Source: a phage
Direction: 5' to 3' (one strand)
Length of the DNA stretch: 64,000 bases
Sequence record: NC_135729.1
Shown: one piece after another, positions 1 through 64,000 of the stretch
Layout of the letters: the number at the start of each line of letters is the position of its first letter
Numbering within the stretch: the stretch's first letter is position 1
Translations under genes and position numbers: made by a program
The notes under the pieces: generated by a model
Database searches by the model: none
Told to the model about the DNA's origin: nothing
Seen by the model: only the letters and a program-made list of their open reading frames with translations

Positions 1-344
1 CCAGCCTCAATAACAAACTGGATAGCTTTGGCCCCTGTGTCCCCCATCTGCTTAAGAATAGCCTCTGCACTTGATCCTCTAGCCATAGCTCTCAACAATT
101 TTTCTGTCAAGGTCTGTAGTTGAGTGCTGTGAAATGCAAAAGCTGTCTCCATGAAATTGCGAACAGGCAGCCCGTTCCAACCGAAGTTGTGAATGGCTGC
201 CAATGTTGCCATATTTAAGCCTGACGGGTGAGGTTCGTCATAAAAGCCGTAGGTTATTGTTTTACTTTCAAGTCTCACAAGTTCTTTGTAGAAGCGATCT
301 AAACGCTTTAGGTTGAACTTTGTTTGACATTTAACCTTTAGCAT
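1..344 (-). CDS. hypothetical virion-module protein, partial (C-terminus lies beyond window edge)
   Basis: Minus-strand ORF running off the window edge; ATG at 344 preceded by GAGGGA; absent from ORF track because truncated. Confidence 0.3.
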   Translation of the reverse strand, partial: MLKVKCQTKFNLKRLDRFYKELVRLESKTITYGFYDEPHPSGLNMATLAAIHNFGWNGLPVRNFMETAFAFHSTQLQTLTEKLLRAMARGSSAEAILKQMGDTGAKAIQFVIEA

Positions 345-397
345 TATATCCCTCACTAATGTATTTTACCACAAAGATACATCAAAAGCAACAATTT

Positions 398-1075
398 TTA
401 AAAACTGCGTTTGCGTCTTGGGTGGCGAGGAGGTTGGTTATTTAGACCACTGATAGGTGTAATCCCCTGGACATCGAACGGTCCGTTGCTGTTTTCATTA
501 AATTTAACCCGAATTCCTTCATCTACACGAACACCACCAATGATAATCATTCTGCTGTAAGCATCTAGCTCAGAATCTACATAGTCTGGGTGTGCCAGCA
601 GCCAATCAAGGAAATCTTTCCATTGGGCGTAGGAAGATCCACCACGAATCTCTATGGTCTCATCACCTATTTTTTCCAGACGGGAAGTTATACTTGCATT
701 ACCGCTGGACACTTCCTGCATCATTAGCCACCGCACAAGCTGCACAAGCACATTGTACTTAAGCAGAGGTAGCTTATCAGGGTCTGCCGGATAATTTAGT
801 TTCAACTTCTCCATGTCAAGGAATGTTTTAATTACCTCATCAGGGAGAGTTTCCTCATCAACATTGCCGAGCAACAACCTCATAATATTAATAAGAGGTT
901 GGTCTGGATCAGGTTCCGGAAGTACAGGATCTTCTTTTGGTGGTTCTTCTGGGGTATCGACTACACCATCATGGTTAGGCGGTGACGGGATAATCTCTTC
1001 ATCTTCATACCATGCCATTTGAAAATACCTCGTAAAAATAAAGCCCCATTCCTGATTTGGAAGGGGCCTTAACAA
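398..1075 (-). CDS. hypothetical structural-module protein
   Basis: 225-aa ORF tightly packed in the minus-strand late operon downstream of capsid gene. Confidence 0.45.
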   Translation of the reverse strand: MLRPLPNQEWGFIFTRYFQMAWYEDEEIIPSPPNHDGVVDTPEEPPKEDPVLPEPDPDQPLINIMRLLLGNVDEETLPDEVIKTFLDMEKLKLNYPADPDKLPLLKYNVLVQLVRWLMMQEVSSGNASITSRLEKIGDETIEIRGGSSYAQWKDFLDWLLAHPDYVDSELDAYSRMIIIGGVRVDEGIRVKFNENSNGPFDVQGITPISGLNNQPPRHPRRKRSF

Positions 1076-1077
1076 AA

Positions 1078-1923
1078 TTATGCCAGTGCAGCCTCAAAAT
1101 CTTTCATCATATTTTGGAAAGTTTTTGCCTTACTTAAGGTAACACCGTGCTCTTTGGCGAAGGTTTGGAGTGCATCTTTTGAACCACTTTTGTCATCTTC
1201 GTTGTTAAGAGCTGCGGCCTGCTGCAGTATGGCATCAATATCACTGCGAGAAGATCTTGATTCTTGTGCCTGTTCAGGATCCTGCTCAGTGCCTCCCGGT
1301 GCAGCCGGATCTGGGGATTCTTCACCGTCACCACCAGGTTCAGTAGGACCTACAGGCGGCTCCGGTTCTGGTTCAGGCGGTGGAGCTATCGTAGAAACCA
1401 GTCCAAGATTTACAACCTGAGAACGTTTCTTAGGCCACTCAATGGTGAAAGTTTGGGTATCTTCTTCATAAACAATGTTGCATTGCTCATCGTTTATGGT
1501 CACTTTTTTAGGCATCCCTACAGGGTCCCATAGATGCCCCTCTGCCACGGAAACTTGGAAAGCAGCATCTACCTCTTTAAACACTGACGGGGTGAGGGTG
1601 ATATTGACATCCCCGCTTTGCAGTGTTAAAGTGCTTTCATCAAGGTTCTCTGTGAAGAACAGAAGAATAACACCCATACGGATAGTTGAAATACCAGTAT
1701 CAATTGGCAGGCCTGTATGTTTTGCAATCTTCTCAAAGAAGTCTACAATCGTTCTACATGGATAGTGAACACTGCCAATAACGAATTCTGTTGGTGGCAG
1801 CAGGGCTGATAAACCAACATTGATTTCTGGGTTATATTGTGCTAAAAATTGATAAAAACTTAACTGATTGTTGAAAACTCTTAATAGCGGATCATACTCA
1901 ACTGGATATACGGCTCTCTTCAC
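1078..1923 (-). CDS. hypothetical structural-module protein with Pro/Glu-rich linker
   Basis: 281-aa ORF; PPPEPEPEPP linker between two domains; 3-nt gap to next gene. Confidence 0.45.
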   Translation of the reverse strand: MKRAVYPVEYDPLLRVFNNQLSFYQFLAQYNPEINVGLSALLPPTEFVIGSVHYPCRTIVDFFEKIAKHTGLPIDTGISTIRMGVILLFFTENLDESTLTLQSGDVNITLTPSVFKEVDAAFQVSVAEGHLWDPVGMPKKVTINDEQCNIVYEEDTQTFTIEWPKKRSQVVNLGLVSTIAPPPEPEPEPPVGPTEPGGDGEESPDPAAPGGTEQDPEQAQESRSSRSDIDAILQQAAALNNEDDKSGSKDALQTFAKEHGVTLSKAKTFQNMMKDFEAALA

Positions 1924-1944
1924 GGGACACTCCTGTTAAACCCT

Positions 1945-1979
1945 AATAAATAAAAAGGGGAGGGGAGAACCCCCTCCCC
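1945..1979 (-). terminator. rho-independent terminator after putative capsid gene
   Basis: Perfect GGGGAGGGG / CCCCTCCCC stem followed on minus strand by TTTTTATTTATT. Confidence 0.6.
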
Positions 1980-2003
1980 ATATGGGATGAATCACCTTAG
2001 TGA

Positions 2004-3011
2004 TTATTCACCTTTCAGAGTTGCTTTAACAACCAGCTCTGGACGGGTGTTAACTGCCAGCATGGAAGTTTCAGATTCAATCTTCTCTTCACGCAGGTAT
2101 GCAGAGTGTTTATACCACATATACAGTTCCTGTGCTGGGGTATTTGCTTCGTTAACATCATCTGCCGGAGCAAAGTGCAGCTGGAACATCTGATCAATAC
2201 CCATCGGCAGAATGCGAGCTTCTTTCTTAGGAATATTGCCAGAGATATCTTCGATAAAGGTGATACCTTTATGTTCGAACACACGATAAACGCTGTCCTG
2301 ACCGCCAGCACCCAGACGACGACGCAGAGGTTCCTGAGCAGAGCCGTAGTAGGTGTATGCCAGTTCTACCAGCGGGTGGTGAGTGATTGCACTGAAGAAC
2401 TCAGGAGAGCACAGAGCCACGATACGGTAGCCAGCAGCGTTGTCACCAGCTTGCAGGGCGATATGCAGACGAGCGTCTTCCAGAACTTCCATCGGGTCCT
2501 GATCTGCTTTCGCTGGATCAATTTCTACAGATTTCTGGGACACACCCCACAGAGTGTAGTAATCATACTGACAGGTGGTGTCACCTGGTGCATAGGATTT
2601 ACCCAGAATAGCCTGGAACAGCGCTTTCTCACGCAGTGCTTCATGAGAAACACGGATACGGCGAACAACGCGGGTTACTACGTCCTGAACAGTTTTCGGA
2701 GCATCAGGGGTGAAGTAACGACGGAAGTTCTGAACATCTGCTGCGGTGATGCCTTTGTCCAGAGGGAAGAACGGGATGTTCAGGTTTTTAACCTGAGCAC
2801 GTTCACTACCAACGTAATTACGCTCACCACCACGACGGCGTGCCGGAATGTCGGTTACAACTTCATCAACACGCTCGATCTGAGCAATCGTTGAGGTGCC
2901 GAGACGGGTTTCGAACAGATCCATACCAGTAATCAGTCGGAATTGGCGCGGAACAAGGTCCAGAGTAGCACCTAAATCAACAATGCCAAATTCATCTTTA
3001 CGAGTAATCAT
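2004..3011 (-). CDS. putative major capsid protein
   Basis: 335 aa; sits after portal-scaffold-small protein in lambda-like order; followed by the strongest terminator in the block; no motif-level proof. Confidence 0.5.
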   Translation of the reverse strand: MITRKDEFGIVDLGATLDLVPRQFRLITGMDLFETRLGTSTIAQIERVDEVVTDIPARRRGGERNYVGSERAQVKNLNIPFFPLDKGITAADVQNFRRYFTPDAPKTVQDVVTRVVRRIRVSHEALREKALFQAILGKSYAPGDTTCQYDYYTLWGVSQKSVEIDPAKADQDPMEVLEDARLHIALQAGDNAAGYRIVALCSPEFFSAITHHPLVELAYTYYGSAQEPLRRRLGAGGQDSVYRVFEHKGITFIEDISGNIPKKEARILPMGIDQMFQLHFAPADDVNEANTPAQELYMWYKHSAYLREEKIESETSMLAVNTRPELVVKATLKGE

Positions 3012-3059
3012 TTATTTCTCCAAAGTAAAACTTAAATATTTTCCCGAACAATTTAGGGC

Positions 3060-3449
3060 TTACTCTTCACCAAGAGTCTGGACCTGAACCTTGTTACCCA
3101 GAGCCTCAAGCTTGTCTAACACAGCCTGTTCTGCTTTAGCACCACCAGTTGCCAGCAATTTATCCTTGGCAAAAGTAACACCACGCACAGCAACAACCAG
3201 TTTATATTTCTTTGTGCCAAGAGGTTCAGCGATATGTACTTTACCAGCAGCGTCCGGAATTAAAGCACGATCCACCAGAACGCCATAGGCGTCTGAACCG
3301 TCCTGATTGGCAATGCTACCATCTTTGGTCACAACCGTGCCAGCATGATGGTGCTCTGTCAGTGTAATTTCCATCTCTTTAAAATTGTAGCCAGCATCGC
3401 TAGAATCAACTTTGCCGAGCACGATATCAGAATATTGAGCGGTAATCAT
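3060..3449 (-). CDS. putative head decoration / capsid accessory protein
   Basis: 129-aa ORF between scaffold and capsid genes; assignment by position only. Confidence 0.3.
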   Translation of the reverse strand: MITAQYSDIVLGKVDSSDAGYNFKEMEITLTEHHHAGTVVTKDGSIANQDGSDAYGVLVDRALIPDAAGKVHIAEPLGTKKYKLVVAVRGVTFAKDKLLATGGAKAEQAVLDKLEALGNKVQVQTLGEE

Positions 3450-3469
3450 TTATTTCCCCCGTTAATGTC

Positions 3470-4447
3470 TTATTTGTTAGATTCTGCACGTGCACGAGCA
3501 AGTGCTTTTGCAACGTTTTCAGCAAGAATTTCTTCTGCGGATTTTGCAATATCATCCACAACAGGTTCGCCATCATTACCATGTTCAGTGGTGGCAAACT
3601 CTTCTTTAGTTTTATGCACCTCTGCTTCCAGCTCTTCAATTTTTGCTTGAGCTTTCTCCAGCATAGCTACGATAGGTTCGTTAGCTTTTTCCAGCATGAA
3701 GTCAACCAGTGTTGCGTGATCTTCTTCACCAACAAAGCTTAAAGCTTGAGCCTTAGTCAGCATTTTAGCTTTTTCAACTTCAACCTGGGCCTTGATGATT
3801 TCTTCAGCTTTACTCTGGGTTGCTTTCAGCTCTTCTACTTGCTTCAGCAGATCCAGATACTCTTTAGTTTTGGTTACGTCCACCGGATTCTCCTCGGTAT
3901 TTGCGGATTTTGCAACATCATCCACCTCGGTAGTTTTATCCACCTCAGCAGGTTCCTGTACCGCCTTGATCAGGTTCCCTTCTTTATCGAAGAGATCAGC
4001 GGTTACTTGTTCAAAAATCTGTTGTGTTTTTAACAGACTGTACTGATCTACCACACTAAGCTGCTTGCCTTCTTTTGCAGCCTTATGAATGGTCACGTTA
4101 TCACAACGCTCTTCCAGCCATGCAATACAAGACTCTGCGTCAGCTTGCGCCCATTCCCAATCAGGATGCTCTTTAGCCCAAGCCTCCTCTTCAATCTCAA
4201 AACCAAGCATGTGTGCAAGTGCTTTAGCATCATCATACCACATATCGAAGAAACGACGCAGGTATTCTTCAAAACTAAGCTCCACAGTAACTTGGCGAAG
4301 TGCCTTAACAATATCGTCTGTTAACTGCTCAGGCTTAAGATCACTCTTCATCAAAAGAGATACAGGTCTGTTGTTAGCGCTATAGCCTTGCGCCTTGTGG
4401 CACAGGGCAATCCCCTTCTCTTTAATAGTAATCGTTTTTTCAGACAT
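3470..4447 (-). CDS. putative scaffolding protein
   Basis: 325 aa, strongly acidic, Glu/Lys/Ala-rich predicted coiled coil, between portal and capsid genes. Confidence 0.5.
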   Translation of the reverse strand: MSEKTITIKEKGIALCHKAQGYSANNRPVSLLMKSDLKPEQLTDDIVKALRQVTVELSFEEYLRRFFDMWYDDAKALAHMLGFEIEEEAWAKEHPDWEWAQADAESCIAWLEERCDNVTIHKAAKEGKQLSVVDQYSLLKTQQIFEQVTADLFDKEGNLIKAVQEPAEVDKTTEVDDVAKSANTEENPVDVTKTKEYLDLLKQVEELKATQSKAEEIIKAQVEVEKAKMLTKAQALSFVGEEDHATLVDFMLEKANEPIVAMLEKAQAKIEELEAEVHKTKEEFATTEHGNDGEPVVDDIAKSAEEILAENVAKALARARAESNK

Positions 4448-4866
4448 TATTCATTGCCCTCTTCTACAACACTGATCCCGAAGTTTACGTTGGTAATTTC
4501 ACCAGTTTCTTCATCAACATTACCTGTTGCCTGAATGCTTAGGCCACCAACAATGCCAGCCTTCTTAGCTTCCCATAGTTCAGGATTATTGTATTTAACT
4601 TTAGCAACCCAAGAGCCAGCCTTGATGACCTGCTCAGTGCCAATTACTACAACATCAAACTCTTCTTGAATCCACGTCTTTTCAATGGTGAAAGCATCTG
4701 TAGAGGTCAAGTGGAAAAGGTTCTCAGAAACTAGGCCTGCGGCGTATGCTGCGTCCCAGTTATCTTTGGCCTTTTTGATGGTGTCTTTACTCATCCACTC
4801 ACCGTGAGCATCTTTAGTGTCAGGTTCGTAGATGATTTCGTAGGAAATCATTTCTTCCTGTGGCAT
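4447..4866 (-). CDS. head morphogenesis protein (possible prohead protease)
   Basis: ORF between portal and scaffold; start moved to internal ATG at 4866 with GGGGA Shine-Dalgarno because the track start overlaps the portal gene. Confidence 0.3.
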   Translation of the reverse strand: MPQEEMISYEIIYEPDTKDAHGEWMSKDTIKKAKDNWDAAYAAGLVSENLFHLTSTDAFTIEKTWIQEEFDVVVIGTEQVIKAGSWVAKVKYNNPELWEAKKAGIVGGLSIQATGNVDEETGEITNVNFGISVVEEGNE

Positions 4867-4933
4867 CTTATTCCCCATGTGGATTATTTTATCACGCCAA
4901 AGGAGGTTTTGCAACCCCCTGTGTTGATAATTT

Positions 4934-6490
4934 TTAATTTTCCATGTTGGATATGGAATTATCTCTGGTTGATGACATCTTAGAAGTGCCGTTGCCAGTG
5001 GATCCTGCAGCCATTCCATCACCAGCCCTACTGATGTCCTGGCCCAAGAGCTTCATCAGCTCTTCCTGATCCATGTCCTCGTCAAATCTTTCATCAAACC
5101 CGCCTACTTCAAGAATCTTATTAATTACTGCAGGAGTTTTTGGCAAGTAACCTACAGCACCGATCCTCTGGACAAACTTGGAGAAGCTCTCCATGTCCAC
5201 CTCTTCAATCAGACCAGGTTTCAGTTTAGGCATATCATCATCTTCAAGGATGATACCATTCAATGCCAGAAGCTGTGGAATAAGATCTTTATTGAAGGCC
5301 TCAGTGATAATATCTATATCACGCTGAACAAAATGACCATGGATAGACTGTTTTGACTCAGACAGAGAGAAGGATCCAACGTTATCGTTACCGAGGTTAA
5401 TAAAGCCAGCACCGAAACGGTCAAGAATCGCCTTCTTACGGGCATCAATCAAATCTTTAGTGGAATACTGCTTACCCATACCGTCAACCCCCTTCAGGGT
5501 CATGGAGTAAAGCTCTTTACCAGACTTATCTCTGTCAGACGGAAGTATAAAGAAACTTTGCTCACCACTATGGGCGTTTGCTGCGTCAAGCATAAGGTCT
5601 GCAACCATTCTCCCTTCCATTGAATTCGGGTCAATGCTGGCCTTGTTCAAAATATTGGAAGGAATTTTCAGCTCAAGCACACCACCAAGGTCTTTGGAAC
5701 AGCCAACAACCTCAAGGTTTTCAATCAGAACTTTCTCACGGAAAGATCTGTAGCAACCTATCATCGGTGACACACCTGCAGGGTTAGATTCTGTTCCTGA
5801 CAGGGTCATGAGCATAAGCTTTTTAGCAGGGATGAAAATTTCAGGCTCATTAAAGCCTTTTGAAGGCATTGCAGCAAGAGGTCCAGCCCAGCGTGCATTC
5901 TGAGTGTTTAGAAATGCATTAGGTGACTGATAAATACCTGTCAGTGTTCTACTATTCTTGTCAAAAACAAACGGCTCTGATCTGGACAAACTAGCCTGAG
6001 GTCGGAATGCAATTTTATCAATAAGAAGCATCCCGGCATATTTACCTTCTCTCTCTCTGCGGTATACTTTCTCAAACAGTGAAAAACCATACTCGTTAAA
6101 GGTAGCTGCGCTTCTTGCAATATCTCGAAGAGTTTGTTGGTTTGCCAAATTACGCAAAGAATACTCTATAAGCTCGGCAGCTTTCTTAGAGTCTTCACTT
6201 TTAACATTATAAAGGATCTTAAAATCATTAAATGCTTTCGTGATGAAAACATATTTTGTATCTAAGGCAGTAGCAACTGTGGAATCACATTTCATAGTCT
6301 CCACTGTAGCAATCAGCTGAGGCCAACGCAATTCCTCAACCATCATAGATTGCGACTCTGCCATAATTTGGGAAAGTGCGCCAGAACCGATCTCACTCAT
6401 ACGAACATTATGAGTTGGTGCGCCTGCGTTCCCAGATTTATTCACAGTTTTGGCTGTGGCGTTGTGTTTCCTGCGGTTCTTTTTGGACAC
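4934..6490 (-). CDS. portal protein
   Basis: 518 aa; size and position immediately downstream of large terminase. Confidence 0.65.
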   Translation of the reverse strand: MSKKNRRKHNATAKTVNKSGNAGAPTHNVRMSEIGSGALSQIMAESQSMMVEELRWPQLIATVETMKCDSTVATALDTKYVFITKAFNDFKILYNVKSEDSKKAAELIEYSLRNLANQQTLRDIARSAATFNEYGFSLFEKVYRREREGKYAGMLLIDKIAFRPQASLSRSEPFVFDKNSRTLTGIYQSPNAFLNTQNARWAGPLAAMPSKGFNEPEIFIPAKKLMLMTLSGTESNPAGVSPMIGCYRSFREKVLIENLEVVGCSKDLGGVLELKIPSNILNKASIDPNSMEGRMVADLMLDAANAHSGEQSFFILPSDRDKSGKELYSMTLKGVDGMGKQYSTKDLIDARKKAILDRFGAGFINLGNDNVGSFSLSESKQSIHGHFVQRDIDIITEAFNKDLIPQLLALNGIILEDDDMPKLKPGLIEEVDMESFSKFVQRIGAVGYLPKTPAVINKILEVGGFDERFDEDMDQEELMKLLGQDISRAGDGMAAGSTGNGTSKMSSTRDNSISNMEN

Positions 6491-6592
6491 AAGCTTTACC
6501 CCTCAAAACAGTATAACAAAATAGCCCTCGTGTTAGAGGGCTAGTATCTCCGATTACTCTATTCTACCACATCTAATTAAGATTGGCAACAC

Positions 6593-8140
6593 TTAGATAA
6601 AACGCTTGAACATAGAAGGTGATGAGATTGATGGAATCACACAAGGAAGTGCTACCTCCTCTTTCTCCAGGAAATTAATCGCAGAAGCTACACAGTCGGC
6701 CCAGTCGTCTTTCCTGTTAAATGTTGATCTTTCCCCGTTGAATTTTTCAAGTTCAGTCAGAAATGCTTCCAGAGTATCAGGATGGAAACTGGATTTTACA
6801 ATCCTAACCATTCCTTGTTGGGCAAGATTGGCAAAAGGTGAGAACCTTGTCAGTTTAGATTTGTTGGAAGGCATTGGGTCTTCTTCAACCCTAAACCCTT
6901 CGGCGAGCAAGGATCTGGAGGATGTTAAGAACTCACTCTTACCTGCCTGACCGGGGTCCACAGAGAATACGATTATACAATCATCACCATCAAACTGCGC
7001 CTGTTTCCTGATGATCACATCTCGTTCACCAGCCTTTTTACAGAACTTGCCTTCCAGACCTGTGGAATACCTCCCGTCATCCACGTTCTCAGGACAATAA
7101 TCACCGGACAGGTAATAAAAGCCGTCGCTATCTTTACTTACCTTAACACTGGCGGTAAAGTCAGGAAATTTATTACCGGAAGTTCTCTCGGTTCCTGCCT
7201 TATCCCATGCCCTGCAAGATACTGATCCAAGGGGTACTCTATCGGCATCACGAAGGAAAGATCTTTGAAAATAGTTTGCACCCTCAGGCTTTGCAAACCA
7301 GTTGCCATGAAGAAGCTGGGCTTTTTCAAGCTCGGGCAGACCTTCAAGAAAAGCAAGGTATTCTGGGTTGTCTCTCAAGCAGACAGGATTATCGAAGATT
7401 GTTGCGCCTATAAACGAGAATGACAACGGTCTTGGCTTGATCTCCACACCCAGTCCGTTAACCGTGGTGTATTTCTCTATCAACTCTTCTTTAGAGTCTC
7501 CCCAGATAAATTCACCGTCGCGTCGGATAAAATATCTTTTCTTACCGCATTTCTCCGGATCTGGATACCCTTCATCGTCCAACCACCATCTAACCAGTTT
7601 GGCAAGCATGTGTTCTGAATCTGGGTTACAGCTGATAACCATTCTTGATGGATACTTTGACTGAGATCGCAGACGAGACATCAGATAGTCTATCTGCTCC
7701 CATTCGAACTGCGTTCCCTCATCGAAGCAAACCATGGTGTACTCAAGCCCTTGATGGTTAAGCTTATCTTGTACATACTCCATGTGGCAGTATTTTACAA
7801 CAGCTCCCTTTTTGCTCCTATCCCACTTGCCAGTGTTCGGATCAAACCGTGGAAAAATGAACTTATGATCCTTCTCTCTGAACTTTGGCTTAATGTTTTC
7901 AGGCAGATCACTATAAATAGCTACTGCTTTAGGCCATAGTCCACCCTCACCTTCCAACTGTGGGGTTGTTCTTCGGAACATAACCACAGAGCTGTGGGGG
8001 TCATCAATAATTTTAAGTGGCATCAACTGCAAGAGGAACGACTTGCCAGACCCTGCGGCACCGCCGATTACCAAAATATCTGCATCGTTTTCTAGGATCA
8101 TCTTCTGCTTTTCAGAACACGGTCCGTAAATCTTAGACAT
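6593..8140 (-). CDS. terminase large subunit
   Basis: Walker A GGAAGSGKS near N-terminus; 515 aa; C-terminal nuclease-sized domain. Confidence 0.8.
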   Translation of the reverse strand: MSKIYGPCSEKQKMILENDADILVIGGAAGSGKSFLLQLMPLKIIDDPHSSVVMFRRTTPQLEGEGGLWPKAVAIYSDLPENIKPKFREKDHKFIFPRFDPNTGKWDRSKKGAVVKYCHMEYVQDKLNHQGLEYTMVCFDEGTQFEWEQIDYLMSRLRSQSKYPSRMVISCNPDSEHMLAKLVRWWLDDEGYPDPEKCGKKRYFIRRDGEFIWGDSKEELIEKYTTVNGLGVEIKPRPLSFSFIGATIFDNPVCLRDNPEYLAFLEGLPELEKAQLLHGNWFAKPEGANYFQRSFLRDADRVPLGSVSCRAWDKAGTERTSGNKFPDFTASVKVSKDSDGFYYLSGDYCPENVDDGRYSTGLEGKFCKKAGERDVIIRKQAQFDGDDCIIVFSVDPGQAGKSEFLTSSRSLLAEGFRVEEDPMPSNKSKLTRFSPFANLAQQGMVRIVKSSFHPDTLEAFLTELEKFNGERSTFNRKDDWADCVASAINFLEKEEVALPCVIPSISSPSMFKRFI

Positions 8141-8427
8141 TAACCTCTCTCCTTTGGAAACAGTGTTCTAATATAGTCTTGCAAAATGATCAATTTAGCT
8201 CTATCATTGCTACAAGACAGATTATTATCCCTCATAATGCCAGAGTTCACTGCATCTGGCGCACCTTTCTTCAAAGGCATAGCTTTAGCAGGTGGTTTCA
8301 TGGCACCTTCTGGGGGTTTAACAATCAACCTTCCTACATCTGGAGGGTCAATCTTGTATTCTTTCTCAACACTGGTTGCACACCCACATAATAACAAGCA
8401 CGCAATAAACAGTGTGGCAACTCTCAT
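8140..8427 (-). CDS. o-spanin (Rz1-like outer-membrane lipoprotein)
   Basis: Signal peptide with lipobox-like LLLCGCAT, Pro-rich mature part, 95 aa; overlaps upstream partner by 4 nt. Confidence 0.6.
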   Translation of the reverse strand: MRVATLFIACLLLCGCATSVEKEYKIDPPDVGRLIVKPPEGAMKPPAKAMPLKKGAPDAVNSGIMRDNNLSCSNDRAKLIILQDYIRTLFPKERG

Positions 8428-8822
8428 CGATCCTCCTGATTGATACTCTCATTATAAATATCTATAAGCTGATCAGGAAGTGTTGACTTCTTACCTTCAG
8501 GTGATTGGAGGTAGATAATCTGCTTTTCTCTACCTGCCCTCTCAGCTATATTTAATTTATCCTGCAAATCAGAAAGAGATTTTTCAAGGTTTTTAACCTC
8601 CTCTGCGTGGCCCATTTTAATTTTGTCGGCCTGCTTTTGTTGCTGATCAAGGATCCGTTCCCACTTTAACTCTGTTGCTGACACACCCTCTTGGTAGGCA
8701 TCATTAAGCTTAGAGTTAAACCAATACACGGCCCCAAGATAAGCTGCACCTATAGCCGCTGCAAAAACTAAACCTTTTATGATCCCTCTATACCTACTCA
8801 GCCATGTTAAACCTGAAATCAT
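8424..8822 (-). CDS. i-spanin (Rz-like)
   Basis: N-terminal transmembrane segment then coiled-coil periplasmic domain; 132 aa; coupled to lipoprotein gene. Confidence 0.6.
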   Translation of the reverse strand: MISGLTWLSRYRGIIKGLVFAAAIGAAYLGAVYWFNSKLNDAYQEGVSATELKWERILDQQQKQADKIKMGHAEEVKNLEKSLSDLQDKLNIAERAGREKQIIYLQSPEGKKSTLPDQLIDIYNESINQEDR

Positions 8823-8841
8823 TTTAAGGCTCCAGAAACGA

Positions 8842-8876
8842 AAAAACCCCGCAGCTATACAGCTAACGGGGCGGGT
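8842..8876 (-). terminator. rho-independent terminator
   Basis: CCCCG...CGGGG stem with inner palindrome, followed on minus strand by TTTTTTCG. Confidence 0.55.
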
Positions 8877-8927
8877 TAAAATTGAGTAACCTAAATAGAT
8901 CGAAACTAACTAAAAGGAGACTAATAC

Positions 8928-9197
8928 TTATCGAGGCACTCGGTGGATGATTCTAACAGTAACTGCATTTTCATTCATCAAGTATGCATCTACATCTCTG
9001 TAAATATAAAACTTCTGCTCACTATCAACAACACAAGCTACCGCCCCTTCAGAGTTGTCTTCAAAAAAGACCACCACTGCATCGCAGCTGAGTTCATGAT
9101 ATGACTCTCGAAGATTTACAGCCAGAGGATTGAAATCGTCACGAAAATCTACGGTATGGGTTGGATTTACACGCTCTACAATTTTAAGTGTATACAT
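8928..9197 (-). CDS. hypothetical protein
   Basis: ORF trimmed to ATG at 9197; the track's longer start would run into tRNA-Pro. Confidence 0.4.
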   Translation of the reverse strand: MYTLKIVERVNPTHTVDFRDDFNPLAVNLRESYHELSCDAVVVFFEDNSEGAVACVVDSEQKFYIYRDVDAYLMNENAVTVRIIHRVPR

Positions 9198-9243
9198 TTT
9201 AAAGGTTCCTTTTGTTTGTATATGTTTAAAGTATAACTGAAAG

Positions 9244-9320
9244 TGGTCTCCACGGAGTGATTCGAACACTCGACCTCCTGATCCCAAATCAGGCGCTCTA
9301 CCAAGCTGAGCTACGCGGAG
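9244..9320 (-). tRNA. tRNA-Pro (anticodon UGG)
   Basis: Cloverleaf read by eye on minus strand; anticodon loop UUUGGGA; T-loop TTCGAAT; C1:G72 pair; CCA encoded. Confidence 0.8.
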
Positions 9321-9331
9321 TATCTACTATT

Positions 9332-9406
9332 TGGTGGCCCTGGGTGGAATTGAACCACCGTCTGGCGATTATGAGTCGCTTGCTTGAACCTTCCAGCTAC
9401 AGGGCC
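9332..9406 (-). tRNA. tRNA-Met (anticodon CAU; could be Ile2/lysidine type)
   Basis: Acceptor GGCCCTG/CAGGGCC; anticodon loop CTCATAA; T-arm GGTGG-TTCAATT-CCACC; CCA encoded. Confidence 0.7.
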
Positions 9407-9407
9407 A

Positions 9408-9483
9408 TGGTGCTGATGGCAGGACTTGAACCCGCAACCTATTGATTACAAATCAATTGCACTACCAATTGTGCTACATCAGC
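9408..9483 (-). tRNA. tRNA-Thr (anticodon UGU)
   Basis: Acceptor GCTGATG/CATCAGC; D-arm GCAC-AATTGGTA-GTGC; anticodon loop TTTGTAA; CCA encoded. Confidence 0.8.
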
Positions 9484-9488
9484 AAAAA

Positions 9489-9587
9489 GGTGCTAGGCGG
9501 TGGAATCGAACCACCTATGTATTCAACGACTACCTCGTCTATTTTCAGGATTAAAAATCCTCGCCCTTGCCAAAGGGCTTACCTAGC
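9489..9587 (-). tRNA. atypical tRNA-like element (99 nt; candidate anticodon UUU)
   Basis: Canonical acceptor, D-arm, anticodon-like hairpin and T-arm (GGTGG-TTCGATT-CCACC), but about 29 nt separate anticodon stem and T-stem; ends in CC not CCA. Confidence 0.35.
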
Positions 9588-9685
9588 TCAATATGTTGAC
9601 CATGTTGCTAGTCGGCGATGACGACTGTAACATTTGATAATCCGGTTCTGCTTCCGGCTTTCGCTTAATTGCAAGGTCAACAATG

Positions 9686-9776
9686 TGGCGGAGAGTAATG
9701 GAATCGAACCATCATCGAGTCATCCTCAACGGGACGGTTTTCAAGACCGCTTGAGCACCATTGCTCCCTACCCTCC
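9686..9776 (-). tRNA. tRNA-Ser (anticodon UGA), type II
   Basis: Acceptor GGAGGGT/ACTCTCC; anticodon loop CTTGAAA; long variable arm; 91 nt; CCA encoded. Confidence 0.7.
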
Positions 9777-9891
9777 TTTATAAATTATACTGATAATGAC
9801 ACTGATTTTCGAGCAGTTAGTGACTAGTATAAACGACGATAAATATCAATGCCATTATCTGTATTATTTATGCATCTAAAAAATATAAATT

Positions 9892-9978
9892 TGGTGGGGA
9901 GTGGTGGAGTCGAACCACCCGAGTCGCAATGACAATAGATTTACAGTCTACACCGCTACCTCTACGGGATAACTCCCC
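9892..9978 (-). tRNA. tRNA-Tyr (anticodon GUA), type II
   Basis: Acceptor GGGGAGT/ACTCCCC; anticodon loop CTGTAAA; T-arm GGTGG-TTCGACT-CCACC; 87 nt; CCA encoded. Confidence 0.75.
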
Positions 9979-9982
9979 AATT

Positions 9983-10057
9983 TGGCACCCCGTACTGGAC
10001 TCGAACCAGTGTCAACGGCTTAGAAGGCCGCTGCTTTATCCACTAAGCTAACAGGGC
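9983..10057 (-). tRNA. tRNA-Arg (anticodon UCU)
   Basis: D-arm GCTT-AGTGGATA-AAGC; anticodon loop CTTCTAA; T-arm ACTGG-TTCGAGT-CCAGT; CCA encoded. Confidence 0.75.
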
Positions 10058-10153
10058 ACTGGGTGGCTTTCTTTTACACCTTAGCCGCCAGAAAAGGTGG
10101 GAGACCATGTTTACAATATTACACTGTTAAGCAAAGTTTGTCAAGAAAATATT

Positions 10154-10492
10154 TTAGCTATTGCTAACAGGCTGTATTTCTGTAGTAAATGGCATAAAAG
10201 GTGCTGGTTTTTCAGCCTCTTCCACTACCACCTCTTCCTCTTCACCAAACATCTCATCATATTCTTCCTGCATTCGGTCTGCCTTATCAAGAACATACTC
10301 TGCAATGCTTTGACGAATATTTTGTTTGGTTTTCGGGTCCAACATCAGCTCTCTTAAAACTTTGTGAGCTTCTGGAACCATCGCTATAAAAGATTCCTTC
10401 ATATCAAGGATGTTCTTCTCTAGCTGAATGGCGTTGGACTCCTCTTTCAGAGGTCTGCCTCTACGGCGACGCTTTTTAGTTGTATCCGCCAT
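10154..10492 (-). CDS. hypothetical protein with basic N-terminus and acidic C-terminus
   Basis: Start set at ATG 10492 with GGAGGAAACATG; KKRRRRGRPLK N-terminus; ATCACGTGAT palindrome sits at the start codon. Confidence 0.45.
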   Translation of the reverse strand: MADTTKKRRRRGRPLKEESNAIQLEKNILDMKESFIAMVPEAHKVLRELMLDPKTKQNIRQSIAEYVLDKADRMQEEYDEMFGEEEEVVVEEAEKPAPFMPFTTEIQPVSNS

Positions 10493-10826
10493 GTTTCCTC
10501 CATTATCACGTGATAGGTGGATTTTATCACAGCAAATACTGATTGTCAAGTTCGCCGCAGGGTGGTGTTCCCTGCGACTTGTCCAGCGTCCTGGACCAGC
10601 AAGTTTTCCAGCTATACCCATTACCGCGCTCAGGCTCGACCTTATTACAGGTTGGCTGGGGTCACATCGTCATGTGCTGGCTGCCCCTACCATTTTAAGT
10701 GTGGTGCACTATCAAGCCCTCTAAGGGGAACTCAGTCTTCTCCGAACCCTGTTTCAAAGCATCCGGAGATAAAGCCATCAAATTCATCTTTAAATTGGAT
10801 ATTCATCATGATACACGAAAACAACC

Positions 10827-11069
10827 TCATTGTAAAGCGCAAATAAATAAAACATACTTAATTTGTTTGTTATCAGGCTCAGGGTAGAAGTAGAAGATCT
10901 TGCTATCACCGATCTGAACACCACCATCCCAACAGCATAGCCCATAACCTGTATTCATACAAGCTAGGTCGTTGGCAAAATCTATTGCATCATCCAGTGC
11001 ACGAAATTCACCTTCATCTTCTAAATAATCCTCATTCATGGAACGAAAAACGAGCTTAACCTTAAACAT
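10827..11069 (-). CDS. hypothetical protein
   Basis: 80-aa ORF in the minus-strand operon. Confidence 0.35.
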   Translation of the reverse strand: MFKVKLVFRSMNEDYLEDEGEFRALDDAIDFANDLACMNTGYGLCCWDGGVQIGDSKIFYFYPEPDNKQIKYVLFICALQ

Positions 11070-11145
11070 AGCATTACCTGTAGACCTCGTAAGTTAAAAT
11101 TGCATCACATCATATTGCAGATCTTATCAGGTAACACTATTTTTG

Positions 11146-11355
11146 TCAACAGATTCCGGCCTTATCCTTCCTGTCTGCGTATTCTTTAATCGCAACCTCA
11201 TCTGCATTAGTGACCAGGTATTCAAAGTAACTCTCAAGCTCCTCGTCAATGTCAGGAGACCAGCTCTTTTTCCTGTCAGTGTGAATTGCAGACTTGTTGA
11301 ACTTATTACAGTTCTTTGCTACCGGGTTGTTCATTAAGCGCTCCTCAGCGTTCAT
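11146..11355 (-). CDS. hypothetical protein
   Basis: 69-aa ORF overlapping the upstream gene end by 11 nt. Confidence 0.35.
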   Translation of the reverse strand: MNAEERLMNNPVAKNCNKFNKSAIHTDRKKSWSPDIDEELESYFEYLVTNADEVAIKEYADRKDKAGIC

Positions 11356-11923
11356 AGTAAATTTTATTTAACATTACCTCATCCTTTGCAGAAAGGATAT
11401 CTAGATATGCATCACCGAATCTACCTGCAACAACCTCTGCATGATACATCACTTCGTTAATATCGTCAAGAGTGATAACTGGATGACCGTATCTCTCTGA
11501 GTATTGTCTCAGAGTGCGATGTAGGGAGTCATCATCATAGGCAGACTTTTTAATATCGCAAACACGACGAATAGCCTTGATGTCGAAAAACCCTGTACGA
11601 TACCAACCAAGAAAAAGGTTTCGTGCAGTGTCAACATCTACATCAATACCATTAAGAACCTTATCTACAAGATAGCTGTCATCCTTTGGACCAGCTTCCT
11701 TAGTGCGAATGTAGTTGCCATCTTTTCCAGGTGACATCTCCTTCTCATCACCAACCTGCATGCCATCATTTGGCGGTGTTAGCCACTTATCCGGATGCTT
11801 ACGATCACGAGCGTTAGAATGATTACGCTGGAAACCAGGCTTCCACTTGAAAGTTTTCTCCATCTGTTCTTCATTCTGATAACGTTTTGCAATCTTTTCA
11901 CGGTCATCTTTGCGTGAACCCAT
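11345..11923 (-). CDS. hypothetical protein
   Basis: 192-aa ORF with GAGGAGG Shine-Dalgarno before ATG. Confidence 0.45.
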   Translation of the reverse strand: MGSRKDDREKIAKRYQNEEQMEKTFKWKPGFQRNHSNARDRKHPDKWLTPPNDGMQVGDEKEMSPGKDGNYIRTKEAGPKDDSYLVDKVLNGIDVDVDTARNLFLGWYRTGFFDIKAIRRVCDIKKSAYDDDSLHRTLRQYSERYGHPVITLDDINEVMYHAEVVAGRFGDAYLDILSAKDEVMLNKIYYER

Positions 11924-12039
11924 AGCTGCCTCCTCTTCAAGTTATAGAAAAACTCACTGTATCACTTTGTAACGAGCTTTTCTATCAAACTGGTGCGATT
12001 GCATTACCTGGTATAGTTCATATAGCTGTGGAGCGATTT

Positions 12040-12290
12040 AGGGGCCTTCTTGTCAGTTTCCACACATAAACTTCATCCAAGCTCGCGCGGGAGACTCTCA
12101 ACCGACTCCTTACGGCGCTGGCAAGCTTTCGTCGGTGGTCCACATCAGTGCTCGGCCTTTGGCCTGCGCTATCGCTTCGCTCCCACACATGTTAACAGAC
12201 CTGCATGTATGCACTTCTGTTATTGTGTGCACCAAGGAGGCCCGGCATCTCGCCCCTCGTAGGCGAGTGCCAATGAAGGGCCGACACTAC
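12040..12290. other. GC-rich structured island (candidate ncRNA or DNA structural element)
   Basis: About 250 bp much more GC-rich than flanks; many local hairpins; distal segments GGGGCCTTCTTG and CAAGGAGGCCC are complementary; track ORF 12050-12262 has no RBS. Confidence 0.3.
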
Positions 12291-12426
12291 CTATAGTAAG
12301 TAATAATTTTAAAACATGGTACTTAGGATCTAGTATATTCTACATAAGTTAAGTATATGTACTTAGTACCATAAGTACTAGATCTTTTATTTTTTATTAT
12401 TTAGTTATTTTAGTTATATTCTTTAT

Positions 12427-12509
12427 GTGTCCGTATCACGGACAGTTAGTGTCCGTATTACGGGCAGATGTGTCCGCGTGACGGACAGTAGTGTCCGTAT
12501 CACGGGCAG
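12427..12509. repeat. four tandem 19-bp iterons with internal dyad (GTGTCCGTATCACGGACAG-like), about 21-bp spacing
   Basis: Units start at 12427, 12449, 12470, 12491; each holds the inverted repeat TGTCCGT..ACGGACA. Confidence 0.7.
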
Positions 12510-12583
12510 TTACTGACCTCTGTTCCAGAGCGAACATAAAACATACGAATCCTTATAGTACAGATATTTAAGTTTTTACTGGT

Positions 12584-12934
12584 CTAACCAGTTGTTGACA
12601 TTCGAATAACCTCTTCTGGTGGCAAAACTTTGGAAAATGTACATCTTTTACCTCTCCCTTGTGTGGATATTTCAACCACTCCTGCACATTCTAAAGTTTT
12701 AACGCACGCTGCTGCTTTTGTTTTCTTTATCCCAACATCTGCTGCAATTTTCCTTGTGCTTGGTGTGAAGCGTGAATTTCCTCCAAGCTTATACCAGTTG
12801 TGCAGGTAGCAGTATACGATCTTGTCATATAAGTCAAGAACAACAGCCTCCCCAGTTGTGTCATTCAAAACTTTTGACATAGACAGTATTTCAAGGGGGA
12901 CTTTAAGATATAGCAGCTTATCCCCATCTTTCAT
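12584..12934 (-). CDS. putative winged-helix DNA-binding protein
   Basis: 116 aa; helix-turn-helix-like segment STRKIAADVGIKKTKAAACVKTLECAGVV; lies next to the iteron array. Confidence 0.4.
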   Translation of the reverse strand: MKDGDKLLYLKVPLEILSMSKVLNDTTGEAVVLDLYDKIVYCYLHNWYKLGGNSRFTPSTRKIAADVGIKKTKAAACVKTLECAGVVEISTQGRGKRCTFSKVLPPEEVIRMSTTG

Positions 12935-12981
12935 ATCTCCTGATTCTCCTTGTGTGGCAATTTTCTTTAAAATAGCAGGGA

Positions 12982-13536
12982 TTACTCCCCGCTGTCAATA
13001 GCAAGACTCATTGCAATACGGTATGCCTCTTCTAATGGTAAGAGTCTCCCCCACACATCCCAACCGACATCAAACTGCCTGCCAAACAACTGCTGTGTGG
13101 TTCCGTGAGCATGACCGAACAGTTGGACTGATCCGTGAGGCTTTCTGTTCCACTTTGCAAACTGGTAATGGCTCATACAGATCAAATTCTTGTTGTGGCG
13201 AAGCTCGTAATAATCTACAACCTCATGACCGAACTCTTTCATAATTCTGACAGTCGTCCTTGTGTCATGGTTACCACGAACAAGAATAATATGTCCGTTC
13301 AACATATTTAGAACATCTGGGAGCAATTTGTTGATATTCTTATCATTAGTGCACGCAATATCTCCCAAGTGAAACACAGTGTCTGCAGGTGACACAACAG
13401 AGTTCCACTCGGCGATGATTCCCGCATTCATACTGTCAAGATTGTGATCATACTGAGATCTGTGTTTTTGACATGAATCAAACTCCATGACCCGCTGGTG
13501 GAGAAAGTGTGTGTCGCTTGTTACAAAGTATTTCAT
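12982..13536 (-). CDS. calcineurin-like metallophosphoesterase
   Basis: Motifs SDTHF, GDIACT, GNHD, HAHG; start set at ATG 13536 with GAGGAA. Confidence 0.6.
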   Translation of the reverse strand: MKYFVTSDTHFLHQRVMEFDSCQKHRSQYDHNLDSMNAGIIAEWNSVVSPADTVFHLGDIACTNDKNINKLLPDVLNMLNGHIILVRGNHDTRTTVRIMKEFGHEVVDYYELRHNKNLICMSHYQFAKWNRKPHGSVQLFGHAHGTTQQLFGRQFDVGWDVWGRLLPLEEAYRIAMSLAIDSGE

Positions 13537-13543
13537 ACATTCC

Positions 13544-13953
13544 TCATTTAAGTTTAATGCAGTTTTTAAGCTGGCGTTCCATACGATCCACAACCTTGTC
13601 TGGAACATCATGAATGCTTTTATTACCGTGGCGGTTTTCAACCACGATCACGGTATAACTATACCCGTGACTGATTGCCATGTCAACATATTCCTGCACA
13701 TGTTTTTCTTTTGTAAACGTATTACTTACCACGATACGGTCGTATCCCGTACGCATCATATCTTCTACGTTATCTTTGCACCATTTTGCTGCGAGTGTTA
13801 CTTTACTTGCATCCCAGTTGTAATTGCCGTCATCGTCATACCAGAACATGTCGTTCTCAAAATGTGGATACAGACCTTCTAAAGATAGCGCATTTGCCAG
13901 TGTTGATTTGCCAGACCCTGGCAGACCACGCACGATATATAGCATTTTAGACA
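13544..13953 (-). CDS. P-loop kinase (polynucleotide 5'-kinase-like)
   Basis: Walker A GLPGSGKST eight residues from N-terminus, as in the T4 Pnk kinase domain; start at ATG 13953 with GGAGG. Confidence 0.5.
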
Positions 13954-13982
13954 TAGCAACCCTCCGTTTTAATTTTAATGAT

Positions 13983-14011
13983 AGTATACCTAACTGTTTT
14001 GTTAATTTCAA
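13983..14011 (-). promoter_or_regulatory. sigma70-like promoter for the kinase/phosphoesterase operon
   Basis: TTGAAA - 17 nt - TATACT on minus strand. Confidence 0.5.
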
Positions 14012-14014
14012 GTG

Positions 14015-14045
14015 TTGACACTAGGTTATTTGTGTGGCATGATAG
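14015..14045 (+). promoter_or_regulatory. sigma70-like promoter heading the plus-strand block
   Basis: GTTGACA - 18 nt - ATGATA; the -35 context is shared by other plus-strand promoters. Confidence 0.45.
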
Positions 14046-14072
14046 ACTGACAAAATGACAAATGAGGAACGT

Positions 14073-14990
14073 ATGATGAAGTATTTTAATGCAGATGACC
14101 TAGTAGACAAAGGTCTTGTAACCAGTCGGTATTATCCAGATCTTGGATTAAAGATCTATAAATATGCCAGAAAAGTATTCTACAACAATCTGTGGCATTT
14201 GTCTCCGCGTTTACTGGAGTGCCGAGGTATTGTTGTTGGCAATGAGGGGAATGTTGTGGCATGGCCTTTCACAAAAGTATTCAACTTAGGAGAAAACTCC
14301 ACCAACCTACCGGACAGTAAACTTGTTACTGCGGTAGAGAAAAAGAACGGATTCCTCGGTGTGGTATCATCTCATAAAGGTGAACTATTGTTCTCAACAA
14401 CCGGGTCTCTTGATTCTCCATATTGTAACCTTGCAAAGGAAACCATCCAAGAGCAATGTGGTAATTTAGATCTTATCAAGAAGGTTATGGGCAATGAAAA
14501 CATGACATTCATGTTTGAAATTTGTCACCCTTCAGATCCGCATATTGTTCAGGAAGATCATGGCGCATATTTGATAGGTTGCAGATATAATGATTCTGGA
14601 ATAATGCTACCAGAAGCAGCTTTAGATGGGATTGCCAAATACCTTGGTGCAAAACGTCCTCACACTGTGCGTGAAATTCCGTTCAGCTATGCAAAAGAAT
14701 TAGCTGCAGAAACAAGAGGTGAAGGGTATATGATTCGTAAGCCTTACTACCCTTATGATCTGCAGCTGAAGATCAAGTCTCCATACTATCTGGCACGGAA
14801 GGCCGTAATGAGGGGTAAAGCTTGGAAGATTTGGGATGATGATATCTTTAAACGTGTTGACGAAGAGTTTTACGGCATGGTAAACTTCATTCGTAGCAAT
14901 TACACAGAGGATGTGTGGAACTGCCTCCTGGAGCAGGAACGCCGTGAGATACTTGATTACTATTTCCACAACGAGAACTATATGCAATGA
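14073..14990 (+). CDS. RNA ligase (Rnl1/Trl1-type nucleotidyltransferase)
   Basis: Motif I KKNG (KxNG), motif IV EGYMIRK, motif V LKIKS; start at ATG 14073 with GAGGAA. Confidence 0.55.
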   Translation: MMKYFNADDLVDKGLVTSRYYPDLGLKIYKYARKVFYNNLWHLSPRLLECRGIVVGNEGNVVAWPFTKVFNLGENSTNLPDSKLVTAVEKKNGFLGVVSSHKGELLFSTTGSLDSPYCNLAKETIQEQCGNLDLIKKVMGNENMTFMFEICHPSDPHIVQEDHGAYLIGCRYNDSGIMLPEAALDGIAKYLGAKRPHTVREIPFSYAKELAAETRGEGYMIRKPYYPYDLQLKIKSPYYLARKAVMRGKAWKIWDDDIFKRVDEEFYGMVNFIRSNYTEDVWNCLLEQERREILDYYFHNENYMQ

Positions 14991-15337
14991 AGAAGTTGAT
15001 TGTGTGGCTAGATGACTTAAGAGATCCGTCAAATTACGGGCTCCCAGACGCTGTTTGGCTGAAGAATTCCTCCGAGTTTATGGATTTTATTAACGATAAG
15101 GGAAAGCTCTACAGACGCGTTTCTGAGTGGCATATGGACAACGACCTAGGAGAAGTATTCGAAGGATACGATTGCCTATCCATGTTGGAGGAAAAATTTG
15201 TATTCGGTAAGCCTCCCGTGGTTGACAACGTGAAGATTTTCGTACATACTTCTAATCCATCAGCGGCTCGTAAATTCATGCTTGCAGCTGACTCGTTTAA
15301 AAAGTTTGGAATAGAGATTAAACAAAACATCTACTGA
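14987..15337 (+). CDS. hypothetical flavodoxin-fold (CheY-receiver/TIR-like) protein
   Basis: IVWLDD N-terminus, SEWHMDNDLGE and IFVHTSNP segments resemble receiver-domain landmarks; weak. Confidence 0.3.
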   Translation: MKKLIVWLDDLRDPSNYGLPDAVWLKNSSEFMDFINDKGKLYRRVSEWHMDNDLGEVFEGYDCLSMLEEKFVFGKPPVVDNVKIFVHTSNPSAARKFMLAADSFKKFGIEIKQNIY

Positions 15338-15345
15338 GGGCACTT

Positions 15346-16107
15346 ATGCGACGACTGATTATTATCTCCGGTGCTGGTTTGAGCGCTGAATCTGGTATTC
15401 CCACTTTCCGATCTGGTAGTACTGCAATGTGGGAGAATTTCAGCATAGATGAGGTGTGCAACATCCACACCTTCGCCAAGAACTACTATAAGGTGCATGA
15501 CTTTTACAATGCACGTCGTGTAGCTCTGGGCAGTGTTGATCCTAACCTTGCACATCTCCGGATCGCTGAGTGGTATTCCCGCTGGTCTGGTCGTGTGATC
15601 AACCTGACCACCAATGTAGATGATTTGCTGGAGCGTGCTGGTGTAAAACATGAAGATATTTTACATGTCCACGGGTATTTGCCTGAAATCACCTATGAAG
15701 ATACTGAAGGTAATGATGTAATTAAAAATATAGGGTACACGGAGGTAGATACAGGCAAGTATACCTGGGTTAAGCCCAATGTAGTGTTCTTCGGTGAGGT
15801 TGCTCCTAAGTATACAGACATGTATGACCTGTTGACATCTCTTACCAGCAATGATATGGTGATCCTGGTAGGTTGTTCTAACACAGTTATTAATTTTAAC
15901 TGGGAATTGTTTCCTGCTACTTGTAAAGGCACAAAACTGCTGATTGTAAACAAGTATGATTCGCAGAGTGCAGATGGAAGTGGCATTTCACGTAGCGACC
16001 TTTATCAATATGAGGATCGCGGGATCCCTGTATGGTTTAACGGTGCTGTTGACGCTTTCTCTGATAAAGCATTTATTGAAACTGTAGAAAACTTTATGGA
16101 ACTGTAA
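15346..16107 (+). CDS. Sir2-family NAD-dependent protein (zinc-ribbon-less sirtuin)
   Basis: GAGLSAESGIPTFRS NAD-binding motif, TTNVDDLLERAG, HVHG catalytic His; no Cys tetrad. Confidence 0.7.
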   Translation: MRRLIIISGAGLSAESGIPTFRSGSTAMWENFSIDEVCNIHTFAKNYYKVHDFYNARRVALGSVDPNLAHLRIAEWYSRWSGRVINLTTNVDDLLERAGVKHEDILHVHGYLPEITYEDTEGNDVIKNIGYTEVDTGKYTWVKPNVVFFGEVAPKYTDMYDLLTSLTSNDMVILVGCSNTVINFNWELFPATCKGTKLLIVNKYDSQSADGSGISRSDLYQYEDRGIPVWFNGAVDAFSDKAFIETVENFMEL

Positions 16108-16121
16108 GAGGTGACCTTTTA

Positions 16122-16835
16122 ATGCTAAATACTAAACTGATCGACAACCTGGAAAAACTGTCTCAGCCAGAAAACTACCTTTGGTCTGCCAGTTGGGTGG
16201 AAAATTGGAACCGTGTAGCAGCTAAAGTGAAAAAATCATACACACCATTCGAACTCCAGCTCAGTTTTATTGAAGAAGAGTTTAATGAGGTTCTTGAAGA
16301 GTTGGAGAAAGGTGATGGTGGAGATCACCTGCTAAAAGAGGCCTGTGATCTGCACGTTGTTACAAGTTATGCCGCTTATCTTGTCAACGATAACTACGAA
16401 AAGTGGACAAGTCTGTTTGATAATTCGCGAGATATTAAGTTTAAGATTGGGGAGTTCTATGATACACTGATCGCTGCTAAAAACACACCAAAGCAAAAAG
16501 CGTCTGCTTACCGACTAGCGGAGTTATCAACAGCTTTGCTGTTCCAGCTTAGCGGGGATGTGTGTGGGATGATGCGGAAGGTTCTCAAATCTAATGACAG
16601 TAAGTTTGCGCGGATCAACCATCTACGGCATTCACACGGTGCTAGTGCAGATATGCCTGCTGAACAACTCATAGAGTTGGAGATTAAAGATCTTGAGCGA
16701 CGCTTTGATGGTCGCTACGAAGGTTTTGTTGCTAAGGAAGAGTTCTACAACGGTAATAAAGTTATCATATTCCTTGACAGTAAAGGTAAGATCATGAAGC
16801 CTTCGAGCTTCAAGGATGTAACAGAGTATATTTGA
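16122..16835 (+). CDS. putative MazG-like NTP pyrophosphohydrolase domain protein
   Basis: EEEFNEVLEELEKGDGGDHLLKEACD resembles the EExxE...ExxD metal-binding helices; weak. Confidence 0.3.
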   Translation: MLNTKLIDNLEKLSQPENYLWSASWVENWNRVAAKVKKSYTPFELQLSFIEEEFNEVLEELEKGDGGDHLLKEACDLHVVTSYAAYLVNDNYEKWTSLFDNSRDIKFKIGEFYDTLIAAKNTPKQKASAYRLAELSTALLFQLSGDVCGMMRKVLKSNDSKFARINHLRHSHGASADMPAEQLIELEIKDLERRFDGRYEGFVAKEEFYNGNKVIIFLDSKGKIMKPSSFKDVTEYI

Positions 16836-16841
16836 CAACAT

Positions 16842-16868
16842 AGCCGGGTAATCCCGGCTTTACTTATT
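16842..16868 (+). terminator. putative rho-independent terminator
   Basis: AGCCGGG-taat-CCCGGCT stem followed by TTACTTATT. Confidence 0.4.
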
Positions 16869-16897
16869 ATGGAAAGTATGCAGCGAGGTAGTTAGTT

Positions 16898-17206
16898 ATG
16901 TACAAGCATTCCAGAGATCTTGAAAAAGATGCTGTGTTTGGCGACCAGATGAAGGAGCTGATCAAACTTATAGGTAGAATGGAAGATAAGTTTGACACTA
17001 AAATCTACATCGATAGCAAGATCTTCAACCACAAAATATGGACAAATGTGTGTGTTGGGCTACATGGTGATAAAGATATTGTAAATTTGGTTGTAATAAA
17101 GTTCATAGTGTGGCAGAATAAGACTATACGTTATTCCGATCCACACTTACTTGTTTATCCTATAAAAGACCTACTACAGAAGGAGGACTGCAATGCCGTT
17201 ATTTAA
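16898..17206 (+). CDS. hypothetical protein
   Basis: 102-aa ORF. Confidence 0.35.
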   Translation: MYKHSRDLEKDAVFGDQMKELIKLIGRMEDKFDTKIYIDSKIFNHKIWTNVCVGLHGDKDIVNLVVIKFIVWQNKTIRYSDPHLLVYPIKDLLQKEDCNAVI

Positions 17207-17462
17207 TCTTGCTAAACCTGTAGAAGCCCACCAGTTTGACGGAAGCTCTTCATCAGTATCTGATCTGCAACGGTGGATTGATACAGGTGTGTTTACATCG
17301 TCACCTGTTCGGACCAGAGATCTTCGTCGCATGTGTGAGCTTGTCGAGCCTTTTGGTAACCTTGTCTTGTACCAGGGAGATTGGCTAGTTGACTTTATGG
17401 GAGACTGGTTGGTAATGAGTAAAGAAGAGATGTTTAAAATTTTTAAGGAAGAGGCCGAGTAA
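17193..17462 (+). CDS. hypothetical protein
   Basis: 89-aa ORF; stop overlaps the ligase start. Confidence 0.35.
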   Translation: MPLFNLAKPVEAHQFDGSSSSVSDLQRWIDTGVFTSSPVRTRDLRRMCELVEPFGNLVLYQGDWLVDFMGDWLVMSKEEMFKIFKEEAE

Positions 17463-18745
17463 TGCATCAAATCAAAACAACACTGTACGCACTGAACAAA
17501 GATGGCAGCTACCAACAGTGGAAAGTATTCACTGATGGCGAAAAGGTTATCGTAGAGTTTGGCAAGCTTGACGGTAAATTGCAGTACAAAGAGACGGTAT
17601 GCACACCTAAGAACGTAGGTCGTGCCAATGAGACTACAGCTGAGCAACAGGCCGAGCTTGAGGCTATCAGCAAGTGGGAAAAACAAGTCCGTCTGGGGTA
17701 TGTTGAAAACATGGAAGATTGCGAGCAGGGTGTTGATCTTTTACCCATGCTGGTGCATGACTACCTGAAGCGTGGCAAGGCACTTAAACTACCTTGCTGG
17801 ATCTTGCGTAAGTTAGATGGCCTTCGTCTGCTTGTTGTTTTCCAAAATGGTGAGCCTAAATTTATTTCCCGTGGTAATAAGTCCTACCCTATTCAAGGAA
17901 AGCTTTTAGAGCAACTTCGTTCTTTCCATTCTACCACTGGGATTAAACAACTTGATGGGGAACTATACATTCATGGTCTTCCTTTGCAGAAAATAGTGTC
18001 TCTTGCTAAACGGTGGCGCACACAGGAAGAGATTCAGGCCGAGATCGATAAAGACTATGAGGCAGATAAAAAACGCCGTCATGCCGCAATTAAGTCCGGC
18101 TTATCAACATATAAAAACTTCAACAAGGTAGATATTCCTGTCGATGTTGAGCCTGTTCGTGATGATTTGCGTTACGGTGGGTACTGTAGCTACGATCTGG
18201 AGTATCACATTTTTGATATTCCTAGCGACAAGGTGTGGTGGGATCCCGAAACAGAGTCTGGACGCTGCAAGGATCTTATGGATGCAGAGGATACCGTTAC
18301 CACTCTGATGCTTGACCATATCAAGGTTGTTGACGCAGAGCTTGCGTACACAGTTGATCATTGCGAAGAATCTGTTGGTATATTCATGTCCGAAGGATAT
18401 GAAGGTACCATTATGCGTAACTTCTGTGGTAAATATGAGTACGGTCAGAGAACATCTGAAGCATTGAAATGGAAAAAGTTCAACGACGCAGAGGTGAAAG
18501 TTATTGACGTTGAGAAAGATAAGAATGATGAAGGTGTTCTTATCTGTGTTGACAAGGAAGGTATTGTTGTTAAAATGAAGATGAAAGGTACGCACGAGGA
18601 GCGTAGCTATGACAGAATGCAGGAAATGATCGGCAAGTTTGTCACCTTCAAATATCAAGCAAGGACAGAAGACAACAACTACCAATTCCCTGTCGGTATC
18701 TGCGTCCGAAATGTTAACCCAGACACTTGGGAGGTGCTGGAATAA
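17462..18745 (+). CDS. ATP-dependent DNA ligase
   Basis: Motif I KLDGLR, motif IV EGTIMR, motif V KWKK; 427 aa. Confidence 0.7.
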   Translation: MHQIKTTLYALNKDGSYQQWKVFTDGEKVIVEFGKLDGKLQYKETVCTPKNVGRANETTAEQQAELEAISKWEKQVRLGYVENMEDCEQGVDLLPMLVHDYLKRGKALKLPCWILRKLDGLRLLVVFQNGEPKFISRGNKSYPIQGKLLEQLRSFHSTTGIKQLDGELYIHGLPLQKIVSLAKRWRTQEEIQAEIDKDYEADKKRRHAAIKSGLSTYKNFNKVDIPVDVEPVRDDLRYGGYCSYDLEYHIFDIPSDKVWWDPETESGRCKDLMDAEDTVTTLMLDHIKVVDAELAYTVDHCEESVGIFMSEGYEGTIMRNFCGKYEYGQRTSEALKWKKFNDAEVKVIDVEKDKNDEGVLICVDKEGIVVKMKMKGTHEERSYDRMQEMIGKFVTFKYQARTEDNNYQFPVGICVRNVNPDTWEVLE

Positions 18746-18887
18746 TTTAGGTATGTTTAGTAGCCAATTGAATAAGTGTTTTCAATTTGCACCTACATAT
18801 GCCCTGATGTATGAACTGTGCAACCTAGCCACACCACACAGTGGTGCTGATCGGGGCTCGTTATGAGTGAACTGGAGAGTATGAAAA

Positions 18888-19358
18888 ATGAAACTTGATA
18901 AAAATGTTCAACGAAAGGCTTTCTTGGATATGATCGCATATTCGGAAGGCACAGATAATGGTAGACAACCTACCAAGGATCGGGGATACGATGTCATAGT
19001 CGGAGGCAAGCTGTTCAGCGATTACAGCAAGCATCCCGGTGTTTACGTTAAGCTAAATGCTAAACTTACCTCCTCCGCTGCTGGGCGTTACCAGGTTTTG
19101 GAGAAGTTTGCTAAACACTACATGGAACAGTTAGGATTGCCAGATTTTGGCCCTGCCAGTCAGGACAAGATTGCGTTGCAACTGATCCGTGAGTGCAAGG
19201 CTCTCGCCGACATTGACGAAGGGCGTATCCACGAGGCTATCCATAAATGCCGTTCCCGCTGGGCTTCGTTGCCTGGTGCTGGATATGGTCAGCATGAACA
19301 GAAGATTGAGAAGTTGATCGAGGTGTTTAAAAAGGCAGGCGGTGTTGTCCTTGATTGA
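18888..19358 (+). CDS. endolysin, lambda R-like lytic transglycosylase
   Basis: Near-colinear recalled match to lambda R: QRKAFLDM..SEGTDNGRQ..GYDVIVGG..AGRYQ..WASLPGAGYGQ. Confidence 0.8.
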   Translation: MKLDKNVQRKAFLDMIAYSEGTDNGRQPTKDRGYDVIVGGKLFSDYSKHPGVYVKLNAKLTSSAAGRYQVLEKFAKHYMEQLGLPDFGPASQDKIALQLIRECKALADIDEGRIHEAIHKCRSRWASLPGAGYGQHEQKIEKLIEVFKKAGGVVLD

Positions 19359-19362
19359 TCAT

Positions 19363-19390
19363 TGACATAACCACACGGACGTGGTATTGT
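19363..19390 (+). promoter_or_regulatory. sigma70-like promoter
   Basis: TTGACA - 16 nt - TATTGT. Confidence 0.45.
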
Positions 19391-19421
19391 TACCTCATAA
19401 AATGTTTAGGAGGGTTTAACC

Positions 19422-19628
19422 ATGAAAGACTTTCTGTTGGCAATTTTGTTCATGGCAGCATGTCTGGCCTGTGGTGTCGTGTTTGCAGGTGAAACAGCGT
19501 ATCTTGTCGATGTATATCGGGACAATGGTAAACGTATTTGCCTTTATGAGACAAGTCAAGGTGAGCTCTACGAGCTTGTGAAACAAGGCGAGGCTGGATC
19601 TTGTCCTCGCACCCATTTCTTTGAGTGA
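19422..19628 (+). CDS. small secreted protein
   Basis: Signal peptide with VFA-G cleavage-like site; 68 aa; directly downstream of endolysin. Confidence 0.4.
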   Translation: MKDFLLAILFMAACLACGVVFAGETAYLVDVYRDNGKRICLYETSQGELYELVKQGEAGSCPRTHFFE

Positions 19629-19637
19629 GGAGAATAC

Positions 19638-20102
19638 GTGGAAGACGGACGTTTAATGAAGTCTGAACGCAGGCTTATTGTGCAACTGATCCCAGAAACA
19701 GCTTGGTATAATAACCTCCGAAACGCTGTGAAGAAGAGTGAGTGGGATAAGATCCGCAAGAAGTGCTATAGAGAAGCCAACTACACCTGTGAGGTGTGCG
19801 GCGGTAAAGGCAGCAAACACCCAGTGGAGTGTCATGAACTTTACACTTTCGAAGAGGGAGTGATCCGGCTTGTCGGACTGATAGCGTTGTGCCCAGATTG
19901 TCACACATCAGTGCACCCTGGGTTAGCAAATATCCGTGGAAAGTATGCTCAGGCAGTTAGTCAGTTAGCTAAGGTGAATAAGATCACCAAGGGTATGGCA
20001 GAGGCCTATTACCGAGACTGCTTTGCAGAGTGGCGTGAGCTTAGTAAAGTTCCAGAATGGAAGACTGACTTTTCGTGGATAGAGGGTTACCTTGATGGCT
20101 AA
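19638..20102 (+). CDS. HNH endonuclease
   Basis: CEVCGG...ECHELY...CPDCH arrangement (CxxC...H...CxxCH). Confidence 0.5.
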   Translation: MEDGRLMKSERRLIVQLIPETAWYNNLRNAVKKSEWDKIRKKCYREANYTCEVCGGKGSKHPVECHELYTFEEGVIRLVGLIALCPDCHTSVHPGLANIRGKYAQAVSQLAKVNKITKGMAEAYYRDCFAEWRELSKVPEWKTDFSWIEGYLDG

Positions 20103-20385
20103 GAAACCTGTAAAAGAGAAATTCGATAAGACAGCTTTTGTATTCGATACACCTCTGGACGATATCATCAGAGGTATGCAAGCCTTGTATCGGAAGGCTG
20201 AATCTGAGCAGTTGTCTGAATCAGAACTTTACTGGCTTGGTTGGTGGGAGTTAAACCTGCCTAAAGCTGAAAGTTCTTGTCTGAGAACTGTTAAAACGTG
20301 CGCCCAAGAAAACGCTGCACTTGGAATCTACCACAAAAGGAAAAGATCAACAAAAAGCTCTCCAAGAAAGACTAAAAAGTCTTGA
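20092..20385 (+). CDS. hypothetical protein with basic C-terminus
   Basis: 97-aa ORF; C-terminal HKRKRSTKSSPRKTKKS. Confidence 0.35.
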   Translation: MMAKKPVKEKFDKTAFVFDTPLDDIIRGMQALYRKAESEQLSESELYWLGWWELNLPKAESSCLRTVKTCAQENAALGIYHKRKRSTKSSPRKTKKS

Positions 20386-20411
20386 CAAAAGTGTTATTAA
20401 TCTGATATTAT
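20383..20411 (+). promoter_or_regulatory. sigma70-like promoter
   Basis: TTGACA - 17 nt - TATTAT. Confidence 0.5.
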
Positions 20412-20444
20412 CGGTCAGATATCTATAAACTAGGAGAACTAGAT

Positions 20445-20753
20445 ATGCTTAAAATTTTTATTATTGAAGATAAAGATATTGTCCAGTTGTATGCAAACGA
20501 GAATCATAAAGGTATGATTCTGAAGAAGGCAAGCAACCTTCATGAAAACACAATTCAACCTGGCGATGTAATTAAGATCTGTGGTTATATGATACCAGAC
20601 TCCTTGATGAAAATAACCCACCACTGGGGGTCTAATCCGTTCCTTTTTGAAAAGTATTGGGATGTTGAGTCACTTATTGCAGAGAGTGATGATGCATTCC
20701 ATTACAGCATCCAACCATCTTGCAGAATAACTAACAGGAGGGTCTTTGAGTAG
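20445..20753 (+). CDS. hypothetical protein
   Basis: 102-aa ORF with AGGAGA Shine-Dalgarno. Confidence 0.4.
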   Translation: MLKIFIIEDKDIVQLYANENHKGMILKKASNLHENTIQPGDVIKICGYMIPDSLMKITHHWGSNPFLFEKYWDVESLIAESDDAFHYSIQPSCRITNRRVFE

Positions 20754-21885
20754 AGAATATCCACTTATTGAGTCCATAGATTGTCTGGCTGATCTTCTTG
20801 AACCTGACGCTATAGTTTATTATGACTTCGATCAGGTTGCATATCAAGCTGCAGCAAGTTGTGAAAAAAGGACAATTGAGGTAACACACAAAGCCTCCGG
20901 ACGTAAGAAGATGTTTAAAACACGAACAGAGTTCTGGGGGCGGCAGAAGAACACCGTTGGTGGTTGGTTAAAAGCTGAGAATACCAACCGTGAAGCTGCA
21001 TGTAAAAAGGCTGGCAAGGAGTTTATTCCGTGGACACGAGAAGATTTCGATGTCTTGGATATCCAAACCCCAGATCCTGTAGAGAACTGCTTGCACACAA
21101 TTAAGTGTAAAGCTAATGCAGTCCTTAATTATCTCGGTATTCCGGAAGATCGGTGCGTTGGGGTGCTGGGAGGCACAGGTAACTTCAGACTAGATCTCCC
21201 AATGCCGGAAAGATATAAAGCCAACCGTAACAATACTCTTCGACCACTGCTGCTTGGAGATGCAAGACAGTATCTCCAAAAGCAGTATAATGCTCAAGTG
21301 ATCAACGGTATCGAGGCTGACGACTGGTTAGCTATCCAGCAATTTGAAGGTTGGAACCACTACCAAAAAACAGGTAAGTTCAACAAGTTTATTATCTCTA
21401 TTGATAAGGACCAAAGAACACTACCGGGGCTTGTGTTCGATCCCATGCGAAACGATAAGGGAGATTTTGTAAGGGAAACCCCTATGCTGATCGATAACGG
21501 TATGGGGAACATCTTCATGAAGCCTAATGGAGAGGTTGGTGGTTACGGAATGCTGTTCTTCGGATACCAAATGCTGTGTGGTGACTCTGCCGACAATATT
21601 AAGCCGTATCAAGGACTTATCGGTAAGGGTAAGTTCGGGGATGCCTCAGCATTCTACCTACTGTCTCAGTGCAGCACTCCAAAGGAGATGTGGGTGGCTA
21701 TTATTGATCAGTACAAGAAGTGGTTCCCGAAAGGTGTTGTTAAGTATACTGACTTCAACGGTATTGATCGTAGAATTTCCGTAGGTCAGTGGATGAGTAT
21801 AATTTTTGACTGTTTGTATATGAAGCGAACATTCAATGATCAAACAAAACTTGTTAACGTTCTTAGAAATGTTGGAGCAATTTGA
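20746..21885 (+). CDS. 5'-3' exonuclease / flap endonuclease (T4 RNase H-like)
   Basis: N-terminal YYDFDQVAY, GIEADDWLAI and GDSADNIKPYQGLIGKGKFG resembling the helix-3-turn-helix region of FEN nucleases. Confidence 0.55.
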   Translation: MSREYPLIESIDCLADLLEPDAIVYYDFDQVAYQAAASCEKRTIEVTHKASGRKKMFKTRTEFWGRQKNTVGGWLKAENTNREAACKKAGKEFIPWTREDFDVLDIQTPDPVENCLHTIKCKANAVLNYLGIPEDRCVGVLGGTGNFRLDLPMPERYKANRNNTLRPLLLGDARQYLQKQYNAQVINGIEADDWLAIQQFEGWNHYQKTGKFNKFIISIDKDQRTLPGLVFDPMRNDKGDFVRETPMLIDNGMGNIFMKPNGEVGGYGMLFFGYQMLCGDSADNIKPYQGLIGKGKFGDASAFYLLSQCSTPKEMWVAIIDQYKKWFPKGVVKYTDFNGIDRRISVGQWMSIIFDCLYMKRTFNDQTKLVNVLRNVGAI

Positions 21886-22217
21886 TGACTAAAAATTCTG
21901 TAGATAATGCAATTATGGAAGCTGTTTTTGAGGATGATCATACAACAGGGACCATTAAAACAAAAAATACATTTATTGTTGCCACAGGTATGTGGCGGTT
22001 GTATGAAGATGACACTATTTCATACATCCTGTACACAGATGATTACGCAGATGACCGTGTATGGTCTGCTGTTTTAAAAGAGGATTGTGAGTTGATTGAG
22101 GGCGAGCGGTTATGCATGTTCACCAGTGTGGAAACAGATGTTAAGCTTTGCTCTCTCGTCTTGTTCAAAGATAAGGCTTATGCTCCTGATGAAGGAGAGG
22201 AGGATGAGGAAGCATGA
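21882..22217 (+). CDS. hypothetical acidic protein
   Basis: 111-aa ORF; acidic C-terminus. Confidence 0.4.
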   Translation: MMTKNSVDNAIMEAVFEDDHTTGTIKTKNTFIVATGMWRLYEDDTISYILYTDDYADDRVWSAVLKEDCELIEGERLCMFTSVETDVKLCSLVLFKDKAYAPDEGEEDEEA

Positions 22218-22843
22218 GAGAGCGTCTATTATCCATAGACCAGTCGTTGACACACACAGCTTGCGTTGTATGGGACGATGGAAAGCCTGTTCATAAGGTT
22301 GTGTTACGAACTCAAAGCTCATCTGCAAAAGAGAAGAAACCAGGGACGGTTTCTTTTGCAACAGCTGCTGAGCGTATTGACTGGATCTGCAAACAGGTCA
22401 GATATTATATCCACACGCATCACGTTGACACCGTGGTTATGGAAGGGCTTTCCTTTGGATCACGCGGGGATGCCACACGTGAACTGGCTGGGTTGTTTTA
22501 CGGTCTTGAAATTATGCTTTGGGATGCCTTAGCTGATTGTGAAAATGACGGCCTGTTTAAGGTCCACACAGTGACACCAACAACTGCCAAAAAGTTTGCT
22601 CGTAGTCATCTTCCTGAAGAACTTGCTTTTGAGGAGAAGAAAAAGCTTGACAAAAAGACAGGTAAAGAGCATACTGTGAAGAAACCTGTTACAATGGATA
22701 AAAAGTTGATGGTTAAGGCCTGCGAAGTATCTGAACCTGGGTTCCTAGACGGGATCAATTTGGTACAAGGTAAGGCCGATCTCGCAGATGCTTATTGGAT
22801 AGGCAGGGCTCATCTGGAGGGATTATCGCAAAGCGTAAAATAA
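22214..22843 (+). CDS. RuvC-like Holliday junction resolvase
   Basis: LSIDQS N-terminal Asp, VVMEGL Glu, DLADAYWIG acidic motif in RuvC order. Confidence 0.5.
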   Translation: MRERLLSIDQSLTHTACVVWDDGKPVHKVVLRTQSSSAKEKKPGTVSFATAAERIDWICKQVRYYIHTHHVDTVVMEGLSFGSRGDATRELAGLFYGLEIMLWDALADCENDGLFKVHTVTPTTAKKFARSHLPEELAFEEKKKLDKKTGKEHTVKKPVTMDKKLMVKACEVSEPGFLDGINLVQGKADLADAYWIGRAHLEGLSQSVK

Positions 22844-23400
22844 GAAAGAAAGCTGTCAAAGCCCCAGTTCATAACGGGTGGTTAAAAGATTCTAAGGACA
22901 TAGCCAACTTTCGAAAAGAATTGTCAGAGGAGCAGGATGGTCTTGATCCGATCTTGTGCGAGCCACTTCGTAAGCCTTGTTTAGATCATGATCATCTGAC
23001 TGGTCGTTGCAGGGGTGTTTTGTCTCAATGCACTAATACCTTTGAGGGGTATGTGCTTAAATACTGGATGAAATACTGTAACGAGTATACAGATTGCAGT
23101 TTATCAGAGGCGTTGCGCCGGATGGCTGACTATTTGGAGAAAGACTACAGCGACTTCCCGCTCCACAAAAACTACAGAGATGATATGACAAAGTTCTTGA
23201 GGAGATGCTCTAAAGCTACGATTATTGCACGAGCAGAATCAGATCTCAATCTTGTCATTGATCCGGAGTGCACCAAGCATGAGGCTATTGAGTTCTACAT
23301 GCAAGAGTTTATAAAGAAAACTGAGGAGAGAGATTTCTATGGGGATGAAAAAGGTATTCAATCCTTGCGACTCAGTCCTGATCAGGATGAAATACCGTAA
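22795..23400 (+). CDS. endonuclease VII-like (His-Me finger) resolvase
   Basis: CLDHDHLTGRCRGVLSQCTN matches the T4 endo VII HLDHDH..RGLLC..CN core. Confidence 0.6.
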   Translation: MDRQGSSGGIIAKRKIRKKAVKAPVHNGWLKDSKDIANFRKELSEEQDGLDPILCEPLRKPCLDHDHLTGRCRGVLSQCTNTFEGYVLKYWMKYCNEYTDCSLSEALRRMADYLEKDYSDFPLHKNYRDDMTKFLRRCSKATIIARAESDLNLVIDPECTKHEAIEFYMQEFIKKTEERDFYGDEKGIQSLRLSPDQDEIP

Positions 23401-23560
23401 CTGGAAAGGTGTTGTTGCAGATCGCTGCGTTACTGAGCCTAATTTATGGTTTGGCTCTACAGAGTATCATAAAGAAGAGCAGTGGTTGATGCGTGCCTTC
23501 GATGTAGACAAGGGCGAATATCGTGACTTCGCTTTAAAAGACATTCTTCAGTTTTACTAA
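23339..23560 (+). CDS. hypothetical protein
   Basis: 73-aa ORF; GAGGAGAGAGA precedes ATG; overlaps upstream gene. Confidence 0.35.
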   Translation: MGMKKVFNPCDSVLIRMKYRNWKGVVADRCVTEPNLWFGSTEYHKEEQWLMRAFDVDKGEYRDFALKDILQFY

Positions 23561-23572
23561 GGAATCTTAACG

Positions 23573-24556
23573 ATGATGACAAAGTTAACTCTTGAGCAAA
23601 TTTTAACACTAAAGCAACAAGGATACACTAATAGACAAATTGCTCGTGAATTTTTAGGCCGTGAGTCACGTGAGAGCTGGATCCGACTACAGCTTAAACG
23701 TGCACAAGAGAATATGTCAGAGATTGTAGGAGAAGCAACGGAGCGCTTCCTTGAAGAGCACAAAGGTGCTAAAGTTTGGGTGTATGATACAGAGACATCC
23801 CCAACAAACGGCTGGTTCTTTGGGCACTATAAGACCAACATTCAAACCTGCGGTATTGAAATTATGCCCTACATGCTAACTTTCGCAGGTAAGTGGTTAG
23901 ACAGTCCTAGTGTGGTTGACTGCGCTCTTCCTGATTACAAAATGTGGGATGAGGATATTCACAATGATCTCGAATTGATTCAGGATTTGTGGTATTATCT
24001 GGATAAATGTGATGTCGCAGTAGCCCACAATTCAGGTTTTGACTGTGGGTGGGCCAACCAACGATTTGCATTTCACGGATTGCCTCCAACAAGCCCCTAC
24101 AAAGAGGTTGACACCCTTAAAATGATCAAGAAGGCATTCCGTTTGAATGCAAACACTTTGGAGTATGCATGCAAATACTTCCAACTTGCCCGACAGAAAC
24201 TGATTGACCACACATTTGAAATGTGGATCAAGTGTGTTCACGGTGATCTTGAGGCGTTTAAACAGATGCGGGAGTACAATGTTGGCGATATCCTATCTCT
24301 GGAAGGCCTGTATTTGCTGGCTCGCCCGTTTGCTAAGCAGCACCCCAACATGTCATTGTACTACCAGGATGAGGAGCCAAAAGTTCGTTGCCCACGCTGT
24401 GGTGGAGAACACCTTCACGAGGAAGAAGCTTTGGCGTATACTCAACTGAGTGCATTTAAAACATACCGCTGCGAAGGTTGTGGATCTGTTGTTCGTGACC
24501 GTAACAACATCCGCACCAGAGAAGAAATGAAAAATACCCTGATTCAGATAATCTAA
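23573..24556 (+). CDS. DnaQ-like 3'-5' exonuclease with N-terminal HTH
   Basis: Exo I VYDTETS, Exo II HNSGFD, Exo III YNVGD; C-terminal CPRCGG...CEGCG zinc ribbon. Confidence 0.55.
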   Translation: MMTKLTLEQILTLKQQGYTNRQIAREFLGRESRESWIRLQLKRAQENMSEIVGEATERFLEEHKGAKVWVYDTETSPTNGWFFGHYKTNIQTCGIEIMPYMLTFAGKWLDSPSVVDCALPDYKMWDEDIHNDLELIQDLWYYLDKCDVAVAHNSGFDCGWANQRFAFHGLPPTSPYKEVDTLKMIKKAFRLNANTLEYACKYFQLARQKLIDHTFEMWIKCVHGDLEAFKQMREYNVGDILSLEGLYLLARPFAKQHPNMSLYYQDEEPKVRCPRCGGEHLHEEEALAYTQLSAFKTYRCEGCGSVVRDRNNIRTREEMKNTLIQII

Positions 24557-24564
24557 CAATTATA

Positions 24565-24590
24565 GGGAGGCTTGCGCCTCCCTTTTCCTT
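24565..24590 (+). terminator. rho-independent terminator
   Basis: GGGAGGC-ttgc-GCCTCCC stem followed by TTTTCCTTTT. Confidence 0.6.
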
Positions 24591-25420
24591 TTGGAGGCAC
24601 TTTGAGCAAGAAAGAGTCCAACGACAAATACTACACAAACCCTGAGTATGCAGAATATCTTGTTGGTAAAGTAAAAGATAAGTATGGGAATTGTGCATAC
24701 GTTGAGCCTTCTGCTGGAAGGGGTTCTTTTTCAAAACTATTTTCAGAGATACTGTCGTACGATTTAGTACCAGATCCTGAATTTGAAGGACCAACACCGT
24801 GCATTCAGGCAAACTTCTTGGAGGTGCATCCCAAGGCAGATGTCTTCATAGGTAACCCACCATTTGGCAAGAATTCATCCTTAGCTTGCAAATTCTTTAA
24901 CCATTGTGCATCATTGCTAGAGCTTGGAGGGGCTATAGCCTTCATCTTGCCACGGACATTTGAAAAAATATTTTTTGCAAACAAACTGGACATGTCGATG
25001 CACCTTGTCTACAGCGAAAGGTGCCCTAAGAATTCGTTTTTACTTAATGGCAAACCTTATGACGTGCCATGTGTTTTCCAAATTTGGGAGAAAAAGGCGT
25101 GCAATAGGGATCCTGTAGAGATTGGAGAGAATAAGTTATTTTCTTTTAGCACACCAGATGACTACGACTTCTGTGTAAGACGTGTTGGGTATAATGCTGG
25201 AAAAGTATTGGGGGATGATGACCCAAAATCTGAAGAATCAACATATTTCATAAAATCTTTAGTTAACGGTGTTGACAGAGTGTTTGCTGAATGCTATTCT
25301 TCTTTTCAAGAAGAAGCAGGTAAGACTGCTGGAATGAAGAGTATAGGTAAGAAAGAACTACAATACATTTTGGAGACCAGGTATGATCAAAAGCATAGAC
25401 TTGACCAAAGAACTTACTGA
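24572..25420 (+). CDS. orphan N6-adenine DNA methyltransferase
   Basis: Motif I VEPSAGRGSF then motif IV GNPPFG; true start probably TTG at 24602 after GGAGG, since the track start lies inside the terminator hairpin. Confidence 0.6.
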   Translation: MRLPFPFGGTLSKKESNDKYYTNPEYAEYLVGKVKDKYGNCAYVEPSAGRGSFSKLFSEILSYDLVPDPEFEGPTPCIQANFLEVHPKADVFIGNPPFGKNSSLACKFFNHCASLLELGGAIAFILPRTFEKIFFANKLDMSMHLVYSERCPKNSFLLNGKPYDVPCVFQIWEKKACNRDPVEIGENKLFSFSTPDDYDFCVRRVGYNAGKVLGDDDPKSEESTYFIKSLVNGVDRVFAECYSSFQEEAGKTAGMKSIGKKELQYILETRYDQKHRLDQRTY

Positions 25421-25841
25421 TGCAAAAGCTTTTGGTGAGACAGCGGTACAAAGAGGACAGGCGATGGGACTGGCACTACCTTTCGTCTTAAAAGAGCACT
25501 TTACAGATTTTCAACTTATCAAAGGTGATAAGGGAATGCTTATCCTGGAGCATAAGTTGAGTAAGAAACGCTATAAAGTCGTTTTTAATTCTAAAGCTCC
25601 AACAAAACTGGGATTCAGAACTTACAATCTTAACCCATCCTACACTAAGGGTGTTGGAAGGGTAGAACAACAGCATTTCAGTGCCAGAGCTTCTTTAGCC
25701 CCTTTGATGCTAAATTTCTCAGGGGTGGCTTTAGGATACCTTGATAAGAAAAGGGTTCTTCATGTTCGTTTCACAGACTTTGTAACGCTTTTAGCTAACA
25801 ACGAGGTTGATGAGAAGGGACGTGTAAAAACAAACTTCTAA
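25383..25841 (+). CDS. hypothetical protein
   Basis: 152-aa ORF. Confidence 0.4.
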   Translation: MIKSIDLTKELTDAKAFGETAVQRGQAMGLALPFVLKEHFTDFQLIKGDKGMLILEHKLSKKRYKVVFNSKAPTKLGFRTYNLNPSYTKGVGRVEQQHFSARASLAPLMLNFSGVALGYLDKKRVLHVRFTDFVTLLANNEVDEKGRVKTNF

Positions 25842-25856
25842 TAACGCATAGTATGA

Positions 25857-26060
25857 TTGGAGACCGAAATGACACTAGAGTTAACAATTCCAGACAGCTT
25901 TTCAGAAAACTTTATCCCAGAAATGATGAGTAAGATGCGATCATTGCTTGATCAGATTGAGGAGGCTGTTTGGGAAGACGATGCTGTAGTGGCTAACGAG
26001 CTGGTAGATAAGTGTAAAAGTATTATTGATGCAGTTGAAGAATACCACGGAGGTTTTTAA
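25857..26060 (+). CDS. hypothetical acidic protein
   Basis: 67-aa ORF with GGAGA Shine-Dalgarno. Confidence 0.4.
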   Translation: METEMTLELTIPDSFSENFIPEMMSKMRSLLDQIEEAVWEDDAVVANELVDKCKSIIDAVEEYHGGF

Positions 26061-26674
26061 TGGATATTATTGTTCTTAACGCCCCACCCAGCAGTGGTAA
26101 GGATCACATTGCAGATCTCTTGTTGGAAGCTATTCCTAACTCACACCACCGTGAGGTTAAGGAAATGCTCTTCAGTGTGGCAATTAAGGCAGCTGGTGTA
26201 ACTCCTCAACTCTGGAATGCACTTTATGACCGCCACTACAAAGAAGAGCCTTGCCCTTTCTTAATGATAGACGGCAAGCATGTTTCTCCGCGAGAATGGA
26301 TGATCCATTGTAGTGAAAATCTGATTAAACCTATCTTTGGTGAAGATGCTTTCGGTAAAGCCGCAGTCGCATCTTTGAAGAAAGATTTCCCTGAAGGTAA
26401 AGGGGTTATTGTTTACTCCGATGGGGGATTCAAAGAGGAGCTGGCATGCCTTAGCGAGTACGCATACAGCACAGGTGGAGATCTGTTGTTGTTCCGTATT
26501 CACCGTGTAGGATATGACTGGGGAAATGATTCCAGAACCTATCTAAGTCTGGAAAAGAACGGAATAAAAGGGGTTGAGTTTGATGTTGTAAACCCTGAAG
26601 GTGCACCTTGGGAGTGTGCATCGGAGATTGTGTGCAAGTATATTGATGCTAAAGAGGCCCAAGAAGAATGTTAA
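26060..26674 (+). CDS. putative deoxynucleoside monophosphate kinase
   Basis: N-terminal LNAPPSSGKDHIADLL P-loop-like motif resembling T4 gp1. Confidence 0.4.
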   Translation: MDIIVLNAPPSSGKDHIADLLLEAIPNSHHREVKEMLFSVAIKAAGVTPQLWNALYDRHYKEEPCPFLMIDGKHVSPREWMIHCSENLIKPIFGEDAFGKAAVASLKKDFPEGKGVIVYSDGGFKEELACLSEYAYSTGGDLLLFRIHRVGYDWGNDSRTYLSLEKNGIKGVEFDVVNPEGAPWECASEIVCKYIDAKEAQEEC

Positions 26675-27261
26675 TCGGAATTGATGTAGATCTGACACTG
26701 GTAGATTCAGGAACAGCATGGTGGGAGTGGTTGGAGCGTTTGTATGGTCCAGCCAGTAAGACAGTAGCTAAACCTTCTAATGGGCTAATGTATTACGATC
26801 TGTCAAAGTATTGGCCTGATCGTCCCAAAGAAAACATCATAGGACCTTTTGATTTCTGGAGTGATCCGTTCCTCTACGACTTCCTTAAGCCTGAAGAGGG
26901 GGCTATTGAGGTTATGAAAGATTTGGTGGCTCGTGGTCACAAGCTTGCATTTATCTCGGTATGCAAGAAAGGTCACCTTGCATCTAAATCAAGGTTCTTA
27001 AAGCGTTGGACCAGTGATTTTATGGATCTGGACGATCACACCCAGGGCCACGGCTTCTACGCCACACATTTCAAAGGTAATGTGGCTGTAGATGTTATAA
27101 TTGACGACAGGCATGAATACCTGAACCAATTCGCTTCACGACCTGAAGTTATTAAAATCCTAAAAGACACACCTTATGAGCAATTCGAGGAGTTAAAGGT
27201 CAGTGTTGACTATACCACTAATAGCTGGTATAAAATAGGAAAGTTTTTAGAAGGTATTTGA
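26668..27261 (+). CDS. HAD-superfamily 5'(3')-deoxyribonucleotidase-like phosphatase
   Basis: GIDVDLTLVDS (DxDxT motif I) and IIDDR motif. Confidence 0.5.
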   Translation: MLIGIDVDLTLVDSGTAWWEWLERLYGPASKTVAKPSNGLMYYDLSKYWPDRPKENIIGPFDFWSDPFLYDFLKPEEGAIEVMKDLVARGHKLAFISVCKKGHLASKSRFLKRWTSDFMDLDDHTQGHGFYATHFKGNVAVDVIIDDRHEYLNQFASRPEVIKILKDTPYEQFEELKVSVDYTTNSWYKIGKFLEGI

Positions 27262-27262
27262 A

Positions 27263-27463
27263 ATGGGCAGATGTTCTAAAGGTGGCGATCCTGTAGTCAG
27301 ATACGGTGACTGGCTGGAGGTATATGATCTGGGTGGCAAGCTGGTGTATGCCTCCAGGATCACCCAAGACATGTGCTCCGATATGTTCAACAGATACCTT
27401 GCATTTAAGGCTAACATAAGCCCAGACGAAATTTCCAAAATTAAAACAAGGAGAGCTAAATAA
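27263..27463 (+). CDS. hypothetical protein
   Basis: 66-aa ORF. Confidence 0.35.
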   Translation: MGRCSKGGDPVVRYGDWLEVYDLGGKLVYASRITQDMCSDMFNRYLAFKANISPDEISKIKTRRAK

Positions 27464-28446
27464 TGCTAAAACTGTGCACTGCAAAGATCATTGCTGACAG
27501 CATTTCCGAGAAAGGTAAGCGTATCACCACTTTTGAGCTAGAGTATCCTCGAATTATTCACTCAGAGCTTATGACACATCGAGTGTTCAGCCGAAACGCC
27601 ATGTCTTCCCGTGCAGTGCCTGTCGGCAAGATGCTGCAACAGATTGTGGAGAATCCGGCAATGCCAGTTCGCTTCGGTGTAAATAAGCGAGGGATGGAAG
27701 ATGGTGGAGAACACGATCAAAAGATCCGTGTAGAGTACACTGACATGGAGTTAACTCCTGAAGAATTTTGGAAAGAAGCTGCAAAAAACGCCGCTTGGCA
27801 TGCAGAGAAGTTCGCCCTTGCTGGTTACCATAAGCAAGTATGTAACCGCTTAGTGGAGCCTTTTCAACGCATGAAAACAGTTGTAACAAGCACCGAGTGG
27901 AATAATTTTTTCCACCTCCGTTGCTGGCACGATGCGGATCCTACGATTCAGATGTTGGCTAATTGCATGTGGGAAGCTCTTGTGAATAGCACCCCTGAGA
28001 TCCTTAAACCGGGTCAATGGCACACCCCATATGTAGAGCACGTTTATTTGGACGGAGAGTTTAACTACGCTGTACGTGACACAGAAGGAAAGCTCTGCAT
28101 CCTCGATACTAAAGAAGCTCTGTCTATCAGTGCTAGTTGCTGTGCACAAGTATCTTATCGAAATATTGACAGCACGTTTGAAAAGGCAGACAGTGTGGCT
28201 AAAAAATTGATTGGTGGGGATCGTATTCATGCAAGCCCTTACGAGCACCAGGCAACACCTATGGATCACGATAACGCAATGGAACGTTTAAACTACTACC
28301 TGTCTTCATGTGAAATCACACAAGACATCAGTACTTGGCAGGAAGGTGTAACCCATCAAGATCGTGATGGTAAATTCTGGTCTGCCAACTTTTGTGGGTG
28401 GATTCAGCACAGACAACTGCTTAATAACCACTTCGTGAAAGGTTAA
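27463..28446 (+). CDS. thyX: flavin-dependent thymidylate synthase
   Basis: ThyX signature HRVFSRNAMSSRA (RHRx7SxR-type); 327 aa. Confidence 0.8.
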   Translation: MLKLCTAKIIADSISEKGKRITTFELEYPRIIHSELMTHRVFSRNAMSSRAVPVGKMLQQIVENPAMPVRFGVNKRGMEDGGEHDQKIRVEYTDMELTPEEFWKEAAKNAAWHAEKFALAGYHKQVCNRLVEPFQRMKTVVTSTEWNNFFHLRCWHDADPTIQMLANCMWEALVNSTPEILKPGQWHTPYVEHVYLDGEFNYAVRDTEGKLCILDTKEALSISASCCAQVSYRNIDSTFEKADSVAKKLIGGDRIHASPYEHQATPMDHDNAMERLNYYLSSCEITQDISTWQEGVTHQDRDGKFWSANFCGWIQHRQLLNNHFVKG

Positions 28447-28475
28447 TCCTATCACAGCGATAGGTAATTTTTGTG

Positions 28476-28504
28476 TTGACTAATAGTATTAGATAATCTA
28501 TAAT
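28476..28504 (+). promoter_or_regulatory. sigma70-like promoter followed by 5' stem-loop
   Basis: TTGACT - 17 nt - TATAAT, then hairpin GGCTCACT-ttgt-AGTGAGCC at 28508-28528. Confidence 0.55.
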
Positions 28505-28544
28505 AATGGCTCACTTTGTTAGTGAGCCAGAAATGGAGACAGAT

Positions 28545-29006
28545 ATGAGTAATGTTATGATTCCTAAAAAGACATTTATTTCAGTTACTTTGGATTTCCT
28601 ATCTACTGTTCCCGGGTTTAACGTTCGCACACGAAACGGTCTCCGAGCTGCACTCTTTGCCGTAGGGTTTGATTTAAAAAGTATTGATGTTCTTCGTGGA
28701 AAAAACGTTCGATGCAGAAATAAGCCAACACATTATCGAAAGGCAGATGTATTTGCTGGTGTTATGCGTGCAGACTTTAGATACCCGCAAATGTATAACG
28801 GTGTAGATATTTTAGATGTGGATAAAGCACCCGGTGAGGCAATGCTTGTTCAAGATCTTCCGTATGATATCCCTGTAGAGGATCGTGTTAATGTAAGAAA
28901 GTATACAAAACAATCTGAAAAGGCTGAAGATATTCATATTGTTGATGAACCTTTCAATTTTGAAGATCTGCATCGCCTGGAAAAATTATTCGGTATTGAA
29001 AGCTAA
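28545..29006 (+). CDS. hypothetical protein
   Basis: Start moved to ATG 28545 because the track start lies inside the leader hairpin. Confidence 0.4.
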   Translation: MSNVMIPKKTFISVTLDFLSTVPGFNVRTRNGLRAALFAVGFDLKSIDVLRGKNVRCRNKPTHYRKADVFAGVMRADFRYPQMYNGVDILDVDKAPGEAMLVQDLPYDIPVEDRVNVRKYTKQSEKAEDIHIVDEPFNFEDLHRLEKLFGIES

Positions 29007-29017
29007 GGTGGTGAAGA

Positions 29018-29247
29018 TGAGCCATAACTCCAAGTGGAAGGATCTTGGTTTTGCAAGTCGGGCAGAATATGTTGGTTGGCTTTGGTTCAACGGCCTGACA
29101 AACGATATTAAAATGTATGATGATGTTTATTATGACGAGTATACAGGTAAAATTATAAATATCTCTGTAGAAGAGGATACTTTTATCCAGCAAGATACTG
29201 ATACCTGCCTTGATAAATACGTTAGTGAAGTGGAGGAAGCAAATTGA
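29018..29247 (+). CDS. hypothetical protein
   Basis: ATG 29018 preceded by AAGGTGGTGAAG; stop overlaps nrdA start. Confidence 0.4.
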
Positions 29248-31559
29248 TCACCAAGGTAATTAAAAGCAACGGATGTGAAGTGGCATTCGATCCAGAACGT
29301 TTAAATAAGGCAGCTATTTTCGGTGACGACGGTAACGGCAATTGGTCACACATTGCACTGGATGCATACAAACGACTGTATGATGGATGTACAACCAAAG
29401 AAGTTAACCAAGCTATCATAGACTCCTGTGTTAGCCGTAAAGACGAAGAACATTCCCGTATGGCTGGTCGTGTTCTTATTGGTCAGATTTATAAAGAGGC
29501 TTTTGGAGGGTTTACAAAGATCCCTTCCTTACCATCATTTTACAATACCATGGTTGAGAAATGGTATTGGGAGGATATGGGCTATAGCTTTACCGAGCTA
29601 AACACTTTAGACGCTGTTATTGACCACAGTAAAGATCTCGGTTATGGCTATGCAGTCCTTAAACAGTTTCGCGACAAATACGGGATCAAGGATACTCTTA
29701 AAGACACCTTGTTTGAATCTCCCCAGATGATGTTTATGGGGATAGCAATGGCTGTCATGAAGAATATGCCGAAAGAACGTCGTATCAACGATGTTGTAAA
29801 ATTATACACTTATCTGTCCGACTTAAAGATCAATGCCCCGACACCGTACTTAAACGGGCTGCGCACAGGTAAGACAGGGTATGCATCTTGTTGTGTAATA
29901 AAAGCTGATGATACAGCAAAATCTATTGGTGTGGCACGTGAAGTTGCGTACACAATGACGGTTAACCAAGCAGGTATCGGCTACTATTTATCATCAAGAT
30001 CTGCAGGCGATGGTGTTCGTGGTAACACTATTAAACACATGGGTAAGATTCCATATTATCGAGGTATTGATGCTGGGGTTAAGGAGAACAGACAACAATC
30101 ACGTGGCGGTTCTGCAACAGTATCATTCCTTGCACTAGACCCGCAGATTGATGAGCTAATCCGTTTGAGAAACCCTATGACTGTTGCTTCAAAAAGAATC
30201 AACACCATGGACTACTCTATAGGTATTAATAGGTCGTTTATCAACCGTGTGGCTAAGAATTTAGATTGGATGCTTGTTTCTTATAAGCACGCGCCTCAAC
30301 TGCATGAAGGTATCTTCACCATGCCTATGGAGGAGTTTGATGCAGAGGTTGATCGTATCGCTAAAGATGACAGTATTCCTAAAACATGGATCCGAGCTAG
30401 AGATCTTGCTGTTGAACTGCTCACGCAGCGTATTGAGGTTGGAAGGCTGTTCGTATACTGGACAGACGAGATGAATAGACATACACCTTTTAAAGATGTG
30501 ATCTATTCAAGTAACCTGTGTGCAGAAATAGCCCTCCCGACAAAAGGCTATTCAGATATGCGTAATATCTTCAAGCACGATGTTGATGATGGCGAAGTTG
30601 CATTGTGCTTCCTGTCATCACTTGTAGCTGGAAGGGTTACCCCAGAGGAGTATGAGGATGTTGCATATTACACGGTGCTTATGATTGACAATGTTATGGA
30701 AATCATGACATATCCGTATGAAAATATGGAGAGCACTGTTAAAAAACGCAGATCCATCGGAGTTGGCCTTACCAATGTTGCACATTTTATTGCCAGCCAC
30801 AAGGTTACTTACGGATCTCCTGAAAGTAAACAGCTTGTTCACGATCTTGCAGAACTTCACAGCTACAGCTTGCATAAGGCAAGTTTACGGTTGGCAAAAG
30901 AGCGTGGTGTCTGCGAGTGGATGCATAAAACAAAATATCCAGAAGGTTGGTTACCAATCGACACCTATAACAAAGAGGTCGATAGCGTGGTGAAAGATCC
31001 TTCTCTTAAACAGGATTGGGAAGGGTTACGTAAAGAAATCATTGAAAATGGTGGGCTACGTAATAGCGTTCTTGAAGCATATATGCCTAATGAAAGCTCT
31101 TCGCTGGCAACAAACACCACTAATGGGGTTTATCCTGTCCGTGAGCACATTATCTTTAAAAAATCGCCACAAGGGCAGGTGCTGTTTATCGTTCCTGACT
31201 ATGATGAGTTGAAAGAGTATTACACCTCGGCTTGGGACGTTGATACTAACGACATGATCGATATGTATGCTGTGATTCAAAAATTCACAGGTCAGGCAAT
31301 CAGCGCGGATTTATACATAGACTACACCAAGTTGAAAGATGGTAAAATTTCAATGAAGGAGCAGCTAGGGTACCTTATCCGTGCCACTAAATTCGGGATG
31401 AAGACATGGTATTATTTAAACTCCAGGGTTGGTGCTGGTGACTCCTTGGCAGAGGAACTTCATGCCAAGAAACAGGCTGAAGATGAAACCAGAAAGAACT
31501 ATCCTTTGATTGCAGATAGTTCAGTTGAAGATCCGTATTGCGAAAGCTGTGCACTATAA
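29244..31559 (+). CDS. nrdA: ribonucleoside-diphosphate reductase alpha subunit (class Ia)
   Basis: 771 aa; ATP-cone-like N-terminus VIKSNGCEVAFDPERL; upstream of nrdB; TTG start. Confidence 0.85.
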   Translation: MITKVIKSNGCEVAFDPERLNKAAIFGDDGNGNWSHIALDAYKRLYDGCTTKEVNQAIIDSCVSRKDEEHSRMAGRVLIGQIYKEAFGGFTKIPSLPSFYNTMVEKWYWEDMGYSFTELNTLDAVIDHSKDLGYGYAVLKQFRDKYGIKDTLKDTLFESPQMMFMGIAMAVMKNMPKERRINDVVKLYTYLSDLKINAPTPYLNGLRTGKTGYASCCVIKADDTAKSIGVAREVAYTMTVNQAGIGYYLSSRSAGDGVRGNTIKHMGKIPYYRGIDAGVKENRQQSRGGSATVSFLALDPQIDELIRLRNPMTVASKRINTMDYSIGINRSFINRVAKNLDWMLVSYKHAPQLHEGIFTMPMEEFDAEVDRIAKDDSIPKTWIRARDLAVELLTQRIEVGRLFVYWTDEMNRHTPFKDVIYSSNLCAEIALPTKGYSDMRNIFKHDVDDGEVALCFLSSLVAGRVTPEEYEDVAYYTVLMIDNVMEIMTYPYENMESTVKKRRSIGVGLTNVAHFIASHKVTYGSPESKQLVHDLAELHSYSLHKASLRLAKERGVCEWMHKTKYPEGWLPIDTYNKEVDSVVKDPSLKQDWEGLRKEIIENGGLRNSVLEAYMPNESSSLATNTTNGVYPVREHIIFKKSPQGQVLFIVPDYDELKEYYTSAWDVDTNDMIDMYAVIQKFTGQAISADLYIDYTKLKDGKISMKEQLGYLIRATKFGMKTWYYLNSRVGAGDSLAEELHAKKQAEDETRKNYPLIADSSVEDPYCESCAL

Positions 31560-31565
31560 TTTTAA

Positions 31566-31588
31566 AGGGGCTTCGGCCCCATTTTAGA
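31566..31588 (+). terminator. weak terminator-like hairpin
   Basis: GGGGC-ttcg-GCCCC followed by ATTTTA. Confidence 0.3.
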
Positions 31589-31598
31589 GGTTAGAATA

Positions 31599-32687
31599 AT
31601 GGCTGTATTTAATGCTGAGAACACCGCTCATAAAACTGGTGACTATCCGCTGTTTCTGGGACAGCAAATGGGTATGTACGACTCTATCAACAAAAAATAT
31701 CCACAACTGTTTGAACTATACAAAAAACAAAAAGAACAAGACTGGGCAGAGGATGAAGTGGATTTGTCGCAATCTATTTCAGATTTTGTAACATGCTCAA
31801 AGTCAACTTATGACGTGATGGTGCAGACCTTGATGTGGCAATGGGAGGCTGATAGCGTTGCGGCAAGATCTATCATTTGTCTGTTTTCACCATTTATCAC
31901 CAATAGTGAGCTTTTCACTCTATTGATGAAACAGTCAGAGATTGAAGTTCTTCACGCACTAACTTACTCAGAGATTGTTAGACAATGCCTCCCCAATGCC
32001 CGTGAGATTATAGAAGAGATTCAGGAAAACCAAAACGTTCTGAGCAGATCCGGCGTTATTGTCAAATATATGCAAGAGCTTGAGGTTATTGGTGCAAAAT
32101 ACCGACTGGATCCTTCTAGTGTTGAAGAAGATGTTGTGCGGAAATGCATTCTTAGAGCGCTTTTTGCACTTTTAGCTCTGGAGAGTATTGAGTTTATTGC
32201 AAGTTTTGCATGCACTTTCGCAGTAGCTGAACAGGGTATCTTTGTTCAGGTGGCGCAGCTTGTTCAAAAAATCATGCTTGACGAAATGCTACATTCGAAA
32301 GGTGATTTTGCCATCATTGATATCCTGCTTAATGATCCCGCATGGGAGAAAAGCTTCCTTGAGATAAAAGGGGAGTTAAAAGAGATTCTTGATGAAGTAC
32401 GAACCAAAGAGTACGGTTGGAGTGACTATATTTTCAGCGAAGGAAGAGCGATTATAGGTCTTAACTCACCGTTGCTTAAAGAATGGGTTGACTATAACTG
32501 CTCACCGATTTATGATTACTACGACATCGACAAAGACTTTGTGCCGCCAACAAAGGACCCTCTACCGTTTATGCAGGTGTGGATGAAACCTTCATTGCAA
32601 CAGACGGCTAACCAGGAAATGTCGAACACTGACTACCGAGTCAACACAACTGTTAACGACGCTGAAGAAGAAATTTGGGAGTTTTAA
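31599..32687 (+). CDS. nrdB: ribonucleoside-diphosphate reductase beta subunit
   Basis: 362 aa directly after nrdA; ferritin-like helical protein with conserved Glu/His-containing helices. Confidence 0.8.
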   Translation: MAVFNAENTAHKTGDYPLFLGQQMGMYDSINKKYPQLFELYKKQKEQDWAEDEVDLSQSISDFVTCSKSTYDVMVQTLMWQWEADSVAARSIICLFSPFITNSELFTLLMKQSEIEVLHALTYSEIVRQCLPNAREIIEEIQENQNVLSRSGVIVKYMQELEVIGAKYRLDPSSVEEDVVRKCILRALFALLALESIEFIASFACTFAVAEQGIFVQVAQLVQKIMLDEMLHSKGDFAIIDILLNDPAWEKSFLEIKGELKEILDEVRTKEYGWSDYIFSEGRAIIGLNSPLLKEWVDYNCSPIYDYYDIDKDFVPPTKDPLPFMQVWMKPSLQQTANQEMSNTDYRVNTTVNDAEEEIWEF

Positions 32688-32690
32688 TAC

Positions 32691-32969
32691 ATGAGCTGTG
32701 AAAAATCTTTTTTCTTTATTATTTACGGTAAAGATAACTGCCCACATTGTGTAAGAGCAAAAGAATTTGCAGTCAGTAAAGGTCTGCCTTTTGTATATAA
32801 GACACTTGGAGAGGGATACACAAAAGAAGAGCTTATTGAGAAGTGTAGTCCAATCGTCCCAAGAACGTTACCGCAGATCTTCTTAGAAAGCGATCTTGAT
32901 AGTGTCCATGTAGGTGGTGCCGACGATTTCATCTCTTTTGTTAAGAATGATTTTGGAGAGAAAAAGTGA
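32691..32969 (+). CDS. glutaredoxin/NrdH-like redoxin
   Basis: CPHC active site (YGKDNCPHCVRAK); 92 aa; between nrdB and nrdD. Confidence 0.65.
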   Translation: MSCEKSFFFIIYGKDNCPHCVRAKEFAVSKGLPFVYKTLGEGYTKEELIEKCSPIVPRTLPQIFLESDLDSVHVGGADDFISFVKNDFGEKK

Positions 32970-35089
32970 AAGTTGTAAAACGGGACGGCAGAGAAGAGGT
33001 CTATAACGGAATTAAGGTGATCAAGGCGGCAGAGTCCGCCTTACTTGAGTCTGGACATACTGAAGAAGAAGCTTACCGGATCTCCTGTGCGGTTAATGAA
33101 GTTGTTGCTAACAATCTACCAACCGATCAGTGCACGATCTCTGTAAAAAATATCCATATCCTTGTTGAAGATGCTCTTATGGATATGGGTTTAAAATGTG
33201 CAGCCAGAGAATACATCCAGTATAGGCAGACAAGAGATAATAACAGAGAGGCAGGTGGAAAACTGCTTGCAGATATTAGTGGCTTCTTGGATCGCACTTG
33301 TGATGAATTTACAAAAGAAAACGCAAATAAGCCTACCAATCATGTACACACTCATCGTGACCTGCTTGCAGGCATCCTTAGCAAACACCTTGCATCAACA
33401 CAGATCCTGCCAGACCGTGTCTCAGAAGAGCACAATAAAGGCTTCATCCATGTGCATGATCTTGACTACTTGATCAGTCCGTTAACAAACTGTTGTTTGG
33501 TAAATTATCCAGATATGTTGGAAAACGGATTCAACATTGGCAACGCCCATGTCAGTAAGCCGAAGTCAATAGGGGTTGCAACAACAATCCTTAGCCAAAT
33601 CTCTAGTGCAGTAGCTAGTGCTCAATATGGAGGTCAGACTATGAGCCATATTGATCATTATCTGGCACAGTATGCTGAGGCGACCTATGAGAAGAATCTT
33701 AAATTTTGCCAGGAACACTGGTTGCCAGATGCTGAGACTGTTGCAATGCAAATGACAGATAAAGACGTATTTGACAGCATGCAGACTTTGCTCTATCAAA
33801 TCAATACGTTAACCTCTGTCAACGGGCAAACTCCATTCATCACATTAAGTTTAGGACTGGATACCTCGGTCTTTGGTAGAATGATTACCAAAAACTACTT
33901 GAAAGTCCACAAAATGGGTCTTGGTGAAGAACGTATCACACCTGTGTTCCCTAAAGTGCTGTTCTTCCTAGAAGAGGGTGTCAACATGAGCCCTGGAGAT
34001 CCCAACTATGATTTGAAACGATTAGCTCTGGAATGCTCTGCAGAGCGGATTTATCCTGACTTTGTTTCTGTTCCACTAAATCGTAAAGTGACAGGCTCGA
34101 CAGATGGCAAAGTAACGAGCATGGGTTGCCGGAGTTTTCTTAGCAAATACAATGACTTGGAAACAGGCGAGGAGAAATACCTTGGTAGATTTAACTTAGG
34201 CGTTGTTAGCCTTAACCTGCCAATGATTGCGGCAAAAGCTAAAACGGAAGGTGTTGATTTCTTTGCAGTTCTTGACGAATACCTGGATCTTGCATACGAG
34301 GCTCACCTTGTAAGGGTTAACCGTCTAAAAGGAACAAAGGCAGGGCAGAACCCTATCATGTGGTGTGAAGGCGCTCTTGCTCGCCTGGATCCTGAAGAGA
34401 GTATTGATAAACTCTTCTATGACGGGTACGCTTCCATCAGTATTGGGTATATTGGTGTGTATGAAACCTGTCAGATTTTGGGCAGAGAGGGTGACAAGGC
34501 TTTAGCTCTTGGAATCCTTCAGCACATGAAAGATGCTTGTGAGAGATATAAGAAGGAAAGTGGACTAGCATTTAGCTTGTACGGCACCCCTTCTGAGAGT
34601 TTATGCTATAAAGCTGCAACCTGTCTGGATCGTGAATATCCAGAAGTGTTGAAGCACGAGCATGAATACCTCACCAACAGTTTCCATCAGCCAGTATGGA
34701 TCAATAGTTCACCTTTTGATAAGTGGAAGTATGAAGAAGGTTTTGCTATGATCTCTTCTGGTGGCAACATTGGATATATAGAGACACCTAACCTGAAAAA
34801 CAACCTGGATGCTTTAGAGGCTCTTGTTGACTTCGGGTATAAACACATTATGTATTTTGGTATTAACCAACCTGTGGATAAATGTCTCAAGTGTGGTTTC
34901 TCTGGTGAGTTCAGTGCAACAGCTAAAGGCTTTGTATGCCCAGAGTGTGGAAACCATGAGGAGGGAACGATCAGTGTAATTAGACGTGTGTCTGGATACC
35001 TTTCCAGTCCTAACTCCCGTCCTTACAATAAAGGTAAGCAAGCGGAAGTTATAGAACGGGTTAAGCACTATGGAAGTTGTAGTTGCTGA
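32966..35089 (+). CDS. nrdD: anaerobic ribonucleoside-triphosphate reductase (class III)
   Basis: 707 aa; C-terminal zinc ribbon CLKCGF..CPECG and glycyl-radical motif RRVSGYL. Confidence 0.85.
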   Translation: MKVVKRDGREEVYNGIKVIKAAESALLESGHTEEEAYRISCAVNEVVANNLPTDQCTISVKNIHILVEDALMDMGLKCAAREYIQYRQTRDNNREAGGKLLADISGFLDRTCDEFTKENANKPTNHVHTHRDLLAGILSKHLASTQILPDRVSEEHNKGFIHVHDLDYLISPLTNCCLVNYPDMLENGFNIGNAHVSKPKSIGVATTILSQISSAVASAQYGGQTMSHIDHYLAQYAEATYEKNLKFCQEHWLPDAETVAMQMTDKDVFDSMQTLLYQINTLTSVNGQTPFITLSLGLDTSVFGRMITKNYLKVHKMGLGEERITPVFPKVLFFLEEGVNMSPGDPNYDLKRLALECSAERIYPDFVSVPLNRKVTGSTDGKVTSMGCRSFLSKYNDLETGEEKYLGRFNLGVVSLNLPMIAAKAKTEGVDFFAVLDEYLDLAYEAHLVRVNRLKGTKAGQNPIMWCEGALARLDPEESIDKLFYDGYASISIGYIGVYETCQILGREGDKALALGILQHMKDACERYKKESGLAFSLYGTPSESLCYKAATCLDREYPEVLKHEHEYLTNSFHQPVWINSSPFDKWKYEEGFAMISSGGNIGYIETPNLKNNLDALEALVDFGYKHIMYFGINQPVDKCLKCGFSGEFSATAKGFVCPECGNHEEGTISVIRRVSGYLSSPNSRPYNKGKQAEVIERVKHYGSCSC

Positions 35090-35092
35090 TAC

Positions 35093-36112
35093 TTGACAGA
35101 AGCCACAAGGATGTGGCATACTTGGCTAATCTATGAGAACCAAGAGGGATCAAAGATGCCTAGAGGAAAACAACTTACAACTGAAGAATTTACAAAAAGA
35201 GCTAGAGAAGTACATGGCGATAAATATGACTATTCAAAAACCGTATATAAAACTGCTAAAAGTAAGGTTGTAATTGTATGCCCTGTTCATGGTGAGTTTA
35301 CGCAGATCGCTGGACATCATATCCTTGACGGTAGTGGGTGTCCTAAGTGTGGTAGAGTGCCAGTAGGCAATAAGCTTAGAAACGATTCTAGTGATATTAT
35401 CAAAAAATTTGTAAAAATCCACGGTGACACCTATGATTATTCTAAGGTTGAATATGTTAACTATAAAACTCCTGTAAAAATTGTATGCCCTGAGCACGGA
35501 GTGTTCTTGCAATCCCCATCTAACCATTTGAAAGGCCAAGGGTGCCCTGAGTGTAGTAAACTCATTAGCGCAGCAAAAAGGAATAAAGGCCCTGAATTCA
35601 TAGAAAGAGCCAAAGAAATCCATGGCGATAAATATGACTACTCTTTTGTAGATTATATGACTTGCGAAGATAAGGTAGAGATAATCTGCAACACTTGTGG
35701 AAATCACTTCACCCAGACACCTTCTTGCCACCTGTCTGGTCGTGGATGCCCTAAATGTGCCAAAAACGGTTTCTTATCTCACAACTATGGGAAGCTTTAC
35801 CTCATGGTTGATAACTTAGAAGCGCCAACACTTATGAAGATCGGTGTGAGCGTCAATGTAGAAGCGAGGAAGGGAAGGATATTAAGAGCATCCAAGAAGG
35901 CTGGTGCAGGTATTTATGATCTCCACATAGTAAAAACATGGGGCGGATCGACTGAAAACATGCTGAGTGTAGAAAAATCTGTGCATGAAGCCTTCAATAA
36001 GTATAAAATAAACTTCTCTAAAGTATTTAGTGGAAGCACTGAATTCTTTCACTACAGACCTGAAGTGTTTAGCATAGTGGAAGCAGTATACAAAGAGATC
36101 TGTGGTAAATGA
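35093..36112 (+). CDS. homing-endonuclease-like protein (repeated Zn-ribbon modules)
   Basis: Four repeats of HGDKYDYSK..V.CP.HG.F.Q..H..G.GCP.C; C-terminal EFFHY segment; inserted between nrdD and nrdG; probable start ATG 35156. Confidence 0.45.
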   Translation: MTEATRMWHTWLIYENQEGSKMPRGKQLTTEEFTKRAREVHGDKYDYSKTVYKTAKSKVVIVCPVHGEFTQIAGHHILDGSGCPKCGRVPVGNKLRNDSSDIIKKFVKIHGDTYDYSKVEYVNYKTPVKIVCPEHGVFLQSPSNHLKGQGCPECSKLISAAKRNKGPEFIERAKEIHGDKYDYSFVDYMTCEDKVEIICNTCGNHFTQTPSCHLSGRGCPKCAKNGFLSHNYGKLYLMVDNLEAPTLMKIGVSVNVEARKGRILRASKKAGAGIYDLHIVKTWGGSTENMLSVEKSVHEAFNKYKINFSKVFSGSTEFFHYRPEVFSIVEAVYKEICGK

Positions 36113-36164
36113 TCGTAGAAAGATACACATGTCTTAAATATGCTATTAACTAAGGAGGTGCAGT

Positions 36165-36281
36165 ATGTCATCGGGTATCTATAAAATCTGCAAGTGCGGT
36201 TGTCATTGTAATCTTCGTTGGTGCAAGGCACTGGACGATTTTATTTGGCATTGCCCTAAATGTGATGCGGAGTATCTATGA
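36165..36281 (+). CDS. small zinc-ribbon protein (38 aa)
   Basis: TAAGGAGGTG before ATG; CKCGCHC and CPKC pairs; stop overlaps nrdG ATG; below ORF-track size cutoff. Confidence 0.35.
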   Translation: MSSGIYKICKCGCHCNLRWCKALDDFIWHCPKCDAEYL

Positions 36282-36751
36282 ATATTGCCGGATACACAGA
36301 AATATCTTACACCGAAGGGCCAGGTATTAGAACTGCCTTATGGGTATCTGGGTGCCCACACGCTTGCCCTGGTTGCTTTAATCAGGCATTTTGGTCAAAA
36401 GATAAGGGGAGAGAGTTTACTGAAGAAGACTTGCAAAAAATCTTGTCAGATTTAGATAACCCGTCTGTGTGCGGTATCTCTCTGCTGGGTGGAGAACCCT
36501 TAGCATACTATAATGAGCCAGATATTATTAGCCTGATGGAGAAAATTAAGGAAAAATTTGGTGACAAGAAAACTATTCTTGTATATACTGGGTTCACATT
36601 TGACCATATCTCTAGTGATGTTCTTAAACTGGCTGATATCATCATTGACGGTAAGTATGTAAAAGATTTACCAACCAAGAAACCGTTCCGAGGTAGCGAT
36701 AACCAAAGAATGTTTAAAAAAGTAGCAGGCGGTTGGGTCCAGGTAGACTAG
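36278..36751 (+). CDS. nrdG: anaerobic ribonucleotide reductase activating protein (radical SAM)
   Basis: CPHACPGCFN radical-SAM cysteine motif; 157 aa. Confidence 0.8.
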   Translation: MNIAGYTEISYTEGPGIRTALWVSGCPHACPGCFNQAFWSKDKGREFTEEDLQKILSDLDNPSVCGISLLGGEPLAYYNEPDIISLMEKIKEKFGDKKTILVYTGFTFDHISSDVLKLADIIIDGKYVKDLPTKKPFRGSDNQRMFKKVAGGWVQVD

Positions 36752-36754
36752 TTG

Positions 36755-36784
36755 TTGACAAAGCTTTGTTTAGATAGGTATAAT
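36755..36784 (+). promoter_or_regulatory. sigma70-like promoter
   Basis: GTTGTTGACAAA - 18 nt - TATAAT. Confidence 0.6.
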
Positions 36785-36815
36785 TATCGTAAAATGAAAG
36801 CAGAGGAGGTGCCAA

Positions 36816-36929
36816 ATGGCTAAAAAAGCCTTGAAGAAGGCGTACAAGAAAGAGATTGCGCTTGAGCTTAAGAAAAAACACAAGCGTGAAAAGAAACATC
36901 ATGAGGATGAAGAGGGGGTGCAACAGTGA
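36816..36929 (+). CDS. small Lys-rich protein (37 aa)
   Basis: AGAGGAGG Shine-Dalgarno; MAKKALKKAYKK...; below ORF-track size cutoff. Confidence 0.3.
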   Translation: MAKKALKKAYKKEIALELKKKHKREKKHHEDEEGVQQ

Positions 36930-37276
36930 CACAAGAACGTATCGATTTGGCTAATAAGTTTGTAGATCTCATTTTGCCACGGTTAGTTACTCAACATGCA
37001 GATGCTATTTCTACTAATCTTGATGGCTTACGCCTAATGCTGAATCGCACAGATGACCCTCGTATTCGGGCTGATTTAGAAGCCTCTGCCAACAAACTGG
37101 AAAAGTTCTTGCAAGTAGACACGCAAGAAGCCTTGCACAAGATTATGGTGGAAGGTTTCTCTAAAGAATTTACCATTAAAGAGCTTAAGGAGCTGATCCA
37201 CCAAGAAGAGATGAATATCCGAGTTCAGGCTGTTGCAAGCAGCATGGAAGCGGCTATTGAAAAACTGTTGCAGTAA
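36926..37276 (+). CDS. hypothetical protein
   Basis: 116 aa; GTG start after GAGGGGG. Confidence 0.4.
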   Translation: MTQERIDLANKFVDLILPRLVTQHADAISTNLDGLRLMLNRTDDPRIRADLEASANKLEKFLQVDTQEALHKIMVEGFSKEFTIKELKELIHQEEMNIRVQAVASSMEAAIEKLLQ

Positions 37277-37314
37277 AAGTACTTGGCACATCTCAATCTG
37301 AAAGGAGTCCCAAC

Positions 37315-38103
37315 ATGGGTCGAGCTAAAGAAACAAAACGCATGCGTGATGAAGCTAGAGAGGCTCGCAAATCTGATCGCCTGCGTAAGGCTGCTGAGAA
37401 ATTTGCTGACGAAAGAGAGCACACCGCTCCAGCTCTCCGACCAATGAATAAGAAGCAGCAAAAGTATCTTGATTATCTAGGGTCACGTAAGATTATTATT
37501 GTAAACGGTGTGTTTGGATCCGGTAAGACATTCATGGCATCTGCATATGCAGGTGATCTTCTGCGTAAGAACGAGATTGATAAGATTATTGTTGCACGTC
37601 CTTACGTTCAGACAGGAAAGACTTCAGGATTTAAACCTGGAAATGCAATGCAGAAACTGTGGCCCTATCTTCGAAGCATGATGGACACGATTTGTCGTCG
37701 TGTTGGCAAAGGTGCTTTTGCCGCAATGCTGGGAGACGGTCAGAACAGCCGTATCGAGATTTGTGAAGTTGAAAGCATTCGTGGTCGTAGTTTCGATGAG
37801 CGATGCTTTGTCCTGATTGACGAGGCACAGCAAACTAACCCTGAAGAAATGTTGTCAATTATCACAAGGATCTCTGATCAAGCCACCCTTGTAATTATGG
37901 GTGATAATAGCCAACGTGACATCCCTGGTAAATCTGGCCTTGCATGGGTGACGGATTTCTTTACTCGTCATCCAGATCCTGAGGTTGGAATGATCAGCTT
38001 TGATAGTCCAGACGATGTCGTTCGTTCTGGGTTGGGTCGTCAGATCGCACTCAATCTTATTGAGGATCGTGCAAATCATATTTGGACCCCTGTTTCCGAG
38101 TAA
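37315..38103 (+). CDS. phoH: PhoH-like ATPase
   Basis: Walker A GVFGSGKT, Walker B-like VLIDEAQ; 262 aa. Confidence 0.75.
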   Translation: MGRAKETKRMRDEAREARKSDRLRKAAEKFADEREHTAPALRPMNKKQQKYLDYLGSRKIIIVNGVFGSGKTFMASAYAGDLLRKNEIDKIIVARPYVQTGKTSGFKPGNAMQKLWPYLRSMMDTICRRVGKGAFAAMLGDGQNSRIEICEVESIRGRSFDERCFVLIDEAQQTNPEEMLSIITRISDQATLVIMGDNSQRDIPGKSGLAWVTDFFTRHPDPEVGMISFDSPDDVVRSGLGRQIALNLIEDRANHIWTPVSE

Positions 38104-38147
38104 TACAGAAGGGTGGTTATTCCACCCTTAAATATCTAAAACAGTTG

Positions 38148-38176
38148 TTGACAAATAGGTAAGCTTTAGATATTAT
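38148..38176 (+). promoter_or_regulatory. sigma70-like promoter
   Basis: GTTGTTGACAAA - 17 nt - TATTAT. Confidence 0.6.
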
Positions 38177-38204
38177 TATCGGACAAAACAGAGAGAAGGA
38201 CAGT

Positions 38205-38516
38205 ATGGCTACAATACAAGAGAAACTGAATAAAATATACTGCCTGTTTGTCTATAACGGCGAGACAATTTTGGCAAATAAGGGATCCAAGAATGTGTGG
38301 ACCAAGGACAGCGGTGGTAATATAATTAACTTAGCGTTGCTACGTGAGCGCCGACACAGATTCTTTATCGAGTCTCGAATTATTGAAAGCAGCACTTGCT
38401 ACAGAACAGGCGATAAAGTAATTGTTGACAATGATACGTGGTATGTGGTAGACTGGCAATCATTGAGCTGTGATGCTTCTGACAATCGTAAGTATTCCAT
38501 AGTGATTGCTAAATAA
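38205..38516 (+). CDS. hypothetical protein
   Basis: 103-aa ORF with GAGAGAAGGA Shine-Dalgarno. Confidence 0.4.
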   Translation: MATIQEKLNKIYCLFVYNGETILANKGSKNVWTKDSGGNIINLALLRERRHRFFIESRIIESSTCYRTGDKVIVDNDTWYVVDWQSLSCDASDNRKYSIVIAK

Positions 38517-38576
38517 AGGTAAATGTGAATCAGGTTTAAATAAATAGCTTTCAACTTCCAATATTAAGGATTTCTC

Positions 38577-39626
38577 ATGAATTTAACACCTCGCAGCACC
38601 ATGGTACACGGCATGAAAGAAAAACAGAACGGTTTCGAACCTATGAGTAATAAAATGTTTGGTATGCCGGGTGGTATTATGGAAACATACAGCTACCCAA
38701 CACCTGTTGTTGACCACGTTCTTTATATCGACGATTTGGAAGACTTACAAGATCATATGTCTCGTCTGCAGACGATCCGTATGGCTCAGCCGGAAGAAAG
38801 CATTCGGGTGATCATCAATAGCCCTGGGGGTTGCGTGCACATTGCAATGGCCTATCTGCAGGCATTCCGCGAGTCTCAGGCAAGCGTTGTTGCACATGCT
38901 GAAGGGATGTGCTGCTCTGCTGGAACAATCTTATGGCTTGGTTGTAAAGAACGTACTGTGGCTCCGGACACAGAGTTTATGTTCCACTACTATCAAGGTG
39001 GCACTTATGGTAACGGTGTGAACATGAATACTCAGGTCAGCTACTGGAAAAAACGTTTTGAACGCCTGATCGAAAAATACTACGGTGGGGTGCTAACAGA
39101 AGATGAGATCGCATCCATCACAGCTGGTGGCGAAGTGTGGTTGGACGGAGAAGAGCTGGCAGCACGCACTGGAGCTATTATTCTGGATGAAGGCAACATA
39201 CAACGCATCCAGAACGGACAAAAACCGAAAAAGCTTCTGGCAAAAGGTGATGAAGAAGGCGTGTTAGGTGAAGCAGGTCTTCCGGAGATTCACCAGTGCA
39301 CATCTTTAGATGAGTTAGTTCATGCTGTTGAATCTGCAAAAGCGGGTGGTTCGAAAGGTGATGTTCACACTGTGCTCCTGAATCTGCAGATGGAGAGTGG
39401 CGAGACCGTCAGAATTGCCCTGGGTGAGATTACTTCAGAAGATCTGCAGAGATTCTCTGTCGTTGAACTTCAGGATATTCTGTCTCAATTGAAGACTACT
39501 CTGAACGGCGGTGAAGAGGTTAAGGTGAAAGATAAGACGCGCAAGCGTCTGGTGGACAATATTATTAAAACAGCAAAAGAGCTCAATGAAAAAATCCTGG
39601 GTGCAGGAATTGTCGAAGAAGCTTAA
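38577..39626 (+). CDS. ClpP-like serine protease with C-terminal extension
   Basis: IINSPGG hallmark, Ser-containing GMCCSAGT, His-containing FMFHYYQG; 349 aa. Confidence 0.5.
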   Translation: MNLTPRSTMVHGMKEKQNGFEPMSNKMFGMPGGIMETYSYPTPVVDHVLYIDDLEDLQDHMSRLQTIRMAQPEESIRVIINSPGGCVHIAMAYLQAFRESQASVVAHAEGMCCSAGTILWLGCKERTVAPDTEFMFHYYQGGTYGNGVNMNTQVSYWKKRFERLIEKYYGGVLTEDEIASITAGGEVWLDGEELAARTGAIILDEGNIQRIQNGQKPKKLLAKGDEEGVLGEAGLPEIHQCTSLDELVHAVESAKAGGSKGDVHTVLLNLQMESGETVRIALGEITSEDLQRFSVVELQDILSQLKTTLNGGEEVKVKDKTRKRLVDNIIKTAKELNEKILGAGIVEEA

Positions 39627-39637
39627 ACATTAATTCT

Positions 39638-39662
39638 AAAGCCCTCTTCGGAGGGCTTTTAC
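39638..39662 (+). terminator. rho-independent terminator
   Basis: AAAGCCCTC-ttcg-GAGGGCTTT followed by T. Confidence 0.6.
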
Positions 39663-39677
39663 GATCTGGAGATTTGC

Positions 39678-40211
39678 ATGACTTGTGCTAGAAAACCTGA
39701 TGAACAACGTAACGCCTACGATGAGTATGTGACACCGGAGTGGTGTGCAGAAGGGCTGTATGACCTTATTCCGTTCCCAGAAGACTGGACCTACTTAGAG
39801 CCTTGCAGGAATAGTGCCTCAGGTGTGTTCTACTCCCGTATGCCGTTAGGATCTGCATGGGGAGAAATACAAGAAGGTGTTGACTATCTGAATACAGAAT
39901 ACAACCATGTTGACTGTATTATCACCAACCCACCATACAGCCTGGCTCGTGAGTTTGTAGACAAGGCGTTGAAAGATGCTGACGTAGTTATTATGCTTTT
40001 GCGTCTTAATTTTCTGGAAAGCAAAGCCAGATTTGAATGGTGGCTTGATAATGCACCTACTACTGTGATCACAATATCTAAGCGTCCATCATTTCAATCA
40101 AACGGCAGAACTGACGGGCAAGCATATGCATATTTTGTGTGGGATAAGAAAAACCGTTTAGACTTGCCGCCGTTTATGTGGTTGGCACCCCCAGAGGTAG
40201 ACCTGAAATGA
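39678..40211 (+). CDS. small N6-adenine DNA methyltransferase (phage Dam-like)
   Basis: ITNPPY motif IV; 177 aa. Confidence 0.55.
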   Translation: MTCARKPDEQRNAYDEYVTPEWCAEGLYDLIPFPEDWTYLEPCRNSASGVFYSRMPLGSAWGEIQEGVDYLNTEYNHVDCIITNPPYSLAREFVDKALKDADVVIMLLRLNFLESKARFEWWLDNAPTTVITISKRPSFQSNGRTDGQAYAYFVWDKKNRLDLPPFMWLAPPEVDLK

Positions 40212-40492
40212 AAATGAGTGCTAAGGACAAATTACACCAGCTGGCGCTAAAACGCCCTGTAACGCTCCCTGACGAGCTTAACTCCATTTATGATGCGATT
40301 GTAGGGGAGATACAAAATAAAGCGTTAGCAGGCTTTCTGGGGTGCGGATTTTCGATAAATCTACCCTCGCATTTCTCAGATTACTTCCCGCACATTGTTG
40401 GAGATTTAAGGGCAGGAGGTCTGCAGGTAGATGTTGTTGGCATCTCCCCAGAGAAAAATAATACGGTTGCCTACTTGACAGTAACCTGGTAG
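40208..40492 (+). CDS. hypothetical protein
   Basis: ATGA overlap with upstream gene; start at internal ATG of track ORF. Confidence 0.4.
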   Translation: MKMSAKDKLHQLALKRPVTLPDELNSIYDAIVGEIQNKALAGFLGCGFSINLPSHFSDYFPHIVGDLRAGGLQVDVVGISPEKNNTVAYLTVTW

Positions 40493-40528
40493 TTGTGTAT
40501 TGTTGTTTTCAACAAGAGGGGGTCATTT

Positions 40529-40768
40529 ATGTACAAGTCATTTTCAATCTACTCAAGACAGGCGAAACACTACACAGAGATCCTGATCACTCAGAAAAAA
40601 TCTGTAGAAGGTGAGTGGGAATATCACCATAAAATGTTGCGTCCAGACTGGGTTTTTGATAGACTTATTGCTATGATCCCTCTCGGAGAAGTATACCCTC
40701 TGACAGCCCATCGCGATGCTTGGGATTTAATTGATTACATAGATTCATTTAAGGAGCCTAGATTATGA
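40529..40768 (+). CDS. hypothetical protein
   Basis: ATG after GAGGGGG. Confidence 0.4.
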   Translation: MYKSFSIYSRQAKHYTEILITQKKSVEGEWEYHHKMLRPDWVFDRLIAMIPLGEVYPLTAHRDAWDLIDYIDSFKEPRL

Positions 40769-41163
40769 AGATTGAGATTACTAAAGAAGGTAAGAAAGTG
40801 TCCGGCAACTATGCAACAGTAATTCGGGATTTAATGTTTGAAGCCACCAAGATCGGTACATCTAAAGTTGGTCAAACTGTTAGTGTGAAAAGTAATATCT
40901 CCACAGGAGAGAAGGTATTCATTGTGGTCAAAGGGCAGGATCCCGTGGAAGGAACAGTGGGCCGAGGTGGCTACCTGTGCATTTCTGAAGAGCCGCGTAT
41001 GTTAGTGGCTGACGCTACTATGGGTGGGAAACGTGTGTGCGAGGCGGATGAGGTAATGATTATCCAACCTGTTGATCCAGATGACCCAGCAACTTGGGTG
41101 GTAGGAAATGAAATCTTCTCTTTAGAAGAGTTATCCTTCCCAGCACCGCGCTCTGTTCAGTAA
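40765..41163 (+). CDS. hypothetical protein
   Basis: 132-aa ORF; ATGA overlap. Confidence 0.4.
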   Translation: MKIEITKEGKKVSGNYATVIRDLMFEATKIGTSKVGQTVSVKSNISTGEKVFIVVKGQDPVEGTVGRGGYLCISEEPRMLVADATMGGKRVCEADEVMIIQPVDPDDPATWVVGNEIFSLEELSFPAPRSVQ

Positions 41164-41200
41164 TAATTTATCTTACCAGGGACGGTAGGTAGGAGGTAGC

Positions 41201-41434
41201 ATGAAAGTTAAATTTCTTACAGATTTAGGGTACCCTTCCTTGGTTGACTGTGTTGGTAAAATTGTGGAAGCAAAACGGCTATCTGCAAACGAGAATGTTG
41301 TCCTGGTTAAAGGGAAGGATTTACTAGCTGCAGGTGCAGAGTCTGGCAGGATCTCTCCTGATTATATGTATTACCTATCTTTAAGTAATCTGCCAGAGCG
41401 AGGCGGTAAAGGCCTTGAAGTTGTGGAGGAGTGA
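41201..41434 (+). CDS. small acidic protein, MKVK paralogue family
   Basis: MKVKFL N-terminus, VKGKDLLAAGA, C-terminal LEVVEE; GGAGG Shine-Dalgarno. Confidence 0.45.
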   Translation: MKVKFLTDLGYPSLVDCVGKIVEAKRLSANENVVLVKGKDLLAAGAESGRISPDYMYYLSLSNLPERGGKGLEVVEE

Positions 41435-41964
41435 CAGGTATGCTTCTGATTAACTGGGAAGACCTCTATGGGGACAAAGACCCTGTTGCGTTTGTTGATC
41501 GTAGGTGGAGATACACTGAAGAACAACTGGCGGCAAAAAATTTAACTGCAAAACGCAGAAAGATCATCCAGTGCAAGTACAAATACGCACAGTTTGCTGC
41601 AAAAGTGTCTCCACAAATCGAGAGCTTTGTGCTTAAATTGTATGACGAGTACCTCAAATTCAAATTGGATTTTGTGCAGGTGTACCGTGCACAGGTACGA
41701 CCAGATACCAACATATGTAGATGGAAGGTTGTTTGTGAAGGTAAAGATTTGCCGCTCAGCTTGACAATTGAGTGGCGTTATGGGTATCATGAGTGTGGTC
41801 TGTATGATATTTGGGATGTCATTGTAGATCCTGCTAAGCATCTGAACACAGAGGAGCTGGAATATATCAATAAGGTTATTCTCGATATGTTTTTCAGCTA
41901 CACACATGAAAACTCTGAGAAAGAACGGGATAATTTTCTTGACACCCTCAGCGACCATTTGTAG
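41431..41964 (+). CDS. hypothetical protein
   Basis: 177-aa ORF. Confidence 0.4.
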   Translation: MTGMLLINWEDLYGDKDPVAFVDRRWRYTEEQLAAKNLTAKRRKIIQCKYKYAQFAAKVSPQIESFVLKLYDEYLKFKLDFVQVYRAQVRPDTNICRWKVVCEGKDLPLSLTIEWRYGYHECGLYDIWDVIVDPAKHLNTEELEYINKVILDMFFSYTHENSEKERDNFLDTLSDHL

Positions 41965-41994
41965 TATACAATTTAACCTACAAAGGGAGGACCA

Positions 41995-42222
41995 ATGAGT
42001 ATAAATGTTGTGCTAATAGGTTACCTGGTAATGTCCGTTATAACAGCGGTATTCTTGACAGGTGTATGCATCGTGTCCAGACGAAGGGTGAAGTTTGATG
42101 ATTTTATCACCATCATCACTGCTGCACCTTTTTGGCCTGTTGTTATCTTCATCGTAATAATGTGCCTAGTTGATTACTACAAGAATATCAGGAAGGAGAG
42201 TAGGGATGGAGACCGCACCTAA
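41995..42222 (+). CDS. small membrane protein with two predicted TM helices
   Basis: Two hydrophobic stretches, charged C-terminus; GGAGGA Shine-Dalgarno. Confidence 0.4.
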   Translation: MSINVVLIGYLVMSVITAVFLTGVCIVSRRRVKFDDFITIITAAPFWPVVIFIVIMCLVDYYKNIRKESRDGDRT

Positions 42223-42358
42223 AACTATCTATACTGTTCTTAAAGAGATTGCGTTCTACGCAGATCTTAGCCAGGCACCTTTATGGGAAAAGAGCATGTA
42301 TTTAAAATGGTGCGTTAATTTAGGGAGACCTTCCAGTGTTTCAAGCCATGTTTATTGA
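42206..42358 (+). CDS. hypothetical protein
   Basis: Internal ATG with AGGAAGGAG Shine-Dalgarno. Confidence 0.35.
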   Translation: METAPKTIYTVLKEIAFYADLSQAPLWEKSMYLKWCVNLGRPSSVSSHVY

Positions 42359-42441
42359 GATGCTATCTGGGATATTGTTACTGGTAGCCATCTTAGGTGG
42401 TGCAGTTCTGATGTATAACTATCTTGAAAAAGGAGACAGCA

Positions 42442-42627
42442 ATGGTAAAAAATAAATCTTTAGAGCAGGCTGAAAACCTTCTCCACGAGCTGGTAAAGGA
42501 GTGGAAAGTTGAATACTCAGATTTTAATGCACGAGAGGGTGAAGATTATTGGCCTACGGAGCGCTCAGAGGGCGAATGGTATCAAGATTTTATAGAGTGG
42601 TTATATCAGACGTGCGATGAGGGGTGA
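42442..42627 (+). CDS. hypothetical protein
   Basis: ATG with AAGGAGA Shine-Dalgarno. Confidence 0.4.
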   Translation: MVKNKSLEQAENLLHELVKEWKVEYSDFNAREGEDYWPTERSEGEWYQDFIEWLYQTCDEG

Positions 42628-42629
42628 CG

Positions 42630-43094
42630 ATGTTTGTTAAATATGTAAAAACGTGCCTCAACAGTCTTGGCAGAGAGCATTGGTACACCTTGCTTGAAAA
42701 AGGGGAAATTTTAACAAAATCTGGAAAGATAACTTTGATACCTCTTGATAGTAAAGGTAAAGACCCGTCACGACTTGTTATAGATGATTACGTTACAGGT
42801 GTGACGTTCGAGGTCTCTGTGGATAGGTTAATACGCAGAGCTGGCGGCCCTTATGACCGAAGAGAGTATGTTTTCGATTCCGTTACAGAGATGGGGGAGC
42901 CTCCGTCTTTAATGTTCAGGATGGTAATCAGAGATATGAGGTCATCTATAGATAGGATCGTAAAGGACATTAAGGAACCTTTTAGAGTAAAAGTTAAGAA
43001 GTTTTTCGATTCTAAGATTAACATACTCGCCGTTGCACTAGGTGTAGTTCAACTTCTGTTAATTTTGCACTATTTTGAACTACTATTTAAGTAG
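42630..43094 (+). CDS. hypothetical protein
   Basis: ATG after GAGGGG. Confidence 0.4.
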   Translation: MFVKYVKTCLNSLGREHWYTLLEKGEILTKSGKITLIPLDSKGKDPSRLVIDDYVTGVTFEVSVDRLIRRAGGPYDRREYVFDSVTEMGEPPSLMFRMVIRDMRSSIDRIVKDIKEPFRVKVKKFFDSKINILAVALGVVQLLLILHYFELLFK

Positions 43095-43156
43095 TAGTTG
43101 AGATATGGCACAAAGGATGTGCCATAGTGAAATAAACTAAGAAAGAGGTAGAGAGA

Positions 43157-43504
43157 ATGCCAAAGATTAAAACGTTATTACTGTGGGTAGCTGTTTTAGC
43201 TTTTATAGGGTACTGGACTTGGGAAACTGAATTAAAAGATATCGGATATACCAGTCTTGAGAGCAAGGCGTGCATTGGCATAACCGATGCGTTCAGGCAA
43301 AATGCTATGGATCACGAATGTGTTGATGCAGATATAGATGAGAAACTGTCTAAGGACAAAGATTTTTACCATGGGCATGCTTTACTTGATAGTGGTGACA
43401 CTGTAGAGTTCTGGTCGTGGTTTCGTGAAGATGGAACAATAAAAACAGCAGTAAAGATCTCTAACAAAGAGTTAATGCTGTTGCAGCAAAAGGAGGCTCA
43501 ATGA
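43157..43504 (+). CDS. hypothetical protein with N-terminal signal anchor
   Basis: Hydrophobic N-terminus; leader hairpin ATGGCACA..TGTGCCAT at 43105-43127. Confidence 0.4.
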   Translation: MPKIKTLLLWVAVLAFIGYWTWETELKDIGYTSLESKACIGITDAFRQNAMDHECVDADIDEKLSKDKDFYHGHALLDSGDTVEFWSWFREDGTIKTAVKISNKELMLLQQKEAQ

Positions 43505-43788
43505 TCTGGATATCCTATGCTGATGGCACCATGCTGTATACTGCAGGTACCAGATATGAAGTTCAGGAGAACGATAAAAAATTTATCGTAAAAACATTTG
43601 ACAAGGACGACAACCTTTTGCTAGAATTGACTTACAAAGTTGGAGAGGTATCCAATATCCAGTTGGATTGTGGTCATAAAGATAATCCACTCAAAAAACC
43701 TGGAGTAGGTAAGGCTTCAGAAGAACGTCTGTCTCGTATTGCAGAAAGCGTTTCTCCCCAAAAATCTAAGAAGAGGACTAGAAAATGA
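43501..43788 (+). CDS. hypothetical protein
   Basis: 95-aa ORF; ATGA overlap. Confidence 0.4.
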   Translation: MIWISYADGTMLYTAGTRYEVQENDKKFIVKTFDKDDNLLLELTYKVGEVSNIQLDCGHKDNPLKKPGVGKASEERLSRIAESVSPQKSKKRTRK

Positions 43789-43979
43789 AAAACTTACGTT
43801 TTAACACTTATTACTACAACACATTGAATGATTTGTATTATATTGTTCGAAGTAAAAGTCCTGAAACAGTCCTATTCTGCCGCGAACCTTTCAAAGGGGA
43901 GGAAGTAGAGTCTGAGATGAATGTTAGCCAGATCACCTCTTTGTTGCTCTCAGGCGCAATGGAAGAAGCAATATTCTAA
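43785..43979 (+). CDS. hypothetical protein
   Basis: 64-aa ORF; ATGA overlap. Confidence 0.35.
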   Translation: MKNLRFNTYYYNTLNDLYYIVRSKSPETVLFCREPFKGEEVESEMNVSQITSLLLSGAMEEAIF

Positions 43980-43997
43980 ACCAGGCAGGAGGGTTTT

Positions 43998-44186
43998 ATG
44001 AAGCACTATTGCCTGTCTGGTAGAATGGGTGCAGATTGTGATTGGGTTTTCTTAAAACTTGTCAGCATTCGAGAGTTCATCCCAGAGGAAGAGCAAGAAA
44101 GCGAGCTGATGTCATGGATCAACCATTACGGTAACACTTTTCGGCATGTTAAGGTAGAAGAGTTGCCAAGCGAGGCTGAATTATGA
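43998..44186 (+). CDS. hypothetical protein
   Basis: 62-aa ORF with AGGAGG Shine-Dalgarno. Confidence 0.4.
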   Translation: MKHYCLSGRMGADCDWVFLKLVSIREFIPEEEQESELMSWINHYGNTFRHVKVEELPSEAEL

Positions 44187-44479
44187 AACTTTTTGAGTGG
44201 TTTAAAAAGTTTAAATATAAAGCTGTAGCCATCGTGCCGTGGTCCATTCAGTGGGTTGATGAAGGTGGTCTACCGATACCTGGTGACAAAGATACTGGGT
44301 ACTGGATTATGATGGAGAACGGGTTTGGAAAGCGAAAGTATACGTGCACAAACTCTACTCGATCTGCACTTAATAGAGTGCCTGGTTACAAACTTATGGT
44401 TGTGTGGAAAATGTCAGGCGTGCCTCCAGCCAATGCTCAATTTCTTACTGACAATCCGACCACGGTAGAGGGAGATTGA
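44183..44479 (+). CDS. hypothetical protein
   Basis: 98-aa ORF; ATGA overlap. Confidence 0.4.
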   Translation: MKLFEWFKKFKYKAVAIVPWSIQWVDEGGLPIPGDKDTGYWIMMENGFGKRKYTCTNSTRSALNRVPGYKLMVVWKMSGVPPANAQFLTDNPTTVEGD

Positions 44480-44481
44480 TA

Positions 44482-44763
44482 ATGAAAAAGATTAACAGTA
44501 GTGAAGTAGAGTTTAAACTTGTCGGAAAAGGCACTTACTGGGAAGTTCGTCAAAAGGTATATTTGTTCGGTCTTATTCCCTACTGGTCTAAATTCTACTG
44601 GGGAGCTAACGAGTTGGGAAGATACGCCACCAAATCAATGGCACTTATTGGTATAGCAGAGTACATTGCAGCCCGAGACAGGGTTGGAACCACTTATTAC
44701 TACACTGCTGACGATATTCGTAACAGTGTTTACGTCCCACAACCACCTGATGGAGACCGTTGA
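44482..44763 (+). CDS. hypothetical protein
   Basis: ATG after GGAGA. Confidence 0.4.
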   Translation: MKKINSSEVEFKLVGKGTYWEVRQKVYLFGLIPYWSKFYWGANELGRYATKSMALIGIAEYIAARDRVGTTYYYTADDIRNSVYVPQPPDGDR

Positions 44764-44987
44764 TGAAAGTTAAAGTTTTAGATTCAAGCTTCTATATTGG
44801 TCAGGAGCCTTTAGTAGGAAAAGTGTTTACTGCTGTCCCTAACGAAGATTACCCTGACCTTTTAAAAATAAAAGGAGCAGATCTTATTGCCGCTGGTGCA
44901 TCTCAGGAATGCTTTGACAGTCAGTGGACCTATAACTTTGCCCTAGGTGAGGATGTAGAGGTAGTGGAGGACGATCATGAAGGTTAA
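44763..44987 (+). CDS. small acidic protein, MKVK paralogue family
   Basis: MKVKVLD, KIKGADLIAAGA, C-terminal VEVVEDD. Confidence 0.45.
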   Translation: MKVKVLDSSFYIGQEPLVGKVFTAVPNEDYPDLLKIKGADLIAAGASQECFDSQWTYNFALGEDVEVVEDDHEG

Positions 44988-45231
44988 AATTCTTGATTCT
45001 AACGTCTACTTGGGACAATCCTTCCTGAATGGAAAGGTCGTTCCTGCGGTATACTTTGAAGGGTTGCCGTGGGATGATCCTGTGCGGCAACATCACAGTT
45101 ATGTAGGCCACAACGTGGTGTTTATCTTGGGATCAGACCTGATCACCGCTGGTGCACCTGAATATTATTTCGGGGAAGAGTCCTACTATGCCTTTGGGGT
45201 AGGGTCAGATGCAGATATTGTAGAGCTGTGA
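44977..45231 (+). CDS. small acidic protein, MKVK paralogue family
   Basis: MKVKILD, ILGSDLITAGA, C-terminal DIVEL. Confidence 0.45.
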   Translation: MKVKILDSNVYLGQSFLNGKVVPAVYFEGLPWDDPVRQHHSYVGHNVVFILGSDLITAGAPEYYFGEESYYAFGVGSDADIVEL

Positions 45232-45243
45232 TGGGTAACCGTT

Positions 45244-45642
45244 GTGAAAAATAAACTGTTCAAAGTTACAATGAAAATTCGCGGAGCTTGGAGCGTAAAG
45301 CAAGGGCGTATCCCAGAATTTGAGAAAGACTTCTACGTAGTCTCCACCTCGGAGGAGGCTGCATGCTGGCAGGCTGGCTATGCCTATGCAAGAACCTGGT
45401 ACGAAGGATACCAGACTGGGGGCTATGACGGAGAAATTGTCAGCAAGGGTGTAGAAGAAATTAATGTGTTGACAAGTGAAAAAGTTTTTGTTATAGTGCA
45501 TCCAGATTCCAGAGTGAAGCATTACTGGAATGCCAGAACAAAAACTTGGACACCGTTTGCAGATTCTGCTACTCCACTTTTAAACCAGAAAGCTCTTGAC
45601 TCTGCCCCAAGTTATGGGGTTGTTGAAGAAAAGCTAAACTGA
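45244..45642 (+). CDS. hypothetical protein (paralogue of 47457-47852)
   Basis: HPDSRVKHYWNARTKTWTP segment echoed by HPHSNIAYYWDVLNNEWTP in 47457-47852. Confidence 0.45.
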   Translation: MKNKLFKVTMKIRGAWSVKQGRIPEFEKDFYVVSTSEEAACWQAGYAYARTWYEGYQTGGYDGEIVSKGVEEINVLTSEKVFVIVHPDSRVKHYWNARTKTWTPFADSATPLLNQKALDSAPSYGVVEEKLN

Positions 45643-45659
45643 AACAGTGAGGTGTCACC

Positions 45660-45950
45660 ATGATGGATTTAATTCTAAATATTGATAACGCAGGAGAGTT
45701 TAAAGACGATGGTGTAACAAGCATGGACAAACCCTGCTCTGCTAAGGTTGACTCAAAATGGACCTATAAGTTTGATGGAGAGATCTTCGCAAATGATGAG
45801 AAGGTTGTAGATGCTGCAGCCATTTTGAACGCTCTAGGTTACGACCCTGTGAATTCTTTGATCAAGGATCCTGTTGAGTTTGCGGAGTATGTTCGAAAAA
45901 TGGCAGATCTTGCTGTAGATATTTTAAAAACTATCGACAACAAGCTATAA
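45660..45950 (+). CDS. hypothetical acidic protein
   Basis: 96-aa ORF. Confidence 0.4.
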   Translation: MMDLILNIDNAGEFKDDGVTSMDKPCSAKVDSKWTYKFDGEIFANDEKVVDAAAILNALGYDPVNSLIKDPVEFAEYVRKMADLAVDILKTIDNKL

Positions 45951-45955
45951 AACTG

Positions 45956-45984
45956 TTGACACAATGCTTCAGCTATAGTATTAT
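45956..45984 (+). promoter_or_regulatory. sigma70-like promoter with 5' leader stem-loop
   Basis: TTGACA - 17 nt - TATTAT, then hairpin AAAGAGAGA..TCTCTCTT at 45991-46018. Confidence 0.55.
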
Positions 45985-46036
45985 TGTTTTCAAAGAGAGA
46001 TGGTTGTTACTCTCTCTTCCTTAAAAGGAGCACGTT

Positions 46037-46354
46037 ATGCAAATTGAAATCACTGGCAACGTAGAAATCACTGAAGGTATGGTGTCTTTCATTTCCCACA
46101 AAATGTCTAAGCTGGAGCGTTTGCACCCATCTGCCAACTATGCACGTGTGAGTGTAAAAGTTGAAAATGATCACCAGGAAGTCATGGCGTTCATTTTTGA
46201 CACTTCCGGAAAAGAAGTTATTGCCAAAGCTAAAGGTAGTGACGCTTACGAGGCAACTGACCGTATGGTAGATGTTGCAGCACGTCAGCTGGCTAAATGC
46301 GGTGGAAAGAAAGGTAAGGGGAAAGGCAAAGTAAAGATTGACTTTGGAGAATGA
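46037..46354 (+). CDS. hpf: ribosome hibernation promoting factor homologue (HPF/RaiA family)
   Basis: MQIEITGNVEITEGM...KLERL...VKVEN...AKGSDAYEATDRMVDVAARQL colinear with recalled E. coli HPF; Lys/Gly-rich tail. Confidence 0.6.
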   Translation: MQIEITGNVEITEGMVSFISHKMSKLERLHPSANYARVSVKVENDHQEVMAFIFDTSGKEVIAKAKGSDAYEATDRMVDVAARQLAKCGGKKGKGKGKVKIDFGE

Positions 46355-46491
46355 GGTGCTACAATGGGCGTGATTAAGAAATTAGTCCCAAATGTAGAGA
46401 TTGCATGCTTTGAAATTATGTTTGCAATCGCAGTTGTAGTTAATGTGTTAGGTTACGGCTATTAATATCAAATAATTGAGGAGACCTCTAA

Positions 46492-46761
46492 ATGAAAATT
46501 AAATTATTCAAAACTGAGCTGGCAGACAAAAACTGTGGACTGGTTGAAGGCATGATCGTTGAAGCACAACCAGTGGACTACATGAAGGTAGTTCGTGATG
46601 CACTGGGTGAAGGCTTTGATCTGATGGAGCCAGCTCTGCGAGAAGATGTTATCGAGATGGCTAAAAAGCACACACCTGAAGGCTTGGTGGTGTTTGTTGC
46701 ACCGGGTAACGGAGAAGAGTTGATTGTAACTCCTGATGTGTATGAGATTGTAGAAGAGTAA
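46492..46761 (+). CDS. small acidic protein (MKIK subfamily)
   Basis: MKIKLF, IVEAQP, C-terminal YEIVEE. Confidence 0.45.
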   Translation: MKIKLFKTELADKNCGLVEGMIVEAQPVDYMKVVRDALGEGFDLMEPALREDVIEMAKKHTPEGLVVFVAPGNGEELIVTPDVYEIVEE

Positions 46762-46856
46762 TCCTGCTTGGATTAGCATACTTCTCTCAATAAAAAGAAA
46801 AGTTTGTAATTATTTGTGGGAAAGGAATCCCCATCTCTTGCCAGAGGTGATACTAT

Positions 46857-47120
46857 ATGATTGTTTATTTTAAAACTTCAGGTGGATACCCTGATTCTCA
46901 AAGCTTGATCGGAAAAACGTGCACAGCATACTCACCTTTTGATGAGGAGGTAAGCGATATCCTACGAGATATGTATCGGATTGATCCCCAAGAAGCTTTT
47001 GATCAAAACCTTGTATTTGTCAAGGGCTCAGACATGAAGTCTTTGGGAGCATTCCCTGAAGCAGATGATGATGCTGTTTATTCGTTCATGACTCCTTTTG
47101 AAGCTATGGTTGTTGGGTGA
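46857..47120 (+). CDS. small acidic protein, MKVK paralogue family
   Basis: FVKGSDMKSLGA; 87 aa. Confidence 0.4.
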   Translation: MIVYFKTSGGYPDSQSLIGKTCTAYSPFDEEVSDILRDMYRIDPQEAFDQNLVFVKGSDMKSLGAFPEADDDAVYSFMTPFEAMVVG

Positions 47121-47124
47121 GAAT

Positions 47125-47457
47125 ATGAAAGTACGATTTATTGGTGAAACAATTCCTGTGCATCTCCGGTCGCCTGAAGATTCTGCAGATCTTGCATCTC
47201 AGAAGGCGAGAGGTTATGATAAGAAAGTAATCTCAACCGATGTAGAGCTTGAGGCTACCAGTCTACCTGACCCTGCTGCATTCTTTAATCATTATGGGTA
47301 CTATTTCAGCAATCTGATGAATATAGGGGAGCTTGTGTTTATTAGTGGTGGAGAAATTGTTAGCAAGCTTGGCGGCGATCCGGATGTCTTTCATGAAACC
47401 TGTCCTTTTGCATTTGTGGTTGGTTCAGATGTGGAAGTTATTGAGGAGGTGCGGTAA
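47125..47457 (+). CDS. small acidic protein, MKVK paralogue family
   Basis: MKVRFIGE, C-terminal VGSDVEVIEE; ATG after GGGTGA. Confidence 0.45.
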   Translation: MKVRFIGETIPVHLRSPEDSADLASQKARGYDKKVISTDVELEATSLPDPAAFFNHYGYYFSNLMNIGELVFISGGEIVSKLGGDPDVFHETCPFAFVVGSDVEVIEEVR

Positions 47458-47852
47458 TGGTAAGCCTATACCGTGTTGAGTATAGCTCAGATACTGTGTA
47501 CAACGTAAGAAGTAAAGATCGCAGCGACAGAGTGCAAGAAATGTATGTTCTTGCCGACAGTCCGTTATCTGCAGCGTTCAAGGCAGGGGCTCTTGCATCT
47601 CGTTGGAAATTTGAAGGCGGATCTTTCTATGAAGAAACCCTTGAAGATTCTGTTGTTATTTCTTCTGTAGAGGTTTCAGATGACTACGAAGGGAAAAAGT
47701 TCGTAATGCGGCACCCACACAGCAACATTGCGTACTACTGGGATGTTCTGAACAACGAGTGGACCCCAGATCTTCAGAAGGCTACTGTGCTAACACCGTT
47801 TTTGGCAGATAAGTTCCCACCAGAAGGTAATTTATCCGCATTGTTTCAGTGA
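47457..47852 (+). CDS. hypothetical protein (paralogue of 45244-45642)
   Basis: Shared HPxS..YYW....WTP segment. Confidence 0.45.
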   Translation: MVSLYRVEYSSDTVYNVRSKDRSDRVQEMYVLADSPLSAAFKAGALASRWKFEGGSFYEETLEDSVVISSVEVSDDYEGKKFVMRHPHSNIAYYWDVLNNEWTPDLQKATVLTPFLADKFPPEGNLSALFQ

Positions 47853-47932
47853 TTTTCTTGCACACAGGTATTGACAACGCCAACCCTGTGTGCAATAATA
47901 CACCCATCTTAACAAAACAGGAGATTTTAATA

Positions 47933-48181
47933 ATGAAAATTAAACTTAAGAATATTGATGAGGCCGCTTTAGAAGGTATCGATTTCGATTTCCCATTTAA
48001 AAACGGGGATATCATTGAAGCACAAATTCCTACCCGAGAAATGGTAAATAGTTTTGCAGAAGATGGTGCGGCAACAATGATTATGCTAATTATGGACGGC
48101 ACTCTCTTCATTGGGGAAGAGGACGATCCAATCATGATTCCTGGTCATTTTTATGAATTAGTTGACGAAGAGGTGCTGTAA
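47933..48181 (+). CDS. small acidic protein (MKIK subfamily)
   Basis: MKIKLKNID, IIEAQIP, C-terminal YELVDEE; ATG after ACAGGAGA. Confidence 0.45.
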   Translation: MKIKLKNIDEAALEGIDFDFPFKNGDIIEAQIPTREMVNSFAEDGAATMIMLIMDGTLFIGEEDDPIMIPGHFYELVDEEVL

Positions 48182-48532
48182 ATGAAAGTAGAAATTACCG
48201 GTTTTGATGTGAATGTGGTTCCGGAAGATATTTTAGCTAAACTTCCGGAAGGTTTTGGTAACGGCGTTGTGGTGGATGCTGTTCCTCCTACCAAAGACAT
48301 TCTGCTGCAGTATGGTGTAGCAGAGGAAGATGTCGATAAAGTTCTTACAATGATGGCAATCGATCGTGTTGTCGTTGTTAAGGGTCTCGATAATTTTGAG
48401 AGTGATCCCCTGATTATTCGTGGAGATGACTACAAAATCATCGATAATGAAGGCCAAGAGTTCTATGAACCTTGTGCAGAAGATATTCTTAACTTATTAC
48501 TGGAAGCAGGCACCGAAGAGGAGGACGAATAA
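48182..48532 (+). CDS. small acidic protein
   Basis: 116-aa ORF; acidic C-terminus. Confidence 0.4.
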   Translation: MKVEITGFDVNVVPEDILAKLPEGFGNGVVVDAVPPTKDILLQYGVAEEDVDKVLTMMAIDRVVVVKGLDNFESDPLIIRGDDYKIIDNEGQEFYEPCAEDILNLLLEAGTEEEDE

Positions 48533-48861
48533 TGAAGATTGACCCGTTACTGAAGGCTCGTGCAGAAAAAGCGTACACCATTAAGCTGACCAACCTGGTT
48601 CCTACTTGTCATCCGGATGTAGGTTGGCCCGAAGGTTTGGTGGAGGGAACTGTAACAGCTGCATACCTTCCTAACATCAAATACCTTATGGAAATCTTAG
48701 AGATGGATGAGGAAACTGCAGAACAGTTCCAGTTGGATATGAAACAGAGTGGAACTCTGGTTATTCACGGGTGGTATAATACTAAAGATGCAGAAGACCC
48801 TCTGGTAACTTCTAATCTGGCATATGAAATCTTAGGGCCTTTGAACCTGGAGGAAGACTAA
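48532..48861 (+). CDS. small acidic protein
   Basis: 109-aa ORF; ATGA overlap. Confidence 0.4.
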   Translation: MKIDPLLKARAEKAYTIKLTNLVPTCHPDVGWPEGLVEGTVTAAYLPNIKYLMEILEMDEETAEQFQLDMKQSGTLVIHGWYNTKDAEDPLVTSNLAYEILGPLNLEED

Positions 48862-49148
48862 TGAAAGATCTGGTTAAGATTAAGATTAAAGATACCAATG
48901 GGGAGCTCAGCCATTTTGGAATTAATGATGGTGACGAGCTGATCGCACACCTGCCTACCAAGGAGGTTGTAAGCAAAGCAGTTGCCGGAGAAGAAGCTGC
49001 AATGCAGGCTGCAGGTGTGGATGAAAACTATGTAGCTATGTGCATGTGCCGAGATCAGGTTGTTCTGTATAAAGCGTATCGACCAAACGGAGCCACGGAG
49101 TGGCTTGTATTCCGACCCGAAGGATATGAAATCTTAGAGGCAATATGA
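48861..49148 (+). CDS. small acidic protein (MKIK subfamily-like)
   Basis: C-terminal YEILEAI. Confidence 0.4.
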   Translation: MKDLVKIKIKDTNGELSHFGINDGDELIAHLPTKEVVSKAVAGEEAAMQAAGVDENYVAMCMCRDQVVLYKAYRPNGATEWLVFRPEGYEILEAI

Positions 49149-49237
49149 TAAATATTGCCAAGGTTGCAACGGCACTGTTAATTATTTGCTGGTCAGTAAC
49201 CTTAACACTGTGTCTTGTATTTCAGTGAGGTGCTTGT

Positions 49238-49501
49238 ATGAACATCCTGATGTGGGTTATAGCAGTGGCGTTTGTTGCATGTTTTTGCTGCTGGGTTGCG
49301 GTGAGGATTTCTGTAGCTACCCTTCGGAAGTTGGGGTTCTCAGAATGGGATATTAATATCCTTTCTTTTCGCAATGAGACAATATCAGCCGCCCTGCTTT
49401 GTAAGAAATTCAAGTGGGAACCTTGTGAGGTCATGAACTATCTAAGAACGGGAGATATCCCTGAAAGATTTAAAAAAGTTCTTGACGGTAAGGATAAATG
49501 A
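49238..49501 (+). CDS. small membrane protein
   Basis: N-terminal TM helix MNILMWVIAVAFVACFCCWVAV. Confidence 0.4.
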   Translation: MNILMWVIAVAFVACFCCWVAVRISVATLRKLGFSEWDINILSFRNETISAALLCKKFKWEPCEVMNYLRTGDIPERFKKVLDGKDK

Positions 49502-49529
49502 TAGTATAGTGACTAACAAGAGGTGAGGA

Positions 49530-49670
49530 ATGACCGATTTTACTGAAGCTTTAATGATGGCCTTGTCTGTTTTAGCGCTATCGGTGTGTTTTGGGGCGTT
49601 ATTCACATCTCTGGTTAAAGTTTTACATACAGTATTATTACCCAAGGAGCGCAGTAATGACGAAGATTGA
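49530..49670 (+). CDS. small membrane peptide (46 aa)
   Basis: GAGGTGAGG before ATG; single TM helix; below ORF-track size cutoff. Confidence 0.3.
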   Translation: MTDFTEALMMALSVLALSVCFGALFTSLVKVLHTVLLPKERSNDED

Positions 49671-49908
49671 CTTGAATGCTGGCGACCATGTTGTTGTCAA
49701 ATGCATCGGAGATTATCTTGGATTCACAATCGGCAATACTTACGAGGCGGTAGTGGCGAAGGTTTATCATGATAAAGTCCTCAGTCTTGTATTTGACTGT
49801 GATGATGACGGAGATGACCGTTACGTCTGTGAGGTGCTGGCTCGTGACGATAGTGAAGACCAGAAATTCCTGGTTATTGAACTGAACGGTATTTTTGTAG
49901 AACGTTAA
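49657..49908 (+). CDS. hypothetical acidic protein
   Basis: ATG with AAGGAG Shine-Dalgarno inside the track ORF. Confidence 0.4.
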   Translation: MTKIDLNAGDHVVVKCIGDYLGFTIGNTYEAVVAKVYHDKVLSLVFDCDDDGDDRYVCEVLARDDSEDQKFLVIELNGIFVER

Positions 49909-49936
49909 TTTAAAACAACATAAGGAGACTCTTACT

Positions 49937-50242
49937 ATGGCTAAATCTAAAGTTGAACTGTTCACCTCTCTTCCTTCTGACACTGCAGAGCGTGATCGCC
50001 TTCGCAAAACAATCGAAGAACTGGTGGAACTCCAACTTCAGATTAAAGATCTGAAAGATGCCATTAAGGATATCATTCTCGTTGAGAAGCAGGATCACCT
50101 GTATTCTCCTAAATTCATCAAATCTCTGGTTGCTACCGAGTTTGATATTCGCTATGAGGCTGAAAAGCGTCGAGCTAAAATCGAAGAAGAGGTTGAGCAC
50201 ATGTCCGAGGCAGACATTCTGTTCAAACGCTCTGTAGAATAA
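49937..50242 (+). CDS. hypothetical coiled-coil protein
   Basis: 101-aa ORF with AAGGAGA Shine-Dalgarno; followed by terminator. Confidence 0.45.
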   Translation: MAKSKVELFTSLPSDTAERDRLRKTIEELVELQLQIKDLKDAIKDIILVEKQDHLYSPKFIKSLVATEFDIRYEAEKRRAKIEEEVEHMSEADILFKRSVE

Positions 50243-50248
50243 TGACAA

Positions 50249-50276
50249 AGAGGGGGGGCTTGGGCCCCTCTTTTTA
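50249..50276 (+). terminator. rho-independent terminator
   Basis: AGAGGGGGG-cttg-GGCCCCTCT followed by TTTTT. Confidence 0.6.
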
Positions 50277-50298
50277 CTATCTATGGAGGAGATTTGAG

Positions 50299-50631
50299 AT
50301 GGGTATACCGATCACTGTAAAAGAATTGAATGAACGTGATGCAGGTGGTCTATGGCCTGCACGAAAAATACGCTGCATCCGTATGAAAGAGAACCTTGAG
50401 CATCTTGAGCAACAGAAACGGATTGAGGTTGGCGATATTTTCGAAGTATTTTATTCTGATCGCCGTAACTGGGAAACCATTCAACCTTCCGGTTTTGTTC
50501 TTGCTAAGCTTGACACTGGAGAAGCGATTGTTCCTGGGTTGGATATTGTCTTCGAAATTATACAGGAGTGGGATCCGGACAAGATTAGATACGAAGAGCT
50601 ATTCGGTGAAGGTATTATCAAACCTGTGTGA
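50299..50631 (+). CDS. hypothetical protein
   Basis: ATG after GGAGGAG. Confidence 0.4.
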   Translation: MGIPITVKELNERDAGGLWPARKIRCIRMKENLEHLEQQKRIEVGDIFEVFYSDRRNWETIQPSGFVLAKLDTGEAIVPGLDIVFEIIQEWDPDKIRYEELFGEGIIKPV

Positions 50632-50639
50632 GGTGGATT

Positions 50640-50939
50640 ATGTCTACAAAGGCGGCTAAATACTCCTATATGCCATCAACCTCTGCAGAGGTAGACTTTA
50701 GTTTCGATGTGTTTCCACTGTTTGAGGTGGTTCTGGCATACCCAACAATACTATCTACTCCTGAATCACTTGTGCCTGTTAAGTTGCAGAACGCTATGCA
50801 TTCCATGCACTACAACAACAAATGTAGGCACAGATGGTGTCAGGACGAGGAAAAAGATTTGGATAGTTTGAGAGATTTTGACAGTCACCTTTTGACACCT
50901 TTCAGCTACTCCAACCTTGATAAGCCCTCGTGGGTATAG
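50640..50939 (+). CDS. hypothetical protein
   Basis: ATG after GAGGTGG. Confidence 0.4.
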   Translation: MSTKAAKYSYMPSTSAEVDFSFDVFPLFEVVLAYPTILSTPESLVPVKLQNAMHSMHYNNKCRHRWCQDEEKDLDSLRDFDSHLLTPFSYSNLDKPSWV

Positions 50940-50963
50940 CAAAATATCAAATTTAAGACACCT

Positions 50964-50990
50964 AGGACGCTCTGTGGCGTCCTTTTCTTT
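50964..50990 (+). terminator. rho-independent terminator
   Basis: AGGACGC-tctgtg-GCGTCCT followed by TTTCTTT. Confidence 0.55.
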
Positions 50991-51154
50991 ATCTGGTGCA
51001 CGATTGCATACCTTGGGTAGTTAATCTCATTACAGAGCGTTTAAGAGCTCCCTACAAACAACTCCATATTTCGAGCGTAGCGAGAACGCACGTCCGTTTT
51101 GACCCAAATCACCATACGCTCGGATTTTAACCAAACCCTCGCGGCGTTTCTGTT

Positions 51155-51183
51155 GACACATTGCCGCTCCAGTGATAGTATCC
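51155..51183 (+). promoter_or_regulatory. sigma70-like promoter
   Basis: TTGACA - 17 nt - TAGTAT upstream of small ORFs. Confidence 0.45.
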
Positions 51184-51201
51184 ACACATCGTTTGGAGAA
51201 T

Positions 51202-51303
51202 ATGGAATACACAATGAAAACATTGTCAGAGGTTTTGGTGGTGATCCTGATGATCATTACGTCCATAGTGGCTGTTGCCGGAATACTCACGGGTGGAACA
51301 TGA
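51202..51303 (+). CDS. small membrane peptide (33 aa)
   Basis: GGAGA Shine-Dalgarno; hydrophobic LVVILMIITSIVAVAGIL; below ORF-track size cutoff. Confidence 0.3.
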   Translation: MEYTMKTLSEVLVVILMIITSIVAVAGILTGGT

Positions 51304-51512
51304 TAAACACACATGCATCTGAAGAGACATCCAAAGGAGTGACTATATGTCCCTTGACTGAGCCAGTGCAAGAGGAAAACTTCGATTCTGAAGATTCTCC
51401 ATCTTCGCTCCAGGTAGACCCTGAGGCTGATGACCTAACGTGGGAAGACATCGTAGATATCTGGTTCTCTATTATGCCTGAGCACGAAGAGTTCAGAGGT
51501 GGTAGACTATGA
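51300..51512 (+). CDS. small acidic protein
   Basis: ATG after GGGTGG; 70 aa. Confidence 0.35.
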   Translation: MINTHASEETSKGVTICPLTEPVQEENFDSEDSPSSLQVDPEADDLTWEDIVDIWFSIMPEHEEFRGGRL

Positions 51513-51632
51513 AGCACCGAGCCCACACAGGTTCCTCATGCTAAAGCATGGCCTGAAGAGGCAAACGTGCATAATTCCAGTGCATTGGAACATATAAACC
51601 CTGTTCACATTCTCATTTCCAGAGGAGATTTC

Positions 51633-51848
51633 ATGAAGATAGAAATATTTGGTGGAGCTGACAACACTCGTGGCCTGATTTACCTTGAATTCGATGAATC
51701 ATACCTGCCAGAGGTGTTAAATATAGACTCTGTTGCTGAGGCTTTGGGAGTAAGTCCTAAAGATCTCTACTCTGGTGCTGAGATTGATGGTTGGGAGGAG
51801 ACCATGAACATTGATTTCAGTGAAGTAGGTGATGAACCACTGGACTGA
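51633..51848 (+). CDS. small acidic protein
   Basis: ATG after AGAGGAGA; last plus-strand gene before the non-coding region. Confidence 0.4.
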   Translation: MKIEIFGGADNTRGLIYLEFDESYLPEVLNIDSVAEALGVSPKDLYSGAEIDGWEETMNIDFSEVGDEPLD

Positions 51849-52023
51849 CACACAATTAGCTACCCGGCTAAAGTGCTGGGAGCACCTATAACACATCTTT
51901 CAACTAAATTTCCTACCACCACAATCACTTACCTCCCACACATGACTGTTTGCTTGTTTAGTGAGCAGTCATGCCTTGACATTCTTGCCTATCCTGATAA
52001 AATTAAGTTCTTCTCTTTTCTTT

Positions 52024-52050
52024 TACCGAGTAATTCGGGTTTTCTGTTCT
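52024..52050 (+). terminator. putative terminator closing the plus-strand block
   Basis: CCGAG-taat-TCGGG followed by TTTTCTGTTCTCTT. Confidence 0.35.
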
Positions 52051-53381
52051 CTTCGGTTTGAAGGGGTATAGAGATACACCTGAGTGAACAGGGTGAACAA
52101 CCGAACCATTAGCTATGGCATTAGCATGGCGAAGCGGACGGGTGACGAAAGAGGGGCCGGAGGACACCAGTCACTGCCATATGATATATGGGTGATAACC
52201 TGAAGAGTCTGAATAAGTGTTTAAGTACCAGTCAGAGGAAAAGGTGAATGGTAGCCGAAGGGGGGAGGGGGGTTTCTTGTATCTTTAATTTGTATATTAT
52301 GTATACACTTGTAAACCAATCTAATCTGAATCTGTTTACCACGCAAAGCGGATAGAGACAAATATTGCCTATTAAACTTGAATTATTTATAGAAAATACC
52401 ACAACACCCCTTAAGTCTTTGATTTTACACACAAATCCTACAGATATTCAACCTCCATATTTAACATACTTGTAACATATTCCATACTCTACCTGTCTGA
52501 TCAACTCACCCAACTACATCCTCCATATTTCCCCTGTCTGTACTACCCCTGCCCCGCCTGGAGTCCCGTCATATCTGGCTTTCCAGCAAATATCCCACCC
52601 ACAAATATCATTGCCTGAAGAGGGTTTCCTCCCATAATACATGCCTTACCTGAAGAGCGCTTCATATACCCCGTAAATTTTTTAATTGACACCCTCCCCG
52701 CCGCCGGAGGGGGTTGGCTTTTCCCACACAGACCTGAAGAGCCAGCCAGAAATATCTGAACAGGTCCAGTTATACCACGATTTTGACCTGACCGACAGGA
52801 GTGCTGCCAGGCGGACGAAATGGGAATACTTCTCATTCTTATAACAATTCTCAAATATCGAGGCAGTGAGGCAAATTAATAGGTGAGGCCGTTCACATAG
52901 TGGCACAACATTTGCAATCTATTTTGTGTGGGGAATGAGAATACATATCATTGTGAGAACCATTATCATTACGGGCAATTTAACATAATACCCATTATGC
53001 GCACCACTGGCGATCCATACAGGGATTGATAACATGAGTTACTGTTTACACACATAACAATTATATTTCTTACTATTTGTGTGGGATATAGTTAGCAGCC
53101 GATAGATTAGATATTGACCTGTGGACTTCCAACAGTCTAGACGTCTAAGCGCCCACACAACAAGGCTTATACATACACAACTGAATGTAAACAGGGCCGC
53201 AAAAATGCTACCATACCAGCTTGTAAATTTTTCATACAGCACTTGACAAAGAGGAGAAAAACTTGTCTGACACTTTAGACACCTTTGACACACTGGGCAT
53301 ACTAAACACTGGATATAATAACAATTGTTACTATTGCATGCCTCACTGTTCACGTATAGACTATTTGCTCAAAAATTATAA

Positions 53382-53669
53382 GCCATGCCATTCGTTTGCA
53401 TGATAACGATTAGCAAGTTAATAATCTTTCACTGGCTATGCCAGGTGACCTTTGGTCACCCCTTCGGGTGTTTCTATGACATAATATAAAAGCAGGGCAA
53501 CTATTAGAAGATCTATAGTTGCCTTGCTTGTTATGTCATGATTAACTAAATACAAGGCAACTATGATCTGATTAATAGTTTGCAGGCAAACTATCACGGG
53601 GGTGATGGTTACTGCTTTTATATTATGTCGCGACTCCGTCGCGCCATGCCATTCGTTTGCATAGTTGCC
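53382..53669. repeat. iteron / inverted-repeat array (GGCAACTAT x6, 18-bp inverted repeat, 20-bp direct repeat)
   Basis: GGCAACTAT at 53496, 53556, 53585 (GGCAAACTAT) and inverted at 53515, 53575, 53661; inverted repeat 53478-53495 / 53612-53629; direct repeat GCCATGCCATTCGTTTGCAT at 53382 and 53643. Confidence 0.7.
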
Positions 53670-54278
53670 TTATTGTTACAGGTAAAATAATCACATTATT
53701 AATTATTTCTTATCTTTCTCTTAGTCATCTAATGATTCCAGTCAGTATAGTAATGTACAGTAGACATTAGACGACTAAAGATTTCTCTGTTTATGATAAC
53801 TCATCGTGATAATTTCGGACTGTTTACGAAAAATGTTGACACCTGAGCTGATTTATGTTATGCAGTTTACACGAATAATTATTTTATGCAGGTATTGACT
53901 ATTCCGTTATTCTGTGGTTGGAATAAATACTTTGCAGGCTATAGAATGGCGTGCGTACGTGAATTCTTAGATCTGGCGGCTATAGTTATACTCGATTTTT
54001 CGCGTAGGACACGCTTTCTATGTTGTGTAAGTGTATGACTTATAAAGATTTTTAGTTGTTGACAAGATATTGGAGATGTGCATCAGGTTAAAATTTGTGC
54101 AATAGCGGCATTACGTGCACTTTTGGGAGAGAAAACGGGTAAAAATGGCCCTGCTACCACACAGTGAAAGATTATGCAATAGTTATTTTATATGTATATT
54201 TGTACAGTGTGTGGGATTAATGGCTAGTCAATTATTCCACTTGCCGGGTAGGGCCGTTTATGGTAGGAGAAGAGCAGA

Positions 54279-54305
54279 CAAAAAGAAAGGGGCCTTTAAG
54301 CCCCT
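54279..54305 (-). terminator. rho-independent terminator closing the minus-strand block
   Basis: AGGGGCC-tttaa-GCCCCT stem followed on minus strand by TTTCTTTTT. Confidence 0.55.
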
Positions 54306-54324
54306 TGATAATTCAGTTAAGAAA

Positions 54325-54744
54325 TTATAATGATTCGTATATTTCAAAAATCCGATTTGCCAGGTCGTTACGGTAGCGGAATTTTTCATCACGTTTGATC
54401 ATCAGATCTTTAAAGCCGTATTCTTTAAGCACTTCATTAACTTTATGGCGGCACACCTTCATATTGTCCTGAGCGTCACCAATAAACCTGTTGCTATGGT
54501 GCATGGCTTTAATTTCTTCTTCCAGGACCAGGGCAACTATGCGGACCGGATCAAGCTGATAGGCGGTAACATCAATGCGGCATTGTAAACGGCTTTTTAC
54601 GTCTGCCACCGGATATACTGCAACCTCTTCCCCGTCAACATTGACAATAATTAGTTTACCATCGATTTCGAATCCTTTCGCCGCCGGACCGTGACAAAAA
54701 GCGTTATCAAAGCTATATGCCGGATTATCAGATTTAATGTTCAT
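54325..54744 (-). CDS. hypothetical protein
   Basis: 139-aa ORF; AAGAGG Shine-Dalgarno; own promoter at 54794-54822. Confidence 0.45.
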   Translation of the reverse strand: MNIKSDNPAYSFDNAFCHGPAAKGFEIDGKLIIVNVDGEEVAVYPVADVKSRLQCRIDVTAYQLDPVRIVALVLEEEIKAMHHSNRFIGDAQDNMKVCRHKVNEVLKEYGFKDLMIKRDEKFRYRNDLANRIFEIYESL

Positions 54745-54793
54745 GGTGTTTTTACCTCTTAGTTAATTTTCTTACAACTTCCCTTCAAAAAAG

Positions 54794-54822
54794 AATATAG
54801 CAAAACTGCCGATCCCTGTCAA
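54794..54822 (-). promoter_or_regulatory. sigma70-like promoter overlapped by dyad
   Basis: TTGACA - 17 nt - TATATT on minus strand; -35 lies inside TCCCT..AGGGA inverted repeat. Confidence 0.5.
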
Positions 54823-54888
54823 CAAGGGATAGCATAATTTTTATGTGATCAAGGGGCTTTATTGCCCCTGACCATGTAACTTGTTGTA

Positions 54889-55151
54889 TTATTTGTTGCT
54901 CATCCAGTTTTCCCAAGCTGCCTGATAATCTGCCTCACTACGGCGGATCTCTTCTTGTTCTTCAAGCCGGATCTCTTCTTCCAGGTACCCCAAGATGTCA
55001 GCCTTTTTAGTCTGGCGTAACATCCAATCGTCTTTTTTGCGAGTAAAGATCTTGTACGCTTTCTCGCAAACTTCTTTTTTGCTACCTTTTTGGACTTCAA
55101 GAATTCTGTAAGCCATGTACTGAACTAGTTTGAGCTGGTCAAGACGTTTCA
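54889..55151 (-). CDS. hypothetical protein
   Basis: Start ATG 55151 after AAAGAGGAAAACATC; leader hairpin GGGCC..GGCCC at 55185-55198. Confidence 0.4.
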
Positions 55152-55213
55152 TGATGTTTTCCTCTTTATGTGGTCCTGGTTTAGTGGGCCTTTTGGCCCG
55201 TGTCATTATCTTA

Positions 55214-55486
55214 TTACTTACGGCGGCAGAATTCAAGCGTTTTTAATTGATAATCTTCCTCAGCCTGGAGTACAACCGCCTCGATCATTTCGTTGGCATT
55301 GTTGAAGCCATACCCTTTAGCGAACTCGTCCGCACCACCTTCGTGATCATGTTCTGCGTTCATCGCTTCCACAAAATGGAATTCAAGATTATTGAGGTAA
55401 GGGCTTGATGTTCCGTCCTCTTTTTCGATGAGATCCCATATAGCATTAAAACGTGATTCGACCTCTTGATTAATCCAGCTTGACAT
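55214..55486 (-). CDS. hypothetical acidic protein
   Basis: Start ATG 55486 after AGAGAGGAAAACATC; leader hairpin at 55516-55534. Confidence 0.4.
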   Translation of the reverse strand: MSSWINQEVESRFNAIWDLIEKEDGTSSPYLNNLEFHFVEAMNAEHDHEGGADEFAKGYGFNNANEMIEAVVLQAEEDYQLKTLEFCRRK

Positions 55487-55544
55487 GATGTTTTCCTCTC
55501 TTCTGGTTGTTGTGTGGGGCAAACGTCTTGCCCCTTCAAGATAA

Positions 55545-55573
55545 ATGTTACCCCACCCCATGGCAGATGTCAA
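55545..55573 (-). promoter_or_regulatory. sigma70-like promoter plus 5' stem-loop cassette
   Basis: TTGACA - 17 nt - TAACAT, then GGGGCAAGACGTTTGCCCC hairpin and CA-rich leader. Confidence 0.45.
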
Positions 55574-55655
55574 CGGTTTTTATAGTTCTTATATGACAGG
55601 CAGGCCCGGTGATTGTCTCCCCCCGTCGCCAGGTGCCTGCCGTGGAATAAGTATA

Positions 55656-55686
55656 ACAAAAAACAGGACCATTGCAAGCCCTGTTT
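55656..55686 (-). terminator. rho-independent terminator
   Basis: AACAGG..CCTGTT stem followed on minus strand by TTTTTGTTAT. Confidence 0.5.
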
Positions 55687-55701
55687 TGTAGTTTATAAAT
55701 A

Positions 55702-55893
55702 TTATATTTTTTCGCCTATGTAGTCCGGTCGGTTTTTCTCTGTCATGCGCTTTAGCAATTCTTGCATGTTACTTATGGCTTGTAGTGTATCCTCTTCCAG
55801 GCTTGAATCAACATAATCAGGATCGTCTATGACCTTTCTATGATTATGATAACGCAGTACCGCTAATACCTTTCTAACTTGTTCGATATTCAT
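55702..55893 (-). CDS. hypothetical protein
   Basis: 63-aa ORF. Confidence 0.4.
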   Translation of the reverse strand: MNIEQVRKVLAVLRYHNHRKVIDDPDYVDSSLEEDTLQAISNMQELLKRMTEKNRPDYIGEKI

Positions 55894-55905
55894 TTTTATC
55901 GCTCT

Positions 55906-56040
55906 TTAAAACAAGGTGCCAACCGTTTCCAATAGATCACTGACTATCAGGACAACACTGATCAGCACATACCTAACCATAAGGGGAAAGAGCGCCAGTA
56001 TTGCTACCACAATCCCCAAGGTGATGGTTATCTTTCTCAT
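55906..56040 (-). CDS. small membrane peptide (44 aa)
   Basis: Hydrophobic ORF MRKITITLGIVVAILALFPLMV...; start 3 nt after upstream stop; below ORF-track size cutoff. Confidence 0.3.
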   Translation of the reverse strand: MRKITITLGIVVAILALFPLMVRYVLISVVLIVSDLLETVGTLF

Positions 56041-56042
56041 GG

Positions 56043-56327
56043 TTAACGGTTTACGTAAGCTTTACCGTTTACGGTGATGGGTAGATCTTCCAGATCTGGA
56101 TCTTCCTTAAGGTCGCGAGCAAGCTCACCGCACCGGATACCCTCGAATCCGTAGTACTCTGTCGTGCCGTCCTGGAAAGTTTTAGCGGCAAGGCATAAGC
56201 GATAAGTAACCCCGATTTGATTGACGGCATGAATATCCGTTAGATTAACCTCTTTTGCCAGCTCTTTAGCCATTACAGGCGCATTAAGTCCAACAACCAG
56301 GGCAACCACTGCGATCATCTTTTTCAT
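56043..56327 (-). CDS. secreted protein with signal peptide
   Basis: MKKMIAVVALVVGLNAPVMA then KE; 94 aa; AGAGGA Shine-Dalgarno. Confidence 0.45.
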   Translation of the reverse strand: MKKMIAVVALVVGLNAPVMAKELAKEVNLTDIHAVNQIGVTYRLCLAAKTFQDGTTEYYGFEGIRCGELARDLKEDPDLEDLPITVNGKAYVNR

Positions 56328-56418
56328 TGTGTCTATCCTCTTTCTGCTACGTTTAAGGCGGCGGTAACCGCCTGTTTATGCTTTGTTGGTTAATTTTCGG
56401 GTATCGGTATAAATTAAA

Positions 56419-56634
56419 CTATGCTGTACGCTCAACTATAACAACGGTTTGGGGGATCTCACCTTCCACCACTAATAAGGCCTTTTTCTGCGTGATGGAT
56501 ATCTTTACCCGTTGCAGCGTGGCGGTGAAGTCTTTCATTTCGTCACGTGGTGTTTTAGTGCAATACCAGATCTCAGGCTTGCCGATCTGTAAGTTGCGTA
56601 AAAATTCTGTTTTGCCTGTTTTGTTAGTGATCAT
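56419..56634 (-). CDS. hypothetical protein
   Basis: 71-aa ORF. Confidence 0.35.
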   Translation of the reverse strand: MITNKTGKTEFLRNLQIGKPEIWYCTKTPRDEMKDFTATLQRVKISITQKKALLVVEGEIPQTVVIVERTA

Positions 56635-56643
56635 TTGCCAACC

Positions 56644-56748
56644 TCACCCGATACCGTTGGAAGACAAGATCATATTAGACATGGTTGCAATCAGGCCAAT
56701 ACCCAGGGCAATAACCAGGATCACCGCATCAATTAATTTCTGTTTCAT
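56644..56748 (-). CDS. small membrane peptide (34 aa)
   Basis: MKQKLIDAVILVIALGIGLIATMSNMILSSNGIG; AGAGGAAAACAAG before ATG; leader hairpin 56781-56802. Confidence 0.3.
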   Translation of the reverse strand: MKQKLIDAVILVIALGIGLIATMSNMILSSNGIG

Positions 56749-56838
56749 CTTGTTTTCCTCTTCTTGTTCCAGGTGGCGGACCATTCCACCGCCTTATGTA
56801 TTATGCTTTGTTAGATGGTTGTTCGTTGTCAAGCTATT

Positions 56839-57018
56839 TTAACGATAATCATCGTACGCTTTATTAACCTGGCGAATATAACATTCAAAAGCCAGATCAA
56901 TAGATTTATATTCACGGATATATTCACCATAGGAAACCACATACATTTCTATAGCTTCCTCATATGCGAGGAGAATAGAATCTAAGCCTACGATCTCAGT
57001 CTTTGCAATAATAGCCAT
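56839..57018 (-). CDS. hypothetical acidic protein (59 aa)
   Basis: AAAGAGGAT before ATG; promoter plus hairpin cassette upstream; below ORF-track size cutoff. Confidence 0.35.
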   Translation of the reverse strand: MAIIAKTEIVGLDSILLAYEEAIEMYVVSYGEYIREYKSIDLAFECYIRQVNKAYDDYR

Positions 57019-57070
57019 GATTTTTTATCCTCTTTGTGGTTGGTGGGGCTTGTTGCCCCCTTTGATTTAT

Positions 57071-57099
57071 ATTCTACAGTCTTATAAGGCCATGTCAAC
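57071..57099 (-). promoter_or_regulatory. sigma70-like promoter plus 5' stem-loop cassette
   Basis: TTGACA - 16 nt - TAGAAT, then GGGGGCAACAAGCCCC hairpin at 57045-57060 and CA-rich leader. Confidence 0.55.
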
Positions 57100-57329
57100 T
57101 ATTTTTCAAAAAATTTTTCTGCTGTGATATTCTTCCCGGTAGGGTTCGCTACTTTCAAAATTTTATCATGCACTGGACGCCCAAAAGAGTAAGCGCCGTA
57201 CACAGTAAACCAATAATCGCCGTCAGGCTGTACTATTACCGCCGCATATGGTACGCCTTTTTCGTTATTGCTGACAAAATAGATCACGTTGCCATTAATA
57301 GCCTCGGCGCGTTTAATTTGTTCCATCAT
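57099..57329 (-). CDS. hypothetical protein
   Basis: 76-aa ORF; intercistronic hairpin GGGGGGCC..GGCCCC at 57361-57379. Confidence 0.4.
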   Translation of the reverse strand: MMEQIKRAEAINGNVIYFVSNNEKGVPYAAVIVQPDGDYWFTVYGAYSFGRPVHDKILKVANPTGKNITAEKFFEK

Positions 57330-57385
57330 GATGATTTGCCTCTCTTTATTTTCATAATTGGGGGGCCTTTTCGGCCCCGCCAGGT

Positions 57386-57670
57386 TTATTTATTGATAGC
57401 GTGTAGCGGGAAAGGTACGCCAGGTTGATAGATAACTTTTACAACTTCATCCGGGCAAAAGAAGTTGCAGAACTCACCGCAATAAGCCTCATCCTCTTTT
57501 AATTCTTCATCAACATACTGGAAAAAGTAGTCAACGCTAGGATAATCCTGCCCAGGATTATAGTCAACCATAGTCAGCAACATTTCTTGATCGTTCCGAA
57601 GGATATGCATACCCGCTTTTAAGTATTTTGCTTCCATTTCCACTACATCGCCAACGGTAACAATAGCCAT
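57386..57670 (-). CDS. hypothetical acidic protein
   Basis: 94-aa ORF with GGAG Shine-Dalgarno. Confidence 0.4.
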   Translation of the reverse strand: MAIVTVGDVVEMEAKYLKAGMHILRNDQEMLLTMVDYNPGQDYPSVDYFFQYVDEELKEDEAYCGEFCNFFCPDEVVKVIYQPGVPFPLHAINK

Positions 57671-57727
57671 GGTTTTAACTCCTATCTATCCGGTTAATGA
57701 TTGGGGGCCGCCCCCCTGATGCGTCCT

Positions 57728-57755
57728 ATTATCCATATTGTCAGGAATGATGCAA
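57728..57755 (-). promoter_or_regulatory. sigma70-like promoter plus 5' stem-loop cassette
   Basis: TTGCAT - 16 nt - GATAAT, then GGGGGCGGCCCCC hairpin at 57703-57715. Confidence 0.5.
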
Positions 57756-57870
57756 GTACTTTTTAAAAATTTTTAAGCGCCCCGTATGCCGTTGTAACGC
57801 CAAAATAATAAAGGCCATGCAACCGCATAGCCTTTATGTGATTATATTGCTGCAGGCCCTGCTAGGGGCC

Positions 57871-58221
57871 TTATTTTGCATTCTTGCCTGTATTGCCGCC
57901 ACGGTACCAGCGTCTGCGGTGAAAATGGTAATAATCACCCTCGGCATTAAACATCAGATGATTTTCAATAACCAGCTTACGAAGGTAGGCCGGATCTTGT
58001 TCCATTCTTGCCAGATTCCAGCGGCTGTTACGTAAGCGTATAAATTCCATATTCAGGCCGTTGATTGCAGTATGGATGTCAAAGTAACCACCTTTGAGAC
58101 GTTCACGCATGGCGTTAAGCTCAACACAATATACAGATTTCTCACAAATCAAGGTATTAGCTATGGCGCGGACCTGGGCAAGGGGGTTAAGCTCATTAAG
58201 GTAATATAGTTTTACTTTCAT
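57871..58221 (-). CDS. hypothetical protein
   Basis: 116-aa ORF. Confidence 0.4.
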   Translation of the reverse strand: MKVKLYYLNELNPLAQVRAIANTLICEKSVYCVELNAMRERLKGGYFDIHTAINGLNMEFIRLRNSRWNLARMEQDPAYLRKLVIENHLMFNAEGDYYHFHRRRWYRGGNTGKNAK

Positions 58222-58238
58222 AAAATCACCTGCTGAAA

Positions 58239-58537
58239 TTAGTTTGAGAAAACATCGTTCACAATAGCGATCACAATGCCGCCCACCTTGTCACGGTCAA
58301 CAACGCACAAATCACCATAGATCATGTGGTAGTCTGGATGATCTTTCACAGAATAGTCGATAAGTGTTTTCTTGTCATCCAGCTTACTAACTTCCATTCT
58401 CATAACGATATGAGAATCATCAAAGGCATTATTCCGAAAAGTCATAACCTGACCGCCAGGGCACCCGGTGATTTCCACCTCCACGCCGTCTACGATCTGA
58501 CCATCAAAGAAATAAAGATTATTAGCCTGGATAAACA
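58239..58537 (-). CDS. hypothetical protein
   Basis: Start ATG 58537 with GGAG 8 nt upstream; conserved 60-bp element lies upstream. Confidence 0.4.
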
Positions 58538-58566
58538 TGATCATTACTCCTTTTTGCACTGATTAT

Positions 58567-58626
58567 TTTAACAGGGTTTAAATTTACTTTATTGATGGCC
58601 CTAGAGTCAAGGCCATCTAAAAATAA
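58567..58626. repeat. conserved 60-bp element, copy 1 (hairpin GATGGCC..GGCCATC with U-rich and A-rich arms)
   Basis: Near-identical to 62313-62370; hairpin core 58593-58616. Confidence 0.6.
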
Positions 58627-58629
58627 ATT

Positions 58630-58830
58630 TTACAGGCCTACAATCTCTTTGATTCGTTTAACCGCCGCCTCAGCGCCTTGGGGGTAAAAATTATGGTAAC
58701 CAATCACGCGAGTGATACTAATCGCCGTTTGATGATCTTCATAGTCGCCCTTGAAGATTTCTTGACCGTCAATCAGCACGGCAATTTTTTCTTCTTTTTT
58801 GAAGTTAATAACGCGGATATTGTTGCTCAT
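58630..58830 (-). CDS. hypothetical protein
   Basis: 66-aa ORF with AAAGGAGAAACAAAA leader. Confidence 0.4.
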   Translation of the reverse strand: MSNNIRVINFKKEEKIAVLIDGQEIFKGDYEDHQTAISITRVIGYHNFYPQGAEAAVKRIKEIVGL

Positions 58831-58886
58831 TTTTGTTTCTCCTTTCTGGTTTTTGTGTTGGTGGGGATGTTTCCCCGTTGATTGTT

Positions 58887-58914
58887 ATTATCCATATTCC
58901 GGACCGGATTGCAA
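58887..58914 (-). promoter_or_regulatory. sigma70-like promoter plus 5' stem-loop cassette
   Basis: TTGCAA - 16 nt - GATAAT, then GGGGAAACATCCCC hairpin at 58863-58876 and CA-rich leader. Confidence 0.55.
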
Positions 58915-58970
58915 CACCCGGGAAGAAAAATTTTTGAAAAAGTTAAGCCCCCAGGGATTGGGGGCCGTTA

Positions 58971-59090
58971 TCAGTTACTTACAGCGATAAAGTACATCCC
59001 TACGCCTAACAATATTTCAAGGGCGATGATCTCAAGCCATACCATAACACGGCGCACCTTATCGGTGCGGGGCTTATCCTTGGTTGTCAT
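58971..59090 (-). CDS. small membrane peptide (39 aa)
   Basis: MTTKDKPRTDKVRRVMVWLEIIALEILLGVGMYFIAVSN; terminator-like hairpin downstream at 58928-58952. Confidence 0.3.
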   Translation of the reverse strand: MTTKDKPRTDKVRRVMVWLEIIALEILLGVGMYFIAVSN

Positions 59091-59110
59091 CGTCTCCCCC
59101 TCCCCTCCTG

Positions 59111-59332
59111 TTAGCAGTGACGTGGTTTGCAATGGCCCCCAGGAGTATTATCACCACGCACATTACAAGAAAAATTATCTCTGTCGTTGTTCGATCCATT
59201 GTTATAAAATTCCTTAAGATCAGGCCTGAAAATAAAGCTTTCGTTATTGAATCCATCGCGCCAGGCGGCTGGCTTCAAATCTTCACTAAAGGGATTAATT
59301 AACGTGGCATTATTTAAACGGCTGGTCCACAT
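59111..59332 (-). CDS. hypothetical Asn/Gly-rich protein
   Basis: Start ATG 59332 with GAGAGG Shine-Dalgarno; competes with overlapping frame 59074-59256. Confidence 0.3.
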   Translation of the reverse strand: MWTSRLNNATLINPFSEDLKPAAWRDGFNNESFIFRPDLKEFYNNGSNNDRDNFSCNVRGDNTPGGHCKPRHC

Positions 59333-59681
59333 ATTTTCTATTCCTCTCAAATAGGCGATCCGCCTCAGTCAAACAAATCTCATGGGCGTGATCTCTGGTT
59401 TTAGCTTCATCGAAAACCTGTTGTGCAAGGCTGCAACGTAGGGAGACTGGAAGATCGCTGTAGTAGGCGTTGACAAATGTTTGAGCGTCGTACAGGTCTG
59501 AAAATACTTTACCCTTTCTATTATTCCCCTTGTCAACAATTGCAAGGATAACCAATACAATAGTTGCAACCACTCCCAGGAAAATAGATATAATAAACCA
59601 TAAAAAGGCGGATCTGCCCATCTTGCCAGCGATCCAGGCGTTAAACAAGGCAACTAATATAGCCAAAATAATAAATTCCAT
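59310..59681 (-). CDS. membrane protein with two predicted TM helices
   Basis: Start ATG 59681 with AGAGG; two hydrophobic helices then a soluble C-terminal domain. Confidence 0.4.
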   Translation of the reverse strand: MEFIILAILVALFNAWIAGKMGRSAFLWFIISIFLGVVATIVLVILAIVDKGNNRKGKVFSDLYDAQTFVNAYYSDLPVSLRCSLAQQVFDEAKTRDHAHEICLTEADRLFERNRKYVDQPFK

Positions 59682-59748
59682 TCTATGTACCTCTTTTACA
59701 GTTCTGATTAACAATAAGGCGGCAAATATGCCGCCGCCTGTTACCTGA

Positions 59749-60129
59749 TTAAAAATTATCGCCGTAAATCTTTCCGCTTTCTACCCATACCACCACGCGG
59801 GGCATACTATCCCACACATCTTGTTTTAGATTGAGCGCGTGCAATTCTTCGGTGGTGCTCATACCAGGCACGGGCTGATTGTATACTGCAAAACGACCAC
59901 CTGCATAATCATAGGCCAGAGTTAAATCACACTGAATCATCTTTTTGATCATGGCGTTAAGCATAGCGTTAGCCGCATATTGGTCACGTTTTAAAGGCAA
60001 CTCTTTGATTAGTTTGCGATAGTTTTCGATATGGTCGCACACAGTTTCACGTGGAAGATCTTTCATATCTTCACGGAATGTAACCAGGTTAAACATAACG
60101 GTGTCAATAGCCTTGGTGGTGTTTTTCAT
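59749..60129 (-). CDS. hypothetical protein
   Basis: Start ATG 60129 after AAAGAGGAAAACATC; hairpin 60154-60173. Confidence 0.4.
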   Translation of the reverse strand: MKNTTKAIDTVMFNLVTFREDMKDLPRETVCDHIENYRKLIKELPLKRDQYAANAMLNAMIKKMIQCDLTLAYDYAGGRFAVYNQPVPGMSTTEELHALNLKQDVWDSMPRVVVWVESGKIYGDNF

Positions 60130-60182
60130 GATGTTTTCCTCTTTGTTTTGTGTGGGGCAAGTCATCTCGCCCCTTGAGTTTT

Positions 60183-60210
60183 AATATAGCAGGTTTTTAG
60201 ATTATTGCAA
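60183..60210 (-). promoter_or_regulatory. sigma70-like promoter plus 5' stem-loop cassette
   Basis: TTGCAA - 16 nt - TATATT, then GGGGCGAGATGACTTGCCCC hairpin. Confidence 0.55.
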
Positions 60211-60218
60211 CACTTTAT

Positions 60219-60842
60219 TTATGAAAAACTCATCTCCCCATATTCATCCACATTAAACCGCCAATCATTGGCTTCAATAAGGCCGATCAGGTTTTCGGTA
60301 GTAAACTGTTCAAGATAGGCCTCCTCCAGGTCTACATAAACCTTGCGGGATAGCTCCCGTACCGTCTCGGTGATCAGCTCTTCCAGCTCTTCAACCTTAC
60401 TTTCTTGCTTGGCTGTCAGGTCTAGCCATGTAGTATCGATGTACCCGCTTACAGTGTTTTCGTGACTATAGCGGCTATATGGATCACGCTCAACACTTGC
60501 GGATAGCTCGCCATCGTGCATTGTGCCGAACAAGTGACGAATTGAGCGGAATTTAGTCAGAGACTTGACTTTACGCAAGAATTTTTCTAAATCCACGTTT
60601 TCCGCACTGATTGACGCGCCGTCGCCCTGGCACCAAAAGCCGGACCAATGTACCTTGGTATCTTCAAGGCCATACTCTGGAAAGATATGTTCTTTATAGT
60701 CTTCAATTACACTTTCTGCAAAAAAGTTATCCCCGCTGTGTTCTTCTCTTTCGCGGACCATTTCAATAGCTTTTTCTTTTTGTTCATCGGTCAGCACGTC
60801 GAAAGATAAATTGTAACCTGTGGTAATGTTAACGGTGGTCAT
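60219..60842 (-). CDS. hypothetical acidic protein
   Basis: 207-aa ORF; AATAGGAGAAAATATC leader. Confidence 0.45.
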   Translation of the reverse strand: MTTVNITTGYNLSFDVLTDEQKEKAIEMVREREEHSGDNFFAESVIEDYKEHIFPEYGLEDTKVHWSGFWCQGDGASISAENVDLEKFLRKVKSLTKFRSIRHLFGTMHDGELSASVERDPYSRYSHENTVSGYIDTTWLDLTAKQESKVEELEELITETVRELSRKVYVDLEEAYLEQFTTENLIGLIEANDWRFNVDEYGEMSFS

Positions 60843-60899
60843 GATATTTTCTCCTATTTTCTTTGTTAGTGGCGGGAAGTTTTCCCGCCTGTGTGTTTA

Positions 60900-60927
60900 A
60901 GTATACTTATCGAGATTTACTTGTCAA
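60900..60927 (-). promoter_or_regulatory. sigma70-like promoter plus 5' stem-loop cassette
   Basis: TTGACA - 16 nt - TATACT, then GGCGGGAAAACTTCCCGCC hairpin at 60871-60889. Confidence 0.6.
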
Positions 60928-61177
60928 CACTATTTTTTAAATTATTGTGGCGCAAAATGCTTAAAATCTCTTCAACGTCATCAACACGGCGGCAATTTTT
61001 AAACGCTACCAATTGCCCCATGATTTTAATCACTGGACGGCCTTGCCAGTGCCCTTGGAGAAAGCGCGCCTTAACTTTATCGGTGGAACTATCACGCCAC
61101 CAAACGGCTTTATTATTGCAGTAGTAAAAATTATTCAGTACTACATCTACCTTATCAAAATTTTTCAATTTACGCAT
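60917..61177 (-). CDS. hypothetical protein
   Basis: 86-aa ORF; GGAAGGAG Shine-Dalgarno; its stop abuts the next promoter. Confidence 0.4.
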   Translation of the reverse strand: MRKLKNFDKVDVVLNNFYYCNNKAVWWRDSSTDKVKARFLQGHWQGRPVIKIMGQLVAFKNCRRVDDVEEILSILRHNNLKNSVDK

Positions 61178-61212
61178 GGCGTTTACTCCTTCCTTCTTGC
61201 TTTGATGTGGTC

Positions 61213-61241
61213 AGTATATCCGGACTATTCCAAGGTGTCAA
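61213..61241 (-). promoter_or_regulatory. sigma70-like promoter
   Basis: TTGACA - 17 nt - TATACT. Confidence 0.55.
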
Positions 61242-61385
61242 GCTTTAAATAAAATCACTGTCAATAACATTTTTAACGCCATAAAACGGCCCTAGACGCT
61301 GTTTTCAGGTTAAGAAAGGGGATTGCATAGGTAGGGGCTTTTATGGCGCTTGTGGGGCCAACCGTGGGCGCTATTCGTAGGATAG

Positions 61386-61412
61386 AAATAAAAACCCCGC
61401 ACAATGGCGGGG
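61386..61412 (-). terminator. rho-independent terminator
   Basis: CCCCGC-cattgt-GCGGGG stem followed on minus strand by TTTTTATTTC. Confidence 0.55.
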
Positions 61413-61421
61413 CGTTGGTTG

Positions 61422-61619
61422 CTATTTGTCTTTGTGGCGGTATCGTTCCGCTTGTCGTTCACGTTCCAAAAGCAGGCTGGGTAATTTGCGATCATAGTGA
61501 TTTCGCCAGATCTTCCCAAATCTTTTCGGCTTATTCAGTTTATTGTTACGCTGGCGTCGTTCCGGCAGCTCTTTGGAATCATGAGATCGCTTTACAATCT
61601 TCTCAAAATTAATCTTCAT
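61422..61619 (-). CDS. small highly basic protein
   Basis: Start ATG 61619 with AGGGGGGAATAT upstream, overlapping the upstream stop (ATGAAGATTAA); Lys/Arg-rich. Confidence 0.4.
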   Translation of the reverse strand: MKINFEKIVKRSHDSKELPERRQRNNKLNKPKRFGKIWRNHYDRKLPSLLLERERQAERYRHKDK

Positions 61620-61962
61620 ATATTCCCCCCTTGCTAACTTCAATATTGGCCTGAATAGCCCGGATACGGCGCTTTATAACCTCCTGATCCTTGCAATCAT
61701 ATCCCCAAAAGTCTACGATTTTTGCGCCTCCAGCCTTTAGGCGGTATAGTGTTTCTTGCATCTTGTAAGCTGGGATCGGTCGCGGTGTTACCTGGTCGCC
61801 CTTCTCATTCTTGTACTTGATAATGTAGTCTTCATTGTCGTTGAATACCCAAAATGGGTATTCTGTGAGCGCGTTGCTCTCTTTTTCGTTTTTAGATTGG
61901 ATCTTGTTTACAATTAAAGCCGTAGCAATAGCGCCAATAATAAAACTTGCCCCGCTGATCAT
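61609..61962 (-). CDS. membrane-anchored protein
   Basis: Start ATG 61962 with AAAGGAGAAAGTA; N-terminal TM helix. Confidence 0.4.
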   Translation of the reverse strand: MISGASFIIGAIATALIVNKIQSKNEKESNALTEYPFWVFNDNEDYIIKYKNEKGDQVTPRPIPAYKMQETLYRLKAGGAKIVDFWGYDCKDQEVIKRRIRAIQANIEVSKGGIYED

Positions 61963-62037
61963 GTACTTTCTCCTTTCATTGTGTTGATAAACTGTCTTTA
62001 TAGATGGCCCTGCTACCAGGACCACCGAAAAAACAGC

Positions 62038-62283
62038 TTATTTGACGATACCGACAAAACAGATCCCGCCTTCCCCTATATAGGCAATGTCGGTAATTTT
62101 ATAATTTGTCAAGATCCGCGTGTTCAGATCATTAATAAAATCGGTCATCGCGTTGGTGTAGTTGTCTTCCGTGTCTAAGGCATAATCCCAGGTGTAAACC
62201 TTTTTACGTCCGAAGCCTTTTACCATGATACGGGCGCTTTTGGTGTTGGTAGGGGCATAATATTTGGTGATTAGTGCTGCCAT
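62038..62283 (-). CDS. hypothetical protein
   Basis: 81-aa ORF with GAGGAG Shine-Dalgarno; conserved 60-bp element upstream. Confidence 0.4.
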   Translation of the reverse strand: MAALITKYYAPTNTKSARIMVKGFGRKKVYTWDYALDTEDNYTNAMTDFINDLNTRILTNYKITDIAYIGEGGICFVGIVK

Positions 62284-62312
62284 GGTTTTAACTCCTCTGA
62301 ATTAGTTCAGTG

Positions 62313-62370
62313 TTAACAGTACAAAGTTTACTTTATTGATGGCCCTGAAGTCAAGGCCATCTAAAAATAA
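62313..62370. repeat. conserved 60-bp element, copy 2
   Basis: Hairpin core 62338-62361; near-identical to 58567-58626. Confidence 0.6.
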
Positions 62371-62372
62371 AC

Positions 62373-62777
62373 TTAGTAAGTTTTCAGTACTTTACCGTCC
62401 AACCTGTCAAGCTGGATCTCGATAGCTGCAGAAAACCTATTGTAAACCACATCGCCCATAGAATCCAACCAGTCTATGATATTATACACTTGCTCTTTGT
62501 TCTTGCAGGTCCGGATCCGTTTCATGATGTAAGCCGGATCAATATTGGTACTCTCGTTGGTGTTCCCCTGTACCTGGTTTGCCGTATTAGTTACATCTTT
62601 AATGGCCTTTACCACCACCTGGAATGGCTTTAAGGTACCTTTTGCGTTCATCTCACGCGCTTTTGCGGCGCGGTTGTTATATGTTACACAACGGCGGCAA
62701 ATGTTGATCAAATGCATGTCAATAATTTTTTCATCGTTTGCCAGCTCGTTCATGATGCGGCGTACGTTCTTATTCAT
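62373..62777 (-). CDS. hypothetical protein
   Basis: 134-aa ORF; AAAGGAAAAAGAT leader. Confidence 0.45.
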   Translation of the reverse strand: MNKNVRRIMNELANDEKIIDMHLINICRRCVTYNNRAAKAREMNAKGTLKPFQVVVKAIKDVTNTANQVQGNTNESTNIDPAYIMKRIRTCKNKEQVYNIIDWLDSMGDVVYNRFSAAIEIQLDRLDGKVLKTY

Positions 62778-62825
62778 GATCTTTTTCCTTTGTGCTGGCG
62801 GGAAACATTCCCGCCTTTTGTGTCT

Positions 62826-62853
62826 AGTTTACTTGAATTTTGCAGCGTGTCAA
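62826..62853 (-). promoter_or_regulatory. sigma70-like promoter plus 5' stem-loop cassette
   Basis: TTGACA - 16 nt - TAAACT, then GGCGGGAATGTTTCCCGCC hairpin at 62798-62816. Confidence 0.55.
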
Positions 62854-62864
62854 TAATTTTTTTT

Positions 62865-63263
62865 TTATTCGTGGGCACATGTTACAATGTGCTTTTTATA
62901 GCCTAGGTGGTCAGCAAGTGCTGACAAAAACTCTTCTTCGTAGATCCAGCCGTTGGCAGTGATCCCCATAGCATTTAATGCGCTCTCAAGTGCTGCGTTA
63001 GCTTTATCATAACCGTGACCGCTCGCCTTGCCGCCAGTATAGCCGTACTTATTGTTCTTGTTGTCGTGTATCCAAAAAACGCAGTAGTAAGTGTTCCCGC
63101 TGGCGGCGGCATAATACCGGATCTCAGCTACTTCGTGCAAATTATTGTCATCGTCCAGGCCCACCAGATTATAAGCCTTGTAAAATCCACGATCACGGCG
63201 GCAGTTCTTGACATCAGAAAAAGAAAAGTCTGCATTATCAAAATTAAAGGTAGTGGTTTTCAT
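62865..63263 (-). CDS. hypothetical protein
   Basis: 132-aa ORF with AAGAGGAT Shine-Dalgarno. Confidence 0.45.
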   Translation of the reverse strand: MKTTTFNFDNADFSFSDVKNCRRDRGFYKAYNLVGLDDDNNLHEVAEIRYYAAASGNTYYCVFWIHDNKNNKYGYTGGKASGHGYDKANAALESALNAMGITANGWIYEEEFLSALADHLGYKKHIVTCAHE

Positions 63264-63295
63264 GATTTTATCCTCTTAGTGTCTTTTGTGCTTTT

Positions 63296-63325
63296 AGTGT
63301 ATTTGGTGTCGGACTATATGTCAAT
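63296..63325 (-). promoter_or_regulatory. sigma70-like promoter
   Basis: TTGACA - 17 nt - TACACT, CA-rich leader. Confidence 0.5.
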
Positions 63326-63327
63326 AC

Positions 63328-63525
63328 TTATTTTTTATTAAACCAGTGGTTGATCTGACCTTTTGTCAGGGCGCAACGATTAAGCTGTTGCAGGGTATAG
63401 CTATGACCGCGACGAAATTTATAAAGGCCTTGCCCGTTGTTGATGGTTACATCCACCCGGCAAATCACTTGATTGGTGACCACCTGGCGAGTGTTGCGAC
63501 GTACTTTGATCCCGTATGCGTTCAT
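63328..63525 (-). CDS. small basic protein
   Basis: Start ATG 63525 with AAAGAGGATAAATTT leader. Confidence 0.35.
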   Translation of the reverse strand: MNAYGIKVRRNTRQVVTNQVICRVDVTINNGQGLYKFRRGHSYTLQQLNRCALTKGQINHWFNKK

Positions 63526-63575
63526 AAATTTATCCTCTTTACTGGTTAGTGCGGTGTTGTTCACCTTGTAGGGTA

Positions 63576-63603
63576 ATAATACCATGATTAACCTTGTTGT
63601 CAA
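63576..63603 (-). promoter_or_regulatory. sigma70-like promoter
   Basis: TTGACA - 16 nt - TATTAT. Confidence 0.5.
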
Positions 63604-63611
63604 CGACTATT

Positions 63612-63893
63612 TTAAATTATTTTTATGATAGAATCCACCTGCCGCCGCCCTGCCAGGTTAACCATCATTTTTTCGTACTCTTCTTTATGTTCCAACGCTC
63701 CCGCCATGGCCTTTTCAACCAGGGCGATAGCCTCAGCGTCATTAATAGCTACATTTTCCAGGCTGGCCCCGCCAGGTGGCACAATATACCTATCGAAAGG
63801 ACGGCAGGCACCGGTGACGGGGGAGACAACCACCGGGGATGGGCGCTGCATAAAATGAGAACGGTTATCATTATCATTTAAAAATTTATGCAA
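63612..63893 (-). CDS. hypothetical protein
   Basis: 93-aa ORF; upstream region continues past the window edge. Confidence 0.35.
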   Translation of the reverse strand: MHKFLNDNDNRSHFMQRPSPVVVSPVTGACRPFDRYIVPPGGASLENVAINDAEAIALVEKAMAGALEHKEEYEKMMVNLAGRRQVDSIIKII

Positions 63894-64000
63894 AAAATCC
63901 TTGCTTTCTTTGTCCTGTGTGATACTATAATAACAAGCCGGGGCAACAGGGGCCGGGAGACAATCACCGGGCCTGCCCGTTATTCTGCAAACGAGAATGA

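Follow-up and report, generated by a model that had tools for sequence, protein, structure and literature searches.

The window, a 64,000-nt stretch of phage DNA (sequence record NC_135729.1), contains a compact unit of four genes coding for an Rnl1 RNA ligase, a cREC protein, a Sir2 protein (sirtuin) and a MazG-like protein, of which cREC and the sirtuin are the second and third. The unit is of early type, and a kinase-phosphoesterase pair is transcribed divergently from it (Table 1). A promoter-like match lies 12 nt upstream of the Rnl1 start, and divergent promoter-like matches for the kinase gene, likewise only pattern matches of the consensus scan, are found on the minus strand at 14011-13978. 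The start of cREC overlaps the stop of Rnl1 (ATGA). The gap between cREC and the sirtuin gene is 8 nt and that between the sirtuin and MazG-like genes 14 nt, both with a Shine-Dalgarno sequence (GAGGTG for the MazG-like gene). Judged by its sequence, the hairpin that follows would form a terminator-like end of the four-gene unit, and phage Murica has an annotated terminator at the equivalent position. In the divergent pair, the phosphoesterase gene follows the kinase gene with a spacing of 7 nt, and the junction sequence shows a GAGG Shine-Dalgarno motif overlapping the kinase stop codon.

Table 1. Features of the locus and its surroundings in the window
Feature	Position	Strand	Remarks
Phage tRNA gene cluster	9244..10057	-	7 ARAGORN calls; 5 confirmed by Rfam
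Calcineurin-like metallophosphoesterase	12982..13536	-	184 aa with the phage Murica start; longest ORF reaches 13641
Small P-loop kinase, 136 aa	13544..13954	-	Pfam AAA_33 2.4e-10
Sigma-70-like promoter match, TTGACA-17-CATGAT with extended TG	14015..14043	+	Consensus scan, pattern match only
T4 RnlA/Rnl1-family RNA ligase, 311 aa	14055..14990	+	Pfam RNA_lig_T4_1 9.2e-15, above cut-off
cREC protein, receiver-fold domain, 116 aa	14987..15337	+	Pfam PF20274 cREC_REC
Zinc-less canonical sirtuin, 253 aa	15346..16107	+	Pfam SIR2 7.2e-28
MazG-like nucleotide pyrophosphohydrolase, 237 aa	16122..16835	+	phrog_671 4.8e-21 only
GC-rich hairpin, 7 bp, 6 G-C	16842..16859	+	Scan; directly after the MazG-like stop codon
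ATP-dependent DNA ligase, context gene	17462..18745	+	Pfam DNA_ligase_A_M and OB_2

The RNA ligase is further matched by phrog_562 (4e-66) and, below the cut-off, by NCBIfam TIGR02308 (1e-9); its EKKNG sequence fits nucleotidyltransferase motif I (KxxG). The phosphoesterase matches Pfam Metallophos_2 (3.9e-6) and Metallophos (4.6e-6), phrog_547 phosphoesterase (3.8e-52) and PDB entry 1xm7 (2.4e-10), in agreement with the annotation of phage Murica, and is a candidate 2',3'-cyclic phosphodiesterase or 3'-phosphatase for the healing of RNA ends. The kinase (phrog_2071, 3e-58; phrog_505 polynucleotide kinase, 8e-10) is a candidate polynucleotide 5'-kinase. Sequence searches of the PDB with Rnl1 and the kinase gave no match, and neither Pfam, NCBIfam nor the PDB matched the MazG-like protein, which is labelled pyrophosphohydrolase in the records of phages Murica and JES2013. 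No syntenic neighbour accompanies the cluster more constantly than the DNA ligase, which is listed as context, with no membership in a repair pathway implied. The tRNA genes, the only matches of Rfam over the 64-kb window, lie 3-5 kb from the repair genes; their products are possibly substrates of repair, or may stand in for host tRNAs that have been cleaved.

The cREC protein scores above the gathering threshold of its Pfam family and has a receiver (CheY-like) fold. D51, D53, H87-T88-S89-N90-P91 and K96 are invariant, with D9 and D10 nearly so. In the predicted model Asp51-x-Asp53 is located at a strand end, a geometry that would be suited to a phospho-aspartyl mechanism. D9/D10, D51 and T88 may be the equivalents of D12/D13, D57 and T87 in CheY; when the cREC profile was compared with E. 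coli CheY by hhalign, no significant alignment resulted, so this equation is based only on the strand-end positions in the model. The cREC family is defined by conserved acidic active-site residues, by never occurring with a histidine kinase and by RNA-repair or NAD/ADPr contexts (PMC7824862). Here the acidic residues are conserved, the neighbours are an RNA ligase, a kinase and a phosphoesterase, and a histidine kinase is absent. The family has been described as uncharacterised, with cyclic-phosphate phosphoesterase activity only predicted (PMC9503650), and we describe the protein as a predicted cyclic-phosphate phosphoesterase. On its own, cREC tracks RNA biology: in Proteus phage Privateer it occurs with an RtcB-like ligase, in Morganella phage vB_Mm5 with the tRNA gene cluster.

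SIR2 (PF02146) is the only Pfam match of the sirtuin, at 98.2 bits against a cut-off of 24. In an alignment of 32 sequences (A1), residues G9-A10-G11, S16-G17, F21-R22, Y54/R57, N90, D92 and H109-G110 are invariant, as is the FGE loop. From the conserved residues (GAG, F21-R22, N90, D92 and H109) the enzyme looks catalytically competent. T89 replaces the canonical glutamine of the TQN(I/V)D motif (TQN becomes TTN), and the VYP of class III is VIN. The class III YxxR pair is found in the sequence FYNARR, and about 109 of 150 cluster representatives retain Y54/R57. In the class III sirtuins SIRT5 and CobB this Tyr/Arg pair binds anionic acyl groups; the invariant Tyr54 and Arg57 are therefore compatible with a phosphate-bearing substrate. 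Of the structural zinc site of canonical sirtuins (four Cys in two CxxC motifs of the small-domain beta-module), no CxxC is left in any of the 94 scorable close homologues. In place of Cys1 and Cys2 the alignment has Y117 and N123, and a deletion has removed the second knuckle. Despite the loss of the zinc ligands, the three-strand beta-module is still predicted in the AF2 model (pLDDT 94-96; 89.6 for the model). The change Q89T goes together with the loss of zinc (60/7 versus 8/39; the odds ratio is 42, from counts that ignore kinship). Both changes, Q89T and the loss or deletion of the zinc knuckles, remodel the sirtuin where canonical sirtuins hold protein substrates.

The nearest solved structures identified by Foldseek are CobB, Sir2Af1 and SIRT5 (E 1e-17, TM 0.73-0.77), and the best sequence match among solved structures is CobB (3e-21). 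The sirtuin is not assigned as a CobB orthologue: it scores 103.9 bits with NF040867, for which the equivalog cut-off is 320, and 122.5 against 243 with the best NCBIfam subfamily, NF001753. The top NCBIfam matches are all named 'NAD-dependent protein deacylase', and the scores are far under every curated deacylase cut-off. We conclude that the protein is a zinc-less canonical sirtuin derived from class III. Its nearest zinc-bearing relatives belong to clusters that are almost all metagenomic, and the only extra domains of 10 longer sirtuin relatives, a tandem SIR2 and WG repeats, are uninformative. The initial annotation had proposed a sirtuin without the CxxC...CxxC module, an upstream protein with a Rossmannoid fold of receiver type, tight spacing of the two genes as in an operon and a location in an RNA-repair or counter-defence cluster. 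Family, zinc loss, fold, spacing and cluster are all supported by the matches, homologues and neighbours described here, and by structure prediction, which was run on both proteins; its rule about the zinc module and its gene pair are taken up below.

Both genes are real and well conserved. Their adjacency is specific to Vequintavirus, and the sirtuin and the upstream protein do not form a conserved unit. Of the 76 sirtuin loci, about 60 lack Rnl1, the kinase and cREC in the surrounding 6 kb; the sirtuin-bearing phages are mostly T5-like, and these lack cREC and Rnl1. Salmonella phage records list the sirtuin 289 times, as compared to 14 each for Rnl1 and cREC. The phosphoesterase and MazG-like genes are each syntenic with the cluster in 13 loci. 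The DNA ligase is found in 14 of the 76 loci, the same set as the repair genes; locus L048 has a more distant DNA ligase match and no other cluster gene. Contigs of about 150 kb resembling phAPEC8/phi92 have the full cREC-metallophosphoesterase-Rnl1-kinase-DNA ligase-MazG cluster with the sirtuin about 32.6 kb off, the DNA ligase remaining beside the cREC cluster where the sirtuin is located elsewhere. The sirtuin is thus the separable member, whereas the ligase, kinase and phosphoesterase keep cREC as their neighbour.

Synteny survives rearrangement. Loci of the Klebsiella/Salmonella-phage type (about 145 kb) have the order metallophosphoesterase..Rnl1-cREC-kinase-Sir2-DNA ligase..MazG on a single strand, and loci L044, L046 and L053 the order metallophosphoesterase-Rnl1-kinase-x-x-x-Sir2. 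In these three loci no cREC was detected in the slot between kinase and sirtuin, where a 161-aa ORF is found. A NADAR/YbiA identity for this ORF, considered from motif resemblance, was dropped because it has no Pfam or PDB match and PHROGs gives only phrog_652, a family of unknown function. In T5 the sirtuin is located beside a HAD_SAK_2 'Swiss Army Knife RNA repair' phosphatase (4e-20), in L077 next to a calcineurin-like phosphoesterase, and in L062 it adjoins NAMPT. The KVP40-type loci L061 and L063 carry a sirtuin of the same clade with 42-45% identity. The published 2H/Nudix/cREC/PIN context of jumbo phages was not recovered in the sampled jumbo loci, and a cREC profile had no match there; the sirtuin neighbours in these loci are gyrB-like, Nuc_deoxyri_tr2 or without assignment. 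Serratia phage BF lies outside the sample.

The locus belongs to the type 2 sirtuin-centred neighbourhoods, for which NAD+-using RNA repair has been predicted; that its sirtuin is coupled to RNA repair is the reading we favour, with a probability of about 0.4. From the gene identities, folds, conserved residues, operon layout and synteny we infer the catalytic steps and substrates as follows. Host anticodon nucleases or other metal-independent RNases would cut tRNA or other RNA, leaving 2',3'-cyclic phosphate and 5'-OH ends. The P-loop kinase would phosphorylate the 5' end, cREC would resolve the cyclic-phosphate species (a step that the calcineurin-like phosphoesterase may share), and Rnl1 would seal the break. 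The sirtuin, with its NAD+ pocket and catalytic histidine intact and its protein-substrate zinc module lost, would act like Tpt1/KptA, using NAD+ to take away a remaining 2'- (or terminal) phosphate in the form of an ADP-ribose derivative. Nucleotide products may then be cleared by the MazG-like enzyme together with the phosphoesterase. The more specific proposal, a zinc-less phage sirtuin that is a nucleic-acid-directed, non-homologous analogue of Tpt1/KptA, ADP-ribosylating and removing the 2'- or terminal phosphate while cREC resolves the cyclic phosphate, is more doubtful.

The RNA-repair role is supported by the presence of all five listed partners of the published neighbourhood, by the operon layout (promoter-like site, ATGA overlap, short gaps and terminator-like hairpin), by the synteny that persists through rearrangement, and by independent lineages (T5 and L077) in which the sirtuin adjoins other phosphate-end processing enzymes. 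The link of cREC to RNA biology and the apparent competence, remodelling and Tyr/Arg pair of the sirtuin are also in its favour. Against it stand the separability of the sirtuin from the repair cluster in T5-like and phAPEC8/phi92-like phages, its closeness in sequence and structure to protein deacylases, with acyl-lysine-type residues kept, and the absence of the published jumbo-phage context from the sampled jumbo loci. As in T4 with Pnkp and Rnl1, a kinase, a phosphoesterase and Rnl1 together suffice to heal and seal RNA without leaving a 2'-phosphate, and the need for a Tpt1-like step is not evident. To our knowledge, no sirtuin has been demonstrated to act on an RNA phosphate, and a literature search found no experimental work on any phage sirtuin or cREC.

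The sirtuin could also be a divergent but otherwise ordinary protein lysine deacylase like CobB and SIRT5, resetting acyl-lysine marks on enzymes of the host or the phage, for example on adenylate-forming enzymes such as Acs or on the catalytic lysines of phage RNA and DNA ligases. Its adjacency to cREC would then reflect the gene order of one lineage, with no functional pairing behind it, and cREC would act alongside the RNA ligase, kinase and phosphoesterase without involvement of the sirtuin. Class III deacylases are the top sequence, Foldseek and NCBIfam matches, and the catalytic histidine, FGE loop and Tyr/Arg pair are invariant. The distribution points the same way, as most carriers (T5-like) have neither Rnl1 nor cREC and the phAPEC8/phi92-like cluster is complete without the sirtuin; NAMPT beside the sirtuin in L062 fits any nicotinamide-releasing activity. 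For the zinc-less sirtuin of KVP40-type phages, a role as deacetylase has been proposed (PMC5107563). However, the whole clade has lost the zinc module, one knuckle by deletion, and canonical sirtuins are reported to need this module to act as deacetylases (PMC12700824). The canonical glutamine of the TQN motif is replaced, and the scores are well short of all curated deacylase cut-offs, with 104 bits for the CobB equivalog where 320 are called for. Nor does a generic deacylase role predict that the sirtuin is linked repeatedly, and in various ways, to RNA-end phosphatases (HAD_SAK_2, calcineurin-like and cREC; PMC9503650). We regard protein deacylation as possible but on the doubtful side, and favour the role coupled to RNA repair.

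An NADase or protein ADP-ribosyltransferase that manipulates NAD+ pools or host proteins, with the receiver-like protein as its regulator or partner, is improbable. In its favour, all sirtuins cleave NAD+ and some have ADP-ribosyltransferase side activity, the zinc module is degenerate, and the gene is located in an early region of counter-defence type. The initial annotation had taken the missing zinc module as the mark of such enzymes, a rule that fails. The SirTM sirtuins, the only characterised class that ADP-ribosylates proteins, keep the zinc domain, have glutamine in place of the catalytic histidine and have a Macro-domain partner in the operon (PMC4518038), whereas the histidine is invariant here and Pfam and PHROGs find no Macro domain among the neighbours. 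In NADase-type SIR2_2 proteins such as ThsA and FAM118 the beta-sheet module is absent altogether (PMC12700824); here it is retained, and the Pfam match is to SIR2. The sirtuin does not have the character of the defence-type Sir2 NADases (ThsA, DSR1/2, Sir2-HerA, SPARSA; SIR2_2), and the PADLOC models of defence Sir2 proteins gave no match at E <= 0.01. A 2026 paper on NARP3 (PMC13464706) mentions only a host 'anti-phage Sir2-HerA' and is irrelevant to the phage sirtuin. A drain on NAD+ would hurt a phage whose relatives bear NAD+ salvage genes beside the sirtuin, and cREC, with its catalytic-type invariant residues and its occurrence without a sirtuin, does not look like a dedicated regulator. 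We consider it most improbable that the sirtuin removes an RNA-linked acyl group, such as the N-acetyl put on aminoacyl-tRNA by GNAT-type toxins, as a tRNA 'repair' deacylase beside the ligase pathway. The deacylase-type active site and the tRNA and RNA-repair gene context are circumstantially in line with this suggestion, which is our own; it has neither precedent nor a specific sequence feature, and it meets the same separability problem in T5-like and phAPEC8/phi92-like phages.

If the RNA-repair prediction is right, a sirtuin of the canonical family would for the first time have RNA as its substrate, and phage counter-defence would gain a new branch that depends on NAD+. Sirtuin chemistry would be widened from acyl-lysine to RNA phosphate ends, and an NAD+-dependent step would be added to the phage repair of defence-cut tRNAs, with a bearing on the escape of these phages from anticodon-nuclease, PARIS-type and retron-type immunity. 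The sirtuin clade occurs in more than 1,000 phage genomes, T5 and rV5-like therapeutic candidates among them. In V5-type genomes the four genes form a compact operon, and since these E. coli phages are tractable, the sirtuin and cREC hypotheses could be checked in them directly.

The kinase, phosphoesterase and Rnl1-family ligase beside phage tRNA genes resemble T4 Pnkp with Rnl1 and bacterial Pnkp. The phosphatase is calcineurin-like here and not of the HAD type, the activities are on separate polypeptides, and cREC, the sirtuin and the MazG-like protein are three extra genes without a T4 counterpart. As compared to CheY-like receivers, the cREC locus has no histidine kinase or output domain, the protein has an invariant DxD...HTSNP...K pattern, and its role is predicted to be enzymatic and not signalling. 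The sirtuin shares GAG, the catalytic histidine, the FGE loop and the FYxxRR pair with CobB and SIRT5, class III lysine deacetylases/desuccinylases, but has no zinc ligands, has lost the second knuckle and scores about half or less of every NCBIfam deacylase cut-off. Zinc-less Sir2/CobB proteins without zinc ligands were reported in KVP40-like Vibrio phages, with T5 and SPC35 named as carriers and deacetylation of Acs proposed (Skliros et al. 2016, Front Microbiol 7:1807; PMC5107563); they are of the same clade, although their genomic context is unrelated to RNA ligase. The proposed chemistry would be like that of Tpt1/KptA, a phosphate oxygen attacking C1'' of NAD+ to give nicotinamide and an ADP-ribose cyclic phosphate, and so would the pathway logic of cyclic phosphodiesterase, kinase, ligase and NAD+-dependent removal of the 2'-phosphate (PMC9503650; PMC11417386). 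The folds are not homologous (ART-like versus Rossmann sirtuin), and for a sirtuin the activity is purely hypothetical.

The closest likeness is the type 2 sirtuin RNA-repair neighbourhood, defined with Escherichia phage V5 / Proteus phage Mydo as prototype, for which a Tpt1/KptA-like action of the sirtuin on RNA 2'-phosphates was proposed (Iyer, Burroughs, Anantharaman & Aravind 2022, Viruses 14:1977; PMC9503650). The phage genus is the same and so are the genes: T4-like RNA ligase, cREC, nucleotide kinase, sirtuin, MazG-family pyrophosphatase and calcineurin-like phosphoesterase. All six lie within 12982-16835, the MazG-like one identified by PHROGs and record annotation only; nothing substantive differs, and the window is one instance of the neighbourhood. 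The cREC-sirtuin locus is therefore a correct rediscovery and not a new system, because this gene cluster of rV5-like E. coli phages was already published as a predicted repair of RNA cut by host defences. To that account we add the operon boundaries, the anatomy of the zinc site, the co-variation of Q89T, the class III affinity and the separability of the sirtuin.

The two adjacent open reading frames singled out by the initial annotation are present as it described them and form the centre of a compact unit of four genes, Rnl1-cREC-sirtuin-MazG-like. Homologues of the sirtuin occur in 1,012 phage records and those of cREC in 356, so neither frame is a chance one. The Rnl1 stop codon overlaps the ATG of cREC (ATGA), cREC and the sirtuin are 8 nt apart, the GAGG Shine-Dalgarno of the latter overlapping the stop codon of the former, and the gap between the sirtuin and the MazG-like gene is 14 nt. 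The kinase and metallophosphoesterase genes are divergent from the unit and show the same stop/Shine-Dalgarno arrangement at their junction. Phage Murica has an annotated terminator at the position equivalent to the GC-rich hairpin.

Features of the cREC-sirtuin locus and its surroundings (positions in the window)
Feature	Position	Strand	Remarks
Phage tRNA cluster	9244-10057	-	3-5 kb from the predicted repair genes
Calcineurin-like metallophosphoesterase	12982-13536	-	adjoins kinase gene
Small P-loop kinase	13544-13954	-	AAA_33 2e-10; PHROG polynucleotide kinase 8e-10
Sigma-70-like promoter match	14015-14043	+	5' of four-gene unit
Rnl1-family RNA ligase	14055-14990	+	Pfam RNA_lig_T4_1 9e-15
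cREC	14987-15337	+	116 aa; Pfam PF20274 1.5e-14; phrog_1479 5e-35
Sirtuin	15346-16107	+	253 aa; Pfam SIR2 7.2e-28; phrog_2162 1e-108
MazG-like pyrophosphohydrolase	16122-16835	+	phrog_671 (5e-21) only
GC-rich hairpin	16842-16859	+	3' of four-gene unit
ATP-dependent DNA ligase	17462-18745	+	neighbour of four-gene unit

The window comes from a Vequintavirus, an rV5-like E. coli myophage. Over positions 14000-17000, PDX is 97.5% identical, and Murica, JES2013 and about 118 other records are 94-96% identical. Some 18-25 unannotated 'Campylobacter phage' records (GenBank MG0656xx; H5-H8, H11-H13, H26, H28) are 95-99.6% identical to the window across the locus; these are probably mislabelled, or E. 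coli phages from Campylobacter work. On the minus strand, ARAGORN reports a 99-nt tRNA-like gene with a four-base anticodon (9489-9587; 'tRNA-OTHER Asp|Gly' in the Murica annotation) and a 91-nt tRNA-Ser (9686-9776), neither of which is reported by Rfam at the gathering threshold; the middle part of the tRNA cluster is missing from JES2013. An ORF-poor stretch of about 650 nt (~11924-12583), flanked by two minus-strand genes and also unannotated in Murica, matches no Rfam family and might contain a regulatory region or an RNA not yet described. JES2013 (L095 7792-10222) has its terminase large subunit annotated in two CDS with an endonuclease VII gene between them, and another viral locus (L023:3646-4287) has an HNH endonuclease gene (phrog_953) lodged between those for the phosphoesterase and Rnl1; the two cases point to homing-endonuclease traffic in such genomes.

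The AlphaFold2 model of the sirtuin, built on an alignment of 32 sequences, is confident (pLDDT 89.6); the nearest solved structures found by Foldseek are the class III sirtuins E. coli CobB (E 1e-17, TM 0.73-0.77), Sir2Af1 and SIRT5. The sequence search agrees (CobB, 3e-21), and the assignment to the Sir2 family is borne out. Among homologues at 46-93% identity, the NAD+-binding GAG, F21-R22, N90, D92 and the catalytic H109-G110 are invariant, as are Y54 and R57 of the FYNARR motif, a Tyr/Arg pair that binds anionic acyl groups in class III sirtuins. The zinc site is missing, with no CxxC in 94/94 scorable close homologues. Alignment to zinc-bearing relatives (40-50% identity) places Y117 at Cys1 and N123 at Cys2, with the second CxxC knuckle deleted; the three-strand β-module that holds the zinc in other sirtuins is still predicted (pLDDT 94-96). 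Of 150 sequences representing clusters at 50% identity, 70 retain 2×CxxC, and the site is missing from about 50. Its loss tracks replacement of the canonical Gln by Thr/Ser in TQN(I/V)D (residue 89, window 15610-15612; odds ratio 42 from counts of 60/7 versus 8/39, Fisher p 2e-15); as this test takes no account of phylogeny, we read the co-variation as a clade signature. Only positions 89 and 175 (Val versus Ile) separate the zinc-less from the zinc-bearing representatives. The sirtuin falls well short of all curated deacylase cut-offs in NCBIfam (for the CobB equivalog, 104 bits versus 320) and matches none of the PADLOC defence-system Sir2 models.

The Pfam family of cREC, PF20274, is named "cREC_REC, cyclic-phosphate processing Receiver domain". 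D51, D53, H87-T88-S89-N90-P91 and K96 are invariant, and D9 and D10 nearly so. In the predicted model, β1 and β3 carry the acidic residues at their C-terminal ends in receiver-domain-like fashion; direct profile comparison with CheY failed to align, so this receiver-type mapping is one that we infer. The Asp-x-Asp would fit a phospho-aspartyl phosphoesterase mechanism, in line with the published family prediction. Iyer et al. 2021 (PMC7824862) derive the cREC domain from receivers, state that it never occurs with histidine kinases and predict cyclic-phosphate processing.

The two genes had been taken as a pair, a view that the neighbourhoods contradict. We searched ±6 kb around the sirtuin in 76 viral loci (90% down to 30% identity) for the neighbour genes of the window. 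Rnl1, kinase, phosphoesterase, MazG or DNA ligase was found in just 11-14 of the 76 and cREC in 8, the same 8 being recovered with a cREC profile HMM. Loci of the ~145-kb Klebsiella/Salmonella-phage type have the order MPE..Rnl1-cREC-kinase-Sir2-DNA ligase..MazG (MPE, metallophosphoesterase), which differs from that of the window; the cluster is thus conserved but rearranged. Three loci with no detected cREC (L044:5302-5790, L046:5079-5564 and L053:5090-5575) carry between kinase and sirtuin a 161-162-aa protein of unknown function (phrog_652; motif LGRxLTNLY...F.S.EGFWYY), which may be a non-homologous replacement. We suspected a resemblance to NADAR; Pfam and PDB sequence searches gave no support. 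Within ±6 kb, ligase and cREC are absent from the T5-like majority of sirtuin loci. The T5 sirtuin, T5.102, is 57% identical to that of the window, and T5.105, two genes 3' of it, is a phosphatase of the HAD_SAK_2 family ("Swiss Army Knife RNA repair", 4e-20), an arrangement that corresponds to the third type of neighbourhood in Iyer et al. (PMC9503650). Directly after the phosphatase gene lie the adjacent T5.106 and T5.107 (L078 6651-7481), with two DUF7415 copies each (E 3e-33 and 3e-30).

The reverse search gave 15 cREC loci. In the ~150-kb phAPEC8/phi92-like contigs, the cREC-MPE-Rnl1-kinase-DNA ligase-MazG cluster is complete but does not include the sirtuin, which lies ~32.6 kb away on the same contig among small hypothetical genes (L035 versus L089, IMGVR_UViG_2974717474_000001; also L034/L090). 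Collection-wide, Salmonella phages have 289 sirtuin records versus 14 each for Rnl1 and cREC. With no sirtuin nearby, cREC is found in the Proteus phage Privateer 2.5 kb downstream of an RtcB-like RNA ligase (L096 4001-4339) and in the T4-like Morganella phage vB_Mm5 in the middle of a cluster of >20 tRNA genes (L097 3998-4342). Nudix and Acb1 genes also lie within 4 kb of cREC in vB_Mm5. Distant members of the sirtuin clade are preceded directly by a NAMPT (nicotinamide phosphoribosyltransferase) gene (L062:4057-5493) or followed directly by a nucleoside 2-deoxyribosyltransferase-like gene (L065:6713-7198), which suggests coupling to NAD+/nucleotide salvage; another adjoins a calcineurin-like esterase gene (L077), and KVP40-type loci have no informative neighbours. 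The constant company of cREC is RNA ligation and tRNA biology, that of the sirtuin is NAD/nucleotide and phosphate-ester processing, and their adjacency is a Vequintavirus arrangement.

A cREC-sirtuin RNA-repair system is already in the literature as a computational prediction. Iyer et al. 2022 (PMC9503650) defined this gene neighbourhood, their type 2, with phage V5 as prototype and proposed that the sirtuin removes 2'-phosphates in the manner of KptA/Tpt1, with cREC, which they call experimentally uncharacterised, and other esterases opening the cyclic phosphate or processing the ADPr>P product. Skliros et al. 2016 (PMC5107563) had noted that Sir2/CobB of KVP40-type Vibrio phages is without zinc ligands; they named T5 and SPC35 as carriers and put forward a role as a deacetylase that activates Acs. 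In literature searches we found no published experiments on phage sirtuins of this clade or on cREC. To the published picture the present analysis adds the limits of the operon, the anatomy of the missing zinc site, the co-variation between Q89T and loss of zinc, the affinity to class III with the Tyr/Arg pair kept, negative tests against the SirTM and defence-NADase classes, and the identification of the sirtuin, not cREC, as the separable cluster member.

We tentatively favour the published model, at a probability of about 0.4: the cluster would heal and seal RNA (probably tRNA) after cleavage by metal-independent nucleases of the host. The kinase would phosphorylate the 5'-OH end, cREC and/or the metallophosphoesterase would resolve the 2',3'-cyclic phosphate, and Rnl1 would ligate the break; the sirtuin would then spend NAD+ to take off a residual phosphate as an ADP-ribose derivative, Tpt1-like, and cREC, MazG and the esterase would remove by-products. 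What we observe are the gene identities and folds, the conservation of catalytic-type residues, the structure of the operon and a linkage to RNA-end enzymes that recurs in varied forms; every catalytic step is one that we infer. Experimental confirmation of this prediction would be notable. Its main rival, in which the sirtuin is a divergent, CobB-like deacylase of proteins and is mechanistically unconnected with cREC, is somewhat less probable; the nearest relatives, the retained acyl-lysine-type residues and the separability from the repair cluster all speak for it. Canonical sirtuins need the zinc module for deacetylase activity (PMC12700824), and its degeneration here is therefore meaningful. 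A deacylase acting on RNA-linked groups is speculative, unsupported and very improbable.

The initial annotation was right in what it observed and only partly so in what it concluded. It took the missing zinc module as a mark of ADP-ribosyltransferases or NADases, a premise that fails; degeneration of the module is not diagnostic of one particular activity. SirTM, the characterised protein-ADP-ribosylating class, has a zinc-coordinating domain, Gln in place of the catalytic His and a Macro domain partner (PMC4518038), and NADase-type SIR2_2 proteins such as ThsA and FAM118 lack the entire β-module (PMC12700824). A NADase or protein ADP-ribosyltransferase is accordingly improbable: unlike SirTM, the window sirtuin keeps the catalytic His and is without a Macro partner, and unlike the SIR2_2 NADases, it keeps the β-module.

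Follow-up and report, generated by a model that had tools for sequence, protein, structure and literature searches.

A ClpP-fold serine protease encoded outside the head module of an rV5-like phage and predicted to work without an unfoldase

The analyzed window is a 64,000-nucleotide stretch of DNA from an rV5-like phage of E. coli (NC_135729.1), in which the gene studied here occupies positions 38577..39626 of the plus strand. It encodes a ClpP-fold serine protease of 349 amino acids (plus the stop codon) with matches in Pfam, PHROG, PDB and Foldseek; the open reading frame starts with ATG, and the sequence TAAGGA is found 6 nt upstream of this codon. The gene is 99% identical to the gene named "ClpP ATP-dependent protease subunit" in more than 100 Vequintavirus (rV5-like) genomes. 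Compared with phage Mangalyan, its dN/dS ratio is 0.058 (0.046 in the core and 0.056 in the C-terminal domain), and hence the ORF is a functional gene rather than a chance reading frame. Among the PHROG families, phrog_5410 matches residues 24-345 of the 349 with E=1.7e-154, and phrog_1827 matches with E=2.6e-40. No functional study of the phrog_5410/phrog_1827 clade was found in the literature searched, from which the transcriptome of ICP1 and two virion proteomes could be used as context.

The protease gene is located within the nucleotide-metabolism block of the window, and the gene block consisting of PhoH, an ORF of about 104 aa, the ClpP-like gene, and a methyltransferase persists at identities as low as 38%. 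In the window, the ORF of this block encodes 103 aa (38205..38516, plus strand) and belongs to phrog_5456 (E=2e-39). Its homologs of the same length are situated upstream of the protease gene in 4MG, CR3, and two metagenomic relatives. The 103-aa ORF has no match in Pfam or NCBIfam, and PADLOC reported no defence or anti-defence match for either this ORF or the protease.

A sigma70-type promoter (38148..38176, plus strand) with the structure TTGACA-17-TATTAT, an upstream A-tract, and the extended -35 box GTTGACA matches the consensus in 11 of 12 positions. It is one of nine strict sigma70 sites in the window, where 0.36 are expected, and its hexamers are conserved in Mangalyan and JES2013. The same extended form has been described as the putative early/middle promoter of Certrevirus (PMC7344957). 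Since this promoter precedes the 103-aa ORF, it is common to both genes, which are probably co-transcribed; thus the promoter originally assigned to the protease alone is real and conserved, but is shared with the upstream gene. The promoter type, taken together with the behavior of the ICP1 ortholog described below, suggests early/middle expression of the protease. Just past the protease stop codon there is a GC hairpin with a UUCG loop (39638..39659, plus strand; -15 kcal/mol, z=-2.5), identical in Mangalyan and JES2013. It was missed by the terminator scanner because its T-run is only 4. The terminator proposed for the gene therefore survives as a conserved stable hairpin, though its four-T tail fails the T-run criterion, and it may be a weak terminator or an RNA-stabilizing hairpin.

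Both profile search and structure prediction upheld the original assignment of the product to the ClpP-type proteases. The Pfam domain CLP_protease is found with E=2.1e-12 (47.7 bits at a cutoff of 20.2), and ClpP sequences from PDB match at about 1e-7. The catalytic core, delineated by pLDDT, Foldseek and hhalign, spans residues 45-220 (38709..39236, plus strand). The pLDDT values of the AlphaFold2 (AF2) model exceed 90 across the core; Foldseek aligns about 170 residues with many ClpP structures (E~1e-10, target TM 0.65-0.74), and the hhalign probability against cellular ClpP is 98.5%. The core retains ClpP's handle helix and Gly-rich strand, the CSAG motif, and the INSPGG motif of the oxyanion loop; the IINSPGG string noticed at the outset is indeed present, as VIINSPGG at residues 78-85. 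As the MAFFT alignment with E. coli ClpP went out of register past the catalytic histidine, the HMMER and hhalign alignments were used instead.

In these alignments, Ser114 (38916-38918, plus strand) and His137 (38985-38987, plus strand) are in register with Ser97 and His122 of ClpP (mature E. coli numbering), and the position of the triad Asp171 is taken by Glu186 (39132-39134, plus strand). The Ser and His segments noticed in the sequence thus align with the S14 triad, but the third residue departs from the Asp of bacterial ClpP. Both Ser114 and His137 are invariant in all 90 close and all 143 distant relatives, and the oxyanion-hole Gly85 is equally invariant across these 233 sequences. The third position varies: among the close relatives it is Gln in 78, Glu in 12 and never Asp, whereas the 143 members of the wider family have Asp (105), Glu (29), Gln (6), or Thr (3). 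Beside the triad acid, the Arg170 sensor position of ClpP is Gly in 90 of 90 close relatives. Glu is accepted as the triad acid in other serine hydrolases, and Glu186 could serve as the acid here. The departures from the ClpP triad and sensor would suit a ClpP mimic that is catalytically inactive or regulatory, for instance a decoy blocking host Clp components. However, the invariance of Ser, His and Gly85, the retained INSPGG and CSAG motifs, the prevalence of Asp in the wider family, the known use of Glu by other hydrolases, and the fact that the core is the best conserved part of the protein make such a role extremely improbable. We infer that the protease is catalytically active.

The core is flanked by regions that are not found in bacterial ClpP. 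The monomer model predicts disorder for the N-terminal region (residues 1-44; 38577..38708, plus strand), where residues 1-40 have pLDDT values under 50; nevertheless this region carries a motif kept in the subfamily, N25-x-x-F28-G29...Y40-P41, and has zero nonsynonymous changes relative to Mangalyan. It shows no similarity to the axial loops of ClpP, the hhalign alignment starting at residue 13 of mature ClpP. At the other end, the C-terminal extension of roughly 150 aa that had been proposed is real (approximately residues 200-349); in it, a disordered linker leads into a folded alpha/beta domain. The linker of about 40 aa (residues 221-262; 39237..39362, plus strand) is largely disordered, with pLDDT below 50 at residues 223-240 and 258-262, and its conservation of 0.29 is the lowest of all regions of the protein. 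The family-specific C-terminal domain (about 100 aa; residues 263-343 at 39363..39605, plus strand) is composed of a beta-hairpin, a short helix, and two long helices, and no fold relative of it was recognizable.

The name of this gene in the databases implies a proteolytic core that is served by an AAA+ unfoldase. In E. coli ClpP, the IGF/IGL loops of ClpX/ClpA dock into an apical hydrophobic pocket formed by L48, F49, Y60, Y62, F82, I90, M92, F112, L114, and L189 (bioRxiv 10.1101/820209). Five of these positions are occupied in the phage protease by invariant polar or charged residues (Q65 for L48, R77 for Y60, E99 for F82, H107 for I90, and E109 for M92). F112 corresponds to T127 (in 89 of 90 relatives), and L114 to S or A at position 129, which is A129 in this protease. 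The positions of F49 (T, L or V66; T66 here) and Y62 (V or I79; I79 here) are partly or fully hydrophobic across the relatives. Altogether, seven of the nine mapped positions are polar or charged, as judged by an alignment at 23% identity and for a pocket that really lies between two protomers; the same positions are mostly polar in the wider family as well. Because conserved polar and charged residues stand in place of the hydrophobic pocket, which is also the ADEP pocket, the protein does not appear to be the proteolytic core of a ClpXP- or ClpAP-type machine.

We nevertheless considered a genuine ATP-dependent core, that is, ClpP-like rings that recruit host ClpX or ClpA, or mixed rings with host ClpP, redirecting host proteolysis. 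The ClpP fold, with its handle helix and Gly-rich strand, fits this possibility, as does the strict conservation of the apical-surface residues, which implies that some interface is conserved; an unfoldase could dock on this polar surface in a non-canonical way. The adjacent gene for a PhoH-like ATPase, conserved in Vequintavirinae and ICP1, also speaks for it, but PhoH is a helicase-like P-loop ATPase and no AAA+ unfoldase. Apart from the altered pocket, the Gly at the Arg170 position and the N-terminus unlike ClpP axial loops, the protein scores about ten-fold under the cutoffs of the ClpP equivalog models (33.2 bits vs 308.6 for TIGR00493, 38.2 vs 249 for PRK00277, and 39.2 vs 228 for PRK12553), so that among the ClpP-type models only the broad Pfam domain passes its cutoff. 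Further, a ClpX-like gene is not evident in Vequintaviruses, with 15 matching records of Escherichia phages against at least 98 records of Escherichia Vequintaviruses. On balance, a true ATP-dependent core is distinctly improbable, and the sequence features suggest that the protease is probably unfoldase-independent and does not depend on ATP.

PhoH was also considered as an obligate partner of the protease and was rejected as a general rule. Phage records with PhoH number 3056 and those with the protease 945; among Pseudomonas phages 184 records contain the protease and 124 contain PhoH, and T5-like coliphages carry PhoH without the protease. These counts indicate that the two genes are not obligately coupled, and their adjacency, limited to Vequintavirinae and the ICP1 lineage, looks like inherited gene order. 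A role of the neighboring PhoH-like ATPase as a non-canonical partner of the protease is scarcely credible.

Given a gene that stands apart from the head genes and whose product has no unfoldase docking site, it is probably a mistake to call the product an "ATP-dependent protease subunit". The gene is labelled "ATP-dependent Clp protease proteolytic subunit" in hundreds of genomes of virulent phages, including the cholera phage ICP1 and rV5-like phages used in therapy and biocontrol, and our analysis indicates that this is misleading. The immediate practical gain lies in correcting the annotation and in having a defined hypothesis, rather than in any new principle.

The head module of the phage occupies positions 2004..6490 of the minus strand and comprises the genes for the portal, an XkdF protease, a scaffold-like protein, a decoration protein, and the capsid protein. 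It is 32-36 kb away from the protease gene and on the opposite strand, in agreement with the separation of 30 kb given in the original prediction. The head-module protease gene (XkdF/Peptidase_S78_2; 4447..5022, minus strand) lies between those for the portal (4934..6490, minus strand) and the scaffold-like protein (3470..4447, minus strand). Its product matches PF14550 (E=1.1e-17, 64.6 bits at a cutoff of 24), as well as phrog_1530 and phrog_3017, the latter families being described as "head maturation protease". A PDB sequence search with this XkdF-type protein gave no match, and the evidence for its assignment comes from Pfam, PHROGs and published virion proteomes. The phrog_1530 head protease was detected in virions of W70, and its counterpart in virions of CB7. 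As the head module possesses its own XkdF/S78_2 protease, with homologs in these virions, it is very unlikely that the ClpP-fold protein is the sole prohead protease, namely that acting on the capsid encoded at 2004-3011.

A less exclusive possibility, already raised in the original prediction, is that of a remote head or virion maturation protease, which would complement or replace the XkdF-type protein and use its own C-terminal helical domain as a scaffold-like tail for procapsid targeting. By profile score, the nearest outgroup is formed by the ClpP-related head-maturation proteases of phages (NF045542; phrog_1684, phrog_94, phrog_2976, and phrog_133; the NF045540 fusions). These are phage-encoded, unfoldase-independent, and often extended by a non-catalytic C-terminal part, features that the studied protein shares or is predicted to share, and its layout, in which a flexible linker joins the protease to a helical domain, is like that of protease-scaffold fusions. 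The NF045542 model (60.4 bits) and the model of a ClpP-like protease/MCP fusion (52 bits) score above any true ClpP model, and the match to phrog_1684 reaches residue 256. Yet the NF045542 score is to be compared with a cutoff of 120, and the phrog_1684 match (E=8e-22) is far weaker than that of phrog_5410; moreover, all 86 sampled members of the wider family match non-head PHROGs best. When HMMs built from the C-terminal domain and from the full family were run against every six-frame ORF of the window, neither paralogs nor similarity to head-module proteins emerged, so that these searches give no link between the protease and scaffold or head proteins. The slot between portal and scaffold is already taken by the XkdF/S78_2 protease, and the ClpP-like gene is on the early/middle strand, among nucleotide-metabolism genes and behind a sigma70-type promoter.

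Prohead proteases often exit the capsid, and for this reason absence from virions is compatible with a transient procapsid role. The virion proteomes of W70 (28 proteins) and CB7 (26 proteins) contain no ClpP-like protein, the presence of a homolog being presumed in these phages, for CB7 from synteny with CR3. In ICP1, the ortholog of the protease gene groups with middle genes, whereas the capsid cluster, which has its own protease, is late. Taken together, these observations disfavour remote maturation, which we consider quite unlikely.

The protease falls within a widespread clade of phage ClpP-like proteins outside the head module, already catalogued as phrog_5410/phrog_1827, which comprises 75 representative clusters at E<=1e-30 and 1763 at E<=1e-10. 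The original description as an orphan, based on the usual proximity of phage ClpP-like genes to head genes, is accurate in that the gene lies outside the head module, but with so large a family this position is less unusual than was supposed. Members of the clade occur in ICP1 and in Pakpunavirus, N4-like, T5-like, and T4-like phages, where their genes always belong to early/middle or nucleotide-metabolism blocks. The combination of an early/middle-region location with a separate head protease was seen in the window, 4MG, CR3, ICP1, and the Pakpunavirus, N4-like, T5-like, and T4-like relatives. The wider family consists mostly of bare cores of about 175-230 aa. Most phrog_1827 members, which are named "ATP-dependent protease", are bare cores of about 200 aa and, unlike the protein of the window, have neither the C-terminal domain nor the partner ORF of about 104 aa. 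Such short relatives adjoin genes for RNR, dNMP kinase, or gp32/gp59 in N4-like, T5-like, and T4-like phages.

For instance, gp211 of ICP1 is 36% identical to the protease over the core and conserves Ser and His, and the gene order nrd, lysozyme, PhoH, ClpP-like gene is common to both phages, though the third triad residue of gp211 is Asp and the sequence of its C-terminal half is unrelated. The gp211 gene closes the middle-expressed nucleotide-metabolism block gp176-gp211, in which a subset of genes reaches its peak at 12 min, and the protease of the late capsid cluster is gp125 (PMC7567579).

Relative to bacterial ClpP (MEROPS S14; PDB 1TYF/1YG6), the protease thus keeps the fold, the oxyanion loop and the register of Ser and His. 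ClpP-like or crotonase-like folds without an AAA+ partner are also characteristic of stand-alone peptidases (SDH-type PF01972, NfeD/SppA S49). B. subtilis TepA is one such stand-alone ClpP-fold peptidase. The matches of our protein to NfeD1b_N and SDH_protease are weak (15.7-18.9 bits at cutoffs of 31-40), and it differs by the lack of a membrane anchor or signal sequence and by a Ser-His-acid rather than Ser-Lys active site.

We suggest, with somewhat better than even confidence, that the gene encodes a non-structural, unfoldase-independent, catalytically competent ClpP-fold serine protease that is expressed from an early/middle promoter of the host sigma70 type and is not a capsid-maturation enzyme. 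It would be made from this promoter together with the 103-aa protein and would serve as a self-contained peptidase or endopeptidase in the cytoplasm of the infected cell. The flexibly tethered C-terminal domain may give it access to host or phage substrates, possibly aided by the co-transcribed protein. The oligomeric state, the independence of an unfoldase, the role of the C-terminal domain, and the substrates are all conjectural parts of this scheme. Being conserved, under strong selection, and predicted to be expressed in the early/middle phase, the protease is a concrete target for substrate trapping.

A more specific version, which we regard as rather doubtful, is an unfoldase-independent compartmental protease that selectively destroys particular host proteins during takeover, for example defence, stress-response, or proteostasis factors, recruited by the C-terminal domain and the partner of about 104 aa. 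If so, the polar surface found in place of the ClpX/ClpA pocket would provide a new interface for docking. Cleavage of host factors, if it occurs, would mean that proteolysis is one of the means by which the phage takes over its host or counters its defence.

Non-specific recycling of peptides and amino acids, in which an open-pore ClpP-like ring breaks down unfolded proteins and peptides of the host as a supply for phage synthesis, seems a little less plausible still. It differs from the preferred self-contained protease only in substrate scope and can be viewed as a sub-version of it. In line with recycling, such genes recur beside nucleotide-metabolism genes in unrelated virulent phage lineages, and most of the wider family has no targeting domain; were it true, the protease would count, like PhoH and the nrd genes, among the functions of auxiliary metabolism. 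On the other hand, the two-domain subfamily keeps both its C-terminal domain and the partner ORF under purifying selection, suggestive of specific recognition.

The reading frame at 38577..39626 (+), preceded at a distance of 6 nt by the ribosome-binding site TAAGGA, encodes a ClpP-like protein of 349 aa and lies in part of a Vequintavirus genome (rV5-like Escherichia coli myovirus, ~137 kb). Against the diverged Vequintavirus Mangalyan, its codons give a dN/dS of 0.058 (0.046 in the core, 0.056 in the C-terminal domain), and the first 44 show no nonsynonymous change; this is thus a functional gene under selection. The original prediction of a ClpP-type protease with an IINSPGG motif and a C-terminal extension is borne out: the product scores 47.7 bits against Pfam CLP_protease (cutoff 20.2), matches PDB ClpP chains at ~1e-7 and phrog_5410 over its whole length (E=1.7e-154), and in an AlphaFold2 model built from 24 homologs its core (residues 45-220, pLDDT >90) is superposed by many ClpP structures with a target-normalised TM of ~0.7 over ~170 columns. 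The preceding residues 1-44, disordered in the monomer model, carry the subfamily-conserved motif N25-x-x-F28-G29 ... Y40-P41. The core contains VIINSPGG, the nucleophile motif G-x-C-C-S114-A-G, F-H137-Y-Y-Q-G-G, a long handle helix (147-169), and G-G-E186-V-W. A mostly disordered, poorly conserved linker (221-262) leads to the C-terminal domain (263-343), in which a β-hairpin precedes one short and then two long helices, with pLDDT of 80-92 in the domain core when modelled by itself.

HMMER alignment with PDB ClpPs and profile-profile alignment with cellular ClpPs (probability 98.5%) agree in equating Ser114, His137, and Glu186 with Ser97, His122, and Asp171, so that the proposed S14-type Ser and His segments are borne out; the third position departs from Asp. 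Ser114 and His137 are invariant both in 90 close two-domain relatives and in 143 representatives of the wider phrog_5410/phrog_1827 clade. Position 186 is Gln in 78 and Glu in 12 of the former and never Asp, and in the latter Asp (105), Glu (29), Gln (6), or Thr (3); these counts indicate that the ancestral triad was canonical. Judged from the alignments, Glu186 is a conservative replacement at a position relaxed to Gln in most two-domain relatives. With the third position altered and the other two fixed, we regard the protein as a putative active Ser-His(-Glu) enzyme, and an inactive mimic as highly improbable.

The ClpP-like protein is very probably not the head protease: the head module encodes one of its own, and published virion mass spectrometry is in support, with the qualification that prohead proteases may leave the capsid. 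This module, on the minus strand, comprises the large terminase (6593..8140), the portal (4934..6490), a 191-aa XkdF/Peptidase_S78_2 protein (4447..5022; Pfam 64.6 bits, cutoff 24; phrog_1530 and phrog_3017, 'head maturation protease'), a scaffold-like coiled-coil protein (3470..4447), a decoration protein (3060..3449), and a lambda-E-type capsid protein (2004..3011). Among the 28 virion proteins of W70 (Septuagintavirus), where a homolog of the ClpP-like gene is presumed, there is a phrog_1530 'capsid maturation protease' and none that is ClpP-like (PMC11370258). The 26 virion proteins of CB7 (Certrevirus) include a 21-kDa 'prohead core protein protease' and are all encoded by CB7_4-37, 55, and 251 (PMC7344957); synteny with phage CR3 predicts the ClpP-like gene at ~CB7_184. 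In ICP1, the ortholog gp211 is the last gene of the nucleotide-metabolism block gp176-gp211, in which some genes reach their peak at 12 min, and the late capsid cluster gp122-126 has a predicted protease of its own, gp125 (PMC7567579). The top NCBIfam match of the ClpP-like protein is indeed a ClpP-related head-maturation model (60 vs 120 bits), but it differs from such proteases in both location and family cutoff, and a remote maturation protease seems unlikely.

The hydrophobic pocket of ClpP, docking site of the ClpA IGL and ClpX IGF loops, is formed by L48, F49, A52, and F82 of one protomer and L23, Y60, Y62, I90, M92, F112, L114, and L189 of the next (bioRxiv 10.1101/820209). Profile alignment with E. 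coli ClpP, with conservation assessed over the 90 relatives, shows that this pocket is lost: L48, Y60, F82, I90, and M92 correspond to invariant Q65, R77, E99, H107, and E109; F112 to T127 (89/90); F49 to T66 (variable, L/V/T); Y62 to I79 (V or I); and L114 to A129 (S or A). The same positions are mainly polar in the wider clade, and Gly is invariant at the Arg170 position beside the triad acid. Relative to characterised systems the protein is thus a variant, differing from E. coli ClpP in the pocket, in Glu186 instead of Asp171, and in scores of 33-39 bits against curated equivalog cutoffs of 228-309. A tblastn search with E. coli ClpX (100% identical to one contaminant record) matched 346 phage records, only 15 of them named 'Escherichia', as against at least 98 Escherichia Vequintavirus records; the Escherichia matches among those listed were other phage types, and hence no own ClpX-like unfoldase is evident in Vequintaviruses. 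The neighbouring PhoH is a helicase-like P-loop ATPase, but phage records with PhoH (3056) far outnumber those with the protease (945), so that coupling of the two is not obligate. Thus the protein is probably not an 'ATP-dependent' ClpP, and a true ATP-dependent core, or a hybrid with host Clp components, appears decidedly unlikely despite the shared fold.

The promoter TTGACA-17-TATTAT at 38148-38176 (+), kept in Mangalyan and phage JES2013, matches the strict σ70 consensus, but it is not the protease's own, since it precedes a 103-aa reading frame (phrog_5456; 38205..38516, +) directly upstream and is common to both genes. An A-tract and an extended GTTGACA give it the form described as a putative early/middle promoter in CB7 (PMC7344957). 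The window holds nine strict sites (TTGACA-N16-18-TAWWAT; 0.36 expected), all oriented with local genes, at 10116, 10521, 18549, 20382, 36755, 38148, 45956, 51976, and 63576; several share the A-tract and extended -35 of the Certrevirus early/middle promoter. The predicted terminator exists as a conserved hairpin directly 3' of the protease stop codon (9 GC-rich bp, UUCG loop, −15 kcal/mol, z=−2.5), but with a T-run of only four it is a weak terminator at best. Another hairpin, AAGGGTGG-TTAT-TCCACCCTT (38108..38130, +), lies between the PhoH stop codon, which it directly follows, and the 38148 promoter; it is kept in Mangalyan and JES2013, and may be where the upstream transcription unit ends.

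With nrd, glutaredoxin, and lysozyme genes ahead of it, the order PhoH, ~104-aa frame (with or without a ~155-aa frame), ClpP-like gene, methyltransferase is kept in phages 4MG and CR3 and in three metagenomic relatives, down to 38% identity; in ICP1, nrd, lysozyme, PhoH, and the ClpP-like gene come in this same order. Homology among the ~104-aa proteins extends across Vequintavirinae-like phages (22-31% identity). The 103-aa protein, without a match in Pfam, NCBIfam, or PADLOC, may act on the protease as a partner or regulator.

When 1.84 billion representatives were searched exhaustively with a profile, 7418 proteins passed E≤1e-3, of which 1763 passed E≤1e-10 and 75 passed E≤1e-30. Both domains are complete in only ~7 representative clusters; most of the remainder are cores 175-330 aa long. 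For each of the 86 members sampled, phrog_5410 and phrog_1827 (category 'other') gave better matches than did any head-maturation PHROG. As far as gene order tells, contexts are non-structural in all members examined: an N4-like Alteromonas phage has the family member next to RNR genes, a T5-like Klebsiella phage next to dNMP kinase, and a T4-like contig next to homologs of gp33, gp59, and gp32; in a Pakpunavirus it is surrounded by small early genes, with dCMP deaminase and DNA ligase nearby. We lean towards a non-structural, early/middle-expressed, unfoldase-independent ClpP-fold serine protease, which would share a common stock with ClpP-like head-maturation proteases and in which the tethered C-terminal domain, perhaps with the 103-aa partner, would provide substrate or partner recognition. 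A version of this proposal in which the enzyme serves general peptide recycling is rather doubtful. The gene itself is not new, being annotated by homology in >100 GenBank records and catalogued as phrog_5410, and its presence in a large lytic phage would little surprise a specialist; full-text literature searches found no functional study of the phrog_5410/phrog_1827 clade. What is gained is a corrected annotation together with a hypothesis that lends itself to sharp tests.

On the metagenomic contig JAPOGW010002213.1 (4158..5645), a distant relative (E=7e-12) directly follows a Peptidase_S80 gene (phiKZ-type prohead protease), a different protease-family pairing from that of the window. The large terminase, intact here (6593..8140, -, 515 aa), is interrupted in JES2013 (7093..9523 of the compared region), where a 'recombinase endonuclease' gene has inserted and divides it in two; this mobile insertion is polymorphic in the genus. 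Between nrdD and nrdG (36278..36751), a 339-aa frame (35093..36112, +) encodes DUF723/DUF4379 zinc-ribbon repeats and a T5orf172/MUG113 (GIY-YIG-like) C-terminal domain; it has no counterpart at the equivalent JES2013 position and is therefore probably a homing-endonuclease-type mobile insertion. Within a cluster of tRNAs (Pro, Met, Thr, Ser, Tyr, Arg; 9244..10057, -), ARAGORN calls an odd 99-nt 'tRNA-???' with a 4-base anticodon (atcc; 9489..9587, -); only four tRNAs are annotated in the equivalent JES2013 region. Finally, the 2.3 kb around the ClpP-like gene are 99.5% identical to slur16 and at least 95% identical to ~100 other records in the phage database. About 18 records (MG0656xx) labelled Campylobacter phage (C10, C12, C14, A12a, A140, A141, and others), some of them fragments of 1.4-87 kb, are 99% identical to E. 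coli Vequintaviruses in this region and are probably mislabelled or contaminant assemblies.

Follow-up and report, generated by a model that had tools for sequence, protein, structure and literature searches.

The open reading frame at positions 46037–46354 (+ strand, ATG to TGA) of the window, which is the whole 64,000-nucleotide stretch of phage DNA analyzed here (sequence record NC_135729.1), encodes a 105-aa protein belonging to the Ribosomal_S30AE/HPF-RaiA family of ribosome hibernation factors. By sequence comparison it is HPF-like, closer to HPF than to RaiA. Strong purifying selection acts on the gene, and the protein lacks several basic residues typical of its relatives and carries a basic tail found only in its own phage clade. 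Most likely the protein occupies the 30S decoding channel in a weakened, salt-labile manner and is produced at an early stage of infection. As to what it does there, we lean toward a divergent short-type HPF that parks idle ribosomes loosely and transiently and/or blocks the site used by host HPF or RaiA.

Relation to Previously Described Phage Genes

The source phage is an rV5-like Vequintavirus, and the gene is already known: it carries an annotation in the rV5 record of 2006 and was studied in 2019. In GenBank DQ832317 it is ORF144 with promoter P144, and the product, entered as a "sigma 54 modulation factor", was later renamed "ribosome hibernation factor". The copy in the window (105 codons plus TGA) is the homologue of rV5 ORF144/ABI79209 and is the same gene, with 99% amino acid identity, the same position and the same promoter P144. 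Differences from rV5 are purely allelic (T56 in the window protein, N56 in rV5), and the EduardKellenberger, Gotham, and EI-SP-GF alleles are 100% identical to it at the amino acid level.

Mizuno et al. (2019; PMC6375957) expressed the rV5 protein in Escherichia coli from an arabinose-driven construct and found it in the crude extract, but recovered no peptides from 70S or 100S ribosomes; 100S levels were unchanged and 70S profiles were normal. Cells were harvested at an OD600 of 1 and ribosomes were pelleted through a 0.5 M NH4Cl cushion (PMC6375957). The same study proposed an anti-hibernation role for the phage protein and listed GAP32 beside rV5 (PMC6375957), and the rV5-type gene was mentioned again by Mathieu et al. 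(2020). We found no functional follow-up to Mizuno et al. in the literature, and phages go unmentioned in a preprint of 2025 on how hibernation factors evolved. The original prediction had named ribosome association as a check on its proposal, and such association is so far unsupported because no rV5 protein was found on salt-washed 70S or 100S ribosomes in that experiment. We do not consider this negative result decisive. According to work of the Wada laboratory, such salt washes reportedly strip cellular hibernation factors as well; our literature search turned up no outright statement that HPF or RaiA of E. coli is removed by high-salt washing.

Family Membership and Fold

Profile searches and structure prediction both bear out the HPF/RaiA-family membership claimed from the sequence alone. 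The protein scores 48.2 bits on the profile HMM of Pfam Ribosomal_S30AE (PF02482), where the cut-off is 23.7 (E 1.9e-12), and 46.7 bits on TIGR00741, where it is 40.9, in both cases above the curated threshold. It falls below the 125-bit cut-off of NF007780, the equivalog for short HPF (E. coli YhbH), with 55 bits, and below the cut-off of 158 of NF007654, the RaiA/YfiA equivalog, with 18.7 bits. The AlphaFold2 model of the 105-aa protein (pLDDT 88.5) superposes on Vibrio cholerae and E. coli HPF with 1.0–1.6 Å over about 90 residues. Its core, encoded by 46037–46303 (+), has a pLDDT mostly of 93–98 and an rmsd of 1.0–1.6 Å to 4hei, 2rql, and 6h4n_x. HPF structures are also the top Foldseek matches, namely 4hei (rmsd 1.0 Å, 90 residues), 2rql, and the ribosome-bound 6h4n_x, and all PDB matches from rank 1 to 36 are HPF, RaiA, pY, or related factors, with double-stranded RNA-binding domains following as weak matches at ranks 37–48. 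The protein carries MQIEITGNVEITE, AKGSDAYEATDRMVDVAARQLAK, and the tail CGGKKGKGKGKVKIDFGE, and the N-terminus, C-terminal helix, and Lys/Gly-rich tail quoted in the original prediction are all present in the 105-aa frame.

Within the claimed HPF/RaiA family the likeness is to HPF more than to RaiA, to which identity is 25%, and several conserved rRNA-contact residues are missing. Among solved structures, E. coli HPF chains are the closest in sequence (E of about 1e-11, vs 0.17 for RaiA), and identity to E. coli HPF is 41% (43–44% by tblastn). Taking the E. coli and V. cholerae short HPFs together (YhbH; 2rql, 4hei, and 6h4n chain x), identity is 41–44% and the size is similar. Among named cellular proteins, the HPF of the gammaproteobacterium Thorsellia is the closest relative. 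RaiA of E. coli (YfiA, protein Y) shares the family and fold, and both proteins extend C-terminally past helix 2, but the RaiA tail taken as a whole is net acidic, with an acidic run at its end, and the Lys/Gly-rich phage tail is net basic. The RefSeq label "RaiA" was rejected, given the NF007654 score (18.7 vs 158) and the unrelated tail sequence.

Other assignments were also set aside. Long HPFs of Firmicutes, Thermus, and others (Staphylococcus aureus, Bacillus subtilis, Thermus thermophilus) have an N-terminal domain homologous to the phage protein and of the same fold, but at 105 aa the phage protein has only a 17-residue disordered tail past helix 2 in place of a dimerization domain of roughly 60–90 aa. 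Lacking that C-terminal domain, it cannot by itself dimerize ribosomes in that way. No profile supports the "ATP-dependent protease La" annotation found in some records. The "sigma 54 modulation" label of many records was rejected as a historical name, which goes back to the location of the cellular gene within the rpoN operon rather than to any known activity. In cells, hpf lies in that operon and is induced in stationary phase, in contrast to the phage-encoded gene with its sigma70 promoter. HPF-like proteins of the same fold and family are also encoded by the Cronobacter and jumbo coliphages GAP32 (K4F6Q6) and PBECO4 (L7TII8); at 17–24% identity and with no Lys/Gly tail, these are independent acquisitions.

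Residues Contacting rRNA and the C-Terminal Tail

Retained and lost contacts were judged against the cryo-EM contact lists of bioRxiv 10.1101/2025.10.07.680626 and the S. aureus mutagenesis of PMC4889938. In E. coli HPF, helices 1 and 2 carry a conserved track of basic residues, K26, K80, R83, K87, K89, and K91, that touches 16S rRNA (bioRxiv 10.1101/2025.10.07.680626). The phage protein retains the basic contacts K22, K25, R28, R83, K87, and K91, together with D75, and it has M1, G7, K22, K25, E43, D69, Y71, D75, R83, Q84, K87, and K91 in common with the short HPFs of E. coli and V. cholerae. Three basic residues are lost: where E. coli HPF has R17, K80, and K89, the phage protein has V, V, and G. 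There are also a one-residue deletion past G7 and the replacements of Y30 by L, E51 by M, and T53 by F.

These losses are unusual for the family. Position 16, V in the phage protein, is R or K in 86% of relatives; position 80, also V, is basic in 92%; and position 89, here G, is basic in 97%. Contacts with 16S rRNA have been described for positions 80 and 89 (bioRxiv 10.1101/2025.10.07.680626). None of 150 family representatives is nonbasic at all three positions, as the phage clade is. Of the five basic sites on helix 2 the phage protein keeps three and the homologue in a divergent phage clade two, whereas 131 of the 150 relatives have four or five. Three helix-2 basic sites combined with a unique triple loss make a genuine loss of ribosome binding possible. 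Abolishing binding by S. aureus HPF required mutating both helices at once, and K84/R87 of that protein are critical for dimerization (PMC4889938).

The tail itself (residues 89–105, GGKKGKGKGKVKIDFGE, encoded by 46301–46351, +) is predicted to be disordered, with a pLDDT of about 50, and takes the place of the helical KHKDKLKQH end of E. coli HPF. It has a net charge of +4 and a pI of 10. A comparable K/G tail is absent from all other short family representatives, making the tail specific to the phage clade.

Promoter, Leader, and Genomic Context

Downstream of the nucleotide-metabolism genes comes a long run of small genes whose function is unknown, and the hpf-like gene is one of them. A Pfam scan of the ten adjoining ORFs, aimed at partners in translation such as an RMF-like protein, gave no matches, a PHROG scan of the same ten returned unknown-function PHROGs only, and no RMF homologue was found among them.

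Upstream, a sigma70-type promoter at 45956–45984 (+) comprises a −35 hexamer TTGACA (45956–45961), a 17-nt spacer, and a −10 hexamer TATTAT (45979–45984), matching 11 of 12 consensus positions. It lies in an 86-nt intergenic gap, the upstream ORF ending at 45950, and is the same site as the P144 annotated in the rV5 record DQ832317. Promoter-like sites at the scanner's loose threshold are not enriched in the region (14 vs 13.1 expected), but sites matching at least 11 of 12 positions are enriched across the window (18 found, whereas simulated first-order Markov sequences gave 1.8 ± 1.3). The strand of these strong sites tracks the local gene strand. The −35 element and its flank, AAACTGTTGACACA, also occur upstream of the 64%-identical homologue in the divergent phage clade. 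With near-consensus hexamers, 17-nt spacing, an intergenic location, and conservation in relatives, the site has the properties of a sigma70 phage promoter. The original prediction had called it dedicated to this gene, and that part stands less well. We found no terminator-like site directly upstream or downstream, which makes both read-through from upstream and co-transcription of downstream genes likely, so the promoter is not strictly dedicated to the hpf-like gene.

The predicted leader contains, near its 5' end, a stem-loop at 45994–46017 (+) with an AGAGAGA/UCUCUCU stem and a loop of about 10 nt. Its existence, which had also been claimed, is confirmed, though taken alone the hairpin is weak evidence. 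The stem is retained in eight Vequintavirus alleles, in which the loop varies. One stem pair covaries, being G-C in four alleles and A-U in two, and two alleles show an A·C mismatch. The AGAGAGA/TCTCTCT form is shared with JLBYU08 and 241Ecol014PP, whereas rV5 has AGAGGG/CCCTCT. Folding energy alone is not significant: the 56-nt leader folds with −12.8 kcal/mol (z = −1.77), and 14 of 200 shuffled sequences were equally stable or better. The hairpin is missing in the divergent phage clade, and an Rfam scan of the 45–56 kb interval at gathering threshold found no RNA family at the leader or its surroundings. It is possibly an mRNA-stabilizing 5' hairpin. A Shine-Dalgarno sequence, AAGGAG, can be read from the sequence at 46025–46030 (+), 6 nt before the ATG, and AAAAGGA at this ribosome-binding site is kept in eight of eight aligned Vequintavirus alleles. 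Transcriptome, transcription-start, or expression-timing data for rV5-like phages were not found in the literature.

Distribution, Alleles, and Selection

The hpf-like gene is present in 117 Vequintavirus phage records, and the 64%-identical copy of the divergent clade occupies the syntenic place. A scan of IMG/VR added two further loci only. An apparent homologue in a Salmonella phage was rejected, the entry being a 691-kb bacterial contig within the phage collection that carries the host's own hpf. Cellular HPFs were reached by an exhaustive HMMER search of 1.84 billion representative proteins, in which the next-best relative beyond the phage clade scored 59.8 bits; a word-indexed protein search gave the phage clade alone.

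The gene is under strong purifying selection, with a dN/dS of 0.02–0.07 in most comparisons and dS up to 0.74. Selection of this strength indicates that it keeps some function. Some parts of the protein nevertheless tolerate loss, as seen in length alleles of 99–106 aa. The allele of phage inoa lacks GNVEIT, an in-frame 6-aa deletion of exactly one 18-nt repeat period, and the Murica allele has a truncated tail ending in GKGKAK. Murica and V18 have GNN in place of GN. The in-frame indel alleles near the gene start coincide with two copies of a 10-bp direct repeat, GAAATCACTG, at 46046–46055 and 46064–46073 (span 46046–46073, +) within the first 13 codons.

Proposed Function and Alternatives

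We propose that an ancestor of the Vequintavirus phages took the gene from a gammaproteobacterial host. It would be transcribed by host sigma70 RNA polymerase, the near-consensus promoter implying expression early in infection. The protein would dock on the ribosome through the retained K22, K25, R28, D75, R83, K87, and K91. Compared with cellular HPF, it probably binds less tightly and with greater sensitivity to salt. The R17, K80, and K89 equivalents are V, V, and G, the aromatic residue that stacks on A790 is Leu in the phage protein, and the equivalent of T53, which contacts m2G966, is Phe. The flexible Lys/Gly tail, which takes the place of the basic helix-2 end, probably adds a nonspecific electrostatic grip on 16S rRNA and may extend to the platform, where the tail of RaiA interferes with RMF. 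The net effect would likely be that ribosomes left idle after loss of host mRNA are parked and shielded transiently and reversibly, and/or that the occupied site prevents host HPF or RaiA from locking ribosomes down. Silencing of host ribosomes or their preservation in starved hosts, the roles originally suggested for the protein, are speculation.

Four other readings were weighed. An unlikely one is that the protein is an anti-hibernation decoy, either competing loosely with host HPF, RaiA, and RMF or blocking RMF with its tail, so that in slow-growing or stationary hosts ribosomes stay or become available for phage mRNAs and are not locked up as 100S or inactive 70S. It would account for the absence of a 100S increase on expression of the rV5 protein (Mizuno et al. 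2019) and for the loss of K89 and of K80, the match of a dimerization-critical residue in S. aureus. The retention of some function under strong selection also fits, as does the C-terminal extension, since the extension of RaiA antagonizes RMF-driven dimerization (PMC13152769). Yet the same experiment gave no support for ribosome binding, and the phage tail has no sequence similarity to that of RaiA and varies in length, ending in GKGKAK in Murica. Moreover, a consensus sigma70 promoter suits expression in growing cells. Host hibernation factors are scarce in such cells. We give still less weight to a neofunctionalized fold, in which the HPF scaffold has been retargeted off the decoding channel, for example to another RNA or a host protein. 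The unique set of lost basic contacts, the clade-specific tail, the isolation of the clade in sequence space (next relative at 59.8 bits), and the negative ribosome pull-down (Mizuno et al. 2019) all point this way, and the HPF fold resembles double-stranded RNA-binding domains, as the weak Foldseek matches indicate. There is also a precedent in S. aureus HPF, which binds the protein YwlG as well; PMC9522360 reports for an HPF a second partner outside the ribosome. Against it, the phage protein preserves most of the residues that are invariant in the family, among them the rRNA contacts R83, K87, K91, D75, and K22; the nearest structures are all ribosome-bound HPFs; and the neighboring genes, all of unknown function, point to no other partner.

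That the protein is an early, abundant shut-off factor broadly blocking initiation on host ribosomes as part of the take-over, in line with the silencing originally suggested, seems very improbable. HPF-family proteins do occlude the ribosomal A and P sites (bioRxiv 10.1101/2025.10.07.680626), and the gene has a strong promoter and a good Shine-Dalgarno sequence, but the phage needs the same ribosomes and the sequence gives no hint of discrimination between host and phage mRNAs. The weakened contact set also speaks against a tight inhibitor, as do the normal 70S profiles under arabinose-driven expression in E. coli (Mizuno et al. 2019). Least credible is a captured host gene drifting without function, its historical name being that of a sigma-54 regulator. 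The "sigma 54 modulation factor" annotation in many records and the existence of length alleles could be read in its favor, but drift is incompatible with a dN/dS of 0.02–0.07 where dS reaches 0.74, and 117 Vequintavirus records as well as the divergent clade retain the gene; the selection analysis effectively refutes a drifting passenger.

The preferred reading, loose and transient occupancy of the HPF/RaiA site, leaves room for a bolder proposal that we regard as tentative and rather doubtful. Here the protein would not promote hibernation but be an HPF re-engineered by the phage, stripped of two rRNA-contacting lysines in helix 2 and of a basic residue in helix 1 and given a Lys/Gly tail, that acts as an anti-hibernation factor or place-holder or has been retargeted to a nonribosomal partner.

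Little is understood of how phages deal with the host ribosome pool, above all when cells grow slowly or starve. A phage homologue of HPF is a natural handle on the question. The present analysis adds strong selection on the gene, three lost basic positions, two of which are described rRNA contacts, and a clade-specific basic tail. Together these offer a concrete, testable reason for the negative pull-down of 2019, and the residue-level picture points to mutants and assay conditions that would separate promotion, mimicry, and antagonism of hibernation. If the re-engineered protein does act against hibernation, loose occupancy of the HPF/RaiA site or a block of RMF would keep ribosomes active in slow-growing hosts, where they could translate phage mRNAs.

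The hpf Gene and Its Product

The hpf gene (46037–46354, + strand; ATG start, 105 codons and TGA) encodes MQIEITGNVEITEGMVSFISHKMSKLERLHPSANYARVSVKVENDHQEVMAFIFDTSGKEVIAKAKGSDAYEATDRMVDVAARQLAKCGGKKGKGKGKVKIDFGE, and on re-reading of the sequence all coordinates and peptide strings of the original prediction for this locus were correct. The product matches PF02482 (Ribosomal_S30AE) over residues 3–88, profile positions 1–83 of 88, in the Pfam profile search (E value 1.9e-12; 48.2 bits, gathering score 23.7), and NCBIfam TIGR00741 (HPF/YfiA family) at 46.7 against a cut-off of 40.9. Its best solved relatives are the Escherichia coli HPF chains (2rql, 4v8h, and 6h4n; E about 1e-11), and the match to the family is far above chance. 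An AlphaFold2 model built from an alignment of 74 family members (mean pLDDT 88.5, pTM 0.76) has the topology beta(2–7), alpha(13–29), beta(33–43), beta(46–55), beta(60–67), alpha(70–89), with residues 90–105 disordered (pLDDT about 50). All 36 Foldseek matches in the PDB at E ≤ 0.001 are HPF, RaiA, pY, or related hibernation factors, led by Vibrio cholerae HPF (4hei, rmsd 1.0 Å over 90 columns) and including ribosome-bound E. coli HPF (6h4n chain x, 1.1 Å, 42% identity) and 2rql (1.6 Å). A search of predicted viral structures matched nothing beyond the remote HPF-like proteins of two jumbo phages, GAP32 and PBECO4, and some unnamed entries. Profile search and structure prediction thus support the proposed family membership and an HPF fold.

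The likeness had been drawn to HPF and RaiA together; by sequence the product is closer to HPF. It shares 41% identity with E. coli HPF and 25% with YfiA, the HPF sequence used agreeing with the PDB-search alignment, and tblastn gave 43–44% to HPF over 87 residues. It falls below both equivalog cut-offs, at 55 versus 125 for HPF and 18.7 versus 158 bits for RaiA, and its sequence groups it with short HPF, not RaiA.

Occurrence, Relatives, and Selection

The 2.5 kb around hpf are 96.6–97.6% identical to Escherichia phages ECML-10, JES2013, and V5 (rV5) and match 120 phage records in all, from Vequintavirus, subfamily Vequintavirinae. In 117 phage records the product is 98–100% identical and is named sigma 54 modulation factor, ribosome hibernation (promoting) factor, or ribosome-associated translation inhibitor RaiA; the label “ATP-dependent protease La Type I” on this 105-aa homologue (OR062525, OR062528, OR062530, MT884008–MT884011) is clearly wrong. 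The gene had been annotated and published before: it is ORF144 of the rV5 record DQ832317, Mizuno et al. (2019; PMC6375957) counted rV5 ABI79209 (105 aa) among phage HPFs, and Mathieu et al. (2020; PMC6969025) noted it again in five new rV5-like phages. A literature search found no functional study of the rV5 protein after 2019 and no rV5 transcriptome. Queries 45000–47500 and 1–25000 also matched 18–20 “Campylobacter phage” GenBank records (MG0656xx; UNVERIFIED, host C. jejuni) at 97–98% identity; these probably reflect contamination by rV5-like coliphages or mislabelling.

In sequence space the phage clade stands apart. Exhaustive HMMER searching of 1.84 billion representative proteins returned only its own cluster and a clade 64% identical to it, the next score being 59.8 bits. 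This divergent clade comprises phage-like contigs of 44–137 kb (L002–L005; e.g., GCA_012894635.1, contig AATLQU010000010.1) with a vequintavirus-like gene order, in which the homologue occupies the syntenic site within a similar block of small genes; the 2.5-kb segment around it had no megablast match in a collection of 50,697 phage records. One copy comes from an assembly labelled E. coli. The nearest named cellular relative is HPF of the gammaproteobacterium Thorsellia anophelis, and the tree of Mizuno et al. places ABI79209 among gammaproteobacterial sequences. Their description of the transfer as “relatively recent” looks too strong, since identity is only roughly 40%.

Strong purifying selection acts on hpf. 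Pairwise Nei–Gojobori comparison of the window allele with 11 other Vequintavirus alleles gave dN/dS of 0.00–0.07 in 10 (bulk 0.02–0.07; dS up to 0.74, dN ≤ 0.022), which excludes a decaying passenger gene, and 0.18 for the inoa allele with its 6-aa deletion. That deletion in phage inoa (MN850593) is in frame, equals one exact 18-nt repeat period, and removes GNVEIT. The first 13 codons carry two copies of a 10-bp direct repeat, GAAATCACTG (46046–46073), and the Murica and V18 alleles have GNN in place of GN at this spot.

Promoter, Leader, and Neighboring Genes

The upstream ORF ends at 45950, and the 86-nt gap before hpf holds, all on the + strand, promoter P144 (45956–45984; TTGACA at 45956–45961, a 17-nt spacer, TATTAT at 45979–45984), a stem-loop (45994–46017; AGAGAGA/UCUCUCU), and a Shine–Dalgarno sequence (AAGGAG, 46025–46030) 6 nt upstream of the ATG. 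At a loose scanner threshold promoter-like sites are not enriched around hpf (14 vs. 13.1 expected). Sites matching the consensus at 11 or more of 12 positions, P144 among them, occur 18 times in the 64-kb window, where first-order Markov simulations give 1.8 ± 1.3, and strong sites track the gene strand, plus sites lying in + regions and minus sites in − regions. The near-consensus promoter is conserved, its −35 element and flank AAACTGTTGACACA being kept upstream of the only 64%-identical homologue in the divergent clade, and the rV5 record annotates “Sigma70-type promoter; P144” at the same site. The rV5 genome paper (PMC3606486) predicted 33 sigma70-type promoters and placed the gene within transcription unit 82–163 and inside a block of 88 mainly small ORFs. 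The predicted promoter is therefore well founded, but not as a dedicated one: P144 probably heads a sub-operon and not hpf alone, since no terminator-like sequence lies between hpf and the genes before it, nor between hpf and the 46364–46465 ORF with the genes after it.

The stem of the proposed leader hairpin is present and kept in eight Vequintavirus alleles, with a loop varying in length and sequence; one pair covaries, being G-C in four alleles and A-U in two, and an A·C mismatch occurs in two alleles. The fold is statistically weak, however (z-score −1.77; 14 of 200 shuffles at least as stable), matches no Rfam family, and is absent from the divergent clade, where the leader is short and the homologue starts 11 nt past a GAGGG Shine–Dalgarno. 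In Vequintavirus the 5′ arm of the hairpin consists of this GAGGG/GAGAG, and a new Shine–Dalgarno, AAGGA(G), follows some 30 nt downstream, so the hairpin may have come about through an insertion by which the earlier ribosome-binding site is sequestered as well. Its distance from the predicted 5′ end would be no more than about 10 nt, so it may plausibly serve as a 5′ stem-loop that stabilises the mRNA.

Downstream, a conserved hydrophobic ORF of 33 codons (46364–46465, +; MGVIKKLVPNVEIACFEIMFAIAVVVNVLGYGY; rV5 ORF145, phrog_15151) begins 10 nt past the hpf stop with its own ribosome-binding site, GAGGTG. A promoter-like TTGACT-16-TACAAT (46338–46365) overlaps the hpf 3′ end. The small genes nearby (44760–48861, +) include two phrog_7379 paralogues (45244–45642 and 47457–47852) and several acidic products of 75–120 aa that all begin with MK[IV]K and end in YE[IL][VL][ED] (e.g., 44760–44987, 44977–45231, 46492–46761, 48182–48532, and 48861–49148, all +); neither these nor the paralogues had a Pfam match.

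Elsewhere in the window, a tRNA scan found a cluster of Pro-TGG, Met-CAT, Thr-TGT, Ser-TGA, Tyr-GTA, and Arg-TCT (9244–10057, −), inside which ARAGORN placed an odd 99-nt “tRNA-???” with a four-base anticodon, atcc (9489–9587). The stretch at about 51850–54460, between + and − gene blocks, corresponds to rV5 104013–106618, called “non-coding” in the rV5 paper (PMC3606486); it holds only short mechanical ORFs, no annotated feature of phage EduardKellenberger falls in the matching region, and an Rfam scan up to 56 kb found no match there.

Lost rRNA-Contact Residues and the C-Terminal Tail

We compared the product position by position with representatives of the family, first 72 and later 150, taking contact roles from cryo-EM lists for HPF- and YfiA-bound ribosomes (bioRxiv 10.1101/2025.10.07.680626); phage numbering equals that of E. 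coli from position 57 on and E. coli minus 1 before it. Residues M1, G7, K22, K25 (E. coli K26), R28, E43, D69, Y71, D75, R83, Q84, K87, and K91 are kept, R83 being the residue that in cellular HPF contacts m4C1402 (same source). Two helix-2 residues that contact 16S rRNA in cellular HPF are lost, at position 80 (K/R in 92% of the family; V in the phage, T in the divergent clade) and position 89 (K/R in 97%; G and S), together with a third basic residue at position 16 (R/K in 86%; V in both), for which the HPF contact literature describes no contact. The aromatic residue or His at position 29, which stacks on A790, is L, and T at position 52 (E. coli T53), which contacts m2G966, is F; position 50 (E in 78%), with no conserved contact described in that literature, is M. 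Every one of the 150 relatives keeps a basic residue at one or more of positions 16, 80, and 89, and 131 have K/R at four or five of five helix-2 sites, against three in the phage and two in the divergent clade. In Staphylococcus aureus HPF, K84 and R87 (equivalent to K80 and R83) are critical for dimerisation, and binding is abolished only by mutating both helices at once (PMC4889938).

Where cellular HPF has a helical basic end, KHKDKLKQH, the phage protein instead has a helix-breaking CGG and a disordered tail, GGKKGKGKGKVKIDFGE (pI 10, net +4). The added Lys/Gly-rich tail was thus rightly predicted, and no comparable tail occurs among the other short family members retrieved. Its length varies between alleles (proteins of 99–106 aa), and because the Murica tail stops at GKGKAK the terminal VKIDFGE is dispensable.

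Possible Function

Hibernation factors occur on crude ribosomes and are not known from salt-washed ones. Basu and Yap used salt-washed ribosomes as a factor-free substrate (PMC4889938). Mizuno et al., expressing the rV5 protein in E. coli, found its peptides in crude extract and none in 70S/100S fractions, with 100S abundance unchanged; their cells were at OD600 1, and sedimentation of the ribosomes took 20 h through 0.5 M NH4Cl with 1.1 M sucrose (PMC6375957). Under such conditions the negative pull-down does not refute the reading that we consider somewhat probable, namely that the hpf product is a weakened, salt-sensitive occupant of the decoding channel, made early. Unmodified host RNA polymerase would transcribe hpf early, and the product would dock through its retained contacts in the tRNA/mRNA channel of vacant 30S or 70S. 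With three conserved basic residues and two further contacts missing, it would bind less tightly than cellular HPF and be more sensitive to salt. The tail could add non-specific electrostatic attachment and may reach towards the platform. Cellular hibernation factors are reported to shield ribosomes from nucleases (PMC8406268; 10.1101/2025.11.04.686544). What the phage would gain is that ribosomes idle once host mRNA disappears are reversibly parked and shielded from nucleases, and/or that host HPF or RaiA is kept out.

The loss of K80, the C-terminal extension, and the unchanged 100S level would also suit an anti-hibernation decoy, loosely occupying the same site or blocking RMF with its tail so that ribosomes stay available; the negative pull-down and a tail that varies between alleles speak against it, and this is a doubtful though serious alternative. 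That the HPF scaffold has been turned to another target is rather unlikely: the unique residue losses, the isolation of the clade, and the negative pull-down point that way, but R83, K87, K91, and D75 are retained. A global shut-off factor is distinctly unlikely, given that the phage needs the same ribosomes and that 70S profiles were normal on expression (Mizuno et al. 2019). A passenger gene or sigma-54 regulator is scarcely credible, being refuted by the selection analysis. The remaining interest of hpf lies in its function and in the pattern of lost rRNA-contact residues with a clade-specific tail, which offers a testable explanation for the published negative ribosome pull-down.
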